A stretch of DNA of 64,000 nucleotides. Origin: Escherichia phage UE-S5a. The DNA is taken from the sequence record PP175015.1, one strand, 5' to 3'. Position 1 is the first letter of the stretch, and every line of letters begins with the position of its first letter. The notes under the pieces were generated by a model. That model was not told where the DNA came from. It ran no database searches and was given only the letters and a program-made list of their open reading frames with translations. Shown here piece after piece: positions 1 through 64,000 of this stretch. The position numbers were made by a program, and so were the translations under genes.

Positions 1-59
1 GTGTACATAAGGATATATTCGGCAAGGACGCCATTAACCAGAAAAACAAAGAGGTTCTT

Positions 60-2414
60 ATGAACGAAATGTTCTCACAAGGTGGTAAAGGCTCCACTGG
101 TATTCTTACCAACAAACAAGCCATTGCCCGTAAGTTTGGTGTTAAGCAGAATGAGGTTGTTTACTTTGCTGTAGGTGTAGACTTAGGGGAATACAAGGTC
201 ATTTATGATAAGACTACCCAGCGAGCTTACTCATTACCTGCAGACCTTGGTTCAGGGGTTACTGCTGTAAGCCTTAATACTGCCGGTGTGTTAGTTCACT
301 CTACTGGTAATGTTGACCTGGGTGCACTAGCTGTTTCACGAGGAGAGTTTATAACAGTCCCTGGGTCCTTCTCTTTGGGTTATGAGATTAAAGTAAAGAA
401 TGAATGTCTTGAATACCAGGGTGGGTTGTATCGATGGGATGGCGCACTGCCAAAGGTTGTAGATGCTGGGTCTGTTCCTGATATTGGTACAGGAAAGTGG
501 CTGAGCGTCGGTGATGCAGCCCTGCGCAGCCAGATTTCAGACCCGGATGGTGCGTCCAGTTACCCTGAATTGCAGATGGCAAGATGGCGTGATGAGGGTG
601 ATGTTCGAGGCTGGGGTGCTAAAGGGGATGGTGTAACAGATAGTACGGAGAATATAGCTGCTTCACTAAATTCTCAAAAAGCTGTCGTAGCATCAGACGG
701 TGTATTCTCTAGTTCTGGTATTAATAGTAATTACTGTAACTTAGACGGTAGAGGCAGTGGTGTACTAAGTCACCGTTCAAGTACAGGTAACTACTTAGTA
801 TTTAACAATCTACGCTCAGGTCGCTTAAGTAATATTACGGTAGAAAGTAATAAGGCGACCGATACCACTCAAGGGCAGCAGGTATCTCTTGCTGGTGGCA
901 GTGATGTTACTATAAGTGATGTTAATTTCTCAAACGTTAAGGGCGCTGGTTTCAGTTTAATCACATACCCTAATGATGCACCCTCTGATGGGCTTATGAT
1001 TAAAGGCATTCGAGGTAGCTACTCCGGCTATGCTACTAATAAGGCGGCTGGATGCATACATGCTGATTCCTCGGTTAACTCCCTCATAAATAACGTCATT
1101 GCTAAGAACTACCCTCAGTTCGGGGCTGTAGAACTGAAAGGTACAGCCAGTTATAACATAGTCAGCAATGTTATAGGGGCAGACTGCCAGCATGTAACTT
1201 ACAACGGTACAGAAGGGTCAATAGCTCCCTCTAACAACCTTATCAATGGGGTAGTGGCTAATAATCCTAAATATGCAGCGGTTGTTGCAGGCAAAGGTAG
1301 TACCAACTTAATCTCAGATGTGCTTGTAGATTTCTCAATCTCTGACGCTAGTCAGGCTCACGGTGTTACAGTAGAAGGCTCTGATAACGTAATAAGCAAT
1401 GTGCTTATGTCAGGATGTGATGGTACTAACTCTTTAGGGCAAGCTCAAACTGCTACAATTGCGCGCTTTATAGATACAGCTAATAACAACTATGCGTCTG
1501 TATTTCCTAGCTACAGTGCTACAGGTGTTATTACTTTCGAATCAGGTTCTACCCGTAACTTCGTAGAGGTAAAGCATCCGGGAAGGAGAAACGACCTTCT
1601 CAGTGCTACTGGTACTATTGAAGGTGCAGTTACTATTGACGGCACTAGTAATAGCAACGTAGTGCACGCACCTGCCTTAGGACAGTACATAGGTAGTATG
1701 TCAGGTCGGTTCGAATGGCGGATTAAGTCCATGTCACTTCCGTCAGGCGTTCTTACCTCGGCTGATAAATACAGAATGCTTGGGGATGGTGCTGTGTCAT
1801 TAGCTGTAGGCGGGGGTACTTCTTCTCAAGTTCGCCTATTTACTTCTGATGGTACTTCTCGGAAAGTATCACTCACCAACGGTAACGTGCGTCTTCCTAC
1901 CAGTAGCACAGGTTATTTGCAGTTAGGTTCTGATGCAATGACCCCAGATAGTACTAATACATACGCATTAGGTTCCGCAAGTAGAGCATGGTCTGGCGGT
2001 TTTACTCAATCAGCATTCACTGTTGTCTCAGATGCTAGGGATAAAACAGAGCCTCTTAATATCTCAGATGCTTTACTGGATGCTTGGTCTGAAGTTGACT
2101 TTGTGCAGTTTCAGTACTTGGACAGGATTGAGGAGAAGGGTGCAGACTCAGCCAGATGGCACTTTGGTATCATCGCTCAGCGAGCTAAGGAGGCTTTCGA
2201 ACGTCACGGCATAGATGCACATCGCTATGGCTTCCTGTGCTTCGACAGTTGGGATGATGTATATGAGGAAGATGCCAATGGCTCTCGTAAACTGATTACA
2301 CCAGCAGGTTCCCGCTACGGTATTCGTTACGAGGAAGTACTGATATTAGAAGCTGCGTTGATGCGGCGTACTATTAAGCGTATGCAGGAAGCATTAGCTG
2401 TTATGTCTAAGTGA
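60..2414 (+). CDS. Tail fiber/tailspike with C-terminal intramolecular chaperone (peptidase S74-like) domain; reading frame is open upstream to position 3, so the true start may lie outside the window
   Basis: 784-aa ORF; Gly/Ser/Thr/Asn-rich central region typical of beta-helical receptor-binding proteins; C-terminal VVSDARDKTEP...WHFGIIAQRAKEAFERHG matches the self-cleaving chaperone domain of endosialidase-type fibers; RBS AAAGAGG before ATG at 60. Confidence 0.7.
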   Translation: MNEMFSQGGKGSTGILTNKQAIARKFGVKQNEVVYFAVGVDLGEYKVIYDKTTQRAYSLPADLGSGVTAVSLNTAGVLVHSTGNVDLGALAVSRGEFITVPGSFSLGYEIKVKNECLEYQGGLYRWDGALPKVVDAGSVPDIGTGKWLSVGDAALRSQISDPDGASSYPELQMARWRDEGDVRGWGAKGDGVTDSTENIAASLNSQKAVVASDGVFSSSGINSNYCNLDGRGSGVLSHRSSTGNYLVFNNLRSGRLSNITVESNKATDTTQGQQVSLAGGSDVTISDVNFSNVKGAGFSLITYPNDAPSDGLMIKGIRGSYSGYATNKAAGCIHADSSVNSLINNVIAKNYPQFGAVELKGTASYNIVSNVIGADCQHVTYNGTEGSIAPSNNLINGVVANNPKYAAVVAGKGSTNLISDVLVDFSISDASQAHGVTVEGSDNVISNVLMSGCDGTNSLGQAQTATIARFIDTANNNYASVFPSYSATGVITFESGSTRNFVEVKHPGRRNDLLSATGTIEGAVTIDGTSNSNVVHAPALGQYIGSMSGRFEWRIKSMSLPSGVLTSADKYRMLGDGAVSLAVGGGTSSQVRLFTSDGTSRKVSLTNGNVRLPTSSTGYLQLGSDAMTPDSTNTYALGSASRAWSGGFTQSAFTVVSDARDKTEPLNISDALLDAWSEVDFVQFQYLDRIEEKGADSARWHFGIIAQRAKEAFERHGIDAHRYGFLCFDSWDDVYEEDANGSRKLITPAGSRYGIRYEEVLILEAALMRRTIKRMQEALAVMSK

Positions 2415-2492
2415 GTAATACTGGTACGGTTAGATCAGTAGAGTTGGTTAACAGTAGCCTACGTACTACCAGGCTATTACTTATCTAGGTAT

Positions 2493-2521
2493 AAAACCCC
2501 GCTCAGGCGGGGTTTGTTTTT
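2493..2521. terminator. Bidirectional rho-independent terminator between convergent genes
   Basis: ataaaa-CCCCGC-tcag-GCGGGG-tttgttttt: GC stem flanked by A-run and T-run. Confidence 0.6.
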
Positions 2522-2539
2522 ATCTATTAATAATATTTC

Positions 2540-3166
2540 TTATATAGAGTTTACTGTTTGCATTGCCCTAATTGATACTGCTGTTAGGGTAATTACTTGT
2601 CCTGAGATATTAAACATACCTAACTGAATACCGTCTACCATGAAAGGGTCAGTTGAACCAAGTGTGTAAGTAGCCAGTACGTTATCTCTGTTAGCAATGT
2701 CTGTACCCTGTACTTTAACACTAGCATCTGAACCTACTATCGTAATTCCATTGGTTCGTCTTGTTTGTGTTCTCCATTCCCTTGCTGTACCTGCACCACC
2801 TGCAATAATTCCTGATATACGAACACTGAACATTACCTGGGTATTCCTGGTTCTAATGGGGAACTTAAGATTTCCTTCTTCAATTGTTAGTGCTGCTGTA
2901 CCTCCAGGTGATTTAGTTATCCCTGGTAATGAAAAGTAATTGAACCAGGATTGGTCATTTACTGCCTGGCTCCCGGTCCATGTATACAAGTCCAGAAGAA
3001 ATGTGTCTTCTAACTCTGTTGGTGGGAAAGGTAGTAGTTCTGGGGGGATCTCTGAGATGTTATTAGCAGAAACTATTCGTTCCCCATAACTTCCCACGAC
3101 CAACAATCCCCCCTTCATTTTGCACACAACATCCCTACCACTTTGGAAAATATCTTTAATAGACAT
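2540..3166 (-). CDS. Hypothetical protein encoded antisense to the late module
   Basis: Track ORF 2540..3193; start moved to second ATG (MSIKDIF...) preceded by GAGG at 6 nt; no recognisable motif. Confidence 0.45.
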   Translation of the reverse strand: MSIKDIFQSGRDVVCKMKGGLLVVGSYGERIVSANNISEIPPELLPFPPTELEDTFLLDLYTWTGSQAVNDQSWFNYFSLPGITKSPGGTAALTIEEGNLKFPIRTRNTQVMFSVRISGIIAGGAGTAREWRTQTRRTNGITIVGSDASVKVQGTDIANRDNVLATYTLGSTDPFMVDGIQLGMFNISGQVITLTAVSIRAMQTVNSI

Positions 3167-3290
3167 AGTTACCTCGCAGTTGATACCAGACACTATGTCT
3201 GGATGTATCCCATCATACTAAGTATTATCTAAGAGTCATCTTATGATACGACCCTATTGGGGTTCTTAACTTTACAACTACGGTAATATT

Positions 3291-3620
3291 ATGAATGAAT
3301 CGGGCGAACTGCTTCTAGTCAGACTGGAGGAACGATTGAAGACTCTGTTTGAGAATCAGACGAGAGACAGACAGGACCGTGAGAAACTGGAGGAAACTCT
3401 GGGAGAATTACGGGATTCAATCAATGACATAGGCAATAGACTAAAAAATGTGGAGGATAGCTTAGCTAAGAATGAACCTACTATTGAAGAGTTCATCACC
3501 ATTAAGCATAAAGTTGTTGGTGCTGGAATTTTTGGTAAGTGGGTATGGGCTGGAGCAGGTGCAATTATTGGTGTATTGGCTGCTGCAAGACGGGAGATAT
3601 TCGCATGGTTCGCAGGCTAA
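3291..3620 (+). CDS. Coiled-coil protein with C-terminal transmembrane helix (holin/antiholin-associated candidate)
   Basis: 109 aa; charged coiled-coil N-terminus, C-terminal VVGAGIFGKWVWAGAGAIIGVLAAA; sits at head of lysis cassette. Confidence 0.45.
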   Translation: MNESGELLLVRLEERLKTLFENQTRDRQDREKLEETLGELRDSINDIGNRLKNVEDSLAKNEPTIEEFITIKHKVVGAGIFGKWVWAGAGAIIGVLAAARREIFAWFAG

Positions 3621-3865
3621 AAAGAAAAGTAGAGTTAGTACCTAACTGGAAAAGGTGTTGGAAGTGGGCATCCATTCAGATTAGTACACTTGGTTTAGTT
3701 CTATTTTCCGCTATAGATATTATCCAACCAATGGTGACAGGATTACCTCGTCACATCTTGGAAGATATTCCCCATGGTTCCAATATTGCAATCGCACTGT
3801 TTGCCTTAAACATCATAGGCAGATTAATACGATTCCGACCAAAGGAAGATTCACATGAAAGCTAA
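3605..3865 (+). CDS. Putative class II holin (two TMDs)
   Basis: Start moved to ATG 3605 (GGGAGA 8 nt upstream); 86 aa, basic N-terminus, two hydrophobic helices (ISTLGLVLFSAIDII, IAIALFALNIIGRLI), charged C-terminus; overlaps endolysin start. Confidence 0.5.
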   Translation: MVRRLKRKVELVPNWKRCWKWASIQISTLGLVLFSAIDIIQPMVTGLPRHILEDIPHGSNIAIALFALNIIGRLIRFRPKEDSHES

Positions 3866-4490
3866 ACAGAAACTTGCTGCAAAAGGTGGTGCAGTGGGAG
3901 GGGTTATCGCTGCTATTCTGGGGGCAGTGTTCTATATGGAAGGAGGTTATGTAAACAATCCTCGTGACCCAGGTGGGGAAACTAATCATGGTATTACCCA
4001 ATCAGTAGCTAAGACTCATAAAGAAGTTCTGGCTACTGAGTATGGTTGGGATGGTTCTATGAAGGGTTTATCTAAAGAGATGGCTGCTGAGATATACATT
4101 GATGACTATGTACTTAAACCTAACTTCGTAGCCTTCGCTGATATATCTCCTGCTGTAACGCATAAGCTAGTAGATGCTGGTGTTAATACTGGTGTAACCC
4201 GTCCTGCTAAGTGGTTGCAGATGTCTCTTAATGAAATGTCACGTAATGGCAAAGACTACCCTAAAATACAGGTTGATGGTAAAGTCGGTACAAGTACTGT
4301 TAATGCATATAAAGCATTACAGAAAAAACGGGGCAAAGTTGCAGCATGTCAGGTAATGATTAAGCTGCTTGATGCTAAACAACTGAACCACTATACCTCA
4401 TTAAACATGCCAGACTTTACGTATGGTTGGGTAGCTAACCGAATAGGCAATGTGCCACTGGAGGCATGTAATGAAGATGCTAATCTCTAA
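3855..4490 (+). CDS. Endolysin, N-acetylmuramidase (GH108 domain + peptidoglycan-binding domain), N4 gp61-like
   Basis: N-terminal EGGYVNNPRDPGGETNHGITQ is the GH108 signature; C-terminal region resembles PG_binding_3; RBS AAGGAAG. Confidence 0.8.
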   Translation: MKAKQKLAAKGGAVGGVIAAILGAVFYMEGGYVNNPRDPGGETNHGITQSVAKTHKEVLATEYGWDGSMKGLSKEMAAEIYIDDYVLKPNFVAFADISPAVTHKLVDAGVNTGVTRPAKWLQMSLNEMSRNGKDYPKIQVDGKVGTSTVNAYKALQKKRGKVAACQVMIKLLDAKQLNHYTSLNMPDFTYGWVANRIGNVPLEACNEDANL

Positions 4491-4977
4491 AGGTTGGCCT
4501 TATCTTCTGGTGGTGGTCCTTGGGGCCACCATTTACTTTTGGGGCAATTCCAATGGGCAGTCTACTGTTCAAAAGAAATGGGATGCCCAAAAGGTCGAAG
4601 ACCAAAAGGCAACGCAAAAATTACAGGACAAATACAATGCTCTCCAAAGAAACCATAGTTATGAAGTCGGGTTACTCACTTCCCGGTTGCAGACGGCTGA
4701 GAGTAATTACGCAAGCGAGCTTGCTCGCGTTAGCAGTGATTACGACAGCCGGATGCAACAGTCTGAAAGACGAGCATCGGTATATAAACGTCAAGCCGAA
4801 GCCGGAACCCTTGAGTGCAGAAGTCTTGCAAGCCATGCAGCCAGACTCGACAATAGTCTTGAAGAAGGCAGACGTTTGGTTGAAGAACTCCGGGCAACTG
4901 TTAGACTCCGTGACAGCCAACTAATTGAGTTGGGTAAACAGATTCAGGCTGACCGTAAACTTTTTGAACAGGAATAA
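4471..4977 (+). CDS. i-spanin (Rz-like)
   Basis: Start moved to ATG 4471 (GGAGG 6 nt upstream); N-terminal [24 protein letters not shown] followed by charged coiled-coil region; overlaps endolysin end. Confidence 0.6.
4661..4924 (+). CDS. o-spanin (Rz1-like lipoprotein) embedded in the +1 frame of the i-spanin gene
   Basis: Track ORF 4520..4924 trimmed to ATG 4661: [32 protein letters not shown] = signal peptide with lipobox-like TAGC, then short Pro-rich mature peptide. Confidence 0.55.
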   Translation: MKSGYSLPGCRRLRVITQASLLALAVITTAGCNSLKDEHRYINVKPKPEPLSAEVLQAMQPDSTIVLKKADVWLKNSGQLLDSVTAN

Positions 4978-4979
4978 CT

Positions 4980-7250
4980 ATGGAACACCAAGACACTTTT
5001 AAGCCTTTACCAGACCCGGCTCAATCAGAGAAGTTAACGGACTGGAAGAAGGAACCAAGTATCCAATTACTGAAGGGTGATTTGGAATCTGCTAAACCTG
5101 CTCACGATGCAATCATGGCACAGATTCGTGAGTGGAATGATTTAATGGAAGTAAAGGGTAAGGCTAAACCCCCAAAGGTTAAGGGACGCTCGCAAGTCCA
5201 GCCTAGACTGGTTCGCCGTCAGGCAGAGTGGCGTTATGCTCCATTGTCTGAACCATTCCTCTCGTCTAACAAACTATTTAAGGTAACTCCGGTTACTTTT
5301 GAAGATGAGTTAGCTGCACGCCAGAATGAGCTAGTTCTTAACTACCAATTCCGTACTCAGCTTAATAAAGTAAAACTGGTAGATGATTACGTGCATAGTG
5401 TCGTAGATGACGGTACTGGTATTGCTCGTATTGGTTGGGAACGTAAGACAGTTAAGATTAAAACAGAAACACCAGTCTTCCAGTTGTACCCAATTGAGAA
5501 CCAGGAACAAGCAGATATTCTTCAGCAGGCTTTGCAGCTTCAGGCAGAGAATCCTCGTGAGTATGATGAAACGATGCCAGAAGATATTAAGGAAGCTGTT
5601 AACTACTTCAATGAAACTGGAGAAGCTACTTATGCAATTCAGACAGGGGTCACTGAAGTAGAAGTAGAAAAAGCACTGGTTAACAGACCTACCGTTGAAA
5701 TGCTTAATCCTAATAACGTAGTTATTGACCCAAGCTGTAATGGTGATTTGGACAAGGCTCTTTATGCAGTCATCTCATTTGAGACTTGTAAAGCAGACCT
5801 CATGAAAAACAAGGACCGTTACCACAACCTGGATAAGATTGACTGGGAAAGTTCCAGTCCTATGACTGACCCAGACCATGAAAGTAAAACTCCAGGTGAC
5901 TTCCAGTTTAAGGATGCACTTCGCAAGAAAGTAATTGCTTATGAGTACTGGGGATTCTACGACATTAACGATGATGGTTCGCTGGAACCAATTGTTGCTA
6001 CCTGGATTGGTTCTACTCTTATTCGTATGGAGAAGAACCCATTCCCAGATGGTAAGTTACCATTGGTAGTTGTTCCTTATATGCCTCGTAAACGTGAACT
6101 CTATGGTGAAGCTGATGCTGAATTGCTAGGAGATAACCAAGCAATTCTTGGTGCAACCATGCGTGGGATGATTGACCTGTTGGGCCGAAGTGCAAATGGT
6201 CAACGTGGTTATCCTAAAGGGATGTTAGATACCCTGAACCGTCGTCGATACGATGATGGACAAGACTACGAATATAACCCAATGCAGGGCAATCCTAGTC
6301 AGGCCATTATGGAACACAAGTTCCCTGAGTTACCCCAGTCGGCAATAGTAATGACTCAGATGCAAAACCAGGAAGCAGAAGCACTAACGGGTGTTAAAGC
6401 ATTCTCGGGTGGTGTAACTGGTGAAGCTTACGGAGATGTAGCTGCTGGTATTCGTGGTGTACTAGATGCAGCATCCAAACGTGAGATGGCAATCCTTCGT
6501 CGATTAGCTAAGGGTATGGCAGACATTGGTACTAAGATTTGTGCAATGAATGCTGTGTTCTTATCTGAGAAAGAAGTAGTACGTATTACTAACGAGCAGT
6601 ACGTAGAGATTAACCGTGAAGACCTTAAAGGTAATTTCGACATTGAAGTTGATATTAATACTGCTGAGATTGATAACCAGAAATCCCAGGACTTGAGCTT
6701 CATGGTTCAAACGTTAGGTAATACGGTTGACCAGACTATTACGTTATCTCTTGTAGCTAAGATTGCAGAACTTAAACGTATGCCAGACCTTGCTCATGAG
6801 TTACGTACATGGCAACCACAACCAGACCCTATGGAAGAACAGCTTAAGCAATTGGCAATTCAGAAAGCACAGCTTGAGAACGAAGAGCTGCAAAGTAAGA
6901 TTGCACTCAATATGGCTAAGGCTAAAGAGGCTGCTTCTAGTGGTGACCTTAAAGATCTGGATTATCTGGAACAGGAATCTGGTACTAAACATGCTCGTGA
7001 CATGGAAAAACAAAAAGCACAATCCCAAGGAAACCAAAACCTTCAGATAACTAAGGCGTTGACAACACCTACTAAAGAAGGTGAAACTACCCCCAACATA
7101 TCTGCTGCTGTTGGATATAACGCTTTGACTAACGGGAACTCTATACCAGAACGTGACTTAGCTGCACAACAAGACCCAGCTTATTCACTTAGTTCCCAAT
7201 TCTATGACCCTAGCCAAGACCCAGCATCGGCTCTTGGCATGAACTTGTAA
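4980..7250 (+). CDS. Portal protein (N4 gp59-like)
   Basis: 756 aa; size and position between lysis cassette and capsid genes match N4 portal; acidic low-complexity C-terminus. Confidence 0.7.
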
Positions 7251-7263
7251 GGCAGACCTTCAC

Positions 7264-7608
7264 ATGAGTAAAGAATCAACAATCGCTGGACTGGAACATC
7301 GACTGGAAGCTGCTAAAGGTGCAGTTGCACACGCAGAAGATGTACGTAAACTTCTGGAGAATCCACTGTTCCGTAAAGTAATTCTTCGCCAGTTCTGTGT
7401 AGAAGATTGTGCACGTTACGTGCAGGAGTCTGGTGACCCACTGCTTGAACCAAATAACCGTGCAGATGCACTTAACATGGCTCAAGCTGCTGGTCACTTA
7501 CGTCGTTGGCTCGACCTCGCCATTCGTATGGGCGAAAACGAAGCTGACGTTATTCTTCAGGTAGAAGAAGAACTCGATGCAGTTCGTGCTGAACCTGAAG
7601 ATGAATAA
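7264..7608 (+). CDS. Hypothetical head-assembly protein
   Basis: 114-aa ORF tightly packed between portal and scaffold-like gene. Confidence 0.45.
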   Translation: MSKESTIAGLEHRLEAAKGAVAHAEDVRKLLENPLFRKVILRQFCVEDCARYVQESGDPLLEPNNRADALNMAQAAGHLRRWLDLAIRMGENEADVILQVEEELDAVRAEPEDE

Positions 7609-7627
7609 TTAACCGGAGATATTTCCT

Positions 7628-8848
7628 ATGACTACGGAAGCTGCAACCACAGCTTCCGACATTCTCGCAATGTCGGATGATGAGATTCTGAATATGGAAG
7701 CCCCAGCAGTTATCGCTGAGGAAGATACTTCCACTCAGAACAACCCAGAAACCAACGGCGTACAGACTCCTGATGAAGAAGTTGACCCCTCTGCTGTTGA
7801 AGACCTACCAACCGAAGAAACCTCCCCTGAAACCGAACCAGTTGAAGAAGATGCAGCAAATTCTTTAACTTCTGATAAAGTTGATGATAAAGTTGTTGAC
7901 ACAGAAGTTGATAGTAACGGTAAGCCGATTACTAAAGCTGAACCTTCTACTGCTGAACCCGGCCAGGAACAGAAAGAAGAAGGCAAACAGTCTGAAGGTC
8001 TGCCTGCTGACTTCAACTATAAGGAAGGTTATGAGAAGTTGATGGCTCCTTTTAAAGCTAACGGCAAAATGATTACTCCCCGTTCACCGGAGGAGGCCAT
8101 TAGCCTGATGCAGATGGGTGCTAACTATACTCGTAAGATGCAAGAACTTCAGCCGTACCGTAAGGTAATGCTGATGTTACAGAACAACGGTTTAATGGAT
8201 GAGGACAAACTCTCTTTCCTGATTGACCTGGATAAGAAGAATCCTGAGGCCATTAAGAAGTTGCTCAAAGACTCTGGTACAGACCCTCTGGACTTTAACC
8301 CAGATGAGGAAATTAACTACCAGGGTGGCAATCACCGTGTTACCGACACCGAAGCAGATTTTGCAACCGAAATTGACGACTTAAAGTCTACTCAAGAAGG
8401 ACAAGCTACATTAGGTGTTATTGGCTCGACATGGGATGCTGCCAGTAAAGATGCTCTTTATCAGAATCGTGGCTTACTCCATACGATTCACGAACAGCGT
8501 GAGAATGGTATTTATGACACCATTGCTAACGAAGTGAATCGTCTTCAGATGTTAGGTCAGATTCCGGTAGGTACTCCGTTTATTCAGGCTTATAACTACG
8601 TTGGTAATCTCCTTGCACAACAGGGAGCATTTAACCAAGTAGCTAAGCCTGAACCGGTACAAGCAGTTAAACCAGCGGTTCAGCCGGTAGTGCGTGTAGC
8701 ACAACCTAAGCAGACTCTGGCTAACAACGAGCAAGCTAAAGCAGCTTCCCTTAATCGGGCTGCTACACGCAAAGCAACACCTATTGTAAACCCACTCGCC
8801 ATGAGTGATGAAGATTTCGCTAAACTCCCAGTACCGGGTAGTCTTTAA
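7628..8848 (+). CDS. Putative scaffolding protein
   Basis: 406 aa; very acidic Glu/Asp/Pro/Thr-rich N-terminus; immediately upstream of major capsid gene. Confidence 0.5.
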   Translation: MTTEAATTASDILAMSDDEILNMEAPAVIAEEDTSTQNNPETNGVQTPDEEVDPSAVEDLPTEETSPETEPVEEDAANSLTSDKVDDKVVDTEVDSNGKPITKAEPSTAEPGQEQKEEGKQSEGLPADFNYKEGYEKLMAPFKANGKMITPRSPEEAISLMQMGANYTRKMQELQPYRKVMLMLQNNGLMDEDKLSFLIDLDKKNPEAIKKLLKDSGTDPLDFNPDEEINYQGGNHRVTDTEADFATEIDDLKSTQEGQATLGVIGSTWDAASKDALYQNRGLLHTIHEQRENGIYDTIANEVNRLQMLGQIPVGTPFIQAYNYVGNLLAQQGAFNQVAKPEPVQAVKPAVQPVVRVAQPKQTLANNEQAKAASLNRAATRKATPIVNPLAMSDEDFAKLPVPGSL

Positions 8849-8864
8849 ACAGGAATAATACGAT

Positions 8865-10067
8865 ATGTTAAACTATAACGCTCCAATTGACGGTCAGAAA
8901 TCTAGCATTGATGGTGCTGGTTCCGATCAGATGAATACCTTTTACTGGCTGAAGAAAGCTATTATTCAGTCTCGTAAAGACCAGTACTTCATGCCACTGG
9001 CTAACACCATTAACATGCCTAAGAACTATGGTAAGACTGTTAAGGTGTATGAGTACGTTCCACTGCTCGACGATAAGAACATTAACGACCAGGGCATTGA
9101 TGCTAATGGTGCTACCATCGTTAATGGTAACCTGTATGGTTCTTCTAAAGACGTAGGTAACATCACTTCCAAACTGCCTCTGCTGACAGAGAATGGTGGT
9201 CGTGTTAACCGTGTAGGCTTTACCCGTCTGTCTCGTGAAGGCTCCATCCATAAGTTCGGTTTCTTCTACGAATTTACCCAAGAGTCCCTGGACTTTGATT
9301 CTGATGATCAACTGAAAGAACACCTGTCTCGCGAACTGATGAACGGTGCTGTACAGTTGACTGAAGCTGTTCTCCAGAAAGACCTGCTTGCTGCTGCTGG
9401 TACTGTATTGTATGCAGGTGCTGCTACTTCTGATGCTACCATCACCGGTGAAGGTTCTACTCCGTCTGTAGTTTCTTATAAGAACCTGATGCGTCTTGAC
9501 CAGATTCTTACTGAGAACCGTACCCCGACTCAGACTACTATTATCACTGGTTCTAAACTGACTGATACCAAAGTACTTGGTGGTACTCGTGTAATGTACG
9601 TTGGTTCTGAATTGGTTCCAGAACTGAAAGCGATGAAAGATCTGTTCGGTAACAAAGCATTCATCGAAATTCAGCACTATGCTGATGCCGGTACTCTGAT
9701 GAATGGTGAAGTTGGTTGTATCGACAAGTTCCGTATTATCCAGGTTCCTGAGATGCTGCATTGGGCAGGTGCTGGTGCTCAGGCTACTTCTAACCCAGGC
9801 TATCGTTCTACTATGGTTGGTGGTCAGGAACACTACGACGTATTCCCGATGCTGGTAGTTGGTGATGACTCCTTCTCTACCATTGGCTTCCAGACTGATG
9901 GTAAGTCTGTTAAGTTCTCCATCATGACTAAGATGCCTGGTAAAGAAACTGCTGACCGTAATGACCCGTATGGTGAAACTGGCTTCAGTTCTATCAAGTG
10001 GTACTACGGTATCCTGGTTAAACGCCCAGAACGTCTGGCTATGATTAAGACTGTTGCTCCTCTGTAA
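8865..10067 (+). CDS. Major capsid protein (N4 gp56-like)
   Basis: 400 aa; high-usage codons; followed by a strong terminator; position matches N4 MCP. Confidence 0.75.
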
Positions 10068-10085
10068 TAGTCCGAAATAAAACAA

Positions 10086-10110
10086 GGGGGACTAATGTCC
10101 CCCTCTTAAT
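10086..10110 (+). terminator. Rho-independent terminator after major capsid gene
   Basis: GGGGGAC-taat-GTCCCCC followed by T-rich tract. Confidence 0.6.
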
Positions 10111-10134
10111 AAAACTGAATGAACCACAGGAAAT

Positions 10135-10776
10135 ATGAACATGAGCATTAACGATAAACCGACCACTGACGTAGAAGTGAACGTACAGGGCAACGAAGAT
10201 ACCGTTAACGATATTGCAATGCCTAGCGAACTTGAAGTTCTTAAGCAACGTGCAACGTTGATGAATATCAAGTTCTCTAACAACATTTCCGTTGAAAAGC
10301 TTCGTGAGAAGATTGAAGCTGCACAAGTAAAAGATGAACCAGTATTAGAAGAAGCTGCCGTTAATCCGCTGGGTGAAAAACAGGAAGCTGGTGTTAAGAA
10401 GATGACTCTTGGTCAAAAGATTCGTGCAGAACAGACTCGACTGATTCGTGTACGTATCCAGAACCTTGACCCTAAGAAGAAAGACCTGCCAGGTGAGATT
10501 ATCACCGTAGCTAACGAATATATGGGTACTGTGCGTAAGTTTGTTCCATTCGGTGAAGTAACCGACAATGGTTATCACATTCCGTATTGTATCTACGAGT
10601 TCCTTAAAGAGCGTAAGTTCATCAACATTACGACCCGTAAAGGTAAGAATGGCTTACCGGATATTCGTGCAACTGAAGCACGAGAGTTCTCCATTGAGGT
10701 ACTGCCTCCGTTGACTGAAGCTGAATTAGCTCAACTAGCTCAGGCACAGATTGCTGCTGGTAGCCTGAACGATTAA
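10135..10776 (+). CDS. Virion-associated protein (N4 gp55-like by position)
   Basis: 213-aa ORF, RBS AGGAAA; assignment by position only. Confidence 0.45.
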   Translation: MNMSINDKPTTDVEVNVQGNEDTVNDIAMPSELEVLKQRATLMNIKFSNNISVEKLREKIEAAQVKDEPVLEEAAVNPLGEKQEAGVKKMTLGQKIRAEQTRLIRVRIQNLDPKKKDLPGEIITVANEYMGTVRKFVPFGEVTDNGYHIPYCIYEFLKERKFINITTRKGKNGLPDIRATEAREFSIEVLPPLTEAELAQLAQAQIAAGSLND

Positions 10777-10797
10777 CGTATAAGCTACAGTTCAACA

Positions 10798-10840
10798 CGG
10801 CTCACTGGGGTAACTCCGTGGGCCGTTTCTTTTTGAACCA
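10798..10840 (+). terminator. Rho-independent terminator
   Basis: CGGCTCAC...GTGGGCCG stem followed by tttcttttt. Confidence 0.5.
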
Positions 10841-10852
10841 AGAGGAATGATT

Positions 10853-11689
10853 ATGTCTTGTTCTGCTGAGGTAGAAGCTAACCGACTCCTAGAAGAGTTA
10901 ACTAAGGGTGATGACTTTACCCTTCCTGATGTTGATATGACTGGCCCCGAATGGGATATCCCTGGTGGGGATGCTTCCCCAATCTTTGGTGCTATTGATA
11001 AAATATCCAATGAATCACTCACTACCCGTGAAGTTGGTGGTAGTGGTACGTTTGATGCATTAATGGAATCTGCACACAATCATCTGAAAGCTGAGTTTAA
11101 AGCTAACCGTATTACCGGTGGTGAATATACCAAAGCATACATTGCTATGATGGAATCTTGCATGAGCAATGCTGTTCAGTTCTTACTTGGTCGTGACCAG
11201 GCATACTGGGCTGCTGCTATGGCACAGATTCAGGCAGTTACTGCTCGTGTTCAACTGGCAACGTCTAAAGCACAGTTTGTGCTGGCTAAGATTCAGGCAC
11301 TGTCTGCTAAGAGTGAGTATGCTCTTACTAAGATGAAGATTGCTACTGAGTCTGAAACATACTGTGCTGCATTGTTTAATGTTAGTCAGATGTTACCTCA
11401 ACAGCTTAAATTGCTTACTGAGCAGACTGAAGCACAACGTGCACAGACACTTGATACCCGTAGTGATGGAGCTACTGTTACTGGTTCTGTAGGTAAACAG
11501 AAAGAGTTGTACTCACAACAGATTACTTCTTATCAACGTGATGCAGAGGTTAAAGCATCTAAGCTGTTTACTGATGCATGGATTACTCAGAAGACTATTG
11601 ATGAAGGCTTGAATCCACCAAATGGTTTCACTAACGCAAGTATTGACACCATTCTGACCAAGCTGAAGTCTAACAACGGGCTGAACTAA
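10853..11689 (+). CDS. Virion structural protein (N4 gp54-like by position)
   Basis: Track start 10847 abuts the RBS; second ATG at 10853 has AAGAGGA at proper spacing. Confidence 0.5.
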
Positions 11690-11690
11690 T

Positions 11691-14345
11691 ATGGGCTTAT
11701 TCAGTGGGAAGACCAAAGTATACGTAGCATCCTCTGTCTATAACATGGCAGGGGATATACATAAACGCCCTAACTATATGAAGACTGTAGTTATAGGTAA
11801 TATTGTTTCCAATACAGGATTCACTATGGCAGATACTATCTCTGATAGTTATCTGAATGGGCCAGGTATTCGTATGCGACTGTTCTCCAGCTGGAGTAAG
11901 AACCACTATGATTCAGTAGTTGGTATGGCTGGTTCTTCATTGGGTGTATTGGCTAAGATTGACCCTACCGTTATAGAGGGTCAAATTACACCCCCTGCTG
12001 GTGAATCAGTCTATGTTCAGGCAGCAGAGATTGGCTTTGCTGACTTTGAGCAATGGTGTGACCAGTATCTTTATGAGAATGCTCCAAGTCGAATCATGGA
12101 ACGATTCGACATAGATATTGATGAAGATACTAATGAAATCACTATGACCTCCTTAGATGGGGGCTCTACTATTACATTCACACCTACTAACTTTGAACCA
12201 GGTGCTTTATATCTCTATGCTGATTACTCATTCTATAAGACCCCTTCTACTAATCCTCCGGTAGTAGGACCGACTACTGTCTATGATGATGAGGATGACT
12301 TACCTTCCACTTTGTTATGGACTACCGTCTCAAGTGATACGACGGCTAACACAACCAATCTTACTAAGACTATACATACTCATTCTGTTTACTCTGATGG
12401 CAGACCGGATGAAGACAGTACTGTCACAGAACCAAGTGTGGATAACTGGAACTCTTACGTTAAAGTTTATCGTAGAGGATTCACTGAGAAACCTGATGAT
12501 GTGACTGTAGTTGTATCTGACAGGGTAATGACTCATACAAAATTTGGTGAGATTCAATCCAGTACTTCTGTAACTACTAATGTGGTTGATATAGGTGGAG
12601 GTGTTACTCGTACAGATACAATCACTACAACCACAGAGACACTGGTTCGTAAGTACTCATCCCAGACTACCCGTACTGATACCGAGATGACTGCTGTTAG
12701 TACACCTAAAATGCTTATTTATAAGCAGAACTCCGGTAACGTTGCACTGGATTCTTTGTTCGAGACTGAAGCTACTGATAACCGATTCTACCCATTCATT
12801 CCAATCAGAAATGATAAGCAATGGGTAGAGAATGACCCAATCTACCCACACTGTAAGAAAGCCCTTTATAAAGCTACTGGTGGAAAAATTGATAAAGTAG
12901 TCACAGAGCTTAAGAAGAATGATGACATAGGTGATATTCAGTACATCTATGGTTCATTTGGTGTATCCCTTAATACCCCCGAGGATAGTGCTAAGGAATA
13001 CATCTATCGTTTCTTTCAGATGGCTACTGAAGCATTCCCACCTGACCCAACCTACCCAACACTGGAAGCAGTGATTGCAGGCTATCAGGCAGCAAATGAT
13101 GCAGTTGACGCATATGTGGAATGGTGGAACAGGACTGAAGGGCATATTATTGGAACACCTCCACCACTGCCAGAATACCCAGTTATACCTAAGCGAGAGT
13201 TTAGGGTGCATAGTAATAAGCAGTACAAGTACGACATGACTATTGGCTGGAACTATGTATCTGAAACTACCCATTCAGGTCAAGCATGGTCTGGTGCTAA
13301 GCAGGGGCAACTTCGAGCCAGGTATGCAGGAGATATAACCCTTACTCGTAAGAACATAAGGACAGCTTCCAACTCCGGTTCTGCTAAGAAACTTGAGGTA
13401 ACATACACATTCTATTCAATGCAGGAATACGAGTTGCTTTGGCAGGATGGTAATAATACCTATCGTAAACTTAGAGTACTGGGTCTAAATCACAACAACA
13501 GGGTATATAAAAATAAGTCAGTGCACATTGATGTTGCCGAAGCAATGGGTGATGCAGAGGAGAGTGGATTCATTATTCCACTGCACACCAATATCTACCG
13601 TTCAATGTCACTGGTTCGTAGCACTCAGTTATCCACTGCCTGCTCCTACTTAGTGATGAACTCATATAAGAAGGTTAAGCAGAAGTGGTATCAGACTGGG
13701 GCATTTAAAATTGTTGTTGTAGTGGTAGCTGTAGTTGTCTCTGTATTTACAGCAGGTGCTGGTGGTGCAGGTATACTTGGGGCATACGGTGCAGTCGGTG
13801 CATCACTTGGTTTTGTTGGATTAGCTGCTGTAATAGTTGGTGCTGTAGCAAACGCCATAGCTGCAATGATTCTGGTATCCATTATTACTAAAGTATCTAC
13901 TTCACTGTTCGGTGATAAGCTAGGTTTTATCATTGCTGCTATTGCCTCAATGGTAGCCATGAACGTTGGTACTGCTTTGTCTACTGGTACATCCTTATCC
14001 TCTTTAGCTGGTGAAATGATGAATGCTCAAAACATCATGCAACTTACCAGTTCAGTGGGTAATGGCATTAGTCAGTATATTAATGCATCCACGGCTGCTA
14101 CTATTCAGAAAGCAGAGAGTGTAATGCAGCAGTACAATACTGATATGATGGCAATCAATAAGCAGTATGAAGAGATGTTCGGTACTGCTGGACAGGGTGT
14201 GATTGACCCCATGCAATTCGTGTCAATGGAGTCGTTGGATTCATTCTTGTCACGTACTCTCATGACTGGTTCAGATATAGCTGACTTGTCTTTAGACATG
14301 GTTGGCAACTACTCTGATATGACTCTTAATACTGACCTTGTTTAA
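11691..14345 (+). CDS. Large virion protein with Gly/Ala-rich hydrophobic C-terminal region (N4 gp53-like by position)
   Basis: 884 aa; residues about 670-770 are an extended hydrophobic Gly/Ala/Val tract (AFKIVVVVVAVVVSVFTAGAGGAGILGAYGAVGASLGFVGLAAVIVGAV...). Confidence 0.5.
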   Translation: MGLFSGKTKVYVASSVYNMAGDIHKRPNYMKTVVIGNIVSNTGFTMADTISDSYLNGPGIRMRLFSSWSKNHYDSVVGMAGSSLGVLAKIDPTVIEGQITPPAGESVYVQAAEIGFADFEQWCDQYLYENAPSRIMERFDIDIDEDTNEITMTSLDGGSTITFTPTNFEPGALYLYADYSFYKTPSTNPPVVGPTTVYDDEDDLPSTLLWTTVSSDTTANTTNLTKTIHTHSVYSDGRPDEDSTVTEPSVDNWNSYVKVYRRGFTEKPDDVTVVVSDRVMTHTKFGEIQSSTSVTTNVVDIGGGVTRTDTITTTTETLVRKYSSQTTRTDTEMTAVSTPKMLIYKQNSGNVALDSLFETEATDNRFYPFIPIRNDKQWVENDPIYPHCKKALYKATGGKIDKVVTELKKNDDIGDIQYIYGSFGVSLNTPEDSAKEYIYRFFQMATEAFPPDPTYPTLEAVIAGYQAANDAVDAYVEWWNRTEGHIIGTPPPLPEYPVIPKREFRVHSNKQYKYDMTIGWNYVSETTHSGQAWSGAKQGQLRARYAGDITLTRKNIRTASNSGSAKKLEVTYTFYSMQEYELLWQDGNNTYRKLRVLGLNHNNRVYKNKSVHIDVAEAMGDAEESGFIIPLHTNIYRSMSLVRSTQLSTACSYLVMNSYKKVKQKWYQTGAFKIVVVVVAVVVSVFTAGAGGAGILGAYGAVGASLGFVGLAAVIVGAVANAIAAMILVSIITKVSTSLFGDKLGFIIAAIASMVAMNVGTALSTGTSLSSLAGEMMNAQNIMQLTSSVGNGISQYINASTAATIQKAESVMQQYNTDMMAINKQYEEMFGTAGQGVIDPMQFVSMESLDSFLSRTLMTGSDIADLSLDMVGNYSDMTLNTDLV

Positions 14346-14358
14346 CAGGAGAATCCCC

Positions 14359-14802
14359 ATGGATTTGTCATTCTTAACAGGCAACCCAACTCCACAGCCA
14401 GCTGCTATGTCTTGGATGTCTAATAACAATCAGAACTTTAATACCCCGGCTATGAACTATAACCCAGGTGCAACTATTGGTATGGGGGCAAATACAGGAG
14501 TAGCCTCCCCTACTTCTTTCCTGTCTGGTTCAGCTGATCAGTTGGGATTGAATGTACCTACCTTCCAATTAGGACTGGGTGCACTTGGTTCATTAGCTAA
14601 TATCTACAGTGGTTTCCAGGCTAATAAGTTAGCCAAAGACCAGTTGAACTTTACTAAGAGTGTTACTAACACTAACCTGAATAACCAGATTAAGTCTTAT
14701 AACACTGCACTGGAAGATCGTGCTCGTAGTCGTGCTACAGCAGAGAACCGTGACCAGTCTACTGCTGATGCTTATATTGCAGCTAATAAATTAACCCGTT
14801 AA
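14359..14802 (+). CDS. Virion protein (N4 gp52-like by position)
   Basis: Track start 14338 is TTG; ATG at 14359 preceded by AGGAGA. Confidence 0.45.
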   Translation: MDLSFLTGNPTPQPAAMSWMSNNNQNFNTPAMNYNPGATIGMGANTGVASPTSFLSGSADQLGLNVPTFQLGLGALGSLANIYSGFQANKLAKDQLNFTKSVTNTNLNNQIKSYNTALEDRARSRATAENRDQSTADAYIAANKLTR

Positions 14803-14814
14803 TAGGAAACCATC

Positions 14815-16779
14815 ATGGCTCAAATTACATGGCGTAATGTTGATGCACCTAACTTCTCTGGAGTAGGTGACAGCATTCGCACATTTGGCAACATGATTGG
14901 TAACGCCACCTCTGGCTTAAGTGATGCACTGGGTAATTTCCAGAACGCTGCCAAGCAGGAGGCTGGCAATGCCGTCATGATGAATGCTATGCAGTATCAA
15001 GATCCTACTGAGTACCGTAATGCTTTGGCATCAGGTGCACTGTTTCAGGGGGTTGACCCTTCATTGGTAAACCAGCGTACTCTCCAGAATCTGGATGAGC
15101 GAGCAGGTACACTGCTGACTCAACAAGGACAGCAGGGAACCAATGACTACATTGCATATCGCTTTGGTCGCTTAAAGGATATTAACTCAGCACTAGATAA
15201 TGCTTCTCCGGCTATTCGTTTATTGTCTGAGGCTTATCAGTCTGGTGACCAGAATCGTATTAATACTGCATTGGGTCAGACTCGTGAGGCATTATCTACG
15301 CTCCCAGCTGACCAACAGTTAGAATTGTTAGGTAGTTTACAAGGACAGGGTAGTGCTGCTATTAATCAGGCGAGCAATCGTTTTGATTTGGGTGTTGCTC
15401 AACGTAATGATGCCGATAGTCAGGCAGCTATGGGTGTAATGGCACAGATTACCCGTGGTGCTGAGAACCCTAATGATGCCCGTCTGTTGGCAGAAGCATA
15501 CAGTAAGAACCTGTCTCCAGTTGCACAGGCACGCTTGCAGGGATTACTGGCTAATGCTTACCCGGGTGTTTACGGTAATGGTGTAGGTGCTACGTCTGCT
15601 CCTGGTACTGCTGGTACTCGTCAGGGTTCACCTTACGATGTTACTTATCAGTTTGCTGGTACATCTACTCCTATTACTCAAATGAGTATTGGTGATGTAA
15701 TTAAACACCAGGATGGTATGAAATCGAACCAGGGTGCTTCCCCTGTTGGTGCATTCCAGATTAACCAAGCTACTCTGAAAGACTTCGCTCCCAAAGTTCT
15801 TGGTTCAGATTGGCAAAGCCAGCCTCTTTCTGCTGAGAACCAGGATAAGATTGGTAAGGCTATCTTCGAGTCTCGTAAGAATGGCAACCTTAAAGATACC
15901 TGGGCTGCTCTTCCTAACTCTACCCCTGGTGCTTATAAGGATATGACTTGGGAACAGATTAAACCTGTTATTGCCCAAGCTGAAGTAGGGGCTGACCCAT
16001 TCGCTCTGATTCAGAATAATCAAGGAAATCAGGCAGTATCCACTCTGGCTCAGGGTATGATTGGTACTCGTTCTATGCAGGATAATACCGGTAGTCTTAA
16101 TACTGACTTCCTTGGTACTGTCACTGATAATACTCCAGTAGGTGAAATTGCTAACCGTCTATTAGATGGTGACTTTAAAGGTGCTGACCGTAACTGGGTA
16201 CTGAACCGACTAACTGATATTTCTCAACGTGGAAATATGTCACCAGCTATGGCTGCTGCTGTTATGCAGCGTGCACAGACTGGTGTACCGGAAGGTTACA
16301 TTAGCCGTGCTATTGATGCAGTTAACCCATTCATTACCAACGAAGCCGGTAATGGTATGCGTCTTAATGACCGTTTGGTAGATCAGTTAATTGAGGGTGT
16401 ACAACGTGGTGAACCACTGGAAGGCAGTGTGCGTAATCTTGGACGTGCTCAAGCTATGCAGAACATTCAGGCAGCACAGACTGCTTATGATGCTGCTGTA
16501 GCTGCACTGACAAATACTCAGAACAAGATTAACACCGGACAAACAGGACTTACTGCATTGTTACCTGCACGTCAGGAAGCTGTTACTAAAGCTGCTGCAA
16601 TGCTTCAAGCTGCACAAGCCCAAGTGCAAGCAGACCCAGCTAACCTGGCTCCAAGAGGTTTTCGGTCACAGGTTAGTGTGGACAGAGCACGAGCCAAGGA
16701 AGATGAAGAACGTGCTGCACGTTATCTACGTCAGGCACAGGGTTTGCCTGAGTATATGCAACCAAGACAAAATCGGTAA
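14815..16779 (+). CDS. Virion protein (N4 gp51-like by position)
   Basis: 654 aa, Gln/Ala/Asn-rich; immediately upstream of vRNAP gene. Confidence 0.5.
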   Translation: MAQITWRNVDAPNFSGVGDSIRTFGNMIGNATSGLSDALGNFQNAAKQEAGNAVMMNAMQYQDPTEYRNALASGALFQGVDPSLVNQRTLQNLDERAGTLLTQQGQQGTNDYIAYRFGRLKDINSALDNASPAIRLLSEAYQSGDQNRINTALGQTREALSTLPADQQLELLGSLQGQGSAAINQASNRFDLGVAQRNDADSQAAMGVMAQITRGAENPNDARLLAEAYSKNLSPVAQARLQGLLANAYPGVYGNGVGATSAPGTAGTRQGSPYDVTYQFAGTSTPITQMSIGDVIKHQDGMKSNQGASPVGAFQINQATLKDFAPKVLGSDWQSQPLSAENQDKIGKAIFESRKNGNLKDTWAALPNSTPGAYKDMTWEQIKPVIAQAEVGADPFALIQNNQGNQAVSTLAQGMIGTRSMQDNTGSLNTDFLGTVTDNTPVGEIANRLLDGDFKGADRNWVLNRLTDISQRGNMSPAMAAAVMQRAQTGVPEGYISRAIDAVNPFITNEAGNGMRLNDRLVDQLIEGVQRGEPLEGSVRNLGRAQAMQNIQAAQTAYDAAVAALTNTQNKINTGQTGLTALLPARQEAVTKAAAMLQAAQAQVQADPANLAPRGFRSQVSVDRARAKEDEERAARYLRQAQGLPEYMQPRQNR

Positions 16780-16786
16780 TACTAAC

Positions 16787-16810
16787 AAAAGCCCTTCGGG
16801 GCTTTTTTCT
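16787..16810 (+). terminator. Rho-independent terminator upstream of vRNAP gene
   Basis: AAGCCC-ttcg-GGGCTT followed by ttttct. Confidence 0.6.
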
Positions 16811-16873
16811 TACACTGGCTTACTGTAGAGTAAGCTTTCCATATACGATATAAGTTTGAACAGGAAACATGCT

Positions 16874-19800
16874 ATGTCAACATTTGACCGTCTGGCAGGT
16901 TTCGCAGACAGCATCACTAATGCTAAGCAAGTCGATGTCTCTACTGCAACCTCTCAGAAGCAAGCTGCACAAGGGCAAAGCCCTTTCCAATTAACCCCAG
17001 AGAATGCTTACAATCTCCAAACTGGTCGTGTAGGTAATCTTGGAATCGGTGCATTCGAACCAGGTTCACTTCAGGCAGATTTCACTCAAGCCTCCCCATT
17101 AGAAATTCTTAATAAATACGGTAATGAGCAAGGTCTACAGATTCTTAATAGCCGGGCTAATGCTGCTGATGCTGTACGTCAGGACTTATCTAAACAACGT
17201 ACTAACGCAGAAGCATTTGGTGATACTCTTTCTGGTGTTGGTCTTGGTGTTGCTAATACCCTTGGGGGCATTGCTGCTCTTGGCACAGGTCTGGTCAATG
17301 ATAATGCCGGGGCATCCATTGCTTCCGGTATGGATTGGCTGAATGAAGGGGTACACAATCTACAGTCTGATGCTCTGAATGCTACCCGTAAGGTTGTTCA
17401 GAATCAGAACCAGATTTCTGCACAAAAGAACCAGAGACTCTACGAAGAAGATATTAAAAATGGTGAGAACGATTTAGTTGCCTCCCTGTCTCGTATTGGT
17501 CGTGATGCTTTTGATTCTGTTGCTAATACACTTAATAATGGTATGGCTGCTACTGATGGGCTGAGTGAAGGTGTTGGTTCTCTCTTTACCGGTGGTCCAT
17601 TAATTCGTGGTGTATCTGCACTCGGTAAAGTAATGGTAGGTGGTGATAAAGCTGTTAAGGGTATTACCTTAGCTGCTGAGTTAGGTTCACGTCCTGCACA
17701 GGTTGCATTGTCTGCTGGTCGTGTTGCTGCACCTGCTATTGCAATTGGTGGTATGGAAGCTGGTGGTGCATACCAACAGACTGCTTCCGAAATCATGAAG
17801 ATGTCCCATCAAGAATTGGCAAGTAAGTCTCCTGTTTATCAACAGCATATCGCTGATGGTTTATCTCCTGATGAAGCACGTCGCCAAACTGCATCTGAAA
17901 CGGGTATCATTGCTGCTGGCTTAACTGCTCCGGTTGCTGCTGCTACTGGTCCTCTGGTATCCAAATTTGAACTTAACCCACTTAAGGTAGGTTCGCTGGC
18001 TGGTGCTGGTTCTAACATGCTACGTGAAACAGTAGAAGAAGGTATTCAGTCTGGTACAAGTCAGTTTGCACAGAACAAGGCAATTCAGGGTAATGTAGAT
18101 GCTAAGCGTGATTTGCTTAAAGGTGTCGGTGAGCAAGCAGGTCTTGGTGCACTCTACGGCTTCGGTAGTGCTGGTGTTGCTCAGGCTCCAGGTACAACTG
18201 TTAAAGCTGTTGGTGCTTCTGCTGGGCCTGCTTTACGTACTACTCTGGCTGGTGCTTCTCTGGTTGGTAGTGCATTAGCAAAAGCTGCCTCTCCTATTAC
18301 TAACATCCTGGTTCAGCGTGGCGAAGAAGTTGCTAAGCGTAATGAACAAGCTTCCCCTGTATCTGATGCTACGGTTAATGCTGCTGCACAAGAAGCTACT
18401 GCTCAAGCAGAACAAGCACAAGCAACTGTACAAGAAGCAGTAGATGCAATGGATATTTCTCCTGAAGATAAAGCTGCTGCTACTCAGTATGCTGCTGACT
18501 TAACTCAGGCAATGAAATTTGACCCAGTAGAACTGGAACAAGCTAACCCAGCAATCCGTGAAGCTGTTTCTGGTTCCACTAACCGTGTTGAAGCTATTCA
18601 GAAGATGGCTGACCTGGTTAATACTGCCGAAGACCCTAACGTTCAAATGGAAGCTGCAATCCAGATGTATGACAACATCATGTCTATGGATAGCTTCATT
18701 AACCGTGATCCTGGTGCTTTAGCTAATCTGGAACAGGGTTCTCCTGCTGCTAATATTGTTGACCAGTTCTCCGGCCTGATGGCTAACGTTCAGAATACAC
18801 CAAAGGTACTTCGTGCATTCCGTGCCATCCATTCTATGATTCAGGAACAGGCTGAAGCAGGTAAACTGAAAGCTACCGAAGAAGCTAACCAAGCCCAAGC
18901 AAACAACATTGCTATGGCTGCTGATATGTCTCCAGAAGTACTGGATGCAGACTCAGTGAACATGGTTCTGAAACATGCAAGTGAAGGTAAGATTACACTG
19001 GGGAATCGTCAGCGTGCTGCCCTGCAATCTGCTGCTGCTCTATTGCAAGGAGCACGAGAATTTGACGCTAAAGCAGAAGAACTAGGCTTACGTCCTCAAG
19101 ACATTGTTAGTAAACAGATTAAAACCGACGAGTCTCGTTCTAATGAAGGTCAGTACTCTGCGTTGCAACATGCTAAACGCATTCGTTCTGCGTACAACTC
19201 TGGTAACTTCGATTTGGCTTCCGCTTACCTCGACGACTTTATGAAGTTCGCCCAGCACATGCAGAATAAGGTCGGAGCGTTGAATGAGCATCTGATTTCT
19301 GGGAATGCGGATAAGAATAAGTCTGTCCATTATCAGGCTCTTACTCCCTCCCGTGAATGGGTACGTAGTCGTACTGGTCTTGGTGTTAATCCGTATGATA
19401 CCAAGTCGGTTAAGTTTGCCCAGCAAGTAGGACTGGAGGCCAAAACCGTAGCTGATATTGCTAACGCACTTGCTACGGCTTACCCGGAGCTTAATGTTTC
19501 TCATGTGAAGGTTACTCCATTAGATTCACGTCTGGACAAGCCTGCTGCCCAGGTAGTTAAAGAGTTCCGTCAAGGTGGTCTTGATGCCACTCAGTCTCAA
19601 CAGACCAATGAACCAGTGAATCAGGTTGATGAAACTCCTGCACCAGCGCAAGAGACTACTACTACTGTACAGCCTAAAGCTAAACCAGTGGTAGAAAATA
19701 AGACTGTTCCTGTTAAAGAGGCTAGTTCAAAAGCAGAAGAAGTCTCTACTACTAAGTCTGAAACAGTAGATGCTACCCTCACCAATGAGGATACCACTCA

Positions 19801-22800
19801 AAAAGTAGCTGAAACTAAAACGGAAATGGAAACAGTTTTCCCTGTCTATAACAATGACAAGACACCGAACCAGTTCCTGAAATCATTTACCCTGCCGGAA
19901 GAACCTAAGTCTCGCACCATTGGTTCTGAATCCCCTTTGACTGATATTAAGCAAGCACTGTCTTCTACTGCACGCTTTGAAGCATTCACTCAAAAAGAAA
20001 ATAACGCTCTCACAAGTGATGTGATTAAGCGTTATCAGGACTTAATGGGCTTTGGTGAAACTCTGAAGACTACTCTGTCTGATCGTCTGGCTAAGTTTCT
20101 TGCTAATAAGAACGTTGGTAAACGCTTTGCAGAAGGCACAGAGGCTAACCGTTGGGTAGGTGGTAAGTTACTTAATATCGTAGAGAAAGACGGAGACACC
20201 TTTAAGTTCAATGACCAGTTGTTAGAGACTGCTGTACTTGCTGGTCTGCAATGGCGACTGACTGCTACACAGAATGCTGCTGTTAAAGACATGAAAGATG
20301 TAGCTGCTATTACTGGAGTAGAAGCATCCTTGTTACCTGAAGGTATCCTGGCTGAATTTGAGAATGCTCAGACTCTGGTTGAAGCTACTAACTCACTGGC
20401 TCAAAAGATTGAATCTTACTGGGGATTGAATCGTAATCCTAATGCACCACTGGGTTATACCAAAGGTATTCCAATGGCAATGGCTACAGAGATTCTGTCT
20501 TCTCTCATTGAGATGGGTGAAGTTAAAGAGTCTATGCTTGATGTGTCTGAGATTGACCCAGACTCTAATAAGACCGTCGGTCTGTATACCATTGAGAAGC
20601 TGGATGATAACGATGCCATTAACAAGTTCCCTACTGCTATCGAGGAAGCTGTTCTCGTAGAACCAGAAGAGAAAATGTACTTTGGTGATGATATTCCTTC
20701 CGTGGCTCAAACTCAGTTACGTAACCCTGCTGTTAAGAATACCCCAGAGCAGAAAGCTGCTCTTAAAGCAGAACAGGCTACCGAGTTCCGTGTACACATG
20801 CCGATGGTTAACTTCTATGAAGCATTAGGTCGTGACAACATTCTGGAACTGATGGGTGCTGGTACTCTTAATCCTGAACTGCTGAACGTGAACACTGCTA
20901 AGTCACTGGAGGGTAAAAACCTGTCAGTGTCTATGGCATATGATTCCCTGTTCGGTGTAATCAACCAGTTACAGGAACAGGAGAATGGTCTGGATACGCC
21001 TATTCACTATGGTTACAACATGACCCGTGTAGGTCGTATGCAGATGTTAGGTAAGAACAACCCACAGTCCAGCAAGCTGGTTCGTGAAGCAATTCTGCCA
21101 ACCTTCTCTACTATCGACTTAAGTAATGAAAACAGTCAGACGTTCTCTGATTTCCAGTTAGGTCTGTCTCAGGCATTAGGTATCAAGGTTCATAATATGT
21201 CCCGTGAAGCTATGTCTGAAAAACTGACCAAAGCTCTGGAAGGTAATTTGAAACCTGCTGTTGATATGATGGTTGAGTTTGATAAGTCCGGGCACTTACC
21301 AGCCGATGCAGTAGATATTCTTAAGACATCTCTGGGTGGTGATAAATCATTCGTAGCTCTTATGGCTCTTATGGAGTATGCCCGTTACCTGAACAGTGAT
21401 GACCGTGCCAACTTTAATACCCCACTGTACGTTGAAGCCGATGGTGTAACCAACGGACCAATCAACGCAATGGTATTAATGACTGGTGGTAAGTTCACTT
21501 CAGACTGGATTAAGAATACTGCTAAAGGTGGTCTGTTCTTCGGTAAAGCTGGTAAGACTATGAATGAACATCGTTCACAGGATGACAGTGTTGACCTGTA
21601 TGAAGCATCTACCAATGGTCTGCAACAAGCACTTAATGAGTTACGTACTACTTACCGTAACAACGTTCCGGTTATGAACCAAATGAATCATCTTCAGAAG
21701 TTAATGGACCTGTTTATTAAAGACTTTAACCTGAATGAAGACGGTACTCTGGACCTGAAACGTGGTATCGCTAAAAACCCACTGACCATTACCATCTATG
21801 GTTCAGGTGCTCGTGGTATTGCTGGCAAGATGGTTAGTGCAATTACTGACACCATCTATGAACGATTCAGTGATGTTCTGCAAGCTCGTGCTGCTGACCC
21901 TAGCATTTCCCCAGCTATGGCAATGTTTGGTAAGGAGGCTGCGTCTGAGGCTGATGCTCAGGCTATGCTGGATACTTTCCTTACTTCTATGGAAGCACTG
22001 ACTGGTAATGTTCCAGTTATGCGTAAAGGTGAATTGTCTATTCAACAGGTAGAAGGTGCTCTGACTGGTAAGTTAGACCCTCAGAAGTTTACCGTATCGG
22101 GTAATGCCCTGAAGAACTTACAAGAGAACATGCTTCACCTGTTCGTTGAACCAATGCGTACTGGTATCCGGAATACTGTTGGGGAAGGTCTGATGCATTC
22201 TACTGAGAACTTGCAGAAGGCTACCCAGATTCAGTCTTTGGTTCTACAAGACATGTTCCAACAAGCAGTACAGGCTAAGCTGGCAGAAAAAGAAAAAGAC
22301 CCAACCTGGAAGAAGGGTGATTTCTTAACACAGAAAGAACTGAATGAAATTCAGGAATCATTGTCTCCACTGGCTCCAATGATTGAGACTGGTTCACAGA
22401 CTTTCTATATTGCTGGTAGTGAGAATACTGATGTTGCTAACCAGGTACTGGCTACCAACTTAGATGACCGTATGCGTGTGCCAATGAGCATCTATGCTCC
22501 TTCTCAGGCAGGCGTTGCAGGTATTCCATTTATGACCATTGGCACTGGTGATGGCATGATGATGCAGACCCTTTCTACTATGAAAGGTGCTCCGAAGAAT
22601 ACCCTGAAAATCTTTGATGGTATGAACATTGGTATCGACAACATCACTGATGCAAGTCGTAAAGCTAACGAGGCTGTATACACTTCCTGGCAGGGTAACC
22701 CTATCAAGAATGTTTATGAGTCTTTTACTAAGTTCATGAAGAACGTAGACTTCAGCAAACTATCGGATGAAACCAAACAGGCTATCGCTAAATCTGCTCT

Positions 22801-25800
22801 GGAATATGACCAGCGTGAAGGTGCTACCGATGACCTGTTACGTGTTGGTGCTGAACAGATTGAACGTAACCTGCGTAATATTGCTCTGGGTGTAGATATT
22901 CGTCACAAAGTAATGAACCAGGTACAGACTACTGTTGACCAGATGGCTGCTGTTGGTGCTCCTTATGTGAACAACGGTAAAATCTCTCTGGAAGGTCTGA
23001 CCGTAGACCAACAAGTAGCTAAGCTAAATGAACTGTTCGATGCTGAATTAAACAAACGTCGTGATGCAGTACGTGCTGCTAAAGTAGAACCAGTGAAAGA
23101 AGTGCCAGCAATGGAACAGGTTGGTCGTGTACTGAAGTCTGGTGTACGCCTACTGTCTAATACTGCTATCTCTAAGCTGGCTAAAGAGATGTCTCCGGAA
23201 CAGCAAGCAGTACTGAAAGAAGTACAGAAATCCCTTGCTGCTAAAGACTATAAGGTTGTTTACGGTACACCTTCCCAACTGGATGCTTATGCTATTGAGA
23301 AGAATATTACTCGCCCAGCACCAGAAGATATTGAAGCTGCTGAAGCTGGTAATGCGTATGGTTGGACTAACTTTGAAGATAAGACCATCTACTTAGTTAC
23401 CCCTTCCTTAGAGACTCTGGTTCATGAATTGGTGCATGCTTCTACTTTTGAATCTGTACTGGCTCACTATGAGGGTACTCCTAATGAAGCGGTCCAGAAC
23501 ATTGAAGACCTGATGAACCAGTTCCGTGCTCTGGATGTTAAGGATGAATCCCCGGCAGTTCGGGAAGCATATGCAGATGCTCTTAATACTATTAACGGTC
23601 ATTTATCTAATGGCTTTATTGAGCCAGCAATGGCTAAAGCTGCTGCACTGAATGAGTACATGGCATGGGGTTTAACCAACCGTGAACTGATTAGTAAGCA
23701 GAAGAAAACCACTGCACTTAAGACTATGGTTCAGGCTGTATATGAAGCAATTAAACGTCTGGTATTCGGGCGTAAGAAAGCACCAGCTAATGCAGATGAT
23801 ATGTTCTCTGGCTTACTGTTTAACTCGTCCGTAGTTATGCGTGGGCAAGCTCCTACTGCTGCTGTAGCCAAAGATACTACTCTGTTCCATAACAAAACGT
23901 ATGGTGACAATACTCGTCTGGAAGAGCTAGGGAAAACCTTCGATAAACTGATTACTGACTACATTGGTTCTGAACCAGTACAGCAAGTAATTCGTAAAGG
24001 TAAGTTCTCTGATGCAGTGGTTAATGCGACTAAAGTAACTCGTGATGTTCAGGCTCATGGCTTCACTATGAATATGCAGGAACAACGTCTCTTTACTAAC
24101 ATTGTTGCTGCTCTGGCTACTGAGGCTGCTATTAATCCTGCTGCTCTGGCTCGTGCGCAGGAATACTACACACATGTTACTAAGAACCTGACCGTTGAGT
24201 CATTCATGGCTGACCCAGATAGTACTAACCCTGCTGACCGTTACTATGCACAGCAGAAGTTCGATACCATCATGGGTGCTAACAACATTGAGTTTGATTC
24301 ACAAGGTCGTTCCTCCTTACTGCCTACCTTTATTGGTCTGGCGATGGTAAGTGAAGAGGTACGTAAAGTGCTGGCTGATATTCCAGTTATGAAAGTAGAC
24401 AAGAAATCTGGCAATACCGCTGATGCAATGCTGACTAACATCGGTACTGCTGCAATGGCTAGTCTGAATGCTCGTGTAGCAGGAGATACTAAAGCTACCA
24501 ACGTACAGGAAGGTATGGATGCACTGGCTCAGACAATCATGCAGACCAGTCTTAATGCACAATCCTTCTATGATTCCGTTGCTACTCCTACGGGTAATGC
24601 TATTGATCGTGCTAACCAGTATCTGGTGGACTCTATTGATGTACTGTCTACCCGTGCTTTAGAAGGTGCTCGTGAAGTTGCAGCTAATACCAAGAACCCG
24701 TTGGTTAAAGGTGCTGCCCATGCTGCACAATTAATAGCTGCTATTGCTACAGAGAAGAATGGTGCAATCGTAGCCGAAGGTGTTATGGCTGCAATGAACC
24801 AAGGTAAAGTATGGCAACCCTTTCACGATCTGGTTAATGACTTAACTGGTCGTACTAAGAGTAATGCTTCTGTATATGATTTGATTAAGGCAGTGCGTGC
24901 CCAGGTACAGGCTGACCGTCAACAGTTCCGTGAACATCTGCCCACCACTATCGCATCTAAGTTCAGCCGTAAGCTGACTAATGATGAGTGGAAAGCAATG
25001 CATACCGGTATGGGTAAAACCGACTTAGCTGTTCTGCGTGACACTATGTCTCTGGGTGAAATTCGTGACTTGCTGACTGACCAAAAGATTGTTGACCGTG
25101 AAGTGAATAAGCTGGAAGCAGATTTGCAGAAACAAGCAGGACGTAACTGGCCTTTGATTAGCCGTAAATCTAAGCAACTGGCTCAGTACATGATTAATGG
25201 CACAGTTGGTAATAACTTGCTGCGTAATGCTACTGCAATCTCTCGTATGCTGGGTGAACGACAGGCTGCACGTTCTACTGTAGACGTAGCTCAACTGGAT
25301 AAACTGATTACTCTGTATGCACTGGAAGCAATGAGTAAGACTGACCGTGAGATGTTATCTTCACTGGCTCAATCAGAAGCTGATGGGATTGATTTTGCTA
25401 CTTCTTATCTGGTTGGACAGCGTAAAGATGAAATGGCTAAAGCCAAATCTGACATGCGTGCAACCCTGAACCAGTACAAAGGGTATATTCCTGGTGAGAC
25501 TAAACAGGGTGTTAACTTGATTGTTGCTGAAGATAGTCAGTTTGCTGATTTGATTGAGAAGTCCTATGTACGTCTGGGTACTTATCAGGGTAGCTCTGCT
25601 AATCGTGGTCCAGCACGTAGCTACTACTTTGCACCGGTACAGGCACAGGCTCCATTCTCGCAAGGTATCTTACAGAACGTTCGCAATACTGCTGGTGGTG
25701 TAGACCTTGGTACAGGCTTTACGATGGGTACAATGGTAGCTGGTCGTATCACTGACAAGCCTTCTGTAGACCGTATCACTAAAGCACTGGCTCGCGGTGA

Positions 25801-27226
25801 ACGTGGTAATGAACCACTGCTGCCTGTATATGATGATAAAGGCAATGTGGTTGCTTATGAGCAATCTATTGACCCTAACATGCTGAAGCACATTGAGGGT
25901 GAGAACCATCTCGCTCGTGCAATCGGTGTATGGCGTGGTCGTCAGGTAGAGGAAGCTAAGGCTCAGCGTTTCAACGATATGCTGATTGAGAACCTGCATA
26001 GCATGTATAAAAACGACATTAAAATGTCTGCCTCTAACAAGTCACAGTACGTTAACCTTCTTGGTTCTAAACTGGACCCAGTAACTGCTGATGCCCTTAA
26101 GCTGATGAACAGTGAAACTCGTCAGAAAGCAGAAAGTCTGTTTGGTCCTGGTGAGTTGTGGGTACGTCGTGACATGCTGAATGATGCACTGGGCTATCGT
26201 GCAGCTTCCGTAGGTGATGCCTGGTCTGGCAATTCTCGTTGGTCACCAGAAACACTGGATACCTTCAAGAAAGCTATGTTGGGTGTATTCGGCAACCGTG
26301 CTTATAAGTATGTAATGGGTGGTGAGAACCTGGTTCAAAACTTAGTTAAAGAAGCTAAGACTCTGATTGTAGTTAAATCAGTAGTTGTTCCTGCTGTTAA
26401 CTTCCTGGCTAACCTTTACCAGATGGTTGGTCGTGGTGTACCTGTTAAGAACATTGCTAAGAGCATTCCACAGAAGACTGCTGAGATTAACCAGTACCTG
26501 AAATCTCGTCTGCGTCAGGTAGATGCAGAAGCAGAATTACGTGCAGCTACTAACCCGAACCAGATTCGTAAGCTTAAGGCTGAAATTCAGTCCATCACTG
26601 ATAGTCATAAGCGTATGAGTATCTGGCCTCTGTTAGAAGCTGGTGAGTTTTCTTCAATTGCAGATGCTGGTATTGGACGAGATGACATCCTGATTACTGA
26701 AGGTAAACTTCACGAATACATGGATAAACTGGTTGATAAGTTACCTAAGTCTGTACGTAATGCTGGACGTTATGCCCTTATCACCAAGGATACTGCTTTA
26801 TTCCAGGGTATCCAGAAGACGGTTGAGTACTCTGACTTTATTGCTAAAGCAATCATCTATGATGATTTGACTCAGCGTAAAGGTAAGACTCGTGAAGAAG
26901 CACTTGGACGTGTAACGGAAGAGTTCATTAACTATGACCGTCTGCCTGGTCGCTTCCGTGGGTATATGGAAAGTGTTGGTCTTATGTGGTTCTATAACTT
27001 TAAGATTCGTTCTGCAAAAATTGCAGTATCCATGATTCGTAACAACCCGGTACACGCAGCTATGGCTATGTTGGCTCCAACTCCTACCATGTTTGGTAAT
27101 GTTGGTTTACCTATTCAGGACAACATCTTCAGTATTGCTGCACAAGGCAATCTCGGTTACTCCTGGGGCTTCGGTCAGGGACTTCGTGCCCATAACCTTA
27201 ACCCTTGGCTCAATCTAGCTAACTAA
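16874..27226 (+). CDS. Virion-encapsidated RNA polymerase (vRNAP), N4 gp50-like
   Basis: About 3450 aa (track ORF starts on TTG at 16856; ATG at 16874 has AGGAAA RBS); central region carries T7-like polymerase motifs: PLYVEADGVTNGP (motif A-like), RGIAKNPLTITIYGSGARG (motif B, R..K..YG), IFDGMNIG (motif C). Confidence 0.9.
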   Translation: MSTFDRLAGFADSITNAKQVDVSTATSQKQAAQGQSPFQLTPENAYNLQTGRVGNLGIGAFEPGSLQADFTQASPLEILNKYGNEQGLQILNSRANAADAVRQDLSKQRTNAEAFGDTLSGVGLGVANTLGGIAALGTGLVNDNAGASIASGMDWLNEGVHNLQSDALNATRKVVQNQNQISAQKNQRLYEEDIKNGENDLVASLSRIGRDAFDSVANTLNNGMAATDGLSEGVGSLFTGGPLIRGVSALGKVMVGGDKAVKGITLAAELGSRPAQVALSAGRVAAPAIAIGGMEAGGAYQQTASEIMKMSHQELASKSPVYQQHIADGLSPDEARRQTASETGIIAAGLTAPVAAATGPLVSKFELNPLKVGSLAGAGSNMLRETVEEGIQSGTSQFAQNKAIQGNVDAKRDLLKGVGEQAGLGALYGFGSAGVAQAPGTTVKAVGASAGPALRTTLAGASLVGSALAKAASPITNILVQRGEEVAKRNEQASPVSDATVNAAAQEATAQAEQAQATVQEAVDAMDISPEDKAAATQYAADLTQAMKFDPVELEQANPAIREAVSGSTNRVEAIQKMADLVNTAEDPNVQMEAAIQMYDNIMSMDSFINRDPGALANLEQGSPAANIVDQFSGLMANVQNTPKVLRAFRAIHSMIQEQAEAGKLKATEEANQAQANNIAMAADMSPEVLDADSVNMVLKHASEGKITLGNRQRAALQSAAALLQGAREFDAKAEELGLRPQDIVSKQIKTDESRSNEGQYSALQHAKRIRSAYNSGNFDLASAYLDDFMKFAQHMQNKVGALNEHLISGNADKNKSVHYQALTPSREWVRSRTGLGVNPYDTKSVKFAQQVGLEAKTVADIANALATAYPELNVSHVKVTPLDSRLDKPAAQVVKEFRQGGLDATQSQQTNEPVNQVDETPAPAQETTTTVQPKAKPVVENKTVPVKEASSKAEEVSTTKSETVDATLTNEDTTQKVAETKTEMETVFPVYNNDKTPNQFLKSFTLPEEPKSRTIGSESPLTDIKQALSSTARFEAFTQKENNALTSDVIKRYQDLMGFGETLKTTLSDRLAKFLANKNVGKRFAEGTEANRWVGGKLLNIVEKDGDTFKFNDQLLETAVLAGLQWRLTATQNAAVKDMKDVAAITGVEASLLPEGILAEFENAQTLVEATNSLAQKIESYWGLNRNPNAPLGYTKGIPMAMATEILSSLIEMGEVKESMLDVSEIDPDSNKTVGLYTIEKLDDNDAINKFPTAIEEAVLVEPEEKMYFGDDIPSVAQTQLRNPAVKNTPEQKAALKAEQATEFRVHMPMVNFYEALGRDNILELMGAGTLNPELLNVNTAKSLEGKNLSVSMAYDSLFGVINQLQEQENGLDTPIHYGYNMTRVGRMQMLGKNNPQSSKLVREAILPTFSTIDLSNENSQTFSDFQLGLSQALGIKVHNMSREAMSEKLTKALEGNLKPAVDMMVEFDKSGHLPADAVDILKTSLGGDKSFVALMALMEYARYLNSDDRANFNTPLYVEADGVTNGPINAMVLMTGGKFTSDWIKNTAKGGLFFGKAGKTMNEHRSQDDSVDLYEASTNGLQQALNELRTTYRNNVPVMNQMNHLQKLMDLFIKDFNLNEDGTLDLKRGIAKNPLTITIYGSGARGIAGKMVSAITDTIYERFSDVLQARAADPSISPAMAMFGKEAASEADAQAMLDTFLTSMEALTGNVPVMRKGELSIQQVEGALTGKLDPQKFTVSGNALKNLQENMLHLFVEPMRTGIRNTVGEGLMHSTENLQKATQIQSLVLQDMFQQAVQAKLAEKEKDPTWKKGDFLTQKELNEIQESLSPLAPMIETGSQTFYIAGSENTDVANQVLATNLDDRMRVPMSIYAPSQAGVAGIPFMTIGTGDGMMMQTLSTMKGAPKNTLKIFDGMNIGIDNITDASRKANEAVYTSWQGNPIKNVYESFTKFMKNVDFSKLSDETKQAIAKSALEYDQREGATDDLLRVGAEQIERNLRNIALGVDIRHKVMNQVQTTVDQMAAVGAPYVNNGKISLEGLTVDQQVAKLNELFDAELNKRRDAVRAAKVEPVKEVPAMEQVGRVLKSGVRLLSNTAISKLAKEMSPEQQAVLKEVQKSLAAKDYKVVYGTPSQLDAYAIEKNITRPAPEDIEAAEAGNAYGWTNFEDKTIYLVTPSLETLVHELVHASTFESVLAHYEGTPNEAVQNIEDLMNQFRALDVKDESPAVREAYADALNTINGHLSNGFIEPAMAKAAALNEYMAWGLTNRELISKQKKTTALKTMVQAVYEAIKRLVFGRKKAPANADDMFSGLLFNSSVVMRGQAPTAAVAKDTTLFHNKTYGDNTRLEELGKTFDKLITDYIGSEPVQQVIRKGKFSDAVVNATKVTRDVQAHGFTMNMQEQRLFTNIVAALATEAAINPAALARAQEYYTHVTKNLTVESFMADPDSTNPADRYYAQQKFDTIMGANNIEFDSQGRSSLLPTFIGLAMVSEEVRKVLADIPVMKVDKKSGNTADAMLTNIGTAAMASLNARVAGDTKATNVQEGMDALAQTIMQTSLNAQSFYDSVATPTGNAIDRANQYLVDSIDVLSTRALEGAREVAANTKNPLVKGAAHAAQLIAAIATEKNGAIVAEGVMAAMNQGKVWQPFHDLVNDLTGRTKSNASVYDLIKAVRAQVQADRQQFREHLPTTIASKFSRKLTNDEWKAMHTGMGKTDLAVLRDTMSLGEIRDLLTDQKIVDREVNKLEADLQKQAGRNWPLISRKSKQLAQYMINGTVGNNLLRNATAISRMLGERQAARSTVDVAQLDKLITLYALEAMSKTDREMLSSLAQSEADGIDFATSYLVGQRKDEMAKAKSDMRATLNQYKGYIPGETKQGVNLIVAEDSQFADLIEKSYVRLGTYQGSSANRGPARSYYFAPVQAQAPFSQGILQNVRNTAGGVDLGTGFTMGTMVAGRITDKPSVDRITKALARGERGNEPLLPVYDDKGNVVAYEQSIDPNMLKHIEGENHLARAIGVWRGRQVEEAKAQRFNDMLIENLHSMYKNDIKMSASNKSQYVNLLGSKLDPVTADALKLMNSETRQKAESLFGPGELWVRRDMLNDALGYRAASVGDAWSGNSRWSPETLDTFKKAMLGVFGNRAYKYVMGGENLVQNLVKEAKTLIVVKSVVVPAVNFLANLYQMVGRGVPVKNIAKSIPQKTAEINQYLKSRLRQVDAEAELRAATNPNQIRKLKAEIQSITDSHKRMSIWPLLEAGEFSSIADAGIGRDDILITEGKLHEYMDKLVDKLPKSVRNAGRYALITKDTALFQGIQKTVEYSDFIAKAIIYDDLTQRKGKTREEALGRVTEEFINYDRLPGRFRGYMESVGLMWFYNFKIRSAKIAVSMIRNNPVHAAMAMLAPTPTMFGNVGLPIQDNIFSIAAQGNLGYSWGFGQGLRAHNLNPWLNLAN

Positions 27227-27229
27227 ATG

Positions 27230-27262
27230 AAAAAGCCCCTCATTAGAGGGGCTTTAATTTTT
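27230..27262. terminator. Bidirectional terminator at the strand switch
   Basis: aaaaa-GCCCCTC-atta-GAGGGGC-tttaattttt. Confidence 0.65.
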
Positions 27263-27263
27263 A

Positions 27264-27764
27264 CTAAACTAACACCCAGTCTTCAGCTAATATATCTGAT
27301 TGGGATGGGACCCAAGGCATAAACTGGTCATCAACAGTTTTGATTCCTAACCATGGACGAGGTTTCAATTCATCAGCAAGTCCTGGACGCTCTAAGCTAC
27401 TGCTATTCCATTCTTGAGCAGCAACGTACTCAATGTACATTCCTTTACCATTCCAGCCTTTACGGGCTAGTTTGAAGCCGGATTTGAGAAGCTCTACTGC
27501 ATGACCAAAGGTGCAACCTTTTTCTACGTCATGGTACGCAGTTTCAAATGCAGATTTAGGTGACCAGCTAATATAGCCACGGAACTGAGGATGGTTAGAC
27601 TTAGAGTCTGGGTACTCTACTAAGTAACCTTCTTCTAATGGGTCTTCATTAGCAGGTACATCCCAGCCACGAAGTTTGCAGTATGTTTCTTTGTTCATTC
27701 GGAAACCATTTACACACTTGGTTCCGATATAATTGGTAAAATGGACTTTAATTTCTTCTGACAT
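27264..27764 (-). CDS. DUF2829-domain protein (Tad2-like anti-Thoeris candidate) with N-terminal extension
   Basis: Track start is GTG; ATG 27764 has GAGG RBS; C-terminal half LARKGWNGKGMYIEY...MPWVPSQSDILAEDWVLV matches the DUF2829 pattern as I recall it. Confidence 0.5.
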   Translation of the reverse strand: MSEEIKVHFTNYIGTKCVNGFRMNKETYCKLRGWDVPANEDPLEEGYLVEYPDSKSNHPQFRGYISWSPKSAFETAYHDVEKGCTFGHAVELLKSGFKLARKGWNGKGMYIEYVAAQEWNSSSLERPGLADELKPRPWLGIKTVDDQFMPWVPSQSDILAEDWVLV

Positions 27765-27882
27765 AACTACCTCAAATGAGAAAGCCCTCACTAGGAGGGC
27801 TTGTTTTGTTTTGGCTTCATGAGCCTTACCACATGTCGGGTAGTTCAGTACCTTTCGGTAAAAACTACCTTACACTTTTGAA

Positions 27883-28263
27883 TCAGATTGTACAACCACC
27901 ACCATCACAGGTGTTGTTTTCTGCAAAGGAAGCCAGAGCTTTAGCAGTCTCTTCTTTCTCATGCAGTGCCTGACGTAGCAGGTAACCTTCTAATTCCCAA
28001 ATCTTATTGAATGCATTTTCATATGCATACTGACGGCCTTTTTGCTCATCATAGATAGCTGGGTCAACACAGGCAGATACACCTTCAACTTTGAAGCCAT
28101 TTTCCAAGATGATAATGCAATAGGTTATCAGACCCAGGTTAGCCAAATCATCTGCCGGGAGTGCAGATGGATCAACAAATGCAGACTTCACTGCATCAGC
28201 TCCATTAAAATAGTAGACGCTCTTAATCTTAGCTTCGATTGCTTCTTTACTTACTGTTGCCAT
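27883..28263 (-). CDS. Phage gp49/gene-66 family protein (N4 gp49-like)
   Basis: Start moved to second ATG (MATVSKEAIEAK) with GAGG RBS; family call from recalled similarity to PF13876-type proteins. Confidence 0.45.
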   Translation of the reverse strand: MATVSKEAIEAKIKSVYYFNGADAVKSAFVDPSALPADDLANLGLITYCIIILENGFKVEGVSACVDPAIYDEQKGRQYAYENAFNKIWELEGYLLRQALHEKEETAKALASFAENNTCDGGGCTI

Positions 28264-28405
28264 TATTAGCCTCATAGAGTGGTTTGAGTTTGTACTTAAA
28301 CATGACTGCGTTGTTATAGGCTACGCTACCTGCAAACACCAAAGACTTGCGTCCTCGATTATCCGTTACCTCATAGGCATACGGGGTTGAGATTAGGTCA
28401 ATCAT
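28247..28405 (-). CDS. Small hypothetical protein
   Basis: Track ORF starts on TTG; only an internal ATG is available; weak. Confidence 0.2.
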   Translation of the reverse strand: MIDLISTPYAYEVTDNRGRKSLVFAGSVAYNNAVMFKYKLKPLYEANNGNSK

Positions 28406-28440
28406 ATTGATTATCCAATTATTAATACTCAAATAAAAAA

Positions 28441-28472
28441 GTCCCCCAGAGTGACGGCTCCAGGGGACTTAG
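28441..28472 (-). terminator. Candidate terminator downstream of the tRNA cluster (minus-strand sense)
   Basis: A-run on + strand followed by GTCCCC...GGGGAC inverted repeat (T-run in minus sense). Confidence 0.35.
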
Positions 28473-28713
28473 TACTATTTACCCATAGCTGGGAGGCTTT
28501 TGGTTCTTACCACGAAGACAGTCCACGCTGACTAGACTTGGGATTGATAGTCCCGTTCCTGTGGTAATTACTCAGGCTAGGATTTAAGGAGTTCCTATTC
28601 TCCAGCGAAATTCCCGTCGAGGGGAATAACAATACAATAGCAGTCACTGGACTGTCTTACCAGTGTTGTCTTTAGAGTGCGATGCAATCAGGACTATGTT
28701 ACTGCTGAATGGG

Positions 28714-28787
28714 TGTCCACTACTGGATTTGAACCAGTGACTTTCCGATTATTAGTCGGTTGCTTTCCCCGTCTAAGCTAAGCGGAC
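28714..28787 (-). tRNA. tRNA; anticodon loop reads CUAAUAA, i.e. anticodon AAU (formally Ile, unusual A34)
   Basis: Hand fold: acceptor GTCCGCT/AGTGGAC (one G-U), D-stem GCTT/AAGC, anticodon stem CCGA/TCGG, T-arm ACTGG-TTCAAAT-CCAGT; no encoded CCA. Confidence 0.55.
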
Positions 28788-28793
28788 ATAATA

Positions 28794-28869
28794 TGGTTAC
28801 CCGGACAGGATTCGAACCTGCGTCCTAGTTGGTTTACTAGTGGGGCTTTACCACTAAGCCTACCGGGTA
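28794..28869 (-). tRNA. tRNA with encoded CCA; anticodon arm non-canonical by hand fold (identity unresolved)
   Basis: Perfect acceptor TACCCGG/CCGGGTA, discriminator A, CCA encoded; D-stem GGCT/AGCC; T-arm GCAGG-TTCGAAT-CCTGT; anticodon region folds as CTAGT/ACTAG with a 6-nt loop. Confidence 0.5.
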
Positions 28870-29170
28870 TTAATAGGTGAGTCATGCCAGACTCTAACTG
28901 GCTCCTTCTTCGCAATCCTTACATACCCCTACATAATTATTGCGTTAAGCTTTTTTGTTTAAGTTTAAGTGAAGGCGTTCTTGCTGACTCATAATTGGGT
29001 TGGGCGTTTGACGAATGACTAGTTCGTTACTACCCGTTTGCCATAAGTACCTGGCGACTTTGGTTTGAGGTGGGAGTCCGAGTCCTGTACAGCCTTACCG
29101 TTCACACATTGGCAGCGTATCTAGAGTTGCACTTCCGGCAACTGGATTTAACTGTTACACCTCAAATAGG

Positions 29171-29245
29171 CAGTGGGGGATGGAATCGAACCATCAGTAT
29201 TAAGTCTTATTCGTGCACCAAGCACGCTAGTAGATTACTCTACCG
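29171..29245 (-). tRNA. tRNA-like element (canonical T-arm, acceptor pairing not resolved)
   Basis: T-arm GATGG-TTCGATT-CCATC present in minus sense; no matching 5' acceptor found by hand within 75 nt. Confidence 0.3.
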
Positions 29246-29315
29246 GAGGGAATCGAACCCTATCTACTTCACCAGACCCACCATAATTCTTCCAATTTAG
29301 AGTAGCATTGTCACG
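29238..29315 (-). tRNA. tRNA-like element (T-arm motif only)
   Basis: AGGG-TTCGATT-CCCT in minus sense; cloverleaf not resolved. Confidence 0.25.
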
Positions 29316-29367
29316 GTGGGTGCTTTAAATGCCGGGAAACATTTAAATATACAATGCTACTTTGAAT

Positions 29368-29445
29368 TGGTTATCAGTGAAGGATTCGAACCTCCGGTTG
29401 GAGTCTATAGCTTACCGCAGCAGCCCTCCAATCTAGCGGTGTCAC
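29368..29445 (-). tRNA. tRNA-like element with encoded CCA; possible long or interrupted tRNA
   Basis: CCA + discriminator + acceptor 3' strand ACTGATA + T-arm GGAGG-TTCGAAT-CCTTC; exact complement of the acceptor (TATCAGT) only found about 120 nt away at 29485-29491. Confidence 0.3.
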
Positions 29446-29493
29446 ACTTAGTCCAAACTTGAACATGTCAAGCCATCTCGTGCAACTGATAAT

Positions 29494-29560
29494 TGGTTCC
29501 GGCGTCTGGACTCGAACCAGAACACTCATGCCGTGCACGACACTAGTACCTACACCGGAA
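29494..29560 (-). tRNA. Short tRNA-like element with encoded CCA
   Basis: CCA, acceptor TCCGGTG/CGCCGGA, T-arm TCTGG-TTCGAGT-CCAGA; only about 66 nt, too short for standard D + anticodon arms. Confidence 0.3.
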
Positions 29561-29626
29561 TTAATTGCCAGGGATTCCACCTGGCTCCATCTGTTTTTAT
29601 AGTCACTCAGATATCGTCTGGACTGT

Positions 29627-29704
29627 AGGCATGGGTGGGAATCGAACCCACAAACCATTCAGCACTGTAGCCTCACGCTCTACCTATTTGAGCTATCACA
29701 TACC
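29627..29704 (-). tRNA. tRNA-like element
   Basis: T-arm GTGGG-TTCGATT-CCCAC, D-arm-like GCTC-AAATAGGTA-GAGC, acceptor GGTATGT/CCATGCC (6/7 pairs); anticodon arm not resolved. Confidence 0.35.
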
Positions 29705-30384
29705 ATTGATTAACTCCCCGTTTCTAATACATGGACGGGGACACTCCACGGTCGTTTGATAATCAGGACGACTCACTCCTGACTGACGCTTGGCTTATTA
29801 GGCTGCCATCAGAACAACATCATCGTTTGCATTTATGTTATTGGTTCGTTTCTAAAAAACCGCATAATCGCTTACGAAAACTATCAAAGAGTACACTAGC
29901 TCTGGGCCACGCTTGTGGACATCGGCCTACCTTCCACAGCTAATCAACTAATGCACTCACTGATAGCCCATAATAGGGGGGAGGGGACGAATCCTCCCTT
30001 TATACCCTATATTGCATGTAAGATCTAACAGTTCGATGTTGTAGGTAGCTAGGCTATCCGACATTTAACCCAGCCCATATAGGGGCTTATGTGATTAGAA
30101 TGCTCAACATTGAGCGGTTAGTTTGATAAGGGATCTGAAGCCTTATCCTAAAGATACTAACCTTTGGGATATAGCCTAAGATTCAGAAATGGCCCCTATA
30201 GGGAGAGGCCATTGATTAACCCGAATGTTGCTTTACATTTGCTGTGATAACCAATTCTTAAAATAGTCTGTCTGACGGATGGGGGTCCACCCCTAGCGTC
30301 AGTGCCATACGGCAAAGATTAAGTTAAGAAAGGTTATGATAGGAGTTCCTATCTCAAAGGATTCTAACAGAACCCTTCACGATA

Positions 30385-30555
30385 TTAACTACTCTTTTTT
30401 AATGCCTTTACTTCACCATCTTTATACCAAGCATATGGTATTAAGATTTTGCAACCTTCTGAATCAATGTGGAATGCTTTGTTCCCTTCAACAGGTTCTC
30501 CACCCACGAAAGAACTAACCTTTCCATTGAGCCAGTGAATAGTAAATTTGTTCAT
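30385..30555 (-). CDS. Small hypothetical protein (about 56 aa), below ORF-track cutoff
   Basis: ATG with AGGG RBS; MNKFTIHWLNGKVSSFVGGEPVEGNKAFHIDSEGCKILIPYAWYKDGEVKALKKSS; coordinates hand-counted. Confidence 0.3.
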   Translation of the reverse strand: MNKFTIHWLNGKVSSFVGGEPVEGNKAFHIDSEGCKILIPYAWYKDGEVKALKKSS

Positions 30556-30786
30556 GTTAACCCTGTTTGAACCAATCCCCTTCAGAGAGTATTAAAGGGG
30601 ACTGGTTCGGTTGTTGTTATTCTGGCGGCTTGTCACCACCGTGTTTACCACTGCATTTCCACAGGATAATGACAGTGATGATAAAAGCTATGTATGGAGC
30701 CGACACGTCTATAATCCTGACCAGTAGTAGCATCAGGACTATAAACACTACCACACCTAGCAGCAGCTTCTGAGCCACCTACCAGA

Positions 30787-31230
30787 TTAACTACGTTTAA
30801 GGCCAGCGAACAGTGAAGGTTTCGCAGCAGGTTTCTCTGCTGGTTCTTCAGCCTTAACCTCTTCCTGCACAACTTCTTCTTGTGCTTCTGGTTCAGTTAC
30901 TGCTTCTTCTTCAGGTTCCGGCGTAGAACTCTCGTTCGGACCACCAGTAGAGGTCTGGATTTCTTCTCCCTTTACCTCTTCAACCACTTCTTCTGGTTCC
31001 GGTTCTACCGGACGGTGTTTAGCTTCCTGAGGGTTCTTACGAGAACGACGTGTCTTCTTCTCTACCAAGGGCGGAGTATCATCGTTATGACTTACCTCTT
31101 CGTTAATACCAACGGAGGCTGTACCATCTGCATTGATGACAATACTAATGTCTCCAGCAAGATTGATTTGATCATCGACATAAGCCTGTACAGCAGCTTC
31201 TACTTCGGACTGGTTCAAAATGATTTGCAT
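30787..31230 (-). CDS. Acidic Glu/Pro-rich hypothetical protein
   Basis: 147 aa, ATG with AAGG RBS; low-complexity acidic C-terminal half. Confidence 0.5.
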   Translation of the reverse strand: MQIILNQSEVEAAVQAYVDDQINLAGDISIVINADGTASVGINEEVSHNDDTPPLVEKKTRRSRKNPQEAKHRPVEPEPEEVVEEVKGEEIQTSTGGPNESSTPEPEEEAVTEPEAQEEVVQEEVKAEEPAEKPAAKPSLFAGLKRS

Positions 31231-31231
31231 A

Positions 31232-31786
31232 TTACGCCTTTATTAAATTAAGAAGGTTTTGGAAAGCTGGGAGATTTACACCAGCGTGGATTGCACCGAT
31301 TGCATCTGCTAAGTGCTCATTCTTATTCAGAAGTTTACCTTTTTTATCTGTGAGCCAGTTGGCTTCTGGATAGATAGCATGGGCAGCACGAATCATCGTG
31401 TCTTTGGATGCAGTTTTATCACCGACCAGTGCAAGTTTATTTTCAATTGGGGATACTTCAAAGATTGGACAACCCAATGCACGAAATGCACCAATTAATC
31501 CTACGCATACGCCATAGGATTTCATACCGTTAGCAGACTGAGAGCCTACTGGTACTTCTACGAATACTGCTTTAGCAGACCGTAACCATTCTTCACAACC
31601 AAGAAACAAATCGTGAGCGGCTTGTATATCTTTGGAGTTGGTTCGAACTTGTTTGTTGTGGTCAACTTCAGTTTGAACCAGTTTAAGTTCGACCTGCTCG
31701 AAGACGCCGGACTCAATGTCCAGCATCCCACGAGCTAAACCCCAATTGCGGAGACTAATGTCTGCACCAACAATTGGGATTTTCAT
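31232..31786 (-). CDS. RuvC-like Holliday junction resolvase
   Basis: N-terminal MKIPIVGADISLRNWG (RuvC-type Asp), mid FVEVPVGS (Glu), C-terminal EHLADAIGAIHAG (Asp/His), resembling RuvC catalytic motifs. Confidence 0.55.
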   Translation of the reverse strand: MKIPIVGADISLRNWGLARGMLDIESGVFEQVELKLVQTEVDHNKQVRTNSKDIQAAHDLFLGCEEWLRSAKAVFVEVPVGSQSANGMKSYGVCVGLIGAFRALGCPIFEVSPIENKLALVGDKTASKDTMIRAAHAIYPEANWLTDKKGKLLNKNEHLADAIGAIHAGVNLPAFQNLLNLIKA

Positions 31787-32583
31787 TAACGTTTACCGAA
31801 CAGTGATTTACCACCAGCAGGAGCAGTACCCGTGCCAGCACTTGGTTTAGGAGGCAAGCCACCTTTGCCATTACCACCAGCAGAACCCTTGGTCTTATCA
31901 CGGGTTTTACCCTTGTTCTTTTCTAACCATGCTGCATAAAATACAGCCAGTTCTGGGGTCAGTTCTTTCTCAGCCTTCTCTGCTTCCTGAGCCTCGACGA
32001 CTGTGACCAGCAGTTCCGGGTGAAACACTTTCTGAATCTCGTTTACTTCACGGGTTTCACCGGAATCAACGTAACCGTTGTCACCCTTAACCTGCTTAGA
32101 TTCCAGAACCTTTTCCAGGGCGAAGGTAACAGTCTGACCAACCAGGTCTACTGGAACCATGACAGATTTATTAACTTCTGCTTTAGCATCGAAGTCATAG
32201 ACTTTAACAATCTTCTCTTCGAAGTCAGCTTCAGGCAGTTCCGTACCGGTAGCCATCAGCATCATGTCGTTAATGACGGTGTATCCCGGCAGGAAGTATT
32301 CTTTACCGTTCTTCTCGTAAGTAGGCTTATTGCCTTTAGAATTACCAGAAGTGAAGTACACCTGTGAACGGAACTCGCCAGCATCATTACCATCAGAACC
32401 TTTCAGGTTTTCAATGATTAACTGCATCCAGTCTGCACCAGAGTCAGCTTTACCTACGTAAGCTACTTTTACAGTACCGGTGTAGATATCTGACTCCTTT
32501 GCACCGAAGCCACCACCACCAAGGGAGTCTTTTACAGCTTCAACGTTTTTGGTTTTTTCTTTCAAGTTACTGAACAGTGACAT
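31786..32583 (-). CDS. ssb: Single-stranded DNA-binding protein (N4 gp45-like by size and position)
   Basis: 265 aa (matches recalled N4 SSB length); Gly-rich C-terminal tail; lies between primase-like and resolvase genes. Confidence 0.5.
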   Translation of the reverse strand: MSLFSNLKEKTKNVEAVKDSLGGGGFGAKESDIYTGTVKVAYVGKADSGADWMQLIIENLKGSDGNDAGEFRSQVYFTSGNSKGNKPTYEKNGKEYFLPGYTVINDMMLMATGTELPEADFEEKIVKVYDFDAKAEVNKSVMVPVDLVGQTVTFALEKVLESKQVKGDNGYVDSGETREVNEIQKVFHPELLVTVVEAQEAEKAEKELTPELAVFYAAWLEKNKGKTRDKTKGSAGGNGKGGLPPKPSAGTGTAPAGGKSLFGKR

Positions 32584-32623
32584 AATATTTTTCCTAATAA
32601 GTGATTAACAACCAGGCAAACGC

Positions 32624-33376
32624 TTAAGCGTAGTATTCAGCCAGATGGTCTAAGAGTTTCTGGGCATCATTATCAATGTAAGTCTCAGACTTATCGAACA
32701 TACCCATTGGGGAACGTAGACGTTTACCAACAGACTTCTTGGTTGGGCGAGTCTGGAATACGTGCTTATAACCTAAGTCACGTTCTTCTTCGGTAATTTC
32801 AAGCATCTTGTTGCCATACTTCTCCAGCTCTTTAATGTCTACACGCTCTGCGTAAACCACTGTAGAGAAGTAAGCCTCAAGACCATTGTTCTTCAGAGAA
32901 CCTTTCACTGGGATGAATGTTTTAATCACACCAGCAGCTTCGTCGAGTTCATCTTTGGCATGGGCAGTAATAATTACTGGCTTACCAAATTTAACAACTT
33001 TCTGTTGCAGCAGTATTTTAAAGAACTGTGCAAAATCTCCCCATGCCTTCTGAGTATTAGCAGATGGCAGTACATACTGAGATTCCAGCATATCCATCAT
33101 GAAGGTAGCAGAGTCGATAATGATTCCATCAACATCGTCTGCCATTTCACCACCTGGGGATGCAACATCAAATGCTTCCCAAATCTGATATGGGTCTTCA
33201 ATGTTGTAGGTATTGAATTTGTTACGGAAGGGTAGACGTTTGCCCGCTTCAGTATTCAGATATAGCCAGCGTTCCTGGTTCCTGATGTTACGCAGTGATG
33301 CTGATTTACCACTCGCTGAGAATCCTGCAATCAGGATTAGCTGAGTGTTCATATCATTGGAGATTTCTTCGGACAT
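32624..33376 (-). CDS. P-loop (RecA/Sak4-like) ATPase
   Basis: Walker A LILIAGFSASGKSAS; Walker B-like GIIIDSATF; about 250 aa as for phage Sak4-type ATPases. Confidence 0.45.
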   Translation of the reverse strand: MSEEISNDMNTQLILIAGFSASGKSASLRNIRNQERWLYLNTEAGKRLPFRNKFNTYNIEDPYQIWEAFDVASPGGEMADDVDGIIIDSATFMMDMLESQYVLPSANTQKAWGDFAQFFKILLQQKVVKFGKPVIITAHAKDELDEAAGVIKTFIPVKGSLKNNGLEAYFSTVVYAERVDIKELEKYGNKMLEITEEERDLGYKHVFQTRPTKKSVGKRLRSPMGMFDKSETYIDNDAQKLLDHLAEYYA

Positions 33377-33432
33377 TATTTTTCCTCGTTTAATTTAGGA
33401 GTCCTTCAAACCAAAGAAAGACTCCTGTTTAC

Positions 33433-35586
33433 TTATTTGCCAGCGTAGCGTTTAGCCACGGTGACCATTACGGTTGCATTCAATTCATCATCTGGTAATG
33501 GATTAGCCAGTTTCTTATTGAATGTGTGGACGGCTTGCTGTACTTGAGCAAAGTCCCAACCACTGTCAACCAATGCCAGTGCGTACTTAATCATTTGATT
33601 ATTACGATTACCGGAGGCAATACGACTAGCGAACCAACGCTCCAGATTATCCAACGACTGTACTTCCTTCATCTGGTTCTGGAACTGCTCGTTCTTACTA
33701 GTACGAGGAATAAAGTCACGCACATCTAACAGATTCGCATCAAGATTGTAATGATAGGAACCAGTCTCACAGGACATCCACTTCTTGGCTCGTTGGTTAG
33801 CAGACTCATCTGTTTCAAATGGTAGCCAAGCCATAACGTTATTCATGAACTCTTTGTATTCCTCAGTGTCGAGGTGTAACTCATAGTTCATTGGAATAAT
33901 CAGACGGAAGCGGTTCTCTTCATCAGTATGACGCTTGGTGGTATAGGTCATGAACTTATATTCCTTCATTAGTTCATGGCACGTATGCAGGGGTACTCCA
34001 CCATCACAGTCAATAACAATCATGTTAAATCCTGGGATAACATTTTCTTCAGAACGATGCCCATTCTTCATGTGATGGTTTACCCAGTGCATACCGGGAG
34101 CTTGGGTTAATACATGCAACTGGTCGAACGGTACACGTTCACCAATGTAGTCATAAGCAAAGCTATCACTATACGCCACAATCATCTCATTGATGTCTGT
34201 CTCTTTAAGAGTTTCACCACGGAAGAACTCAATACCTTCATTGAAGGTCTTCTTAATGATGATGTGCTGCTTGTAACCCCATGCTGTAGCAAGAGTCATC
34301 ATCTCATTACGAGCTGCATTACCACTCTTATAGAATGGTAAAGACTCCACCAAATCAGCATGGGTTACTTCTTTACCTACAGAAGCAATGTACTTAGCCA
34401 GCTTCACATAAGCCTTCTCACGATTGAGGATTGTCTGAAATGCTGCTCCAGATTCTTCTACAAGCAGAATTGCTTGTTTAAGGTGGGTCATCTCAATGAA
34501 TGAACTTTGGTCAACAAACGCCAGTGCACCTGCCAGCTTAAGTGCTTTGAAATAACGGTGAGAAATTTCAGCTTTACGAATATCTTCATGGTCAGCCATA
34601 GCTTCTGCTTGCTTCTCACAATCAATTTTGTAAGCAATCAGAGCAATACCCACGGCATCTTCTACAACCATCTTAAAACCAAACAGGTTTGGGTCAGCCA
34701 GACTATGGAAATGGTTAGCCCACTTACCAAGAGTCTGTACGTTATCTTGTTTAATCAGGTTACGGTAGATTTCTTCCGGGGTTAGTGTTGCATGTGCTCT
34801 CTTGTCTAAGTGACCAGTAGCAAACAGACAGCGACGTGCATACCCTATATCGAGAAAGCCATAGAACTGGTCTTCAGTCTGACCACCATCCAGCAGCTTA
34901 CTCGGAGTACCGAACAGCAGCAGGTTAGTTGGAGTTTTTCCATCCAATTCTTCACCACGAACGCTTTCAGCAGTATTCTTGGTTAGCTTCTGTTTTACTT
35001 TTCCCTGGTCATATAACTCCAGGAATAGGGTTAGTACATCCATGTTAGCCAACAGGTTCGAACCAATTTCATCAATCTGAAGATTGATTGAACCACACCC
35101 AGCCATTAACAGCTTATGCCGTAGCTGTTTAACTGCTGGTGGAGTACCAGAGTCAAACGTAAACGGATATGCCCCGGCACGTTTATACTCTGCTTCAACT
35201 TTATCAAACTCTTCCTGCTGGTCAGTACCCTGACGAGCAGAACGTTCGTTAGCAATCTTCCATAGACGATCATTTGCAATGACGGGCATGGTGTCTTCCA
35301 TAAAGCGTTTACGGAAGCCAGACATGAACCCGTCTTCAATGATATTTACTGAGTGACCTTTACCGAAACCAGATGTAGCCAACGCTATAGCGTAGATGTT
35401 TACCGGCAGGTCACCACGGTCTTTAGTTACAATGGTTGCACCCATGCAGGATGCCATTTTAGCCAAGAAGTAGGCTACTTCGACACGGAAGAATCCCCGG
35501 TCATTATTCTGGGTTTTATTGCAGAGCACATCTACGATTTCTTCAATCGCCTGATGATGCACTACTCCGGTAAGGTCAATACTCAT
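33433..35586 (-). CDS. Putative DNA primase / replication initiation protein (N4 gp43-like by size and position)
   Basis: Track start 35643 is TTG; ATG at 35586 overlaps upstream stop (ATGA); about 717 aa. Confidence 0.45.
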   Translation of the reverse strand: MSIDLTGVVHHQAIEEIVDVLCNKTQNNDRGFFRVEVAYFLAKMASCMGATIVTKDRGDLPVNIYAIALATSGFGKGHSVNIIEDGFMSGFRKRFMEDTMPVIANDRLWKIANERSARQGTDQQEEFDKVEAEYKRAGAYPFTFDSGTPPAVKQLRHKLLMAGCGSINLQIDEIGSNLLANMDVLTLFLELYDQGKVKQKLTKNTAESVRGEELDGKTPTNLLLFGTPSKLLDGGQTEDQFYGFLDIGYARRCLFATGHLDKRAHATLTPEEIYRNLIKQDNVQTLGKWANHFHSLADPNLFGFKMVVEDAVGIALIAYKIDCEKQAEAMADHEDIRKAEISHRYFKALKLAGALAFVDQSSFIEMTHLKQAILLVEESGAAFQTILNREKAYVKLAKYIASVGKEVTHADLVESLPFYKSGNAARNEMMTLATAWGYKQHIIIKKTFNEGIEFFRGETLKETDINEMIVAYSDSFAYDYIGERVPFDQLHVLTQAPGMHWVNHHMKNGHRSEENVIPGFNMIVIDCDGGVPLHTCHELMKEYKFMTYTTKRHTDEENRFRLIIPMNYELHLDTEEYKEFMNNVMAWLPFETDESANQRAKKWMSCETGSYHYNLDANLLDVRDFIPRTSKNEQFQNQMKEVQSLDNLERWFASRIASGNRNNQMIKYALALVDSGWDFAQVQQAVHTFNKKLANPLPDDELNATVMVTVAKRYAGK

Positions 35587-36563
35587 GATGGAAAATATCT
35601 CTCTCTTTGTTTGCAAATGGATGCGACAGGGCAGTATAAACAACGCTTAACCTGCCCCTCCACGACCTTGATAGCACCCTTGCCACCTTTTTCAGCCATG
35701 AAGATACGAGCAGATGCCATATCGTCAAAGTTTTTGGTACTTCTGGCTCCAGGCATATCTACCTTAGAAGCATCAGAGAAGTATTTGAACTGTGGCTCTG
35801 TTCGCCACAACTCCTCGTCAGTACATTCAGGAATTTCCTCTTCAGGAGCATCCCAGTACTTTTCGATGAGATGTATCTTCTCTTCTACCCAACGTTCAGT
35901 CTTATCGACAGATAACAACGGAATATCCTTATGCATAATACGATTAGCAGGATAGTTCGGATTGCTATTAGCCATGTGTTTCATGAAGTCAGTGAAGATG
36001 TAGTTAATACGGATTACATCCTCGGTAATGATGTCGTTGTGAATCCAACGGTACAAGCTACCTTGCATCTTGTGTTCATCATCACGGGAACCAGCAACCC
36101 AGGAATAGGTTGAGGTAGACTTAAAGTCTTGCAATAGACCTTCTGTTACGATGTCGAACTTACCCCCGATAGTCCAACCCTTAACTACCCTGGTTCCACG
36201 TTGTTCAATGTAGATTGGGATAAGGTCAGGGTTAGCATCAAAGTCTGCTTTGGTTGGGTTAATGACTACTGCATCAATTACTCGCTGAGGATAGCCCAGC
36301 TTCTTCAATGCAGTCTTATGACCCAGCTTCCAGGCTTTCTCAATAGAATCGTGTAAGCCAGTACCCATTGATGTGGAGACAAAATCCATAACATCAATTG
36401 ACTGGTCACTGAGGTCTACACGATGCTTCATGACGATTTGCTTAAGTGGCTTAAGCAGTGTGGTTACAGACAGATACTTAGGATTGTCTACATAATCATA
36501 CTCGTCATGTAATAGCCATACAGCCAGGGCCAGCGAGACATCATGGTTGTTGGTTATCTTCAT
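35583..36563 (-). CDS. Putative nuclease with C-terminal Cys cluster (PD-(D/E)XK-like)
   Basis: 326 aa; C-terminal RCLYCPVASICK Cys cluster as in Cas4/RecB-type nucleases; low-confidence family call. Confidence 0.35.
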   Translation of the reverse strand: MKITNNHDVSLALAVWLLHDEYDYVDNPKYLSVTTLLKPLKQIVMKHRVDLSDQSIDVMDFVSTSMGTGLHDSIEKAWKLGHKTALKKLGYPQRVIDAVVINPTKADFDANPDLIPIYIEQRGTRVVKGWTIGGKFDIVTEGLLQDFKSTSTYSWVAGSRDDEHKMQGSLYRWIHNDIITEDVIRINYIFTDFMKHMANSNPNYPANRIMHKDIPLLSVDKTERWVEEKIHLIEKYWDAPEEEIPECTDEELWRTEPQFKYFSDASKVDMPGARSTKNFDDMASARIFMAEKGGKGAIKVVEGQVKRCLYCPVASICKQRERYFPS

Positions 36564-37030
36564 CAGTAAGTAATCCTGTATCTATGCACCTGGTTCCAAC
36601 GAATACTCTCTACCTCATCGAAGCTATAGCTGACTATGTTATCTAGTTCACCTTTGTACGCTACCTCAATGAACTGAAAGTTCACTGTTAGATAAGGCTT
36701 TCCATTCCCCGGGTAATGCCAGCATCTCCCAGTAGCAGTGATATCTGTGGCAGGTAATTCATCTACTAACTTCTCTTTAGTAAGAATACGATTAGCGTAA
36801 TGAACCAATTTCTCACAGTCATAAACTGAAGTGTTTCCAGGTTTACCATTACCCATACGGGCAGCAGCATTTCGCCATAGAGCTTTAAAGGCACAACCTT
36901 CATCGAAGGTCATGCCCAGCGCTTGGATAATATCCTCACACTCTGCTTGGTATGGCTCTTGCTCTTTCCGTTGGGGATTCTTAATTGTAACTACATAGTA
37001 GTTATTAAGACCACCGGAGAGCTTAGTCAT
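36563..37030 (-). CDS. Hypothetical protein
   Basis: 155-aa ORF in operon, ATG start, translationally coupled. Confidence 0.45.
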   Translation of the reverse strand: MTKLSGGLNNYYVVTIKNPQRKEQEPYQAECEDIIQALGMTFDEGCAFKALWRNAAARMGNGKPGNTSVYDCEKLVHYANRILTKEKLVDELPATDITATGRCWHYPGNGKPYLTVNFQFIEVAYKGELDNIVSYSFDEVESIRWNQVHRYRITY

Positions 37031-37335
37031 TATTCCCCCTTGGGAATCATGTTTGCCTGGAACTCTGGTTCAGACATCAGGCCCAGGTTGTTAATAGATA
37101 GATAAACAATATCTTTCAAATCAACTGAGGTATCGAAACGCTGATCCAGACTAATCTTCAGTGAGTGATTGGCACGAGCCAAATCTTTATAGGTCACATG
37201 AGGTTCGTCAGTGAGCAGCATTGTGTTCATGGTAAGCAGGGAGCCATCATCAGCTTTAGGAAGCTGGAAGATTACCTGTGCTGCCACCATCCAATGATAC
37301 TTTTTGACTACAGTTTCTTTAGTACTTTTGGTCAT
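37030..37335 (-). CDS. Hypothetical protein
   Basis: 101-aa ORF overlapping neighbours by 1-4 nt. Confidence 0.45.
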   Translation of the reverse strand: MTKSTKETVVKKYHWMVAAQVIFQLPKADDGSLLTMNTMLLTDEPHVTYKDLARANHSLKISLDQRFDTSVDLKDIVYLSINNLGLMSEPEFQANMIPKGE

Positions 37336-39911
37336 GCGAATGCCTTTTGAATTATTTGATGAACTTCTTCTGGGGTAGCGTGATTTGGAATTTCAATCTC
37401 GTTAGCCCACGTTGGGTAAAACAAGGATAGTTCCCCACCCAAACCAACTTCTGGATGAGCAATATCAGGATGATCCTGCCAGTTAACGGCTTCAACCAAG
37501 TGCTTGTTCGTATACTGCAAGGTGTCCATGTTATCGCGAATCATGAAGTATTGGGCATCATGAATGTGAATACAAGGGCGTATATCTAACCTGAACTCAC
37601 TGGTTCTGACTTTACGCATAAACTCTGAGCCAGCACGGTTATTCAGTAGACACCAGCTTTGACCTAATGCGTTACCAGCAGTTCTGCCTTCTGCTTCTGC
37701 TTCATATGGAGTCTTACATGTCCCACGTAATACCTGAGCCAGTAAAGGAGTACGCACTCTCAAACCAAATGCAGCAGTTACATAACCAGTCTTAGCAGCT
37801 TCATCTAGCTTAGCCTGAACCCACATATCACTAACTACATAGAGATCGTGATAACGTTTCTCTGTAGTCTTAGCCTTCTCTTCGGAGAAGCCACAGTTTT
37901 TCATTAAGCCCATATAAGTACCACCATAGGTAAGTAAGAAGGTTGGAGCCTTCGAGTCACTACGCAATGATTTGTACTTATGCTGAATGGAGTTAATGGA
38001 TTCTACTGTGTCTTCAATGTCTGGCATCTGCTCACCAAAATAAGCATATGCGCGAAGACTATGACCGTCATAACCATCGGTATATACCTTAAGCTTCTGT
38101 GGGTCTTTAGTCGTCAGTGCAGAGATTCTGTCTTCCAGCGAGGCGAAATCCAAGCCGCAAAATATCCAGCCTGGAGGAGCTTCGAAGCATTTCTTAATCT
38201 TCTTGGCATATTTAGAGCCGGATGGAATTGTTTGTAGATTTGGCTCTGAAGCCGATAACCTACCGGAGACTGTGCCTCCCAGATTGAGGTTACCGAACAG
38301 GTAGTGCCAGCCATCTGGTCCCGGTTGGGCATTCCTGAAAGCTGGTATAAAGCTAGTGATAATCTTATCCACGAGCTTATAGTCGATAAGTGCATTGAGC
38401 AGTTCCTTAACATCTTCACTCTGCGTATGTGTACGCAGTGCTTTAATAGTGTCACCGTCAGTAGCAGGTTGCTTGCTCTTAGTAAGACCAAGAACCGGTA
38501 AGCCGATATAATCAAATAACAACTTCTGTAGTTGTGGACCAGAGTTAGGATTAAACTCGATGTCACAATCAGCCAGTGTTACCTGTTTCTTTTTCAACTT
38601 AGCATTCTTATCGTCTACCCATTCCTGACGAAGCATCAGGGTAAAGTTCTTCATGAGGTTAGACTCACGAATAGTTTTCAGAGCCTGGTTCCTGTCAGTT
38701 TCCATTTCTTCAGCTACTTGGTTAACGGTTTCCATATTCATGGGCATACCGGTTAACTGCATCTGAATAATGTCTTCACAGGCTGGTTTAAAGATGTTGT
38801 TGTAAACATCTAGTTGGTCATCGGCAATGAGAGTATCCCAGTGCTTCTCATAAGTGTACCAAGTACACAATCCATCAATGAGGTTGTAGCGTAGCAATTG
38901 CTCATTGGGTATAAGACGTATGTCTTTAATATCATCCTGAGCATAGTTACCAGCATATTCCTGAGCCTGGTCTTTCAGACTAAGGTGATTACCAGCACAA
39001 CTGTTAGTAGCCAAGTAGGTAATTAACTTAGTACAGTCCCAATTGCGTAGCATGATCTCCATGCCGTGCAGTAAGCCTTCCGTATCAATCAGGTTATCCA
39101 TGAACAGCTGATAGATAAGTATGTACACGTCATAGCTAATGTTGTGATACATCTGCCGTTGGGTGTACTTAATGAAGAACTCACGCAGAAGGTTTCGAAC
39201 AATATCATTACGGTTGATACGCCCGTATGGTGCTTCTGTAGCCCCAGGAATTGGCTCGTAGTCCACATTAAAGGCTATGCCTTGTGTCTTACTCCAACAG
39301 AATGTAATTGTTCCTATACCAGCGTTATAATGCTTTAAACCGAATGCTTCGATGTCTATAGCCAAAGGCTTATTCATCTCAAGCAACTGGTCTAACCAGG
39401 CTTTAATCTTCTCAGGAGTATCTGGATAGGCTTCAAACTCAATGATTCCCTGACCTGGTTCAGCATACTGCCCACGTATATGGTTGAGTAATGCATCCAT
39501 ACCCTGAGCAATCTTGGATTTCACTACAGGTGGGTCATAAAATACCTGCCTGTAGCTAGGCGTATAGATAACCTTCTGCTTACCCCATACTGAGTCACAA
39601 ACATAGCCGAGGTTAGCCTCTGCTTTAGCTTCCTTAGTCAGTATTTTAAAGTAGTCAGAATCGGTACAGATAATGTATTGAGTTTCCGCATCATCCAGTA
39701 CTTGTTGCAGTTCCTGCTGTATGAACTCCTTAATCTCCCTTGCAGGAGTCTTCTTCTTGCCTGGAGCAGAATGAAGTTCAATGAAGATGAAGTCTTCCAT
39801 GCTTAGGTCATAAGGCAGCAGGTAGGTTTTAATCATCTCCTCCCTTCGGATTTGATGACCGAGGATAGCAATAGGATACTTACCAGTATCCTGAGAGGTG
39901 ATGTAACGCAT
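37332..39911 (-). CDS. DNA polymerase, family A with 3'-5' exonuclease domain (N4 gp39-like)
   Basis: Exo I LAIDIEAFG; motif A GLDFASLEDR; motif B RSDSKAPTFLLTYGGTY; motif C HIHDAQYF. Confidence 0.85.
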   Translation of the reverse strand: MRYITSQDTGKYPIAILGHQIRREEMIKTYLLPYDLSMEDFIFIELHSAPGKKKTPAREIKEFIQQELQQVLDDAETQYIICTDSDYFKILTKEAKAEANLGYVCDSVWGKQKVIYTPSYRQVFYDPPVVKSKIAQGMDALLNHIRGQYAEPGQGIIEFEAYPDTPEKIKAWLDQLLEMNKPLAIDIEAFGLKHYNAGIGTITFCWSKTQGIAFNVDYEPIPGATEAPYGRINRNDIVRNLLREFFIKYTQRQMYHNISYDVYILIYQLFMDNLIDTEGLLHGMEIMLRNWDCTKLITYLATNSCAGNHLSLKDQAQEYAGNYAQDDIKDIRLIPNEQLLRYNLIDGLCTWYTYEKHWDTLIADDQLDVYNNIFKPACEDIIQMQLTGMPMNMETVNQVAEEMETDRNQALKTIRESNLMKNFTLMLRQEWVDDKNAKLKKKQVTLADCDIEFNPNSGPQLQKLLFDYIGLPVLGLTKSKQPATDGDTIKALRTHTQSEDVKELLNALIDYKLVDKIITSFIPAFRNAQPGPDGWHYLFGNLNLGGTVSGRLSASEPNLQTIPSGSKYAKKIKKCFEAPPGWIFCGLDFASLEDRISALTTKDPQKLKVYTDGYDGHSLRAYAYFGEQMPDIEDTVESINSIQHKYKSLRSDSKAPTFLLTYGGTYMGLMKNCGFSEEKAKTTEKRYHDLYVVSDMWVQAKLDEAAKTGYVTAAFGLRVRTPLLAQVLRGTCKTPYEAEAEGRTAGNALGQSWCLLNNRAGSEFMRKVRTSEFRLDIRPCIHIHDAQYFMIRDNMDTLQYTNKHLVEAVNWQDHPDIAHPEVGLGGELSLFYPTWANEIEIPNHATPEEVHQIIQKAFA

Positions 39912-39920
39912 AGCTTTACC

Positions 39921-40451
39921 TTAGAAAATCAGATGGGAAGCTGCATAGTACTCAATAGAAGGCAGAATCTTCTCATACTGCTTAATTGCCATAGCATCAC
40001 CAGCAAGTGTCCAGGCTGCTTCACGAATACGTGGCAGTTCCTTGTACTTACCAGTCTGGTCTTGGGCTACCAGACACTCAGGTAAAGCATCACGTACATC
40101 CTGATAGGACATACAACCACGAACCAGACGATATACAGTCTGGTTCACAAGGTGTACTTCCATAATCAAACGACTGGAGGCTTTCAGATACTTGTCCATT
40201 GCAGGCCATAGTTCTGGATTAAGAGTTAGCCGCTCACCGTAGGTGGGAGGTCTGGTAGCATTAGAACGCTGATAGAACTCTCCCTGGTGAAGGAATCCAG
40301 CCGATACATCTACACCGTTAATACGGTCATTCTTATCAATAATACTGTTTAACACACCATCAAGACGAACCAGTTCTGCTAAGAACAGATGCTTGACTAT
40401 CTCGCTACTATTGGCAACCTGACCAATAGTCGCTGAACCAATCTGAGGCAT
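39921..40451 (-). CDS. Hypothetical protein
   Basis: 176-aa ORF between polymerase and helicase. Confidence 0.45.
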   Translation of the reverse strand: MPQIGSATIGQVANSSEIVKHLFLAELVRLDGVLNSIIDKNDRINGVDVSAGFLHQGEFYQRSNATRPPTYGERLTLNPELWPAMDKYLKASSRLIMEVHLVNQTVYRLVRGCMSYQDVRDALPECLVAQDQTGKYKELPRIREAAWTLAGDAMAIKQYEKILPSIEYYAASHLIF

Positions 40452-40461
40452 ATATCCTCCC

Positions 40462-41772
40462 TTAGAAAGTTAGACCACCGTACTTACTGGCAAGATTGCC
40501 ATAGAACACTACTCGCTTACGGGCACGAGACACAGCGACGTAAAGCAGACGGGCAACCATATCTGGTTGGCGACAGCTTGAGAGGTCATTTGCATCAATG
40601 AAGATTGTGTCGTAAGTAGAGCCTTGTGATTTATGGACAGTACATGCATGAGTAGCACGCAGGTCTGGAATGGTTTCTTTAAGACGGAAGTAAGGTTCCC
40701 AGTTCTTCTCCTTACCTAACCACTTAACCAAACGGTTGAAGTAGTCTGGGTCAGTAGGTACTGGAACTTCACTTACAATGCCACCATAGCCTAGGTCAAG
40801 AGTACTATCACGAACTTCCAGTTCCAGGTCACCTGTAACCTTAATCATGCGAGTACTACTATCCTGGTCAATGAGTTTTACGTCCTGTTCAATAGATAAA
40901 CGATTATCCACACCCAAGCGAACAGCAGAGTTAGAAACTAACTGTTCACCGATGGAGTATTCACCCACATAACCGTTAGCTTCACGAATGTAGTTATTGT
41001 AATTAATAACCTGGTCATTTGTGTAAGCAACAATACGGCTGTTGGTAGGTTGAGTGAAGTGACTGAGAACCAATTTCTCCATCTCTTCCTCCTGTACCCA
41101 GTCAATGATACCTGGGATACATTTAATTGGCAGGAAGCCTGTCTTACCTTCCACCGTATCACGCAATTGCTGGTGCAATACTTTAAGTTCCGGTGCATCA
41201 GTACGCATCTGTTCAGTCAGATAGTGTGTTGGGATATTACCTGCGTATACCGGAGACTTATTCTCTTTAACAGGCAAAAGCTGAGAAGCATCACCTACAA
41301 ATACCAGTTTGCACTGGTGAGTACCTTCACGAGCATACTTAAGTAACTGACGGTCAATCATGGATGCTTCGTCTACGAAGATGATTTTGTTCTTCTTAAT
41401 ATTGAATGATTTAGATGGTACGACATTAGCCTCGCCAGTCTTAAAATCATTCTTAACAATCAGACCCTGGAAGGAGTGATAGGTAGATGTTGGACGTCCT
41501 GTAGCTTGAGCCAGAACTTCAGCAGCTTTGTTCGTGGTCGCAGTCATGACGACTTCGTTATACAGGGGCTTGGTTCCCATGAGAGAACAAGTTTCCATGT
41601 ATGCAGGCATAGTGTCATCAATGAGGTGCGACATCAGGAATGTCTTACCAGTACCACCTGGGCCTGAAATTCCAAATTCGGTAGCATTAGGGTCGAGCAG
41701 GAAGTCGAAGAACTCCTTCGCAACCGCTTCTTGCCCCTTGTTCAGTGGGGCTTTGGTAGGTTTGGAAAACAT
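40462..41772 (-). CDS. SF1 DNA helicase (Dda/RecD-like)
   Basis: Walker A GPGGTGKTF; Walker B IIFVDEASMI; C-terminal HKSQGSTYD helicase motif. Confidence 0.75.
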   Translation of the reverse strand: MFSKPTKAPLNKGQEAVAKEFFDFLLDPNATEFGISGPGGTGKTFLMSHLIDDTMPAYMETCSLMGTKPLYNEVVMTATTNKAAEVLAQATGRPTSTYHSFQGLIVKNDFKTGEANVVPSKSFNIKKNKIIFVDEASMIDRQLLKYAREGTHQCKLVFVGDASQLLPVKENKSPVYAGNIPTHYLTEQMRTDAPELKVLHQQLRDTVEGKTGFLPIKCIPGIIDWVQEEEMEKLVLSHFTQPTNSRIVAYTNDQVINYNNYIREANGYVGEYSIGEQLVSNSAVRLGVDNRLSIEQDVKLIDQDSSTRMIKVTGDLELEVRDSTLDLGYGGIVSEVPVPTDPDYFNRLVKWLGKEKNWEPYFRLKETIPDLRATHACTVHKSQGSTYDTIFIDANDLSSCRQPDMVARLLYVAVSRARKRVVFYGNLASKYGGLTF

Positions 41773-41805
41773 TAAAATCTCCAGTAAAAAACCCTCCGTA
41801 GAGGG

Positions 41806-42267
41806 TTAGATGTAAGGGGTTAAATCCGGGGGAGTGTAGTCTTTCCCCTTCATGACTTTCTTATTCTCATTGAAGACAGGTTCCCCATCTTCAAACTTAG
41901 AATAGTTAGAGCGATTGACTTCATTCAATGCTCCAGGGACATTCATCCCAAGGAAAGTACCGACGCCGGTTGCTGTAACAATCTGGTCAGCAAGACTATC
42001 AAGGATAGCTAAACGATGGCTGTTCGGTGCATATACCTCTTTGTCATCTTTTTTCATTAAATCAGACAATTCGGTTAATGCTGCAATGGCATTGTGAAGA
42101 ATATCGTAAGCATCTTCTGAGTTAGCGTATAACTCGTCTAGCATCTCTACTACTTCTTCCAGATGACAACCAATCTGGGTACTAATATTCTTACTCGTCG
42201 GATTTGGTACTGCTTTCCGGAACCAGGCTTCCGTATTTGCCAGCGTACAAACGGATGAACTTGTCAT
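41806..42267 (-). CDS. Hypothetical protein (possible MazG-like NTP pyrophosphohydrolase)
   Basis: Track start is GTG; ATG at 42267; acidic helical region HLEEVVEMLDELY; weak family call. Confidence 0.35.
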   Translation of the reverse strand: MTSSSVCTLANTEAWFRKAVPNPTSKNISTQIGCHLEEVVEMLDELYANSEDAYDILHNAIAALTELSDLMKKDDKEVYAPNSHRLAILDSLADQIVTATGVGTFLGMNVPGALNEVNRSNYSKFEDGEPVFNENKKVMKGKDYTPPDLTPYI

Positions 42268-42586
42268 GCTCACTCTCTTGGTTAAGGTGGCGATTATTAT
42301 ATGCCTCCAGAATTAAGTCTCTTACGTATGAGCGAATCTCATAAGCAGGACCAACTTGTTCTGATAGCCAATCAGCCACATGGGTTGGTAAAGGACGTAA
42401 TACGTTTTCCATGAATGTCCGACGTGTGTCGGCTGGTTCAATGTTTAAAGAACGCAATCGCAAAGTAACCGTAGTGGGGTGAACCCCCAACGTCTTAGCG
42501 ATAGTTGCGAGGGATAGCCCAACAGCATTCATACGAATGATGTCTTCATCAGTTGCTTTGCGATTACTTCTGAATACTTTACTCAT
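42191..42586 (-). CDS. Helix-turn-helix DNA-binding protein
   Basis: ATG 42586 with AGAGGA RBS (track start GTG); NAVGLSLATIAKTLGVHPTTVTLRL is a classic HTH. Confidence 0.5.
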   Translation of the reverse strand: MSKVFRSNRKATDEDIIRMNAVGLSLATIAKTLGVHPTTVTLRLRSLNIEPADTRRTFMENVLRPLPTHVADWLSEQVGPAYEIRSYVRDLILEAYNNRHLNQESEHDKFIRLYAGKYGSLVPESSTKSDE

Positions 42587-42648
42587 AGTACAATTCCTCT
42601 TCAAATTTACCCTCACTTTATTACAAGTGAGGGCATTTGAACAGGCTA

Positions 42649-44709
42649 TTACTTAACTGCTTTAACCAGCTTGGTAGCTAATTTAGCTTCTTCTTCAGTC
42701 AGACCCATTGCAGTGAATGACTTCTTAGCATGACGTTTATAGTCTTGCAGAGCATGGCCTTTCTGATAGTCAGAATATGACGTATCGTTCAGGATGCTAC
42801 GCAGATTATCAACGTGTTTACCAGAAGGAGCTACTTTAGAAGCAGCAGCAGAACGTGTAGGTTTAACTGTCTTATCCTGCTTAACAGCTTTAGGTTTACC
42901 AATAGGCTTAATTGTATAGGTAGCACGTACATCAGCAATCTTAGCTACCACGTCACTACCTACATCAAATGCAGCCCAAGGCTTACGAGCTTTGGAACGC
43001 AGTTCTACCAGAAGGTCAGCAGCAGCTAACTTATCTTCTGGTGTTGTTGCATTAAGGAACTCTTTAACCAGTTCCTGGATTTGTTCTTTCACAGTAGGAG
43101 CCTTCTTAATAACGGGTTTAAGGTCAGTAGCCTTCACTGGTTCAGCAGCTACAGCTTCATTCAGTGACTCTTCCATGTCCAGTGCTTCTTTGCTAGCAAC
43201 TGTACGGAATTGTTCTACAGAACCAGATGTGAGATTGGTGTATTTGAGGTTAGTACCACGATGTCCACCAACCATAATAAGTGTGGTAGGTGAACTATGG
43301 TTCCCAACGATGGCATCATTAAGTAGTTTCTTACCTACTTCAGTTTTAGACAAATAGATACCACTGTTAACGTTATTACGTTCCTCTTCCGGCAGTTCAG
43401 CAATAATGTGATACGCAGATACACGCATCTTATTAGTGCTGTACTGAGGAACAGCAAATACATCTTCTGGTGCTACTTTACCAAGGATAGTTACGTTACC
43501 ACCGAAGCTACGAATATAGCTCATGGATGCTACATGCAGACCGTTAGAACAGTCCTGACGACGGTCAGGATCTACCAGGTCTTCCCGTACCTGCACTTTA
43601 CAGCCTACCCACTGTTTGATGTTACCTGAGTGACAGTCAACGAATACACGTTTACCATCTTCTTTCCCTTTATACTGAAGGCGTTTAAGGAACAGGATTG
43701 AACCATCATCAGCGATAGGCAATTCAGCAGTTTCCATGAACTTCATCAGGTCTTCTACTGAGTGCAGACGGTCTTTAATAACCGGAGCCAGACGCTCAAG
43801 GAACTTAGTGAAGCCCTTGTAGTCTTTCAACTTGGCAGACTGACGTAAGTGACGTTGCAGGTTCTCAACTCCAGGGATAACCCCATCGTTGGTAACAGCA
43901 ACAACCACTTCATCTTCCTTCACATCAGTGTGAAAGTTAGCGTTATCAGTACTAATAGCACCTAATGCAGCTAATTTCTCGGATGCAGCAGCCAGCTTAT
44001 CCTGGTTCGTAGTTTTAGCTACTTCAATGTAAGGTGGTGGGGTATGTTTACGGCTGGTAAATACAATATGTACACCTTTGATATGCTTGGCTTGTTTAGC
44101 AAACTCACCCATTTCATCATCGGATACTGCACGAACTGCAACAGGCCATTCCTGTCTGAGCATGGTGTTGGTTTGTTCATACCCCCAACCCATTACGTCG
44201 TTAATAAAACGAACCAGTGCAGGATAGTTATGGTCCTTATCCCAGCCAGTAATCCACATCAGATTGTCACGTCTGTCGTAGCAACCATCTGATACTGTTA
44301 CTTCTGGTTCATTAGCTTGTACAGCCAGGAATGTATCCATAGCTTTAGATACTAATGTCTTGGTGGGATTGCCTAGCTTAATATCAGAAACGGCTTGGGT
44401 AGGTTGAACATCTGTACCATCCTGGAAGAACTCTTTGAGTTTAGCTTTAGCTACCTTGAAGAAACGGACGAATCCATTAGTGTTCTTCTCTGCTTCCAGA
44501 TACTCATTACGCAGTGATACTTCTGGTGCAATGTTTACTTCTATCAGGTCTTTGGTAATTCCCAAGCCTTTGGTTTGTGCTTCAGATACGATACGAGCAA
44601 CCCGTGGGTCGCTCTGTGGATATACAATTGTGGAGCCATCAGGCTTCCACAATGTTAAGTTTCGACTGTCAACTGCCAGTGCGATGATAGAAATCAGTTC
44701 GATTTTCAT
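42649..44709 (-). CDS. rIIB-like protein (tentative)
   Basis: 686 aa, immediately downstream of the rIIA-like gene; assignment by synteny only. Confidence 0.35.
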   Translation of the reverse strand: MKIELISIIALAVDSRNLTLWKPDGSTIVYPQSDPRVARIVSEAQTKGLGITKDLIEVNIAPEVSLRNEYLEAEKNTNGFVRFFKVAKAKLKEFFQDGTDVQPTQAVSDIKLGNPTKTLVSKAMDTFLAVQANEPEVTVSDGCYDRRDNLMWITGWDKDHNYPALVRFINDVMGWGYEQTNTMLRQEWPVAVRAVSDDEMGEFAKQAKHIKGVHIVFTSRKHTPPPYIEVAKTTNQDKLAAASEKLAALGAISTDNANFHTDVKEDEVVVAVTNDGVIPGVENLQRHLRQSAKLKDYKGFTKFLERLAPVIKDRLHSVEDLMKFMETAELPIADDGSILFLKRLQYKGKEDGKRVFVDCHSGNIKQWVGCKVQVREDLVDPDRRQDCSNGLHVASMSYIRSFGGNVTILGKVAPEDVFAVPQYSTNKMRVSAYHIIAELPEEERNNVNSGIYLSKTEVGKKLLNDAIVGNHSSPTTLIMVGGHRGTNLKYTNLTSGSVEQFRTVASKEALDMEESLNEAVAAEPVKATDLKPVIKKAPTVKEQIQELVKEFLNATTPEDKLAAADLLVELRSKARKPWAAFDVGSDVVAKIADVRATYTIKPIGKPKAVKQDKTVKPTRSAAASKVAPSGKHVDNLRSILNDTSYSDYQKGHALQDYKRHAKKSFTAMGLTEEEAKLATKLVKAVK

Positions 44710-44713
44710 CAGA

Positions 44714-47281
44714 TTAGTTACCTTTCAGTTTATTTAGACGATTACGGTAGAGGGACTTAAACCCAGGAATATCCTCTGGATTTTTCTTGAGGTGTTTAAC
44801 TAAACTCCCCAAGTCCAGACTCTGTAGTATGTCACCAGCACTCCAGCTATAGCTGAATAACCCCTTGTACTGATTAAGTATTTCAAAGTACTTATGATTA
44901 CGCGGATTAACCATCATTGTATATGGCTCTAAGTCATCAACTGACTTAATACAACCCATTTCAACAAGTTTTTCTTTGTTGTTATGTGGTCGATTCCGTA
45001 GAAAGTCATATGCCCATTCATACTCTGGTTTAAAAATCAGATTCTGTAATGGTTTGAATGTTAGACCAAGAATATCGAGGATTTCCCAGTATTCCCTGTC
45101 ATCTAATCCTACATATTCCAGAATACCAATACGGTGTTCAGTAACATATTTCTTGAAGCCTTTGCTGGTAATAACTGGCATCAGCTCCATAAAACGAACG
45201 TCATCAATGTGAATAGCACCACGTCGTTTAGCTTTGTTAGCTTCAATTTGATTGCGACAGACAACAGTCTCTGCTTTCATCTCGTCAGATAACTCATACC
45301 ATTTCCACATGGTTCCAATCCGAGCAGTTACAGGACTACCAGAACTAACCTGATTGGCTAGTACGTAGTACTTAGGCTGTTCCACTTCAACGAAACCGTA
45401 CTTCTCATGGAAGCTTGGGTCAGTAAAATCCTTGTCAATGTACGGCTTAGAATCCCAATCCCCACTTTTATTTCGTACAGGAGTAGTACCGAGAACTGCA
45501 TTCAACGAAATCAGAGCATTAGTTTTACCCCCTGCTTTGGTTTTATTGGCAGCTATCGTCTTAGCTCGTTTCTCAGCAGCTATCTTAGCTTGTTCTCTGC
45601 GGTAGTTAGTTGGTTTGTCCCACTCATTATATTGAGTGAGGTCAATTACCCGATAACCCATAGCAGTGAACTTAGCTACAGCTTCTTCTGCTGCACCCTT
45701 TTTAGGACTAACGACGTGAACAAAAGCTGTACGCTCCAGGTCACCTCGGTTGTACTCAGGGAAGTATGAGAAAGAGTCTGCACAGTCAGATAAACGTCGA
45801 GTAACTACAACGTTCTTGGTAGTGAATATACCAATACTCTGGTGGGAGTTATGGTACATCTTAAAGTAGTCAGTAAGTTTGCCTTTTATCAGGTCTACAA
45901 AGTTACCCTGGTTCATTATGTAACCAGACCATTTAATGCCAGTAGCTTTTAAATCAGCAAGCTGAGGTAAGTGCAGATGACGATATACTAATTCCTGGAA
46001 TGAGGAATATGTATTTGCTTCACGAGTATCCTTAAGGGCACGCATAGCCTTACCATACAACTTCTTAAGACCTGCATATTCGGGACGAGCTAGTAATGCT
46101 TTGTTAGATAAGTTACGCCAGTGCTTGATGTGATGCTTACGTTGCTTAGCCCATAAACTAGAGGACATATAACTTTGAACAATTGGGTCTGTAACAGCAA
46201 GTAGGAAAGATGGATACTCCCAAAAGCGAGTAGAGGATTTAGAGGCGTATTCTTCAACCTGCTTAATAGCTTCAGGAATTTTAGCCCTAATCTCTTTCTC
46301 CATACGGTCTACTAAATCTACACACAGAGTAGTAATACCATCGTCAGTTAACTTCTGGTTAGACAGTGTTTCTCGACTAGGAGCAATAGCTAGAGTATCA
46401 GGTGCAGCCTGAACCACCAGATTAGAAGCACCAATGATATTCATAAAGTTGAGGATAAGACCTACAGCCTCTTCACTAGCTGGGCTGGATACAATTGGGT
46501 ACATTACGTTACCGTAACGAACGAATATGTTACTGTTACCCATATAGCCTTGATACCATCTATCAGACATATCGTATGAACCAGGTTCAAATGACATTCC
46601 TAGTGTATTCAGTAGAGTGTAGTCACCTTGCTGAATACTATTACCTTCTTCTGTTTTAACGAGTTTAGGGATACTAAGTTCAGCTTTAATCTCACCGTTA
46701 AATACTATTGATGTGATGTAATGTACAAAGGTATTTAAATCATGCTTGCCTAACTGGAATTTAACTTCCAGCCCAGATTCCTCAGTAGGAATATTAGTAA
46801 CAATAGGAACAATGCCTGGTTTACCGTCATTCTCAATCGCAGCTTTAGCTACGTTATATACCGACATCTTTCCCTGGTTCCATGAAGTAACCTGGAAGCT
46901 ATCTGTATAAGCGAACGGGGATTTACATCCCAGACCAAAACCACCAGTAACACTACTGTTGGCTTTCTTAGTAGATGCACCATAGACACCATAAATGGAA
47001 CCAATGAGTTCATCGGGGATGCCATTACCAAAGTCACGGAAGGTAATAAAGTTGTCTGTATCAATAGTGATACGAATAGGGGTATCAGTCTTACCTGCTT
47101 CAATATGAGCATCCCAACTGTTACAGATAGTCTCACGGACTACTGCCAGAGTAGGATTGTTATATAAGGAAGTACTTAATACATGGAAGAATGCCGGGTC
47201 ATCAGAGATGCCAAAGGCAATTGTTTCTTTGCCACCCAGTGTCGCTGAGGTAGCTACTTCATTGGTATCTGCAACTAACAT
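44714..47281 (-). CDS. rIIA-like protein with N-terminal GHKL-type ATPase domain
   Basis: GHKL motifs: ETICNSWDA (N box), RDFGNGIPDE (G1), GGFGLGCKS (G2); 855 aa. Confidence 0.55.
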   Translation of the reverse strand: MLVADTNEVATSATLGGKETIAFGISDDPAFFHVLSTSLYNNPTLAVVRETICNSWDAHIEAGKTDTPIRITIDTDNFITFRDFGNGIPDELIGSIYGVYGASTKKANSSVTGGFGLGCKSPFAYTDSFQVTSWNQGKMSVYNVAKAAIENDGKPGIVPIVTNIPTEESGLEVKFQLGKHDLNTFVHYITSIVFNGEIKAELSIPKLVKTEEGNSIQQGDYTLLNTLGMSFEPGSYDMSDRWYQGYMGNSNIFVRYGNVMYPIVSSPASEEAVGLILNFMNIIGASNLVVQAAPDTLAIAPSRETLSNQKLTDDGITTLCVDLVDRMEKEIRAKIPEAIKQVEEYASKSSTRFWEYPSFLLAVTDPIVQSYMSSSLWAKQRKHHIKHWRNLSNKALLARPEYAGLKKLYGKAMRALKDTREANTYSSFQELVYRHLHLPQLADLKATGIKWSGYIMNQGNFVDLIKGKLTDYFKMYHNSHQSIGIFTTKNVVVTRRLSDCADSFSYFPEYNRGDLERTAFVHVVSPKKGAAEEAVAKFTAMGYRVIDLTQYNEWDKPTNYRREQAKIAAEKRAKTIAANKTKAGGKTNALISLNAVLGTTPVRNKSGDWDSKPYIDKDFTDPSFHEKYGFVEVEQPKYYVLANQVSSGSPVTARIGTMWKWYELSDEMKAETVVCRNQIEANKAKRRGAIHIDDVRFMELMPVITSKGFKKYVTEHRIGILEYVGLDDREYWEILDILGLTFKPLQNLIFKPEYEWAYDFLRNRPHNNKEKLVEMGCIKSVDDLEPYTMMVNPRNHKYFEILNQYKGLFSYSWSAGDILQSLDLGSLVKHLKKNPEDIPGFKSLYRNRLNKLKGN

Positions 47282-47324
47282 TTATTTACTCTCCAGATTA
47301 AATGTTGCTTCTTGGTTATGACTA

Positions 47325-47549
47325 TTAAGAATCTAATGCTGATTTACAGGCTTCAAAGATTACTTTACGTAATTCCCGTTCTTTTTCCGGTTCCTCGTGG
47401 GGACTGTAACCAAAGGGACTGTTTTGCATAAAACTAGCCAGAATTAGTAAATCTTCTTCAGATAGACCATCAATAGCGATGGAGTATTGGTTTTTGCTTT
47501 TTACTGTAGCGTTAGCCATTTCGTTTCTCCGCCATTGCTTGTAGTACAA
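47325..47549 (-). CDS. Hypothetical protein
   Basis: 74-aa ORF. Confidence 0.35.
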   Translation of the reverse strand: MYYKQWRRNEMANATVKSKNQYSIAIDGLSEEDLLILASFMQNSPFGYSPHEEPEKERELRKVIFEACKSALDS

Positions 47550-47874
47550 ATACTACAGCATCTGAAATTTGGTCATCGGTTGGTTCAACTAATTGACCAT
47601 TCTCATCATACATTTCTTTCAGAAGTGCATTCAGTTCAGCCATACCAGCCAATACCATTTCCTTACTTGGTTCCAGCCATAACTTACGTTCCTCTGCCAA
47701 TGCAGCAATGCACATACACAGGGACGCAATATTTGCTGGGCAAGCAGCAATATCACCAGTTACCACAATTTCACTAAGTGGAACAGCTTTACCGGTTTTA
47801 CTATGAATAACTTCAGGATTAATCATGGATTTGCTCCAGGTTATGAGCAGGAATAGGGAAGCATGGATAGTCAC
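47512..47874 (-). CDS. Hypothetical protein
   Basis: 120-aa track ORF; true start probably internal. Confidence 0.35.
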   Translation of the reverse strand: MTIHASLFLLITWSKSMINPEVIHSKTGKAVPLSEIVVTGDIAACPANIASLCMCIAALAEERKLWLEPSKEMVLAGMAELNALLKEMYDENGQLVEPTDDQISDAVVFVLQAMAEKRNG

Positions 47875-48061
47875 CGGTAGGGTCCAGTGTTACTGATACA
47901 TGCAGTGTATTTGTCATTTGGGTTAACATCAGAGCAGCATTGAAATCGTCCTGGATACAGGCATATACAATGTCACCCTTCTCTCCCTCACACATTACAG
48001 GTGTGTCTTTGATACGGTATTTAGCAGGCATATGCCCTCCTAAAAGAGTTAATAGAATCAA
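47819..48061 (-). CDS. Hypothetical protein
   Basis: 80-aa ORF. Confidence 0.3.
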   Translation of the reverse strand: MILLTLLGGHMPAKYRIKDTPVMCEGEKGDIVYACIQDDFNAALMLTQMTNTLHVSVTLDPTGDYPCFPIPAHNLEQIHD

Positions 48062-48090
48062 AAAAAGACCTCCCGGAGGAGGTCTTAGGT

Positions 48091-48330
48091 TTACTTACGA
48101 CTTCCTTCTACGAAAAGTCGTATTTGTTTTTTCACTTCTTCTTTCTCACGTATTGCTTCGTAGTCACGAGCAAAGTAGTAAACACACCATAATCCAATTT
48201 CACTTACAAAGAACAGAATACTAGCTCGAATGAACTGCATATCTGTTTCTACTACAAAGGCAACTTTGTATGCGTAGGTAAGTGTTAATAGGGTACTAAT
48301 TAGCATTGCGTACAGAGCTAGTTTTTTCAT
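48091..48330 (-). CDS. Small membrane protein
   Basis: 79 aa, two predicted TM helices; overlaps ThyX stop. Confidence 0.4.
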   Translation of the reverse strand: MKKLALYAMLISTLLTLTYAYKVAFVVETDMQFIRASILFFVSEIGLWCVYYFARDYEAIREKEEVKKQIRLFVEGSRK

Positions 48331-49271
48331 TCAGTAATAGTCTCACCAGGAATTAACTTACGGAATTGGATAAAGTGAAGCAGGTTACCTGAGTACAGAT
48401 TCCCTTCTTTATCCATGGATGTAACACCTTGTTCCCATGTAACTGGGTTCATGTTATTTACATACTTCTCACCAAGGTTCATAGGTGTAGCCTGATGTTC
48501 CGTTGGGGAAGCATGAATAGGTTGGTTTTCCACTAACTTAGCGAATAAGCCAAGGTCTTCCTCGATAGTAGATGGTCGTCCTTCGAAGTTGTTATAGGAA
48601 GCACGAGCACAGCGTGCAGCACTTACTTTGAGAAGTAGTCCATGCACTTCTGCATCACTTGGTTCATCGCGTGTAACTCGATTGCGTTTGCAGAAATTGT
48701 AAGCCCCAACACGGTCAATATGAGCAATATATGGCAGATGCCATTGCCCATATGGTAATGCTCTCGGTGTACTTTCTTCCTGTGCCTTACGCATTGCTTG
48801 AGCCAGTTCACGAATCTCTGGTTGTGCATCTTTGTGGTCACGCAGTCCATAGAAATTAGCCCAGCTGGTTGAAGTTACCACTACACGAATATGCGTGAAT
48901 GGTTCCAGAATACGGTTAACAATCTGCTTATGTACTTGCCCACGTCGTAGCTGTTCTGCATACACAGCAGCAGCAGATGCAGCGTTATCCCAGATAAACT
49001 TAGCATCCTCAATCTCCATAGGAGTGAGTTCTTCTTCTGCTTGCATACCTTTCTGGTTCTTGCCCCAGTGACTAGGCATCACTGGTTCATTACGAACTTG
49101 TTCGATGAACTTAGCCGTGGGAATAGCACGACTGCTTGAGGCATTACGGTTGAATACACGGTGGGTCATAAACTCACTGTGAATGAATCGGGGATAAACC
49201 AATTCAAAGGTAGTAATACGAGTTCCTGTTTCTGGGTGAACGGAATCTGCAATGACAGTTGCCTTAATCAT
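48327..49271 (-). CDS. thyX: Flavin-dependent thymidylate synthase (ThyX)
   Basis: SEFMTHRVFNRNASSSRAIP matches ThyX RHR...S..R signature region. Confidence 0.65.
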   Translation of the reverse strand: MIKATVIADSVHPETGTRITTFELVYPRFIHSEFMTHRVFNRNASSSRAIPTAKFIEQVRNEPVMPSHWGKNQKGMQAEEELTPMEIEDAKFIWDNAASAAAVYAEQLRRGQVHKQIVNRILEPFTHIRVVVTSTSWANFYGLRDHKDAQPEIRELAQAMRKAQEESTPRALPYGQWHLPYIAHIDRVGAYNFCKRNRVTRDEPSDAEVHGLLLKVSAARCARASYNNFEGRPSTIEEDLGLFAKLVENQPIHASPTEHQATPMNLGEKYVNNMNPVTWEQGVTSMDKEGNLYSGNLLHFIQFRKLIPGETITE

Positions 49272-49714
49272 TAGAATGACCTTAGATAGTTGGTGATACC
49301 ACTACGGTTTTCTGTAATTTTCTTAACCTGAACATATACCAGCTTAAACTCACTACGGGGTAGTTCTTGTAATACTGCTACACCTTCAGTAAGGGCCACA
49401 GAACACGCTACAGCGGTTTCTTTTTTAAAGGAGTATAAGTCTTCATACATGAGGGCTTCATACTCCCTGCGGAGCATACAGAGAGCATCTCTTGCCTTAT
49501 CACTTACTTCTTGTGAACCAGCAGACATAGCTAAGCTGTATATGATAAAGATTTGTTCAAAAACAAAGTCCAGTAATCTATCAGGATTGTTAGTCCCCAT
49601 GAATAATTTTGATGTGTAGGAACGGGCTTTACGGTTGAGTTCATACTCATCCTCTATGCCTTTATTGTAAAGAACAGGATTTCGTTCCCTTTTCCGTAGG
49701 AATGGGATACGCAT
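49271..49714 (-). CDS. Hypothetical protein
   Basis: 147-aa ORF, ATG start, coupled to ThyX gene. Confidence 0.45.
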   Translation of the reverse strand: MRIPFLRKRERNPVLYNKGIEDEYELNRKARSYTSKLFMGTNNPDRLLDFVFEQIFIIYSLAMSAGSQEVSDKARDALCMLRREYEALMYEDLYSFKKETAVACSVALTEGVAVLQELPRSEFKLVYVQVKKITENRSGITNYLRSF

Positions 49715-50103
49715 TAGTATTTACTACCTCTTCTATACCAAGGGTAATGATGGGTAGTGCTCTTGCCTTTGAACACATCCTTAGTACGAGGATTCTTTTG
49801 TATTTGAGCCAGGTAAAGATGCATTTCGTCGTAACACGGACTAAGCCAGAACTTATCTATGATTCGGTCTACCTTAGATTTCAGATGAGGTTCTGGTGGA
49901 ATATATGAAGAAGTATTAAAAGGTTTTCTAGTAGTCCAATTCTTCATAATAATATTTTGCATTACTGCATAAACATCAGGACCAATTCCATTCTCTTCTA
50001 CTTGATCATGGATAGTTTTACCCAAAGTAAGCATTGCAGTTTGTTCCAGCTTACTTAAGTCCAGTCCTTGCAGGATAGACTTACCATTTTGTCTGCTTGA
50101 CAT
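49714..50103 (-). CDS. Hypothetical protein
   Basis: Track ORF extends through an upstream terminator hairpin; start moved to ATG 50103. Confidence 0.4.
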   Translation of the reverse strand: MSSRQNGKSILQGLDLSKLEQTAMLTLGKTIHDQVEENGIGPDVYAVMQNIIMKNWTTRKPFNTSSYIPPEPHLKSKVDRIIDKFWLSPCYDEMHLYLAQIQKNPRTKDVFKGKSTTHHYPWYRRGSKY

Positions 50104-50114
50104 AAGAGTACCTG

Positions 50115-50146
50115 TAAATAAAAAAGCCCACGGGTTAGGTGGGCTT
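50115..50146 (-). terminator. Candidate rho-independent terminator (minus sense)
   Basis: AGCCCAC-gggttag-GTGGGCT preceded on + strand by A-run. Confidence 0.4.
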
Positions 50147-50220
50147 GGGTTAGGAGATGGATAAGCAATGAGCTGGAAGTAACTTCCGCAAGCACCACTA
50201 TGCAATGATGCTTAGGTTAG

Positions 50221-50463
50221 TTACTCTGCTTTACTGCCACCATTGGTTTGAACAACAGTTACGTTTGTAACTTGGTTCTGACCTTTGTTGGACAGTGACC
50301 AAATCAGTGCTACTACCCAGAAGACTAAAGACCAGCCTAATACAATATTAAGCACACCAATGCCCCACTTGGAGGCATGGCCTCGTGCAAAAGCAATGAT
50401 AGTAGGGATGAGGTATACAGCTAATACAAACAACATAACAAGGATTGCTGCTAAAGATTCCAT
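50221..50463 (-). CDS. Superinfection immunity (T4 Imm-like) membrane protein
   Basis: ATG 50463 with AGGAA RBS (track start GTG); about 80 aa; IPTIIAFARGHASKWGIGVLNIVLGWSLVFWVVALIWSL resembles the Imm family conserved core. Confidence 0.5.
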   Translation of the reverse strand: MESLAAILVMLFVLAVYLIPTIIAFARGHASKWGIGVLNIVLGWSLVFWVVALIWSLSNKGQNQVTNVTVVQTNGGSKAE

Positions 50464-50536
50464 GATGGTTCCTATGTGAGGTTGAGTTAGTTTCTTCACA
50501 AATAGCCCAACTATGCTGGGCTATTTAGGCAGCTAC

Positions 50537-50746
50537 TTACTCAGCATCTTTGCTTGCAGGAGCAAGAGCTTTCTTCAGGTAATTGCGTACTGAACGATAG
50601 GTTTCTTTAGTATCCATAGCACTATCATTTACGAAAGTGATACGTGCACAATCAGACAGCGGAATCTGCTCCACTGCAATTACATTTGCAGCATTAATGG
50701 TTACACGTACATCTGAGGTTGCATGAGTTACTTGAAATACTGACAT
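50537..50746 (-). CDS. Hypothetical protein
   Basis: 69-aa ORF. Confidence 0.35.
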   Translation of the reverse strand: MSVFQVTHATSDVRVTINAANVIAVEQIPLSDCARITFVNDSAMDTKETYRSVRNYLKKALAPASKDAE

Positions 50747-50776
50747 GTTGTTTCCTTAATTAAGCCGGATAGCCTT

Positions 50777-51283
50777 TTATTTTGAAGGTCTAGCAGCTAC
50801 TGGTTTGTTTTCCTGATTCTGATACTTACCATTGTAATTAGCAGGTTCTTGAACCAGATGAAATAATACTTGAGCTATCCCAGCACCAGCCGGGATATGC
50901 AATTTCTTACGACCGTGATAGACCAGTTCGAGGGTAAGATACCCTTTCCATCCTGGTTCTATTACGGTATTGAACACTGATAATGCACGTCTTGCCCATG
51001 TAGACTTATCGTGAACGATTGCTACACAGGACGGGGACATGTTGAACTTCTCAATTGCTGAGGCCAAGGCGAACTTACCGAGATGGCGTGATACTTGATT
51101 TCCATCAACGACTTTCACCATTGGAATCAGCCCAAATAAGCGATAGAAGGTAATATCTTGTTTGATACGAATATCATAACCAGCTTCACCTAATCCATAG
51201 CTTACACCATGCTCTGATACCTTATGGTCTGGGACATCCAGCAACTGAGATGAACGGTATAGAGAATTACCATTAACAACCAT
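50777..51283 (-). CDS. dcd: dCTP deaminase
   Basis: KSTWARRALSVFNTVIEPGWKGYLTLEL matches the dCTP deaminase/dUTPase-fold signature. Confidence 0.7.
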   Translation of the reverse strand: MVVNGNSLYRSSQLLDVPDHKVSEHGVSYGLGEAGYDIRIKQDITFYRLFGLIPMVKVVDGNQVSRHLGKFALASAIEKFNMSPSCVAIVHDKSTWARRALSVFNTVIEPGWKGYLTLELVYHGRKKLHIPAGAGIAQVLFHLVQEPANYNGKYQNQENKPVAARPSK

Positions 51284-52458
51284 TATTTCATTCCTTTAGG
51301 GATATGAACTACCTCCCCAAAAGGTACGGTAGCATTGGGATTATTCAGAACACACCAGATGATAGGAATATCAAATGGTAATTCTTCCATTGGACGAACA
51401 TACATATCGGAGAATATGATTGCAGCGGTTGGTTTATTCTTAATAATCCACTCGCGTACTGGTTCCAGGTTTGTACCACCACGACCGGTAATCTTAATCT
51501 CTTCAAAAGTATCTTCTTCAGTGATGTCTATCTCTTCTTGGATAATATCGTCGAAGGTAATTAAGGACATCTTCTTAGGATTGAACTGGCTCTTAACGTA
51601 GGCAACCTCTGAGTTAAAACGCAGAGAGTCAGCACTACTAATAGAACCAGATACATCCTCAAAGTAGGCTAAGTGTCGTAAGCGTCCTTCATCATCTTCC
51701 ATGGAAGGTAGATAGATGTCAGTAAAACGACGGTTAGGTCTGGCCCACGTATAATGAGTATCGTCAATGTCGGTAAAGAAGTTCATGAGGACTTCCTGCC
51801 ATGGAACCACTGGTTTAAGGAATTGGGTAATAACCTCTTCCATACGACCAGCACCCTTACCGGGCATCTGTCCACCAGCCATTTTCTGGCTCTGCATTGC
51901 TCGTACTACGTTGTTGACGACAGCACCCTGGGACTGCCCCGAAGTGGGGGATTTCATGTCGCCAGCAAGACCTGCTCCAGCACCCCCTGACGGCTTCTGC
52001 CTTTTCTGAGGGTTCTTCATCAGGTCATCGTAGATGTCTTCTTCGACCCATCCTTTATATTGAGGGTCTTTGCAAATACCTTTATCAATGCCAGTGAACT
52101 TATAACCATCTTCTTCTAACTGAAGGTTAATGAAGTGGTCACACGCCTGGTTCCAGATTTCTGGGTCACGGCTTCCACGACGGATGCCATGCAGATATGC
52201 CACATGCCAAAGTTCATGCATTAACACTGTTTCTCTGGCATCTGGACACATCCAGATAAAGAAATCTGGATTGAAGTGAAGTTCTATCCCATCAGTACAT
52301 GCAGTGGGACAATTCTCACGTTTCCATGAGAACTTAAGACTACATAGTAATGAACCAAAGAACGCAGCACTGCGTCCGAGAAATGCGTTGGCCTGTATTC
52401 TATCGTATTCCCTCATTAACTGTTCATCAGTGAGGTTATGTGGTGGTATGTTATTCAT
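51283..52458 (-). CDS. VWA-domain protein with N-terminal HExxH metallopeptidase-like domain (DUF2201-type)
   Basis: HELWHVAYLHG (HExxH) in N-terminal half; C-terminal half has VWA-like layout; partner of the AAA ATPase below. Confidence 0.55.
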   Translation of the reverse strand: MNNIPPHNLTDEQLMREYDRIQANAFLGRSAAFFGSLLCSLKFSWKRENCPTACTDGIELHFNPDFFIWMCPDARETVLMHELWHVAYLHGIRRGSRDPEIWNQACDHFINLQLEEDGYKFTGIDKGICKDPQYKGWVEEDIYDDLMKNPQKRQKPSGGAGAGLAGDMKSPTSGQSQGAVVNNVVRAMQSQKMAGGQMPGKGAGRMEEVITQFLKPVVPWQEVLMNFFTDIDDTHYTWARPNRRFTDIYLPSMEDDEGRLRHLAYFEDVSGSISSADSLRFNSEVAYVKSQFNPKKMSLITFDDIIQEEIDITEEDTFEEIKITGRGGTNLEPVREWIIKNKPTAAIIFSDMYVRPMEELPFDIPIIWCVLNNPNATVPFGEVVHIPKGMK

Positions 52459-52934
52459 TAAGATGCTCCATGATTTATATGGTAACCCAATAATTTTTCT
52501 GCTTCCTTTCTGGCTGTAATGGCCTCTTGTTTACTGTTAAACTTTCCTAAGTAAATTTGTTTACCATTATCATTTATATGGGCAGCCCAGATTTTATCTC
52601 GGGTGTGCCAGTAAACTCCTGTCACACCTGATGTATTTGTAATTCTCTTGGTTTGATTTTTGCAATTAATCGAGTTTGTTACTAAACGGAAATTGCTTGG
52701 GTAATTATTTAATCTATTATGGTCAATATGGTCTACCTGCATACCGTCAGGAATTGGTCCAATCTCCATTTCATAAATTATGCGGTGAACTAAATGCATT
52801 TTCTTGTTACATTTAACACGCAAATACCCACTGTTATCCAAACAACCGGCAATGGCACCTGCTTTTACGCAGCCCCTGCTTACTTTCCAGTAGAGGGAAC
52901 CATTGCTATAAACAAATAGTTCATGCCAATTCAT
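52458..52934 (-). CDS. HNH-AP2 homing endonuclease
   Basis: HNH core QVDHIDHNRLNN...LVTNSIN; AP2-type domain NTSGVTGVYWHTRDKIWAAHINDNGKQIYLGKFNSKQEAITARKEAEKLLGY. Confidence 0.8.
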   Translation of the reverse strand: MNWHELFVYSNGSLYWKVSRGCVKAGAIAGCLDNSGYLRVKCNKKMHLVHRIIYEMEIGPIPDGMQVDHIDHNRLNNYPSNFRLVTNSINCKNQTKRITNTSGVTGVYWHTRDKIWAAHINDNGKQIYLGKFNSKQEAITARKEAEKLLGYHINHGAS

Positions 52935-52938
52935 TATT

Positions 52939-53991
52939 TTATCCGTGAATGTAACGAGAGATATTAGCAGCAGCCTTACGCCATTCAGGTGTAGCCTGAA
53001 GTTCTGGCAATGCTCTGCCTACTGTACGGAAGTACAGAATCTTATGGGTGAACGTTTTAAAGCGTTCAATGTACTGAAGAACATCAGAGAAGTTTTCTTC
53101 AGTAGTTTTGTTAGCCAGGTGGTTAACAGTAGCCCAACACAGGTTGTTATCTTCCGGTAGTGCACAGCCCAGAGGGTCTTTGACTACTTTCTCAATCGTA
53201 ATCATACGATTGTATACCTGAGTGAATTGAACAAACTCTGTAGCCTTACCAGCAGTAACATGTCCTGCGTAGTAGATAGAATCTTCATCTGGCAGAGCAC
53301 CTTCAGGACGGTTCTTGAGGTCTTTGTTAACAAAGTCCCAGGTGCGTGGGCAACAGAACGTTTTGTTCTTATGGGCTGGGTCGAAGTCATGCAGATAACC
53401 TGGGTTAGCATGTAAGAATGCAACCAGACGTTCATCCCATTCTTGTGGAATCATTACATCTTCAACAAAGATGTCGAAGTTAAGTTCCATTTCGAAGTGA
53501 ACCACGCGAGACTGCATTGCAGTGCCCAGTGGGTTAACAATGGCACGGTCAGTAGCTTTGTTACCAGCACATATAATCATCACATTAGGATGGAGTTTTT
53601 TCTGACCAGTCATACGGTCCAGAATCAGTTTGTATGCAGCAGCTACTACTTCTTTTCTGGCTGAGTTGAACTCATCAAGGAACAGGAGCCAACCATTATA
53701 TCCTTCCGGTATCTCATCCCCCTCAATAGGGAATAAGTCAGCGAATGGGATAAACTCTGCACGGTCACCATTACGGAATGGTAGACCAGACAAATCCTCT
53801 GGGGCAGAAGTAGACAGACGATGGTCTATCAGTTTCATACCAAATTCTTCTGCAACAGAGCGAATAATTGCAGATTTACCCATTCCCGGTGATGAAGTCA
53901 GGAACGGTACGTTACCTGCTTGCAGGGCACGGATAATAAAGTTACGGGCCTGACGTGTATTACATATGGTCAGTGAGTCAATGCTCGCCAT
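52939..53991 (-). CDS. MoxR-like AAA+ ATPase
   Basis: Walker A SSPGMGKSAI; Walker B LLFLDEFNSA; about 350 aa. Confidence 0.65.
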   Translation of the reverse strand: MASIDSLTICNTRQARNFIIRALQAGNVPFLTSSPGMGKSAIIRSVAEEFGMKLIDHRLSTSAPEDLSGLPFRNGDRAEFIPFADLFPIEGDEIPEGYNGWLLFLDEFNSARKEVVAAAYKLILDRMTGQKKLHPNVMIICAGNKATDRAIVNPLGTAMQSRVVHFEMELNFDIFVEDVMIPQEWDERLVAFLHANPGYLHDFDPAHKNKTFCCPRTWDFVNKDLKNRPEGALPDEDSIYYAGHVTAGKATEFVQFTQVYNRMITIEKVVKDPLGCALPEDNNLCWATVNHLANKTTEENFSDVLQYIERFKTFTHKILYFRTVGRALPELQATPEWRKAAANISRYIHG

Positions 53992-54025
53992 TTACTTACT
54001 CTCCTAAAGTTAATGGAATTACTAA

Positions 54026-54352
54026 TTAAGATTTAATACATGGGTAGGCTGTATCAATTGCCATCAGAACCATGTCTGATGGTACTTTTACTGCATTAAC
54101 CTTTCTGTCATACAGAATAATAGTGGCTACTTTGTCAAAGACATTTCCTAACTTCAAACTATCTGGTACGCAGTTCTTACCTGCTTCTACACCCATAGTA
54201 ACCATGCCCATAAAGTAACCCTGGTTCACAAAGTTTGCATTATTGGCTTTGTAGTCAGCAGCAGCGTCTAACAGAGTTTCACGGCTGGATGCTTGAGCAT
54301 TGAATGACAGAACTGATAAAGCTACTACAGCAACAGCAATTAAAGTTTTCAT
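54026..54352 (-). CDS. Secreted/periplasmic hypothetical protein
   Basis: N-terminal signal peptide MKTLIAVAVVALSVLSFNAQA. Confidence 0.45.
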   Translation of the reverse strand: MKTLIAVAVVALSVLSFNAQASSRETLLDAAADYKANNANFVNQGYFMGMVTMGVEAGKNCVPDSLKLGNVFDKVATIILYDRKVNAVKVPSDMVLMAIDTAYPCIKS

Positions 54353-54538
54353 TTAGTTACCTTTTAACTCGTTGAGTTGAAGTACTCCAGTAGGGGTTAA
54401 TGACCACCCAAGACCAGCATTGAACTGCACTAAGCCCAGTTTCTTAAGAGACTGTGCGGTTTTATTATTGCGGTTGCTGGTGGCAGAACCACCTTGAACC
54501 ATACGAAGGAAGATTGCTTGGGACTGGGTTAATTTCAC
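54353..54538 (-). CDS. Hypothetical small protein
   Basis: 61-aa ORF, coupled. Confidence 0.35.
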   Translation of the reverse strand: MKLTQSQAIFLRMVQGGSATSNRNNKTAQSLKKLGLVQFNAGLGWSLTPTGVLQLNELKGN

Positions 54539-54795
54539 TCATCTTCTCCTTCATCTGGGAGTGGTGATAAATCTACACATAAATGCTCAAAGCGTTTTTC
54601 TAAGACAGCAATTCTCTTTTGATAAAATGACAGCAGTTCAGGAAGTATTCTTGTACGAGCTTGCGGTCCTAAATCCGTACCATTGAATGATACTTTCACC
54701 ATATGTGGTGACTTCTTCAAACTAGCTAATTGCTGTCGGTTGTCGTTGTATTCTTCGTACAGTTTCTCAACCAAACGTAGATTGTGGATATTCAT
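54535..54795 (-). CDS. Hypothetical protein
   Basis: 86-aa ORF, coupled. Confidence 0.35.
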   Translation of the reverse strand: MNIHNLRLVEKLYEEYNDNRQQLASLKKSPHMVKVSFNGTDLGPQARTRILPELLSFYQKRIAVLEKRFEHLCVDLSPLPDEGEDE

Positions 54796-54980
54796 TTTTT
54801 CTCCGGTACGAACTGCATTACACAGTTTTGATTACGAGGGATATTCAATTCACATTCATGCTTGAGGGTTTGTGTTACAGAATTTGGAGTAGAACCAAAG
54901 TAGGTATTAGAAATAGCTACAAATCCTGCACCTAATAAACCGCCTAGTAAGAATGAGAAAAATGCAATCTCTTTATACAT
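54792..54980 (-). CDS. Small membrane protein
   Basis: 62 aa with one hydrophobic helix. Confidence 0.35.
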   Translation of the reverse strand: MYKEIAFFSFLLGGLLGAGFVAISNTYFGSTPNSVTQTLKHECELNIPRNQNCVMQFVPEKK

Positions 54981-55085
54981 TTCCTGGCTCCAGAATGTTT
55001 AAGTCAAAAAAAGACCTCCCTTCATCTGGGAGGTCAAGCTTGGGAGTTTTATATCAGGGTTTACAACCCCAAATAAAGGCTACCT

Positions 55086-55919
55086 TTATTCTACAACAGT
55101 AATAGCGATGGTTACATCGACCTTACCGTTGGTAACTACTACAGAAGTAGCTTCACCAGCAGCCACTGGTTTAACCGTCAATACGTTACCGGCAATGGTA
55201 GCCGTAGCACGGGCAGAATCTGGGGTAGTCTTAATAGACAAAGTACCAGCAGATGAACCAACAGGCATAGCAGCAATGGTTACAGTCTTACCGGCAGCAG
55301 TATCATCAGCAACAGACAGAGCCAGTGAATCAGGAGTAGCTACCAGTGAGCTTGCTTCATAGTAGCCTACTGCCAGCAACGACGTATCTTCTACAGTGGT
55401 TCCATTGGCATCAGTAACAATCACTTTATAAGTACCAGCAGAAGCAGCGGTTACGTCATTAAGGGTTAATGTTGCAGTAGCAGCAGATGGGTTAGTACTA
55501 GAGCTAATATCAGTGAATGCTGCACCAGCAGTATCAGCTTTGAACTGCCATTTATAAGTAAATGGTGCTTTACCGCCTGCTACATCAACATGCCAGTTAA
55601 TATCTTCGCCTTCGATAGCAGAGATTACACGAGGCAGTTTAGTAGCAACAGTCAGTCGTGGAGTAGCTTTCATGTCAATAGAGATGGCTTGCATATCCAC
55701 GATGTTGTTAGGCCAGAAGCCTGCTTCAGCAGGGTTTTTAGCAGAACGTTTATACAGCAGATCACGTACACCGTGAAAGATAACTAAACTATCCGGGTAA
55801 GTGGCATCCGGATGCACAAAAGTACCTACCTCTACGGAACCACCCGGGATAGAACCCCCTGCATCCAGTACAGTTGCAACATTGGTGGTTTTGTTAAAAC
55901 CTACTTTTAAAGTTGGCAT
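55086..55919 (-). CDS. Ig-like-domain capsid decoration-like protein (N4 gp17-like by position)
   Basis: Track ORF extends into a terminator; ATG 55919 preceded by GAGG; C-terminal Thr/Ala/Val-rich Ig-like repeats; sits just downstream of RNAP II genes as in N4. Confidence 0.5.
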   Translation of the reverse strand: MPTLKVGFNKTTNVATVLDAGGSIPGGSVEVGTFVHPDATYPDSLVIFHGVRDLLYKRSAKNPAEAGFWPNNIVDMQAISIDMKATPRLTVATKLPRVISAIEGEDINWHVDVAGGKAPFTYKWQFKADTAGAAFTDISSSTNPSAATATLTLNDVTAASAGTYKVIVTDANGTTVEDTSLLAVGYYEASSLVATPDSLALSVADDTAAGKTVTIAAMPVGSSAGTLSIKTTPDSARATATIAGNVLTVKPVAAGEATSVVVTNGKVDVTIAITVVE

Positions 55920-55964
55920 ATGAATTTCCTCATAAGTAAATAGCAGGATTAGTATACATGACAT

Positions 55965-55995
55965 GTAAAAAAATAAACCCTCCGTTAAGAGGGTT
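55965..55995 (-). terminator. Rho-independent terminator (minus sense)
   Basis: AACCCTC-cgttaa-GAGGGTT preceded on + strand by A-run. Confidence 0.5.
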
Positions 55996-56191
55996 AGTTG
56001 TTTACACAGTAGATAGCAAAAGCTATCCATCCTGCCATTACAAAGCATCCTAGTGAGTATGCTCCATAGTAGCAGTAAGCAAACTTAGACTTGTGGGCAC
56101 GAACTATCGTAGCCAGAATCAGTACAGATAAAACTATCAGTATTAGCTGAGAGATTACTTCAAAATTGATAAGCATAGTTGCTACCTCCAA
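55994..56191 (-). CDS. Small membrane protein
   Basis: 65 aa, two hydrophobic helices. Confidence 0.35.
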   Translation of the reverse strand: MEVATMLINFEVISQLILIVLSVLILATIVRAHKSKFAYCYYGAYSLGCFVMAGWIAFAIYCVNN

Positions 56192-56234
56192 GCAAAAAAT
56201 AAAGCCCCACTCCCGAAGGAATGAGGCTAGTTTA

Positions 56235-57452
56235 TTAACTTAATGCATAATCTGTTTCTAGAATGTCTTGCCAGAGGCTGTCATCCAGCTTACCAGCAGA
56301 GAACTCTTGTCCCAGTACTTGAGACAGAATGAAGCCCAGTAAGTCACTCTTAGCAATGTCAGACAGAATCTGATTGTACTGACGACGCAGGTCATTACCA
56401 TAGTTAGGGTGGCAACGGAAGCAATCATGTACAGTCATTACAGGGAATGGTTTCTTAGGCATAGTGTCGATCATATCTGCTACTACTTGACGGTCTACCA
56501 ATGCAATAGTATTCGGGTCAAGGAAGTCTAGGATAGACAGCGACAGGAATCCTGACCTTTCATAATGATTCCAGATTTCCATAGTCTTCTCTTGGTTCCC
56601 CTCAATAACGGGGTATTCACTTGGCCCGATATCGCACAGTTCCCGTACATAGGCAACCAGTTTAGGGTCGAAGTTACAACGACGTAGCATCTCACGTACT
56701 ACCATCCCATCAATAGAGTGAGTGATGTTAGCAGAGAGCATACGGGTCTTCTCTTCAGTACCCTGAACCATACGAGTGATGTCAAATGGTTTACCCAAGA
56801 AGTTAACAGTCTGTACTTCAAGAACCATGACTTTAATGACAGCATGGAAGTTGTCAGGGAGTACCCATATGTAACGGTTAGCATCCGGGTTACCACATTG
56901 CAGTAAGAACTTGTTAAGTGCCCAAGGACCACTTGCAACTGTTTCCATTACATTTTCAAAAGTCTTGAGACGGATACCTTCCCCGAATACTTCTTTAGGT
57001 TTGGCTTCTGAACCGTAGAATGCAGTCATAACTGCCTGCTTGGTATCACTACGTTTAATACGGGATGCTTCACCAAGGATGTCCAGCATCTTGTGATATA
57101 TAACTGTATAAGCATCACGTCGTAATGGCTTACCATTCTCTCCCATGTAATTAACTACGTTACACAGTTCAGCAGCAGAGCGGTCACCAGTCAGGCAGGC
57201 CAGTAACTGCAAGCCTGATGATGTAGCATCCAGGGCTACGGCATATCCGATAGGCTTACCAGCTTTCATATCTTTCCATGCGTTTACACCAGCATAGAAC
57301 AGTGCAGATTCCTCAGCTTCATCTACCAGATTAAGCAAGTTAGCTTCATTCTCATCGAACCAAGCAATACGCTCATCCCAGGTCTTTTTATCCAGACCAT
57401 AGTTATTGGCGATGTCTACTTTCAGGTATTCTTTAGCGGTTAACAGTTGCAT
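56235..57452 (-). CDS. Phage RNA polymerase II catalytic subunit (T7-like, N4 gp16-like)
   Basis: Start moved to ATG 57452 (AAGGAA RBS); T7 RNAP motifs: ALDATSSGLQ (A), RSDTKQAVMTAFYGS (B), VHDCF (C). Confidence 0.75.
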   Translation of the reverse strand: MQLLTAKEYLKVDIANNYGLDKKTWDERIAWFDENEANLLNLVDEAEESALFYAGVNAWKDMKAGKPIGYAVALDATSSGLQLLACLTGDRSAAELCNVVNYMGENGKPLRRDAYTVIYHKMLDILGEASRIKRSDTKQAVMTAFYGSEAKPKEVFGEGIRLKTFENVMETVASGPWALNKFLLQCGNPDANRYIWVLPDNFHAVIKVMVLEVQTVNFLGKPFDITRMVQGTEEKTRMLSANITHSIDGMVVREMLRRCNFDPKLVAYVRELCDIGPSEYPVIEGNQEKTMEIWNHYERSGFLSLSILDFLDPNTIALVDRQVVADMIDTMPKKPFPVMTVHDCFRCHPNYGNDLRRQYNQILSDIAKSDLLGFILSQVLGQEFSAGKLDDSLWQDILETDYALS

Positions 57453-57498
57453 TTTATGTTCCTTAGCGTCTGAGCCATTTGGCTCGCATAGTGGGTAG

Positions 57499-58005
57499 TT
57501 ATTGACCGTGACGGTTAGTATAGCCAGCACCATTCTGGTTCAAGGCTTCTAACATGTCGGCTCGTGCATCACATGCTTGTTGGAATGCGAACTCGTAGCC
57601 GTATTTCTTAACTGAGAATACTTTACACCTCTGTTTCTTTGTGATGTTGTCCGTACATGTAGCACGCCAGAATAACCCCTTTGGTGAATCCCATAGAGAT
57701 ACACCAGTTACCCCAGATTTATTGTCTGAACGTTTAGTAGAGTTACGCAGGTTGACTACAATGGGAACACATCGCAAGTTACACCAGCGGCAGTCCGTTC
57801 TGATACCGTTGATGTGGTCAATTGTATAACCAGCAGGGATAGATCTATGCTTCATTTCCCACAACCAACGGTGAAGGTATAAGATTTTATTTCCACGAGA
57901 GATGCGAATGTACCCAGTGGCACTATTCGCTGCCTCCGGTGGATGGGCTACAGCAAGTTCATCAACTGACTTGTTCCAGTAGCCCATTGGCATACGCTCT
58001 TTCAT
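57499..58005 (-). CDS. HNH-AP2 homing endonuclease inserted between the RNAP II subunit genes
   Basis: HNH core YTIDHINGIRTDCRWCNLR; AP2 domain NKSGVTGVSLWDSPKGLFWRATC...KYGYEFAFQQACDARADMLEAL; paralog of 52458-52934. Confidence 0.8.
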   Translation of the reverse strand: MKERMPMGYWNKSVDELAVAHPPEAANSATGYIRISRGNKILYLHRWLWEMKHRSIPAGYTIDHINGIRTDCRWCNLRCVPIVVNLRNSTKRSDNKSGVTGVSLWDSPKGLFWRATCTDNITKKQRCKVFSVKKYGYEFAFQQACDARADMLEALNQNGAGYTNRHGQ

Positions 58006-58823
58006 TAATCCTCATTAACAAGTTCTTTTTCTGCAAATTCTAGGACTGCTTTATTCCAAGAAGTCCCTTGGTAGTTACAGTGATAGCCCTGAGCGTAAGT
58101 ACGCCCACGTTTGTCATATTTGTGACCCAGTGAGAAGTTATTACCTTCTTTGGTCACTAACTCCATTACTTCCTTAGCAGTACGGCTGTACTTCTCAAAG
58201 GCTTTAACACGTTTCTCATATTCCTGACGGGTTTCACCCTCTTTGGGCTTATCCATATTAGGACGAGAGTCTTTTACATAGTTAGCAACGTCCCAGTTGA
58301 TACTTAGACGCTGATTATTCATACGGTTGATGTGATCAAGACAGACATCCATCTCATGATGGTTCTTCTTGAGGATGATACTTCCCCTGCTCTCGTAGTA
58401 ACCTGTATCACGGTTACACAGAACAGGCTTAGGAGCACTTACGATAGGTAATGGATACTGGAATGCTTCCAGTTCCATCTGAACATCTTCACTAATCTCG
58501 TAGATAACACCGAACTTGTCGATGGTAGGGTCATAGTTGAAGCAGTCATTCTCTGCCATCTTATACAGACAGTCAGCGATGTACTGAGCATCATCTGAAT
58601 GGCTCATAAGAGAGCCAATCATAGTCTGAAGGTCAGCACGTTTATGTAGGGCAATCTGCACCATTGCATCAATGAGCAGCTTATAATCAATTTCCAAATA
58701 GGCAGCGAATGCCTTAAAGTCAATTTCTTCGGAGTCCTCAAATTCCTTCCTCATGCGAGGGAGTAATTGATTTTTGTTGAAAAGAATTTCGAGTTGCTTC
58801 TGATGTTCAATGGATGAGTACAT
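58005..58823 (-). CDS. Phage RNA polymerase II small (N-terminal) subunit (N4 gp15-like)
   Basis: 272 aa (N4 gp15 is about 269 aa as recalled); lies upstream of the catalytic subunit. Confidence 0.5.
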   Translation of the reverse strand: MYSSIEHQKQLEILFNKNQLLPRMRKEFEDSEEIDFKAFAAYLEIDYKLLIDAMVQIALHKRADLQTMIGSLMSHSDDAQYIADCLYKMAENDCFNYDPTIDKFGVIYEISEDVQMELEAFQYPLPIVSAPKPVLCNRDTGYYESRGSIILKKNHHEMDVCLDHINRMNNQRLSINWDVANYVKDSRPNMDKPKEGETRQEYEKRVKAFEKYSRTAKEVMELVTKEGNNFSLGHKYDKRGRTYAQGYHCNYQGTSWNKAVLEFAEKELVNED

Positions 58824-58876
58824 CGCTTATTCTCCTAAATGTGATTAATAACCAAAAGCTGCGGAGCAGCTATTAC

Positions 58877-59137
58877 CTAACGTTTAGTCCAAAAGGTAAT
58901 ACGAATACTGTTCTCTTGACCAAGGTAGTCAATACGTACATATAAACCATTACCACTAAACTCGTTATTTTTCTTCTGGTAAGGCCATACCAGACTACGC
59001 ATAGGTATTTTAATTAAACCAGATATGTGACCTAGTTTAGTACGATCCTTTAGTTCGTTTTGTAATGCACAATAGATATCATGCCGTGTAAGTGCTCTGG
59101 CTCTGACTTGAGCAGTCCACAGTTCTTCATAAGTCAT
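58877..59137 (-). CDS. Hypothetical early protein
   Basis: 86-aa ORF. Confidence 0.4.
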   Translation of the reverse strand: MTYEELWTAQVRARALTRHDIYCALQNELKDRTKLGHISGLIKIPMRSLVWPYQKKNNEFSGNGLYVRIDYLGQENSIRITFWTKR

Positions 59138-59139
59138 TA

Positions 59140-59490
59140 TTAACTCCAGTAGTTGTAAGCATCGCCTAAGTGTTTACGCCATGCTTCGGGTAACAGTACA
59201 TTTCCGGTTACATTAATGAACTGGTATGGGTCCAGGTAGTCATTACTCATGACTTTGAAATCCCATTGTGGATTGGCAGATGCATAAGCAATAAAGCCCT
59301 CAATGAAGCCATAGATAGCACCCTCTTTGATACGGTTACCATTGCCATCTCTTACTGGAATAGCAAAGCTATTACCATAATGACCATAGGCCATACCCCA
59401 ACGAGCACCATGCTTCTTATAAGCTAACTTGGCAGAAGCATTGGTATGTTGTCCTAGTGTATTGGTAGTGAATACGAATATTTCTTTCAT
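59140..59490 (-). CDS. Hypothetical early protein (possible SLOG-like nucleotide-binding fold)
   Basis: 116 aa; IFVFTTNTLGQH...GNSFAIP resembles a Rossmann-like SLOG/LOG N-terminus; weak. Confidence 0.35.
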   Translation of the reverse strand: MKEIFVFTTNTLGQHTNASAKLAYKKHGARWGMAYGHYGNSFAIPVRDGNGNRIKEGAIYGFIEGFIAYASANPQWDFKVMSNDYLDPYQFINVTGNVLLPEAWRKHLGDAYNYWS

Positions 59491-59493
59491 TAG

Positions 59494-59874
59494 TTACCCC
59501 TTTGGATTCTCCACAAAGTAGTTATACATAGCTTTTACTAGCTTCTCTTTAATAACCTCACCATGACATGGTTTCGGATAACAGAAGCACTGTAAGGCCA
59601 ACCCTTTCTCATCAATGGCTTTATTACCAAGACGATTAAGTTCATCCAATACAGCTTGATTCTTCCTCATGATTTGTTCATTAAGCCATACTCGATATTT
59701 GGTTATAACCTGTTCTCTTGAACCGTCTTTACCAATAACGAATGGATTTCCTAATGGTGAACCACGTCCGATATACTCACCGGATTTACCGTGATGTTTA
59801 TTAACAATGATAATTGGACGTGCAGCTACACCCAGCAAAGCATTGGTGTCGTCCCCTAATGTAATAGTCTTCAT
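59494..59874 (-). CDS. DUF4326-like protein
   Basis: GRGSPLGNPF ... CFCYPKPCHG pattern. Confidence 0.4.
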   Translation of the reverse strand: MKTITLGDDTNALLGVAARPIIIVNKHHGKSGEYIGRGSPLGNPFVIGKDGSREQVITKYRVWLNEQIMRKNQAVLDELNRLGNKAIDEKGLALQCFCYPKPCHGEVIKEKLVKAMYNYFVENPKG

Positions 59875-60113
59875 GGTTTTAATGCCTCAATAGATGTACT
59901 TACTTTACATACAGTAGTTCCTTCTAATGCGTCTATTTTGTAAGCTAACCCTCTTGTTAACATTACCCCGTTCATTACTTTATTAACCTCTTCTAGGTTA
60001 GGTACAGAAAATGCTTCATTTAATACGGGAGTTGTATGCCAATCTATATAATCATCCGGCATAGCTATAAAATCATCCCCCTTTTTGAATACATAATATT
60101 CTTCATAAATCAT
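59871..60113 (-). CDS. Hypothetical early protein
   Basis: 80-aa ORF, coupled. Confidence 0.4.
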   Translation of the reverse strand: MIYEEYYVFKKGDDFIAMPDDYIDWHTTPVLNEAFSVPNLEEVNKVMNGVMLTRGLAYKIDALEGTTVCKVSTSIEALKP

Positions 60114-60424
60114 GGCTTAAGTACCTGGAATGCGAACACAGGACGTTTACTACGCCACTGGTTCATAGCTAGTTCACTAGTTTCAGAACCATCATGTAAG
60201 TCATAAATGAATGAGATTACATAGTCTGGTTCTTCCGGGAAGTTCTCTGTAGAGAATGGTAGACCTGATTCTTTAAGGATAGGAACCAGTGGAGATTCAG
60301 CATTGCAGTAGAGGGTAAATTCTTCATTGAATGCCTGGCTTGTTTGAGATACATAATCAATATTACGCATCATTTTATCTACATCTGTAAATGTAGAATC
60401 ATGAACTACTAGAATAGTTTTCAT
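60110..60424 (-). CDS. Hypothetical early protein
   Basis: 104-aa ORF, coupled. Confidence 0.4.
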   Translation of the reverse strand: MKTILVVHDSTFTDVDKMMRNIDYVSQTSQAFNEEFTLYCNAESPLVPILKESGLPFSTENFPEEPDYVISFIYDLHDGSETSELAMNQWRSKRPVFAFQVLKP

Positions 60425-60675
60425 ACCTTTCTCAATGTCCCATAGATGTTATTATCGACAATACTCAAATCACAAAAACCAATTTCTTCTTGTCTCCCAG
60501 AGGATACCCAGATATTGTTTTCTGTTAGCTTAGGCTTCTTAGAGAATCCTATTAATGAGGTATTAGCACTTTTATATTGACGTGGTAATAAAGCTATATA
60601 CTTAACCCAGTGAGGTACTTGAATGGTGTGCTTCATATATTCCACAGTCTTGCCTGTAGGATATGTAATAATCAT
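60421..60675 (-). CDS. Hypothetical early protein
   Basis: 84-aa ORF, coupled. Confidence 0.4.
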   Translation of the reverse strand: MIITYPTGKTVEYMKHTIQVPHWVKYIALLPRQYKSANTSLIGFSKKPKLTENNIWVSSGRQEEIGFCDLSIVDNNIYGTLRKV

Positions 60676-61032
60676 TTAGTACCTCACAACGTATACGGGT
60701 TTATTAAGCCTATACATGATATCAATCATGTGCTTGGTTCCTTTGGAATTACCATCCCAGAAACATACAGCAGCATCTGCAAATTCACCCATTTCCAGGT
60801 TACGTTTATAACCAGCACATTTACCATGTTTATCCCAGTTTGCTGGGAAATTATGAATAGGCATTTTGTTATTAGCCCATAGACTATATGCAAGCATATC
60901 TGCTCCACGAGCCATACCACATACTAATTCCGGACATTCAGGTATATTCCCTGAATTTACTAACTTCTGTAATTCCTCAATCATAAGATTGGTATTTACG
61001 AAGTCTCTTCCACCAGCTACGATTAGTCTCAT
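60676..61032 (-). CDS. SLOG/YspA-like (DprA/LOG-fold) protein
   Basis: MRLIVAGGRDF...GMARGADMLAY...FWDGNSKGTKHMI pattern typical of SLOG-family proteins. Confidence 0.4.
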   Translation of the reverse strand: MRLIVAGGRDFVNTNLMIEELQKLVNSGNIPECPELVCGMARGADMLAYSLWANNKMPIHNFPANWDKHGKCAGYKRNLEMGEFADAAVCFWDGNSKGTKHMIDIMYRLNKPVYVVRY

Positions 61033-61250
61033 TTCTGATACCCCTGTATATAGTTAATACGGCGAATACGTTGAGTAGATGCCTTAACAGCCATCTGTTG
61101 ATTTTCTTCTTTACGCTGGTTTTCCAACAGCTTATCCCATTCTTTCTGGTTCCGTTGTTTCTGTAATATACGACTACAACGCTTATGATTAGCAACTCCT
61201 TTACGTTTGTTACATACAGGGCAAACACCATAATCAGTTGAGTACATCAT
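61029..61250 (-). CDS. Basic zinc-ribbon-like small protein
   Basis: CPVCN...HKRC motif; Lys/Arg/Gln-rich. Confidence 0.35.
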   Translation of the reverse strand: MMYSTDYGVCPVCNKRKGVANHKRCSRILQKQRNQKEWDKLLENQRKEENQQMAVKASTQRIRRINYIQGYQK

Positions 61251-61251
61251 T

Positions 61252-61497
61252 TTAGTTGAATCCGTAATAGTTAAAGTAAGGAGCCTTTCTGTCTTCAGTT
61301 GATTTGATAATCACTGATTCATCTAGAAAGTACATCTCATTATTAATACGTACTTCTCTGTAAGATAACTTACCAAAGTTACGTATATATACCTTTCTAA
61401 CATATACCTTACGGGTATGCTTTAGCATGAACCAGGCATACCCTTTGGGATTTACTAATATTGTTTTATCTACGATGACATCACTAAGATTGTTCAC
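61252..61497 (-). CDS. Hypothetical early protein
   Basis: 81-aa ORF. Confidence 0.35.
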   Translation of the reverse strand: MNNLSDVIVDKTILVNPKGYAWFMLKHTRKVYVRKVYIRNFGKLSYREVRINNEMYFLDESVIIKSTEDRKAPYFNYYGFN

Positions 61498-61798
61498 CGA
61501 GTGCCTCCATCAGTATTTTACGAATAACGTTAACATCAGATTCAGTACCAATTAAACCAACAGGTTTACCTGTACTATCAGTTACAAAGCCAGCAATCCT
61601 TTCCATCTCTGCTGTAATTAACTTGTCACCATTAATAAGACGATTACGAAGGTAAGCTTCATAAGCTACCTCTATATCTTCTACTGTGGTTCTTTCATTA
61701 CGAGCAAATGGATTACTTAATGGGAATGGTAAATGTACCCGTATATTCCTGTCAGCTACTTTAGCTTGGTGAGGAAGTATACATACTATTTCATTCAA
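61484..61798 (-). CDS. Hypothetical early protein (possible second DUF4326-like)
   Basis: 104 aa; contains LSNPF motif similar to 59494-59874. Confidence 0.35.
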   Translation of the reverse strand: MNEIVCILPHQAKVADRNIRVHLPFPLSNPFARNERTTVEDIEVAYEAYLRNRLINGDKLITAEMERIAGFVTDSTGKPVGLIGTESDVNVIRKILMEALGEQS

Positions 61799-61847
61799 GA
61801 TTATTTCTCCTATTTAAATACATATCTAACTATTCAAAAATAAAAAA

Positions 61848-61875
61848 TAGGAGCCTCCTATTGGAGGACTCCTTA
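61848..61875 (-). terminator. Candidate terminator (minus sense)
   Basis: A-run then AGGAG-CCTCC-tatt-GGAGG-ACTCCT nested hairpin. Confidence 0.4.
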
Positions 61876-62169
61876 CTATTTGATACATGGATGATTGTAA
61901 GTAACAATCTTACGTACTGGTTCAGATGTCTGTTGCTTAGCAGCCAGACGTTCCTTCATCTTCTGTACGTCAGCTTTGGTTCCCATGATTAATGACTTAC
62001 GCATGTTTGGTACTCCACATAAAGTTAAAAGGCTTGTTGTTGTTACGTACAATTCTTACAACCATTTGATAGCCATTGAGTTGTACAACACCATAGTGTC
62101 GTTTCTGTACACCAGTGTGATATCTACGAAAGATACATTCTTCAATGGCATCCTCAATGTTAGTGAATA

Positions 62170-62388
62170 TCACTGGTTCCTCTTTGCAAACTCTTCTGCT
62201 TCTTTAGCCCAGAGTTGCTTACGTACCTCTTTAGCTATGATGGAAGCAAACAGACACTTAACGAATACAACTGGTAACTTACAAATAAGTACCAGCTTAG
62301 TTCTTACCCACTTGGCTCCATTGAGAATGTAACCACGTAGGCGATACAGCACATAACAGAGTATTACAAACGCAATGAAGTCCAACAT
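62170..62388 (-). CDS. Small membrane protein
   Basis: 72 aa; N-terminal hydrophobic helix. Confidence 0.4.
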   Translation of the reverse strand: MLDFIAFVILCYVLYRLRGYILNGAKWVRTKLVLICKLPVVFVKCLFASIIAKEVRKQLWAKEAEEFAKRNQ

Positions 62389-62392
62389 AGTC

Positions 62393-62578
62393 TTACACCT
62401 TATGAAGTTTACGGATTTGTTTACGAGTAGGTTTAGCTACAAAGAAGTGGTCATAATGCTGACCATTCTTATCTTCTACAGATACCTGCCAACGAGCATT
62501 AAGAGACATCTTACTACCCCAAGGTTGTAACATAACAATCAACTTTTGTGAGTTATAACGGTTACATACTGTACGCAT
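62393..62578 (-). CDS. Hypothetical small protein
   Basis: 61-aa ORF. Confidence 0.35.
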   Translation of the reverse strand: MRTVCNRYNSQKLIVMLQPWGSKMSLNARWQVSVEDKNGQHYDHFFVAKPTRKQIRKLHKV

Positions 62579-62679
62579 AATGGTTACTCCTTCATCTAAT
62601 ATAAATCTATATCTATCTGGTTACTGTTTCAGTACCCTTCGTCTAAAGATACTCAAAAAGTAGAAATAGATTATCGTCT

Positions 62680-62712
62680 AGTTAAAAATAAAAGACTCCC
62701 CGAAGGGAGTCT
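62680..62712 (-). terminator. Rho-independent terminator (minus sense)
   Basis: aaaaataaa-AGACTCCC-cgaa-GGGAGTCT; 8-bp stem. Confidence 0.55.
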
Positions 62713-62721
62713 AGTGGTTGA

Positions 62722-63105
62722 TTAGAAAGTCAGTTTACGAGCATATTTATTCTCGTCTGCTGGGATGTCAGCAGCCTCTGCTTTCACACGACGAAGTTGA
62801 ACTTGCAGGTTAATGATACCTTCTTCACCAGGTTCCAGGTTCTGAGCATATTCAATTAACTGTTCCAACAGGTCGTTCTGTGCACAACGCATAGCACGGA
62901 AGTCAGCATTGCTGCTATTAGTAGGCAGCGGCTCCTGAGTATCCAAAGGAATACCAGTAGGCAATGAGATGAATTTCTCATCATCAGAGCCTTCATTAGC
63001 TACATAACCAATGTTCAGCCAGAACTGAGCTTTAGGCTTATCAGTTTTAGCAGTAGAAGTAGCAGCAGCGTTAGATTGACCGAAAGTGAATTTTTGAATA
63101 GACAT
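62722..63105 (-). CDS. Acidic hypothetical early protein
   Basis: Start moved to ATG 63105 (GGAGAG RBS); acidic C-terminus. Confidence 0.4.
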
Positions 63106-63238
63106 TTTGTACTCTCCAGATAAATGATTGTTTGATTTATGGGTTTGTCCGTCGGTGACTAAACCCAAGAAAAGACTTAAGATTTCAATGATTAGTGGAT
63201 GCATTTAAATCATCCATAAGACGCGGAGCGTCTTGGTT

Positions 63239-63442
63239 TTAACTGTTATTAGGTCGGTGCTGTTTGATAGCTTTAAGCAAGGCTATCATGTCATCAATTT
63301 CTTTCTCGTTAAGTTTCCATAATATGGAATCCCCATCAGGGTAACCTTTAGCGGAACCATGATTCACGAGAACTACCCCGTCTACAATTGCTCCAAATAG
63401 TTTTCCTCTTTGGATAGCAATCTTCTCTATGTTAAATGCCAT
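63239..63442 (-). CDS. Hypothetical small protein
   Basis: 67-aa ORF. Confidence 0.35.
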   Translation of the reverse strand: MAFNIEKIAIQRGKLFGAIVDGVVLVNHGSAKGYPDGDSILWKLNEKEIDDMIALLKAIKQHRPNNS

Positions 63443-63499
63443 AAATAGGATTCTCTTAAAGTAGAATAACTATCTACTTTTGACTATCTATCTAATGTT

Positions 63500-63528
63500 C
63501 AAAACAGGAGACTCCGAAGAGCCTCCTA
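63500..63528 (-). terminator. Candidate terminator (minus sense)
   Basis: caaaac-AGGAGACTC-cgaa-GAGCCTCCT imperfect hairpin. Confidence 0.35.
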
Positions 63529-63534
63529 GGTGAC

Positions 63535-63858
63535 TTAGTTTTTAGTCAGGATGTCAATTACTTTTGAATATTCTGCGTTATAGATACGAGCGTTTTCTTT
63601 ATCCTTGCAGAATTCTTCAATACTTTTCTTACGCAGAGTCTCAGTCATAGCTGTCTCCTCTGCCAGTTTATTAACAAAGGTATGCATTTCTAATTTAGTA
63701 CGGATGGCTTGTTTCTCTGCCATAGTACTTACATATGAATTAAGCATACCTACTGCTTTAGTTGCTGTACCGAATGTATCTGCAACAGTAGTAGCAGCTG
63801 AGTTAACAGTACCAAGTAAAGTTCCTGCGGTCATACGTACAGTAGCTTGAGTAGTCAT
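63535..63858 (-). CDS. Hypothetical early protein
   Basis: 107 aa; ATG with GGAG RBS. Confidence 0.45.
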   Translation of the reverse strand: MTTQATVRMTAGTLLGTVNSAATTVADTFGTATKAVGMLNSYVSTMAEKQAIRTKLEMHTFVNKLAEETAMTETLRKKSIEEFCKDKENARIYNAEYSKVIDILTKN

Positions 63859-64000
63859 GATGATAGCTCCAATAGTTGATGATAGGACGACATGTCCATA
63901 ACATGCGGAGCATGTGTAACGTGTAAGGTGGGGTAGGGTAGTGGCTACACCGTCAACATACCGGGGGGGCTAGTTGAGTGTAAGGGTGTAGCCCCAGCCA

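What the first reader, a model, noticed from the sequence alone, without database searches (positions are those of the whole stretch)
57499..58005. HNH-AP2 homing endonuclease inserted between the two subunit genes of the split T7-like RNAP II
The ORF has an HNH core (DHINGIRTDCRWCN) and an AP2 DNA-binding domain, and lies precisely between the small and catalytic RNAP II subunit genes, which are adjacent in N4 as I recall. A second paralog is at 52458-52934. Freestanding homing endonucleases at conserved essential gene junctions are mobile and can drive marker exclusion between co-infecting phages.
Basis: partly seen in the sequence, partly recalled or inferred. Interest (0 to 1): 0.6.

Follow-up and report, generated by a model that had tools for sequence, protein, structure and literature searches.

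The report
Homing endonuclease between phage RNAP genes

Summary
The window is Escherichia phage UE-M3 (Gamaleyavirus, N4 family). ORF 57499-58005(-) encodes a 168-aa HNH_3 + AP2 protein lying exactly between the RNAP II small-subunit gene (58005-58823) and large-subunit gene (56235-57452). Its ATG overlaps the small-subunit stop codon (TAATG).

Comparative evidence supports a freestanding homing endonuclease gene:
- It is absent from roughly 99%-identical sister phages.
- Homologs with 51-94% identity sit directly after the small-subunit gene in many divergent N4-like lineages.
- Two independent HEG+/HEG- pairs (UE-M3/UE-S5b and Jura/N4) share the same breakpoints. In each, the last 75-85 nt of the small-subunit gene are densely recoded.
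- dN/dS is 0.13, the catalytic D-H...N...N residues are conserved, and the predicted fold matches I-HmuI and AP2 domains.

Within Enquatrovirinae, all 8 distinct endonuclease-bearing alleles (three unrelated nuclease families) use TCN for one Ser codon. Of 17 distinct endonuclease-free alleles, 15 use AGY. The two exceptions carry recoded patches without a nuclease gene. This points to a target/immunity site about 55 nt upstream of the insertion point; that is inferred, not shown.

GenBank already annotates the gene as an HNH homing endonuclease, and HNH genes between RNAP1 and RNAP2 of N4-like phages are published. It is a new member of a known kind, of modest interest.

The parts
57499..58005 (-). 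Freestanding HNH-AP2 homing endonuclease gene ('HEG-A'), 168 aa; GenBank UEM3_067
   Evidence: ORF. Pfam HNH_3 at 2e-14 and AP2 at 1.1e-6. 100% identical to PP301342.1, where it is annotated 'HNH homing endonuclease'. dN/dS 0.13 against a 94%-identical copy.
57760..57879 (-). HNH_3 nuclease core (aa 43-82), with D63/H64 at 57814-57819 and N76 at 57778-57780. The C-terminal Asn candidates N85 (57751-57753) and N88 (57742-57744) lie just past the Pfam match.
57553..57693 (-). AP2-type DNA-binding domain (aa 105-151)
58005..58823 (-). RNAP II small-subunit gene (N4 gp15 homolog), the upstream neighbour
   Evidence: phrog_2166 at 5.7e-116. 66% identical to the Jura RNAP1 protein.
58005..58079 (-). 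Recoded 3' tract of the small-subunit gene, carried with the HEG as a co-conversion tract. It also embeds the HEG's Shine-Dalgarno sequence (GAGGAT at 58008-58013) and the TAATG stop/start overlap.
   Evidence: 27 substitutions in 75 nt against UE-S5b, compared with 1 substitution in the next ~2.6 kb upstream. The Jura/N4 pair shows the same kind of tract. Coordinates.
58056..58064 (-). Thr-Ser-Trp codons ACT TCT TGG: the candidate immunity determinant within the inferred target site. Naive alleles read ACC AGY TAC or ACC AGY TGG.
   Evidence: The Ser codon is TCN in 8/8 distinct endonuclease-bearing alleles and AGY in 15/17 distinct endonuclease-free alleles. The naive sequence is absent from the window. 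That this is the target is inference.
57453..57498 (-). 46-nt spacer between the HEG stop and the large-subunit ATG. It holds the hairpin GAGCCAAATGGCTC (57472-57485) and the RBS AAGGAA. Identity to the HEG-less sister phage resumes at 57464.
   Evidence: This 'type 2' hairpin module replaces the 'type 1' module found in UE-S5b.
56235..57452 (-). RNAP II large (catalytic) subunit gene (N4 gp16 homolog), the downstream neighbour. Its first ~190 nt (57261-57452) show raised divergence from UE-S5b.
   Evidence: phrog_2051 at 7e-175 and Pfam RNA_pol. 9 substitutions in 57261-57434 against 2 in the remaining ~1 kb.
52458..52934 (-). Second, distantly related HNH-AP2 homing endonuclease gene, between the AAA ATPase gene (gp24-like) and the DUF2201/VWA gene
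   Evidence: Pfam HNH_3 at 2.6e-18 plus AP2. 34% identical to the first. Missing from PGN829.1 and most relatives. The first ~70 nt of the downstream gene are recoded.

Best explanation
The ORF is a freestanding, intron-less homing endonuclease gene of the I-HmuI-like HNH_3 class, fused to an AP2 DNA-binding domain. It is lodged in the RNAP II operon of an N4-like phage.

Inferred mechanism:
1. It is co-transcribed with the early RNAP II genes. Translation starts at an ATG overlapping the small-subunit stop codon, using a Shine-Dalgarno sequence built into the last codons of that gene.
2. In a mixed infection, the enzyme nicks or cuts the endonuclease-free allele of a co-infecting relative. 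The cut falls in the conserved 3' end of the small-subunit gene, most likely around GGAACC-AGY-T..-AAC-AAR-GC, about 55 nt upstream of the insertion point.
3. Recombinational repair from the HEG-carrying genome copies in a roughly 0.6-0.8 kb cassette. The cassette comprises the recoded gene tail, the HEG and a spacer hairpin, and its tract extends into the 5' end of the large-subunit gene.
4. The carrier genome is immune because its own site is synonymously recoded (ACT TCT instead of ACC AGY).

What is shown: the architecture, the fold, conserved catalytic residues, purifying selection, the presence/absence polymorphism, recurrence at the same site in divergent lineages, and replicated breakpoints. 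What is inferred: cleavage, the exact target, nick versus double-strand break, and the homing itself.

For: 2. It is not in an intron. There is no Rfam hit in 56000-59000, and both flanking genes are intact.

3. Polymorphism. The gene is present in UE-M3, UE-M6 and one IMG/VR contig. It is absent from UE-S5b, PBM-2 and PBM-3 (98.6-99.3% identical flanks) and from most Gamaleyaviruses. Those carry nothing, a 53-aa ORF or a 79-aa ORF in the slot.

4. Same site in divergent lineages. Homologs lie directly after the small-subunit gene in Jura (78% aa), HN03 (56%), L044, L068, L071, L078, L090, L103, L105 and L107. This holds even where 3-8 other genes separate the two subunit genes.

5. Conservation. 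The HEG is more conserved than its essential neighbours: 78% against 66% and 69% for UE-M3/Jura, and 56% against 51% and 44% for UE-M3/HN03.

6. Replicated breakpoints. In UE-M3/UE-S5b and in Jura/N4, roughly 99% identity ends 75-85 nt before the small-subunit stop and resumes at the large-subunit RBS.

7. Purifying selection. dN/dS is 0.13, and all copies are intact ORFs.

8. Ser-codon family switch. It is linked to endonuclease presence (8/8 against 2/17; Fisher p=4e-5, not phylogenetically corrected). The two HEG-less exceptions, E20 and U1G, carry recoded patches of about 90-110 nt that match specific HEG+ alleles and are bounded by naive sequence. This is what break-centred gene conversion or HEG loss would leave behind.

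9. Expression context. There is no sigma-70-like promoter or minus-strand terminator between the three genes.
Against: - No cleavage or homing experiment exists for this protein or any close homolog.
- The slot also holds many non-nuclease ORFs, and its length ranges from -4 to 2879 bp. Cassettes therefore enter it without needing a nuclease.
- HEG identities rise and fall with the identities of the flanking genes. That is also compatible with long vertical residence plus repeated loss, not frequent jumps.
- The Ser-codon association could reflect a shared HEG-linked haplotype and not selection for immunity. It is not phylogenetically corrected.
- The position matching I-HmuI's metal ligand N96 (N85 here) is Gln in several family members; only N88 is invariant.
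- From my own knowledge, I-HmuI is a nickase, so a double-strand break cannot be assumed.
Confidence: 0.8

Rival explanations
1. Passive passenger. The ORF is one of many accessory cassettes shuffled into a hypervariable slot by ordinary homologous recombination between conserved flanks. Its nuclease is inactive or irrelevant to its spread.
For: The slot varies from -4 to 2879 bp. It holds unrelated non-nuclease ORFs: orf79, a 53-aa ORF, an NT5C-like gene, DUF7831 and an adhesin-like gene. Two alternative hairpin modules upstream of the large-subunit gene also swap between lineages independently of any nuclease.
Against: - Catalytic residues are invariant, dN/dS is 0.13 and every copy is intact.
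- The family always hugs the small-subunit 3' end, even in long gaps.
- At least four endonuclease families are enriched in this one slot.
- Recoding of the Ser codon family tracks nuclease presence.
Confidence: 0.1
2. It is an active homing endonuclease, but the recognition and cleavage site is not the recoded Thr-Ser region. It lies instead at the insertion junction or in the 5' end of the large-subunit gene, and the recoded tail is only hitch-hiking donor sequence.
For: The converted tract extends about 190 nt into the large-subunit gene. Classical intron-encoded enzymes recognise the insertion junction (my own knowledge). The HEG-linked tails of the three nuclease families look partly related to one another, which would fit a shared haplotype.
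Against: - Sequences at the junction differ completely among naive alleles (empty, 53-aa ORF, orf79), so no common junction site exists.
- The family stays attached to the small-subunit gene, not the large one, when the two are separated.
- U1G and E20 carry converted patches centred on the Thr-Ser region without acquiring the HEG.
Confidence: 0.25
3. It is a domesticated nuclease with a function for the phage, for example excluding competitor phages, degrading host DNA or regulating transcription through its AP2 domain, and is not purely a selfish element.
For: The gene is under purifying selection and sits in an early operon. 'HNH endonuclease' is listed among the proteins detected by mass spectrometry in these phages, though which of the two HNH proteins was detected is not stated (PMC11927229).
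Against: It is dispensable, because most close relatives lack it. Its distribution is sporadic across the family. Purifying selection is also expected for an actively homing gene.
Confidence: 0.05

Closest known systems
I-HmuI (Bacillus phage SPO1, PDB 1U3E), the structural archetype of HNH_3-type phage homing endonucleases
   Different: I-HmuI is encoded inside a group I intron of the DNA polymerase gene, and it binds DNA through helical and HTH modules (my own knowledge). This protein is freestanding between two genes, with no Rfam intron hit, and carries an AP2 domain instead. Sequence similarity is marginal (E=0.009).
Freestanding homing endonucleases of T4-like phages: MobE between nrdA and nrdB, and the SegF/SegG type (my own knowledge, with the review cited in PMC5418858)
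   Same: These are intergenic ORFs packed tightly between conserved essential genes. They are polymorphic among relatives, cut in a neighbouring coding sequence at a distance from the insertion point, and co-convert flanking markers. The same signature is seen here.
   Different: The phage family and the target gene differ. The Seg proteins belong to the GIY-YIG class. No biochemical work has been done here.
Endonuclease genes between RNAP1 and RNAP2 of N4-like phages G7C and EE36P1 (Amgarten et al. 2017, PMC5418858)
   Same: They occupy the same slot in the same phage family. That paper reports 0-8 spacer genes between the subunit genes and proposes that an HE insertion split the ancestral T7-type RNAP.
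   Different: The G7C occupant is a different protein: 193 aa, phrog_1035 'endonuclease VII' with a NUMOD1 domain. It is not an HNH_3-AP2 protein. The UE-M3-type clade, its fixed attachment to the small-subunit 3' end and the recoded tract were not described there.
Group I intron with a homing nuclease ORF in g16 of G7C-like phages N4G2 and Sz33 (bioRxiv 10.1101/542787)
   Same: It is another mobile nuclease element invading the RNAP II genes of Gamaleyaviruses.
   Different: That element interrupts the large-subunit coding sequence and is spliced out of the RNA. This one lies between the genes and needs no splicing.
HNH-AP2 homing endonucleases discussed as the ancestors of plant AP2/ERF domains (Magnani et al. 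2004; my own knowledge, not checked here)
   Same: The two-domain architecture, HNH followed by AP2, is the same. The model matches plant AP2/ERF domains at about 2.1-2.2 A rmsd.
   Different: Only the architecture was compared. No orthology is implied.

Membership tests
HNH (ββα-Me) endonuclease, Pfam HNH_3 / I-HmuI-like | Profile match above the curated threshold | tested here: met
   PF13392 at 53.3 bits against a cut-off of 24.8, E=2e-14. 9/9 clade members match.
HNH (ββα-Me) endonuclease, Pfam HNH_3 / I-HmuI-like | Catalytic His (general base), preceding Asp, structural Asn and a C-terminal Asn metal ligand | tested here: met
   D63, H64, N76 and N88 are invariant in 52 homologs and align with I-HmuI D74/H75/N87/N99. 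N85, which aligns with N96, is Gln in some members.
HNH (ββα-Me) endonuclease, Pfam HNH_3 / I-HmuI-like | ββα-metal fold | tested here: met
HNH (ββα-Me) endonuclease, Pfam HNH_3 / I-HmuI-like | Metal-dependent DNA nicking or cleavage activity | not testable with these tools
   This needs purified protein.
AP2 DNA-binding domain | Profile match above the curated threshold | tested here: inconclusive
   This protein scores 29.2 bits, below the 33.3 cut-off (E=1.1e-6). However, 9/9 clade members match at E<=0.01 with a best of 1.4e-10, and most database homologs are precomputed as PF00847.
AP2 DNA-binding domain | Three-stranded sheet packed on an alpha-helix | tested here: met
Freestanding homing endonuclease gene | Own ORF between intact genes, not inside an intron or intein | tested here: met
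   Both flanking genes are full length against their phrog profiles. There is no Rfam match in 56000-59000.
Freestanding homing endonuclease gene | Presence/absence polymorphism at one site among near-identical genomes | tested here: met
   UE-M3 and UE-M6 carry it. UE-S5b, PBM-2 and PBM-3 do not, at 98.6-99.3% flank identity. Jura carries it and N4 does not.
Freestanding homing endonuclease gene | Same insertion site in divergent genomes (site specificity) | tested here: met
   More than 12 lineages, whose small-subunit proteins are 43-94% identical to UE-M3's, carry a homolog that starts between -7 and +37 nt from the small-subunit stop. A 43%-identical homolog lies elsewhere.
Freestanding homing endonuclease gene | Co-conversion of flanking sequence with the gene | tested here: met
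   There are 27 substitutions in the adjacent 75 nt, against 1 in the next 2.6 kb. The tract continues about 190 nt into the downstream gene. The pattern is replicated in Jura/N4.
Freestanding homing endonuclease gene | The enzyme cuts HEG-less alleles, the HEG-bearing allele is resistant, and inheritance in crosses is super-Mendelian | not testable with these tools
   Only indirect evidence is available: the Ser codon switch (8/8 against 2/17), the HEG-less recoded alleles E20 and U1G, and absence of the naive site from the window.
Group I intron-encoded homing endonuclease | ORF embedded in a self-splicing intron that interrupts a coding sequence | tested here: not met
   No intron model matches. 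The ORF lies between the stop of one gene and the RBS of the next. The two subunits are separate genes in the endonuclease-free phages examined, including N4, EC1-UPM and UE-S5b.

The most novel reading that the evidence does not exclude
The 3' end of the RNAP II small-subunit gene is a shared battleground. At least three, perhaps four, unrelated endonuclease families enter the same slot, and some or all of them recognise the same ~25-bp stretch encoding the conserved YQGTS(W/Y)NKAV motif. These are the UE-M3-type HNH-AP2, the Mimir124-type HNH-AP2, the pSb-1/G7C-type endonuclease VII-NUMOD1 and a phrog_374 HNH. Under this reading, one synonymous Ser codon-family switch (AGY to TCN) confers cross-immunity, and HEG ORFs replace one another on an already resistant haplotype through the common junction GAGGAYTAATGAAA. 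The junction would then also be the scar of the invasion that originally split a T7-type single-subunit polymerase into two subunits, as Amgarten et al. hypothesised.
Probability: 0.25. Interest if true: 0.55.

Novelty: new member of a known kind. Interest (0 to 1): 0.3.

Why it matters
For annotation, it confirms that UEM3_067 and a second gene (52458-52934) are dispensable selfish elements and not core phage functions. That is relevant because these UPEC phages are proposed for therapy, and the elements could drive marker exchange in phage cocktails.

For biology, the locus offers a compact natural series in one essential operon: naive alleles, HEG-bearing alleles of several nuclease families, and resistant HEG-less alleles. 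A concrete site is predicted (GGAACC-AGY-T..). This makes homing, cross-immunity and the homing-endonuclease life cycle directly testable in N4-like phages. It also bears on the published idea that such an insertion created the two-subunit RNAP II.

None of this would surprise a specialist in homing endonucleases.

Tried and rejected
1. Trp versus Tyr in 'TS(W/Y)NKAV' as a marker of HEG alleles. Rejected: Trp is the ancestral state across the family and occurs in HEG-less N4, and one HEG-A allele (L017) has Tyr.

2. Arg codon-family switches (CGT to AGR) in the RGRTY motif as a universal signature. Rejected: they are present in L017, G7C, E20, U1G and partly PW8. They are absent in UE-M3, Jura, Mimir124 and pSb-1.

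3. The 79-aa ORF in HEG-less sister phages as a decayed HEG remnant. Rejected: it has no similarity to any of the nucleases and belongs to its own phrog_5444.

4. A group I intron around the ORF. No Rfam hit, even at E<=1.

5. An own sigma-70 promoter or a terminator around the HEG. None was found on the coding strand between the three genes. N4-type promoters are not covered by that scan.

6. The first mechanical ORF survey of the gaps missed one HEG-A copy (L071), because an upstream in-frame start codon moved the ORF outside my filter. A tblastn pass on the gap DNA corrected this.

7. A column-by-column comparison of U1G with pSb-1 and HK2 was invalid because of a one-codon length difference. 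It was replaced by a motif-anchored codon table.

8. I tried to learn which HNH protein was detected by mass spectrometry in the UE-M3 paper. The supplementary tables are not held.

9. Sequence search of the PDB gave only a marginal I-HmuI hit (E=0.009), so I added a structure prediction and fold search.

Full report
**What the window is.** The region 55900-59200 is 100% identical to Escherichia phage UE-M3 (PP301342.1; Schitoviridae, Enquatrovirinae, Gamaleyavirus), a G7C/N4-like podovirus of uropathogenic E. coli. Window coordinate = locus L001 coordinate + 54399.

- ORF 57499-58005 on the minus strand encodes 168 aa containing IDHINGIRTDCRWCNLRC.
- Pfam gives HNH_3 at E=2e-14, above the curated threshold. 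It gives AP2 at E=1.1e-6 and 29.2 bits, just under the 33.3 cut-off. PHROGs places the protein in phrog_99 'HNH endonuclease'.
- The upstream gene 58005-58823(-) is the N4-type RNAP II small subunit (phrog_2166, 5.7e-116).
- The downstream gene is the large, catalytic subunit (phrog_2051, 7e-175; Pfam RNA_pol). Its homology begins at residue 28 of the mechanical ORF, so the true start is the ATG at 57452, as GenBank annotates it.
- The HEG ATG shares a base with the small-subunit stop codon (TAATG), preceded by GAGGAT. 46 nt separate the HEG stop from the large-subunit ATG.
- In N4 (L028) the two subunit genes are 47 bp apart, and in EC1-UPM 56 bp.

**Fold and active site.**
- A profile of the clade aligns to I-HmuI (PDB 1U3E, E=0.009). 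I-HmuI D74/H75/N87/N96 pair with D63/H64/N76/N85.
- In a 52-sequence alignment of database homologs, D63, H64, N76, R78 and N88 are invariant. N85 is Gln in one subclade.
- An AlphaFold2 model built on that alignment has mean pLDDT 85.7. It shows a β-hairpin, helix and ββα core, then a low-confidence linker, then three strands and a long helix.
- All nine clade members I assembled match both HNH_3 and AP2, with a best AP2 E-value of 1.4e-10. The sub-threshold AP2 call for this single protein is therefore sound at family and fold level.

**It is polymorphic among near-identical genomes.**
- UE-M6 carries the identical gene. UE-S5b, PBM-2 and PBM-3 have flanks 98.6-99.3% identical and lack it.
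- Aligning UE-M3 with UE-S5b over 6.3 kb gives the following substitution counts:
  - 1 substitution in about 2.6 kb upstream (58080-60700);
  - 27 substitutions in the last 75 nt of the small-subunit gene (58005-58079), which nevertheless change only five of the 24 residues;
  - unrelated sequence in the slot (the HEG in one, a 79-aa ORF in the other);
  - identity again from 12 nt before the large-subunit ATG;
  - 9 substitutions in the first ~190 nt of that gene, against 2 in its remaining ~1 kb.
- The exchanged unit is therefore a cassette of roughly 0.6-0.8 kb with a sharp left edge at 58079/58080.

**The pattern replicates in another genus.** Enquatrovirus Jura carries a 78%-identical homolog in the same place. 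Against N4, Jura is about 99% identical until just after the RGRTY codons, roughly 85 nt before the stop. It then diverges through the gene tail and the HEG, and identity resumes exactly at the large-subunit RBS.

**The clade is tied to this site across the family.**
- Scanning IMG/VR with the small subunit gave 78 N4-like loci. The distance between the subunit genes ranges from -4 to 2879 bp.
- UE-M3-type proteins ('HEG-A') are found directly after the small-subunit gene, with the start between -7 and +37 nt from its stop. The loci are L017 (94% aa), Jura, Burkholderia phage HN03 (56%), L044, L068, L071, L078/L089 and L090.
- In the large protein database, homologs at 51-67% identity (P0027, P0039, P0008) again follow a verified small-subunit gene. 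This holds even where three to eight other genes lie before the large-subunit gene. A 43% homolog (P0047) sits elsewhere in an N4-like genome.
- The HEG is more conserved between lineages than its essential neighbours: 78% against 66% and 69%, and 56% against 51% and 44%.
- dN/dS between UE-M3 and L017 is 0.13, and every copy is an intact ORF. So this is a maintained protein, not a decaying one.

**The slot is a hot spot for several nuclease families.**
- Mimir124, PW8 and L020 carry a different HNH-AP2 ('HEG-B'). It aligns with HEG-A over only 74 residues at about 31% identity.
- pSb-1, HK2, G7C, L047, L049 and L069 carry a 193-228-aa protein of phrog_1035 'endonuclease VII' with a NUMOD1 domain ('HEG-C').
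- L024/L025, L037 and L051 carry a phrog_374 HNH.
- In Gamaleyaviruses, types A, B and C (pSb-1/HK2) start on the small-subunit stop codon, within a shared junction GAGGA(C/T)TAATGAAA. G7C reads GAGGATTAGTATG.
- Non-nuclease ORFs also occur in the slot: orf79, a 53-aa ORF, an NT5C-like gene and DUF7831.

**Candidate target and immunity site (inference).**
- I anchored all Enquatrovirinae alleles on the DKRGR codons. The one position that separates every nuclease-bearing allele from the naive ones is the Ser codon of YQGT-S-(W/Y)NKAV.
- It is TCN in 8 of 8 distinct HEG-bearing alleles (types A, B and C). It is AGY in 15 of 17 distinct nuclease-free alleles, usually in the context GGA ACC AGY. 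Naive Fisher p=4e-5, not corrected for phylogeny.
- An AGY-to-TCN change needs at least two substitutions in a protein-constrained motif.
- The two exceptions are instructive. E20 has no nuclease but carries the L017 (HEG-A) tail. U1G has no nuclease but carries a pSb-1-like (HEG-C) patch.
- In both, the foreign patch is roughly 90-110 nt long and centred on this motif. In U1G, ordinary naive sequence lies on both sides. Such 'resistant, HEG-less' alleles are what break-centred gene conversion or HEG loss would leave.
- The naive sequence does not occur anywhere in the UE-M3 window.
- Naive alleles have nothing in common at the junction itself (empty, 53-aa ORF or orf79). The clade also stays attached to the small-subunit gene when the subunits are far apart. 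The conserved coding tail is therefore the only plausible common recognition sequence.
- I put about 50% on the site lying in the region homologous to window 58040-58080.

**Expression (inference).** No sigma-70-like promoter and no minus-strand terminator lie between the three genes; the nearest terminator-like hairpin on that strand is upstream of the small-subunit gene. The HEG is therefore probably co-transcribed with the early RNAP II genes, and its translation is coupled to that of the small subunit. The UE-M3 paper lists 'HNH endonuclease' among proteins detected by mass spectrometry. It does not say which one, and the tables are not held.

**What is already known.**
- GenBank annotates UEM3_067 as 'HNH homing endonuclease'. 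The genome paper does not discuss it.
- Amgarten et al. 2017 (PMC5418858) reported putative HNH genes between RNAP1 and RNAP2 in G7C and EE36P1, and 0-8 spacer genes in N4-like phages. They proposed that an HE insertion split an ancestral T7-type RNAP.
- A preprint from the G7C group showed a spliced group I intron with a nuclease ORF inside g16 of G7C-like phages.
- HNH homing endonucleases are noted in many other N4-like genomes.
- New here, and incremental: recognition of a specific HNH-AP2 clade bound to the small-subunit 3' end, the replicated breakpoints, the multi-family occupancy, and the Ser-codon signature with resistant HEG-less alleles.

**The second gene.**
- ORF 52458-52934(-) is a 34%-identical HNH-AP2 protein lying between the gp24-like AAA ATPase gene and the DUF2201/VWA gene.
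- It is present in UE-M3, UE-M6, UE-S5b, G7C and Mimir124. It is missing from PGN829.1 (98.4% identical flanks) and most other relatives.
- Here the recoded tract is on the other side: the first ~70 nt of the downstream gene.
- It is an independent freestanding HEG with the same kind of signature.

**Verdict.** The element is an ordinary, already annotated kind of phage selfish gene in a slot that the literature already recognises as variable and HEG-prone. Confidence is about 0.8 that it is a mobile, functional or recently functional homing endonuclease gene. Interest is 0.3.

Noticed in passing
window 52458-52934 (-) and 52387-52458: A second HNH-AP2 homing endonuclease gene lies between the AAA ATPase and DUF2201/VWA genes. 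It is absent from PGN829.1 and most relatives. The first ~70 nt of the downstream gene are recoded relative to the HEG-less allele, the mirror image of the main finding.
   Followed up: partly
window 57453-57498; loci L001-L028 upstream of the large-subunit ATG: Two alternative hairpin modules precede the large-subunit RBS. Type 1 is AAGCAGGCTCTCCATAGTGGGGAGCC and type 2 is GCGAGCCAAATGGCTC. They swap between genera: UE-M3 has type 2 while its sister UE-S5b has type 1, and Jura has type 1 while its sister N4 has type 2. Their function is unknown.
   Followed up: partly
window 55457-55575: A second divergent patch between UE-M3 and UE-S5b has 18 substitutions in about 120 nt. It lies inside the Hoc-like / 'fibritin' head-decoration gene, in otherwise identical sequence, and suggests another small recombination tract.
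   Followed up: no
window 51283-52458 (-): The DUF2201_N metallopeptidase + VWA-like gene (Pfam 3e-56 and 2e-34) falls in phrog_1314, which is labelled 'HNH endonuclease'. RefSeq names the PGN829.1 ortholog 'HNH endonuclease'. This is probably a propagated misannotation.
   Followed up: partly
L001 versus L002 annotation (PP301342.1, PP301341.1); L006 (pSb-1): The RNAP1 and RNAP2 labels are swapped between the UE-M3 and UE-S5b GenBank records. The UE-S5b record has N bases inside the small-subunit gene. The pSb-1 large-subunit gene is annotated as two overlapping CDS, which indicates a frameshift or a sequencing error.
   Followed up: no
L024/L025 4116-4625, L037 4387-4887, L051 3835-4353; L062 4272-4781; L080 3750-4154: The same inter-subunit slot in other N4-like contigs holds a fourth nuclease family (phrog_374 HNH, with the motif LTI[DE]R.[DN]N...WATRKEQANN). 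It also holds a 5'-nucleotidase-like gene (NT5C) and a DUF7831 gene. The gap ranges from -4 to 2879 bp.
   Followed up: partly
L017 (IMGVR_UViG_3300006879_000003) 3819-4556: A 94%-identical HEG-A copy sits on a different small-subunit tail haplotype (TSY, with AGG/AGA Arg codons) and is followed by about 180 extra nt before the large-subunit gene. The same HEG has therefore recombined onto different flanks.
   Followed up: partly

Follow-up and report, generated by a model that had tools for sequence, protein, structure and literature searches.

An early transcription region orthologous to phage N4 gp1 to gp14 in a Gamaleyavirus, and its inferred module for ADP-ribose-derived substrates

Positions 58877-63858 of the window, the whole stretch of 64,000 nucleotides that was analysed, hold a dense run of small genes. 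The question is whether this run is an island for host takeover and anti-defence, as the first-pass annotation suggested, or serves the phage in another way. The region is the ortholog of the early region of phage N4, gp1 to gp14. We lean slightly towards the reading that this early transcription region of a Gamaleyavirus also carries a module processing ADP-ribose-derived substrates.

Over its full length the window matches Escherichia phage UE-M3 (Gamaleyavirus, Schitoviridae) at 100% identity. Seventeen genes are present where about 15 had been counted, all on the minus strand as described, and each is annotated in GenBank PP301342.1, an identical record. Most overlap or are spaced by 0-4 nt. 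From g17 to g08 the junctions measure -14 to +3 nt, which bears out the tight coupling noted earlier, and longer gaps are confined to regulatory hairpins. The genes are not chance ORFs; the dN/dS values against relatives are 0.01-0.7 and mostly <0.3. Homologs of N4 gp1, gp2, gp6, gp9, gp11, gp12, and gp14 account for 7 of the 17 genes (45-85% identity) and stand in the same order. In both phages the RNA polymerase II (RNAPII) genes, gp15/gp16 in N4, lie directly downstream. Unlike N4, UE-M3 has ten genes without N4 counterpart, including a SLOG gene, and a gp14 homolog without signature motifs. An HNH-AP2 endonuclease gene sits between its RNAPII subunit genes. No homologs of N4 gp3, 4, 5, 7, 8, 10, or 13 were found in the region.

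Three hairpins in the region are promoter-like:

63901-63915, minus strand: P1-like virion-RNAP promoter hairpin, coding strand ACATGC-TCC-GCATGT, template (plus) strand GCGGAGC; predicted +1 is the G at 63897
63218-63234, minus strand: P2-like virion-RNAP promoter hairpin, AAGACGC-TCC-GCGTCTT, DNA fold z -4.7; predicted +1 is the G at 63215
58857-58871, minus strand: P3-like virion-RNAP promoter hairpin, AGCTGC-TCC-GCAGCT; predicted +1 is the G at 58853

In the 64 kb only three inverted-repeat GC-TCC-GC hairpins with a three-base loop occur; each of them lies here in coding orientation, and they match N4 P1-P3 by sequence and position. All three satisfy the published determinants of virion-RNAP promoters, namely a -11 purine, -10G, -8G, and +1C (PMC4496689). 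The P1-like core and downstream sequence TTATGGACATG is the same as in N4 P1, and this hairpin is identical across 7 Gamaleyaviruses. The P2 core is likewise shared with N4. Stems co-vary over nine phages, the P2-like stem appearing as GACGC, GATGC, or GAAGC. The P3-like hairpin is identical in sequence to N4 P3, which sits upstream of gp15; it is predicted to drive the RNAPII genes encoded just downstream and to form the downstream border of the island. Together with the gene orthology, these promoters uphold the earlier reading of this run as N4-like early genes.

Three further hairpins with U tracts resemble intrinsic terminators (z = -3.1 to -4.3):

63505-63528, minus strand: t1, 10-bp stem, UUCG loop, then GUUUU; -16.5 kcal/mol, z -3.1
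62693-62712, minus strand: t2, 8-bp stem, UUCG loop, then UUUUAUUUUU; z -3.5
61849-61873, minus strand: t3, 10-bp interrupted stem, AAUA loop, then a long U tract; z -4.3

The SP5M record annotates a terminator at the position equivalent to t1. The genes had been described as separated by UUCG-type terminator hairpins. This is right for two of these three, the third having an AAUA loop; a terminator role for the GC-TCC-GC hairpins was rejected, as they match the N4 promoters.

Two genes are homologs of N4 transcription cofactors:

63535-63858, minus strand: g01, N4 gp1 homolog, 107 aa, 67% identity to N4 gp1; phrog_5020
62722-63204, minus strand: g03, N4 gp2 homolog, 160 aa, 68-71% identity to N4 gp2

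N4 gp1 is a cofactor required for middle transcription by RNAPII, and N4 gp2 is a ssDNA-binding protein that recruits this polymerase (PMC4496689). At 67-71% identity, g01 and g03 probably act likewise as cofactors enabling middle transcription by the phage RNAPII. An internal SD and ATG at 63105 in g03 would yield 127 aa; the N-terminal extension is in frame despite an in-frame 6-nt indel. A tblastn search with g03 gave 203 phage records, and among the matches listed all are N4-like, labelled 'N4 gp2-like' or 'ssDNA-binding'.

Most of the remaining genes are small and variable:

63239-63442, minus strand: g02, 67 aa, strain-specific cassette gene without Pfam or PHROG match
62393-62578, minus strand: g04, 61 aa, DUF7279 (Pfam PF23945, 3.5e-10; phrog_7840)
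62170-62388, minus strand: g05, 72 aa, hydrophobic N-terminus; phrog_13158
61997-62173, minus strand: g06, 58 aa, GTG start; phrog_5407
61876-62004, minus strand: g07, N4 gp6 homolog, 42 aa, 60% identity to N4 gp6; phrog_7648
61252-61497, minus strand: g09, 81 aa, accessory; phrog_10124
61029-61250, minus strand: g10, 73 aa, putative CxxC-x8-HxxC zinc knuckle and basic tail; phrog_6887
60421-60675, minus strand: g12, 84 aa, two allelic forms among relatives; phrog_1972
59871-60113, minus strand: g14, 80 aa, accessory, no family match in Pfam or PHROG
58877-59137, minus strand: g17, 86 aa; phrog_14487

Gene presence and absence were scored against 8 relatives. The roughly nine small genes left beside the two cofactors and the domain proteins are variable cassette genes; cassette-like turnover is seen in g02, g06, g09, g12, g14, and g17, and also in the SLOG gene. 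A g02 homolog is found in none of the 8, and g14 in G7C alone. Gene g17 is not found in N4, G7C, or pSb-1. Gene g09 is missing from 5 of the 8, with in-frame stops in pSb-1 and SP5M, and g06 exists in two allelic forms (93-95% and 55-57% identity). The first-pass annotation named a zinc-ribbon protein at 61029-61250; the four ligand residues (C-x2-C-x8-H-x2-C) are kept in all 8 relatives, and only a putative zinc knuckle is retained from that description. Not every gene of the island belongs to a characterised housekeeping family, and most products are without tested function, as had been stated.

The other five genes include the recognisable domain proteins:

61484-61798, minus strand: g08, degenerate DUF4326 paralog, N4 gp9 homolog, 104 aa, TTG start; 73% identity to N4 gp9, dN/dS 0.09
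60676-61032, minus strand: g11, YAcAr/YspA-type SLOG protein, 118 aa, accessory (Pfam PF10686, 2.5e-10; phrog_289)
60110-60424, minus strand: g13, N4 gp11 homolog, 104 aa; 82% identity to N4, dN/dS 0.00-0.12
59494-59874, minus strand: g15, intact DUF4326, N4 gp12 homolog, 126 aa; 80.6 bits against a cutoff of 25
59140-59490, minus strand: g16, N4 gp14 homolog, 116 aa, A1S_2505 family, predicted macrodomain fold

Both DUF4326 proteins had been credited with a GNPF ... CxCxPxxCHG pattern. This is intact in g15, which keeps GRGSPLGNPF and CFCYPKPCHG. The protein g08 is homologous, matching phrog_464, the PHROG of g15, at 4e-15 and g15 itself by BLASTP at 2e-6. It scores 15.7 with the Pfam DUF4326 model, below the cutoff of 25, and retains only PLSNPF and Y..YL; the GRGS, Arg, and CxCxPxxCH motifs are gone. 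By these matches g08 appears to be a true but degenerate DUF4326 paralog, and it is predicted to be non-catalytic. Its matches are confined to 94 records whose phages are named after Escherichia, Shigella, Klebsiella, or Erwinia hosts and to 3 Gamaleyavirus records; among the matches listed, all are N4-like phages. Domains were assigned with Pfam, NCBIfam, and PHROG, and confident AF2 models were obtained. The fold of g15 is similar to the RapZ C-terminal domain and to cysteine phosphatases (PTEN, DUSP, PTP), sharing a strand-Cys loop-helix arrangement at an identity of just 11-14%. Its motif is CxCxPxxCH, whereas the phosphatases carry CX5R, and a Foldseek search with g15 gave no significant match. 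The invariant C, C, C, and H of DUF4326 could form a structural zinc site instead of a catalytic cysteine loop.

The SLOG/YspA-like call at 60676-61032 is borne out, with 40.4 bits for PF10686 against a cutoff of 28.2. Matches to g11 by tblastn extend over 1086 phage records, and the gene is absent from N4, G7C, and IME11 among the 8 relatives. The protein g16 is without the A1S_2505 motifs GSN..HGAGAA, IPTK, and RIGCGLAG, so that it may be unable to bind ADP-ribose. In UE-M3 the family's glycine-rich and GCGL-type loops, which we take to be equivalents of the TARG1 catalytic elements, are substituted or deleted, and the signature loops are lost in its clade. Identity to DarG and TARG1-type macrodomains is 9-12%, and g16 has no Pfam Macro match and no PDB sequence match. 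Conservation in the region is highest for g13, a member of a lineage-restricted family. It has only 23 clusters in a database of 5.8 billion proteins; the 21 that cover at least 98% of the query are all at least 64% identical. No Pfam, PDB, or hhalign relation was found for g13, and its GenBank label 'antirepressor' is unsupported.

A common role for these domains is suggested by their fusions. The 27 multidomain DUF4326 representatives include partners of the YAcAr (6), YpsA (1), DprA-like (2), NADAR (3), and Macro (1) types. P0131 is a SLOG-DUF4326 fusion, 54% identical to g11 and 52% to g15, and sits among the early genes of a further N4-like phage, adjoining a gp14 homolog. In P0247, DUF4326 is fused to an A1S_2505-like domain. 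P0233 carries two DUF4326 copies, one active and one Cys-less, as well as a middle region and a SLOG domain; Pfam scans of related fusions identify the middle region as NADAR, which is not assigned in P0233 itself. As they are fused together in other viruses, domains of the g08, g11, g15, and g16 types most likely share one substrate class. Iyer, Burroughs, and Aravind proposed a DUF4326/SLOG/Macro/NADAR network processing ADP-ribose derivatives (PMC9503650, PMC7824862); it comprises the same families, and our analysis arrived at the same fusions independently. Both the predicted network and the UE-M3 region are located among early genes, as its authors noted for phages. In contrast to the network, UE-M3 has separate small genes, no NADAR, an extra Cys-less DUF4326 paralog, and a degenerate macro-like member.

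By analogy with N4, the injected virion RNA polymerase would start at template-strand DNA hairpins P1, P2, and P3, and transcripts would partly read through the three terminators to give a translationally coupled block of small genes. The module would consist of the DUF4326 enzyme g15, the Cys-less g08, the macrodomain-fold g16, and the accessory YAcAr SLOG protein g11. Guilt by association points to an ADP-ribose-derived substrate, which may comprise signals of host immunity together with toxic metabolites, or else nucleic-acid ends that are ADP-ribosylated or phosphorylated. Its clearance would come early in infection. Either the SLOG or the macro domain might bind or cleave the ribosyl-base or ribosyl-protein/DNA bond, DUF4326 would remove a terminal phosphate, and g08 would probably be a non-catalytic partner or substrate binder. 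Against such a module, close relatives can dispense with the SLOG gene.

The conservation of these proteins bears on two other readings. In UE-M3 the homologs of gp9, gp11, and gp12 share 73-85% identity with N4, above RNAPII itself (67-68%) and its cofactors (up to 71%), with dN/dS of about 0.09 against N4, and they occur in all nine compared Enquatrovirinae. The idea that SLOG/DUF4326-type proteins are fast-evolving accessory genes was mostly rejected on this basis, and the conservation suits a core phage function no less than an arms-race role. Instead of counter-defence, the two DUF4326 proteins could, with gp11 and the macro-like protein, serve nucleic-acid metabolism of the phage itself, possibly in DNA/RNA end processing or in repair tied to replication or to single-stranded hairpin-based transcription. 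RapZ-C, the structural neighbour, is an RNA-binding domain, DUF488 models also match DUF4326 proteins, and the PHROG label on relatives is 'DNA repair protein'. Burroughs and Aravind reportedly predicted in 2023 that the RapZ-C/DUF488/DUF4326 clade processes DNA ends. We nevertheless regard this role as rather unlikely: the recurrent fusion partners SLOG, NADAR, and Macro are tied to ADP-ribose chemistry, and no gene for replication or repair lies next to these genes, which belong to a pre-replicative early operon. The distant schitovirus L010 is without gp9 and gp11 homologs, so these are not universal.

The island might instead hold mainly independent takeover or anti-defence proteins binding host targets, as individual inhibitors or sponges outside any pathway, which we hold to be improbable. 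Early position, small size, the cassette-like turnover, and an extra hairpin promoter ahead of variable cassettes in relatives agree with it, and the degenerate DUF4326 and macro proteins could be ligand sponges. No homolog is present of N4 gp8, to our knowledge the only characterised host-takeover protein of N4, and no island gene matched a known anti-defence protein or family in searches without a dedicated anti-defence library. The domain proteins are under strong purifying selection, g15 and g11 keep enzyme-like motifs, and the fusions favour joint action. The only experimental precedent is an indirect one, ORF83 of PhiDruSM1, a DprA/Smf-like protein whose deletion modestly lowers plating on AVAST type III (10.1101/2024.04.14.589459; discussed in 10.1101/2025.06.06.658234); ORF83-related proteins of amoeba viruses bear a C-terminal DUF4326 (10.1101/2025.06.06.658234). 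ORF83 shares with g11 its small size and its SLOG/DprA-like Rossmannoid class, while PhiDruSM1 is unrelated and belongs to another subfamily (spelled 'Quenovirinae' in the preprint). As worded, the earlier view of a takeover or anti-defence island is not supported: gp1 and gp2 serve the phage RNAPII as cofactors (PMC4496689), the gp9, gp11, and gp12 homologs are conserved, and of the SLOG/DUF4326-type genes only the SLOG gene is patchy.

The region is thus mostly ordinary for a phage of this type, and its conserved set of ADP-ribose/nucleotide-type domain proteins is the one testable lead.

The region 58877-63858, on the minus strand, is an N4-type early region carrying a published, computationally predicted set of ADP-ribose-processing domains, and its sequence is already public. 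The present analysis maps its promoters and terminators, identifies gp9 as a DUF4326 paralog that is conserved yet Cys-less, finds a macro fold in gp14 that has degenerated in this clade, and brings out a contrast in selection with RNAPII, the phage RNA polymerase II. At 100% identity, the region matches the right end of Escherichia phage UE-M3 (PP301342.1; Gamaleyavirus, Enquatrovirinae, Schitoviridae), in whose record the early region forms the right end, on the minus strand. Dozens of G7C-like phages show 85-99% identity to it.

All 17 accepted genes, numbered g01 to g17 in transcription order, are annotated in the UE-M3 record, nearly all as 'hypothetical'. The GenBank labels that go beyond this are unsupported or misleading, namely 'DprA' and 'antirepressor' in UE-M3, and 'Integrase', 'NrdA-like', 'GTP-binding domain' and 'RNAP1 subunit A' in its relatives. 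The genes are considered real, since their dN/dS values in comparison with eight related phages and N4 are mostly 0.01-0.3. Genes g08 to g17 overlap by 4-14 nt or are spaced by 0-3 nt, and the junctions of g04 to g07 are as tight. Gaps of 77-143 nt are confined to the spots that hold a regulatory hairpin. Rfam and tRNA scans did not return any hits. The regulatory hairpins are the following:

63901-63915, minus strand, P1-like promoter hairpin (coding strand ACATGC-TCC-GCATGT), predicted start 63897
63505-63528, minus strand, terminator t1, UUCG loop, U tract of only 4 U
63218-63234, minus strand, P2-like promoter hairpin (coding strand AAGACGC-TCC-GCGTCTT), predicted start 63215
62693-62712, minus strand, terminator t2, UUCG loop followed by a U tract
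61849-61873, minus strand, terminator t3, AAUA loop followed by a U tract
58857-58871, minus strand, P3-like promoter hairpin (coding strand AGCTGC-TCC-GCAGCT), predicted start 58853

Early promoters of the N4 type are defined by a DNA hairpin on the template strand, with a stem of 5-7 bp and a loop of 3 nt, and by a GC-rich heptamer whose centre is at -11. Three sites have this architecture, with stems of 6-7 bp and a GGA loop on the plus (template) strand, and each hairpin is directly followed by T(A/T)TGG. In N4, recognition by the virion RNA polymerase depends on a purine at -11, -10G, -8G, and +1C, and transcription starts eight nucleotides downstream of -8 (PMC4496689). All of these determinants are present at P1-P3: the template sequence is G(-8) C G(-10) G(-11) A, with a template C at +1 that gives G in the RNA. 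The counterparts in N4, located 5' of gp1, gp2, and gp15, are GTTGC-TTC-GCAAC, GAAGC-TCC-GCTTC, and AGCTGC-TCC-GCAGCT, and correspond to the N4 P1-P3 positions. Across nine phages, the stems carry compensatory substitutions while the core remains constant. P1-P3 are the only such inverted-repeat sites within the 64-kb window; a fourth GCGGAGC at 49469 was rejected as a promoter, as it has no flanking inverted repeat. A scan for sigma-70 promoters returned 9 sites versus 20.7 in shuffled sequences, and this scarcity fits independence from the host RNA polymerase. Judged by their sequence, the three hairpins are N4-type virion-RNAP promoters, from which initiation, dependent on gyrase and SSB for promoters of this type, would occur at 63897, 63215, and 58853.

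In SP5M, St11Ph5, and G7C, the interval from P1 to P2 contains an additional, fourth hairpin of the GC-TCC-GC type (near 6295 of locus L003, 6567 of L007, and 502 of L005, respectively), ahead of variable cassette genes. In UE-M3, the interval 63239-63534 holds the unique gene g02 and no extra hairpin, so that g02 would depend on read-through of t1.

Intrinsic terminators, consisting of a stable GC-rich RNA hairpin and a U tract, are found at t1-t3, with folding energies of -14 to -17 kcal/mol and z-scores of -3.1 to -4.3, far better than shuffled controls. Terminators are annotated at the same places in the GenBank record of SP5M. The first-pass annotation had described the genes as separated by UUCG-type terminator hairpins. 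This is half right, because the hairpins are of two kinds, RNA terminators and DNA promoter hairpins: two of the three terminators (t1 and t2) have a UUCG loop, but t3 has AAUA, and the other three hairpins are promoters. TAGATAG/TAGATA repeats are located just downstream of each terminator (63476-63494, 62615, and 61828, minus strand), with three copies after t1. They were dropped as a candidate middle promoter, since the window shows no enrichment of the hexamer (27 copies per strand).

N4 has long served as a model phage, over several decades, and among its early genes only gp1, gp2, and gp8 are known to have assigned roles. The UE-M3 region resembles the N4 early region in that g07, g08, g13, g15, and g16 correspond to gp6, gp9, gp11, gp12, and gp14, and differs from it in that N4 gp3, 4, 5, 7, 8, 10, and 13 have no counterpart. 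The first gene, g01, is 67% identical to N4 gp1, while g03 is 68-71% identical to N4 gp2 and occupies the syntenic position directly downstream of P2. The gp2 family has matches in 203 phage records; among the matches listed, all are N4-like and some are named 'N4 gp2-like' or 'ssDNA-binding protein'. N4 gp2 binds ssDNA and recruits RNAPII, and gp1 is likewise required for middle transcription (PMC4496689). By analogy with this work, g01 and g03 are probably housekeeping genes of the phage programme, and ssDNA binding and interaction with RNAPII would be expected of g03.

The long ORF of g03 starts 11 nt from the predicted P2 start and lacks a Shine-Dalgarno sequence (63105-63215), and a second start with a strong GGAG is located at 63105. 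The short start was initially taken, and the long ORF was then kept because its upstream extension is conserved in frame and agrees with the N4 annotation. The hydrophobic N-terminus of the long ORF (16 residues) is retained in N4 and remains in frame across a 6-nt indel. Membrane association has been reported for N4 gp2 (PMC4496689), and g03 may possibly give rise to two isoforms or carry a membrane-anchoring extension.

Downstream of P3, an HNH and AP2-domain homing endonuclease gene (57499-58005, minus strand) lies between the RNAPII subunit genes (58005-58823 and 56235-57452), with an overlap at each of the two junctions. The corresponding position is occupied by a different endonuclease in G7C and pSb-1 and by a 162-nt ORF in SP5M, St11Ph5, and IME11, and is empty in N4. 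This inter-subunit site looks like a homing hot spot.

Phages and giant viruses encode thousands of DUF4326 proteins. The gp12 homolog g15 belongs to it with 80.6 bits against a gathering cutoff of 25 (PF14216), and retains every family-invariant residue, namely GRGSPLGNPF, Arg53, Y..WL, and CxCxPxxCH. A structural model built from 116 diverse representatives is confident (pLDDT 93.6). A Foldseek comparison of this model with the PDB gave no significant match, and a PDB sequence search with g15 found no relative. These modelling results weakly support the published placing of DUF4326 in the rhodanese-phosphatase class (PMC9503650).

The gp9 homolog g08 scores 15.7 bits, below the same cutoff of 25. 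It lacks GRGS, the conserved Arg, and CxCxPxxCH, and N4 gp9 likewise lacks all three. Its homology to the family is apparent from phrog_464 (4e-15), from phmmer matches to family representatives down to 7e-11, and from BLASTP against g15 (2e-6); on sequence grounds, g08 is a true, Cys-less DUF4326 paralog. Thus, of the two proteins initially reported to share a GNPF ... CxCxPxxCHG pattern, g15 is intact and g08 is without the CxCxPxxCH part. The Cys-less protein is not decaying: its identity to N4 gp9 is 73%, and its dN/dS is 0.09. It is restricted to 94 phage records whose names refer to Escherichia, Shigella, Klebsiella, or Erwinia as hosts and to 3 Gamaleyavirus records, the matches listed being N4-like phages.

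A SLOG/YspA-like protein had also been noted in the first-pass annotation, and g11 indeed exceeds the gathering threshold of YAcAr SLOG (PF10686; 40.4 bits against 28.2) and aligns over its full length to the SLOG halves of fusion proteins; as a member of this class, it may bind nucleotides or act as an N-glycosidase. Homologs are found in 1086 phage records, and the gene is missing from N4, G7C, and IME11. It evolves faster than the other domain proteins (dN/dS 0.22-0.36), and a PDB sequence search with g11 found nothing meaningful.

Among the best 150 DUF4326 representatives, 27 are multidomain proteins, including 6 with YAcAr, 1 with YpsA, 2 with DprA-like, 3 with NADAR, and 1 with Macro domains. 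In P0131, SLOG is fused to DUF4326; the SLOG half is 54% identical to g11, and the DUF4326 half is 52% identical to g15. This protein is encoded in the early region of a 69.9-kb contig of a distant N4-like phage (L010; Logan SRR25400119; features at 5001-5681 and 6460-6849), between gp1/gp2 and RNAPII and three genes upstream of a gp14 homolog. The distant phage therefore encodes both domains within a single early protein, has a macro-like gene of the gp14 type close by, and contains no homolog of gp9 or gp11. In the protein P0247, DUF4326 is joined to an A1S_2505-like domain. P0233, the sole tandem DUF4326 case among the representatives examined, has one intact and one Cys-less DUF4326 in addition to SLOG; its middle region resembles fusions that carry NADAR and is unassigned in P0233 itself. 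Such DUF4326 fusions were described by Iyer, Burroughs and Aravind (PMC7824862, PMC9503650) and are reproduced independently here. They are taken as evidence for joint action of the domain proteins.

The gp14 homolog g16 is a member of the A1S_2505 family (NF049995, NCBIfam 'A1S_2505 family phage non-structural protein'), scoring 83.6 bits where the cutoff is 45, and the label 'ADP-ribosylglycohydrolase' given by some pipelines stems from this membership. A Macro fold was found for g16; a macrodomain, defined by sequence membership and conserved ligand-binding loops, was not, and the Pfam Macro search gave no match. PDB sequence searches with g16 and with its profile found nothing meaningful. 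In the UE-M3/G7C clade, the loops that are most conserved in the family are substituted or lost, with TTN..HTNASA in place of GSN..HGAGAA, IPVR in place of IPTK, and a deletion of RIGCGLAG. N4 gp14 retains the RIGCGLAG loop and the other signature motifs, and most relatives have RIGCGLAG as well. Within the genus, g16 is still under purifying selection (dN/dS 0.05-0.14).

The most conserved protein of the region is the gp11 homolog g13 (60110-60424), which is 82% identical to N4 gp11. It shows 99-100% identity among most Gamaleyaviruses compared, 81% to G7C, and 96% to SP5M, at a synonymous divergence of about 0.3. A search of 5.8 billion proteins yielded only 23 clusters, and no homologs outside the N4-like phages were detected in this database or by Pfam, hhalign, PADLOC, and PDB profile searches. 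These searches assigned g13 to neither a family nor a fold. Its GenBank label 'antirepressor' is unsupported, as is a suspected resemblance to nucleoside deoxyribosyltransferase-like domains.

For g02, g04-g06, g09, g10, g12, g14, and g17, Pfam, PHROG, and PADLOC searches gave no informative homology. The protein g10 had been read as a zinc-ribbon protein, a class with a two-hairpin ribbon fold; four putative metal ligands (C10, C13, H22, and C25, a CCHC set) are conserved in 8 of 8 relatives, but there is no Pfam match. Several of these small genes behave as cassettes. Gene g02 occurs in the UE-M3 group alone, G7C is the only relative compared that shares g14, and g06 and g12 each occur as two divergent alleles. 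The g09 (61252-61497) homologs of pSb-1 (L008) and SP5M (L003) are interrupted by in-frame stop codons, pointing to an accessory gene that is being lost. With regard to defence systems, PADLOC found no match for g08-g17, and the accessory-gene papers of Silas et al. contain nothing on these domain families. An origin of ORF83, an anti-Avs protein, from an N4-like phage ZL19 was considered and rejected: ORF83 belongs to PhiDruSM1, and ZL19 is described together with Drexlerviridae phages, not with the N4-like ones.

During infection, the injected polymerase would transcribe from P1-P3, and middle transcription would be made possible by gp1 and gp2. In the favoured reading, a common ADP-ribose-derived substrate would be acted on early by the SLOG, macro, and DUF4326 proteins, with g08 as a putative non-catalytic partner. 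Immune signals of the host, toxic metabolites, and modified ends of nucleic acids are all candidates for this substrate. The homologs of gp9, gp11, and gp12 are 73-85% identical to N4, compared with 67-68% for RNAPII. Conservation this high argues against typical arms-race binders, and it makes a core function for the phage itself a serious alternative. It is conceivable, if rather improbable, that gp12 and the Cys-less gp9 form a DUF4326 enzyme/pseudo-enzyme pair, with gp9 as the obligatory partner, and that this pair, the ORFan gp11, the macro-fold protein, and, in some strains, SLOG make up a core early pathway of N4-like coliphages. Such a pathway would remove ADP-ribose-derived modifications or signals, e.g., DarT-type DNA ADP-ribosylation or TIR-derived messengers, and would be constrained more strongly than the phage's own RNA polymerases.

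The analysis provides a corrected regulatory map for a G7C-type phage, with three promoters, three terminators, and predicted start sites. It also yields a short list of testable genes, namely gp9, gp11, gp12, gp14, and the SLOG gene, of which gp9, gp11, and gp12 are more conserved than RNAPII. To judge from their sequences, the domain proteins on this list belong to a network widely predicted to process ADP-ribose derivatives, and simple assays could give a first biochemical handle on DUF4326. The interest of the region, otherwise an ordinary and already sequenced early operon, would rise if gp9 and gp12 proved to work as a module of enzyme and pseudo-enzyme on substrates derived from ADP-ribose.
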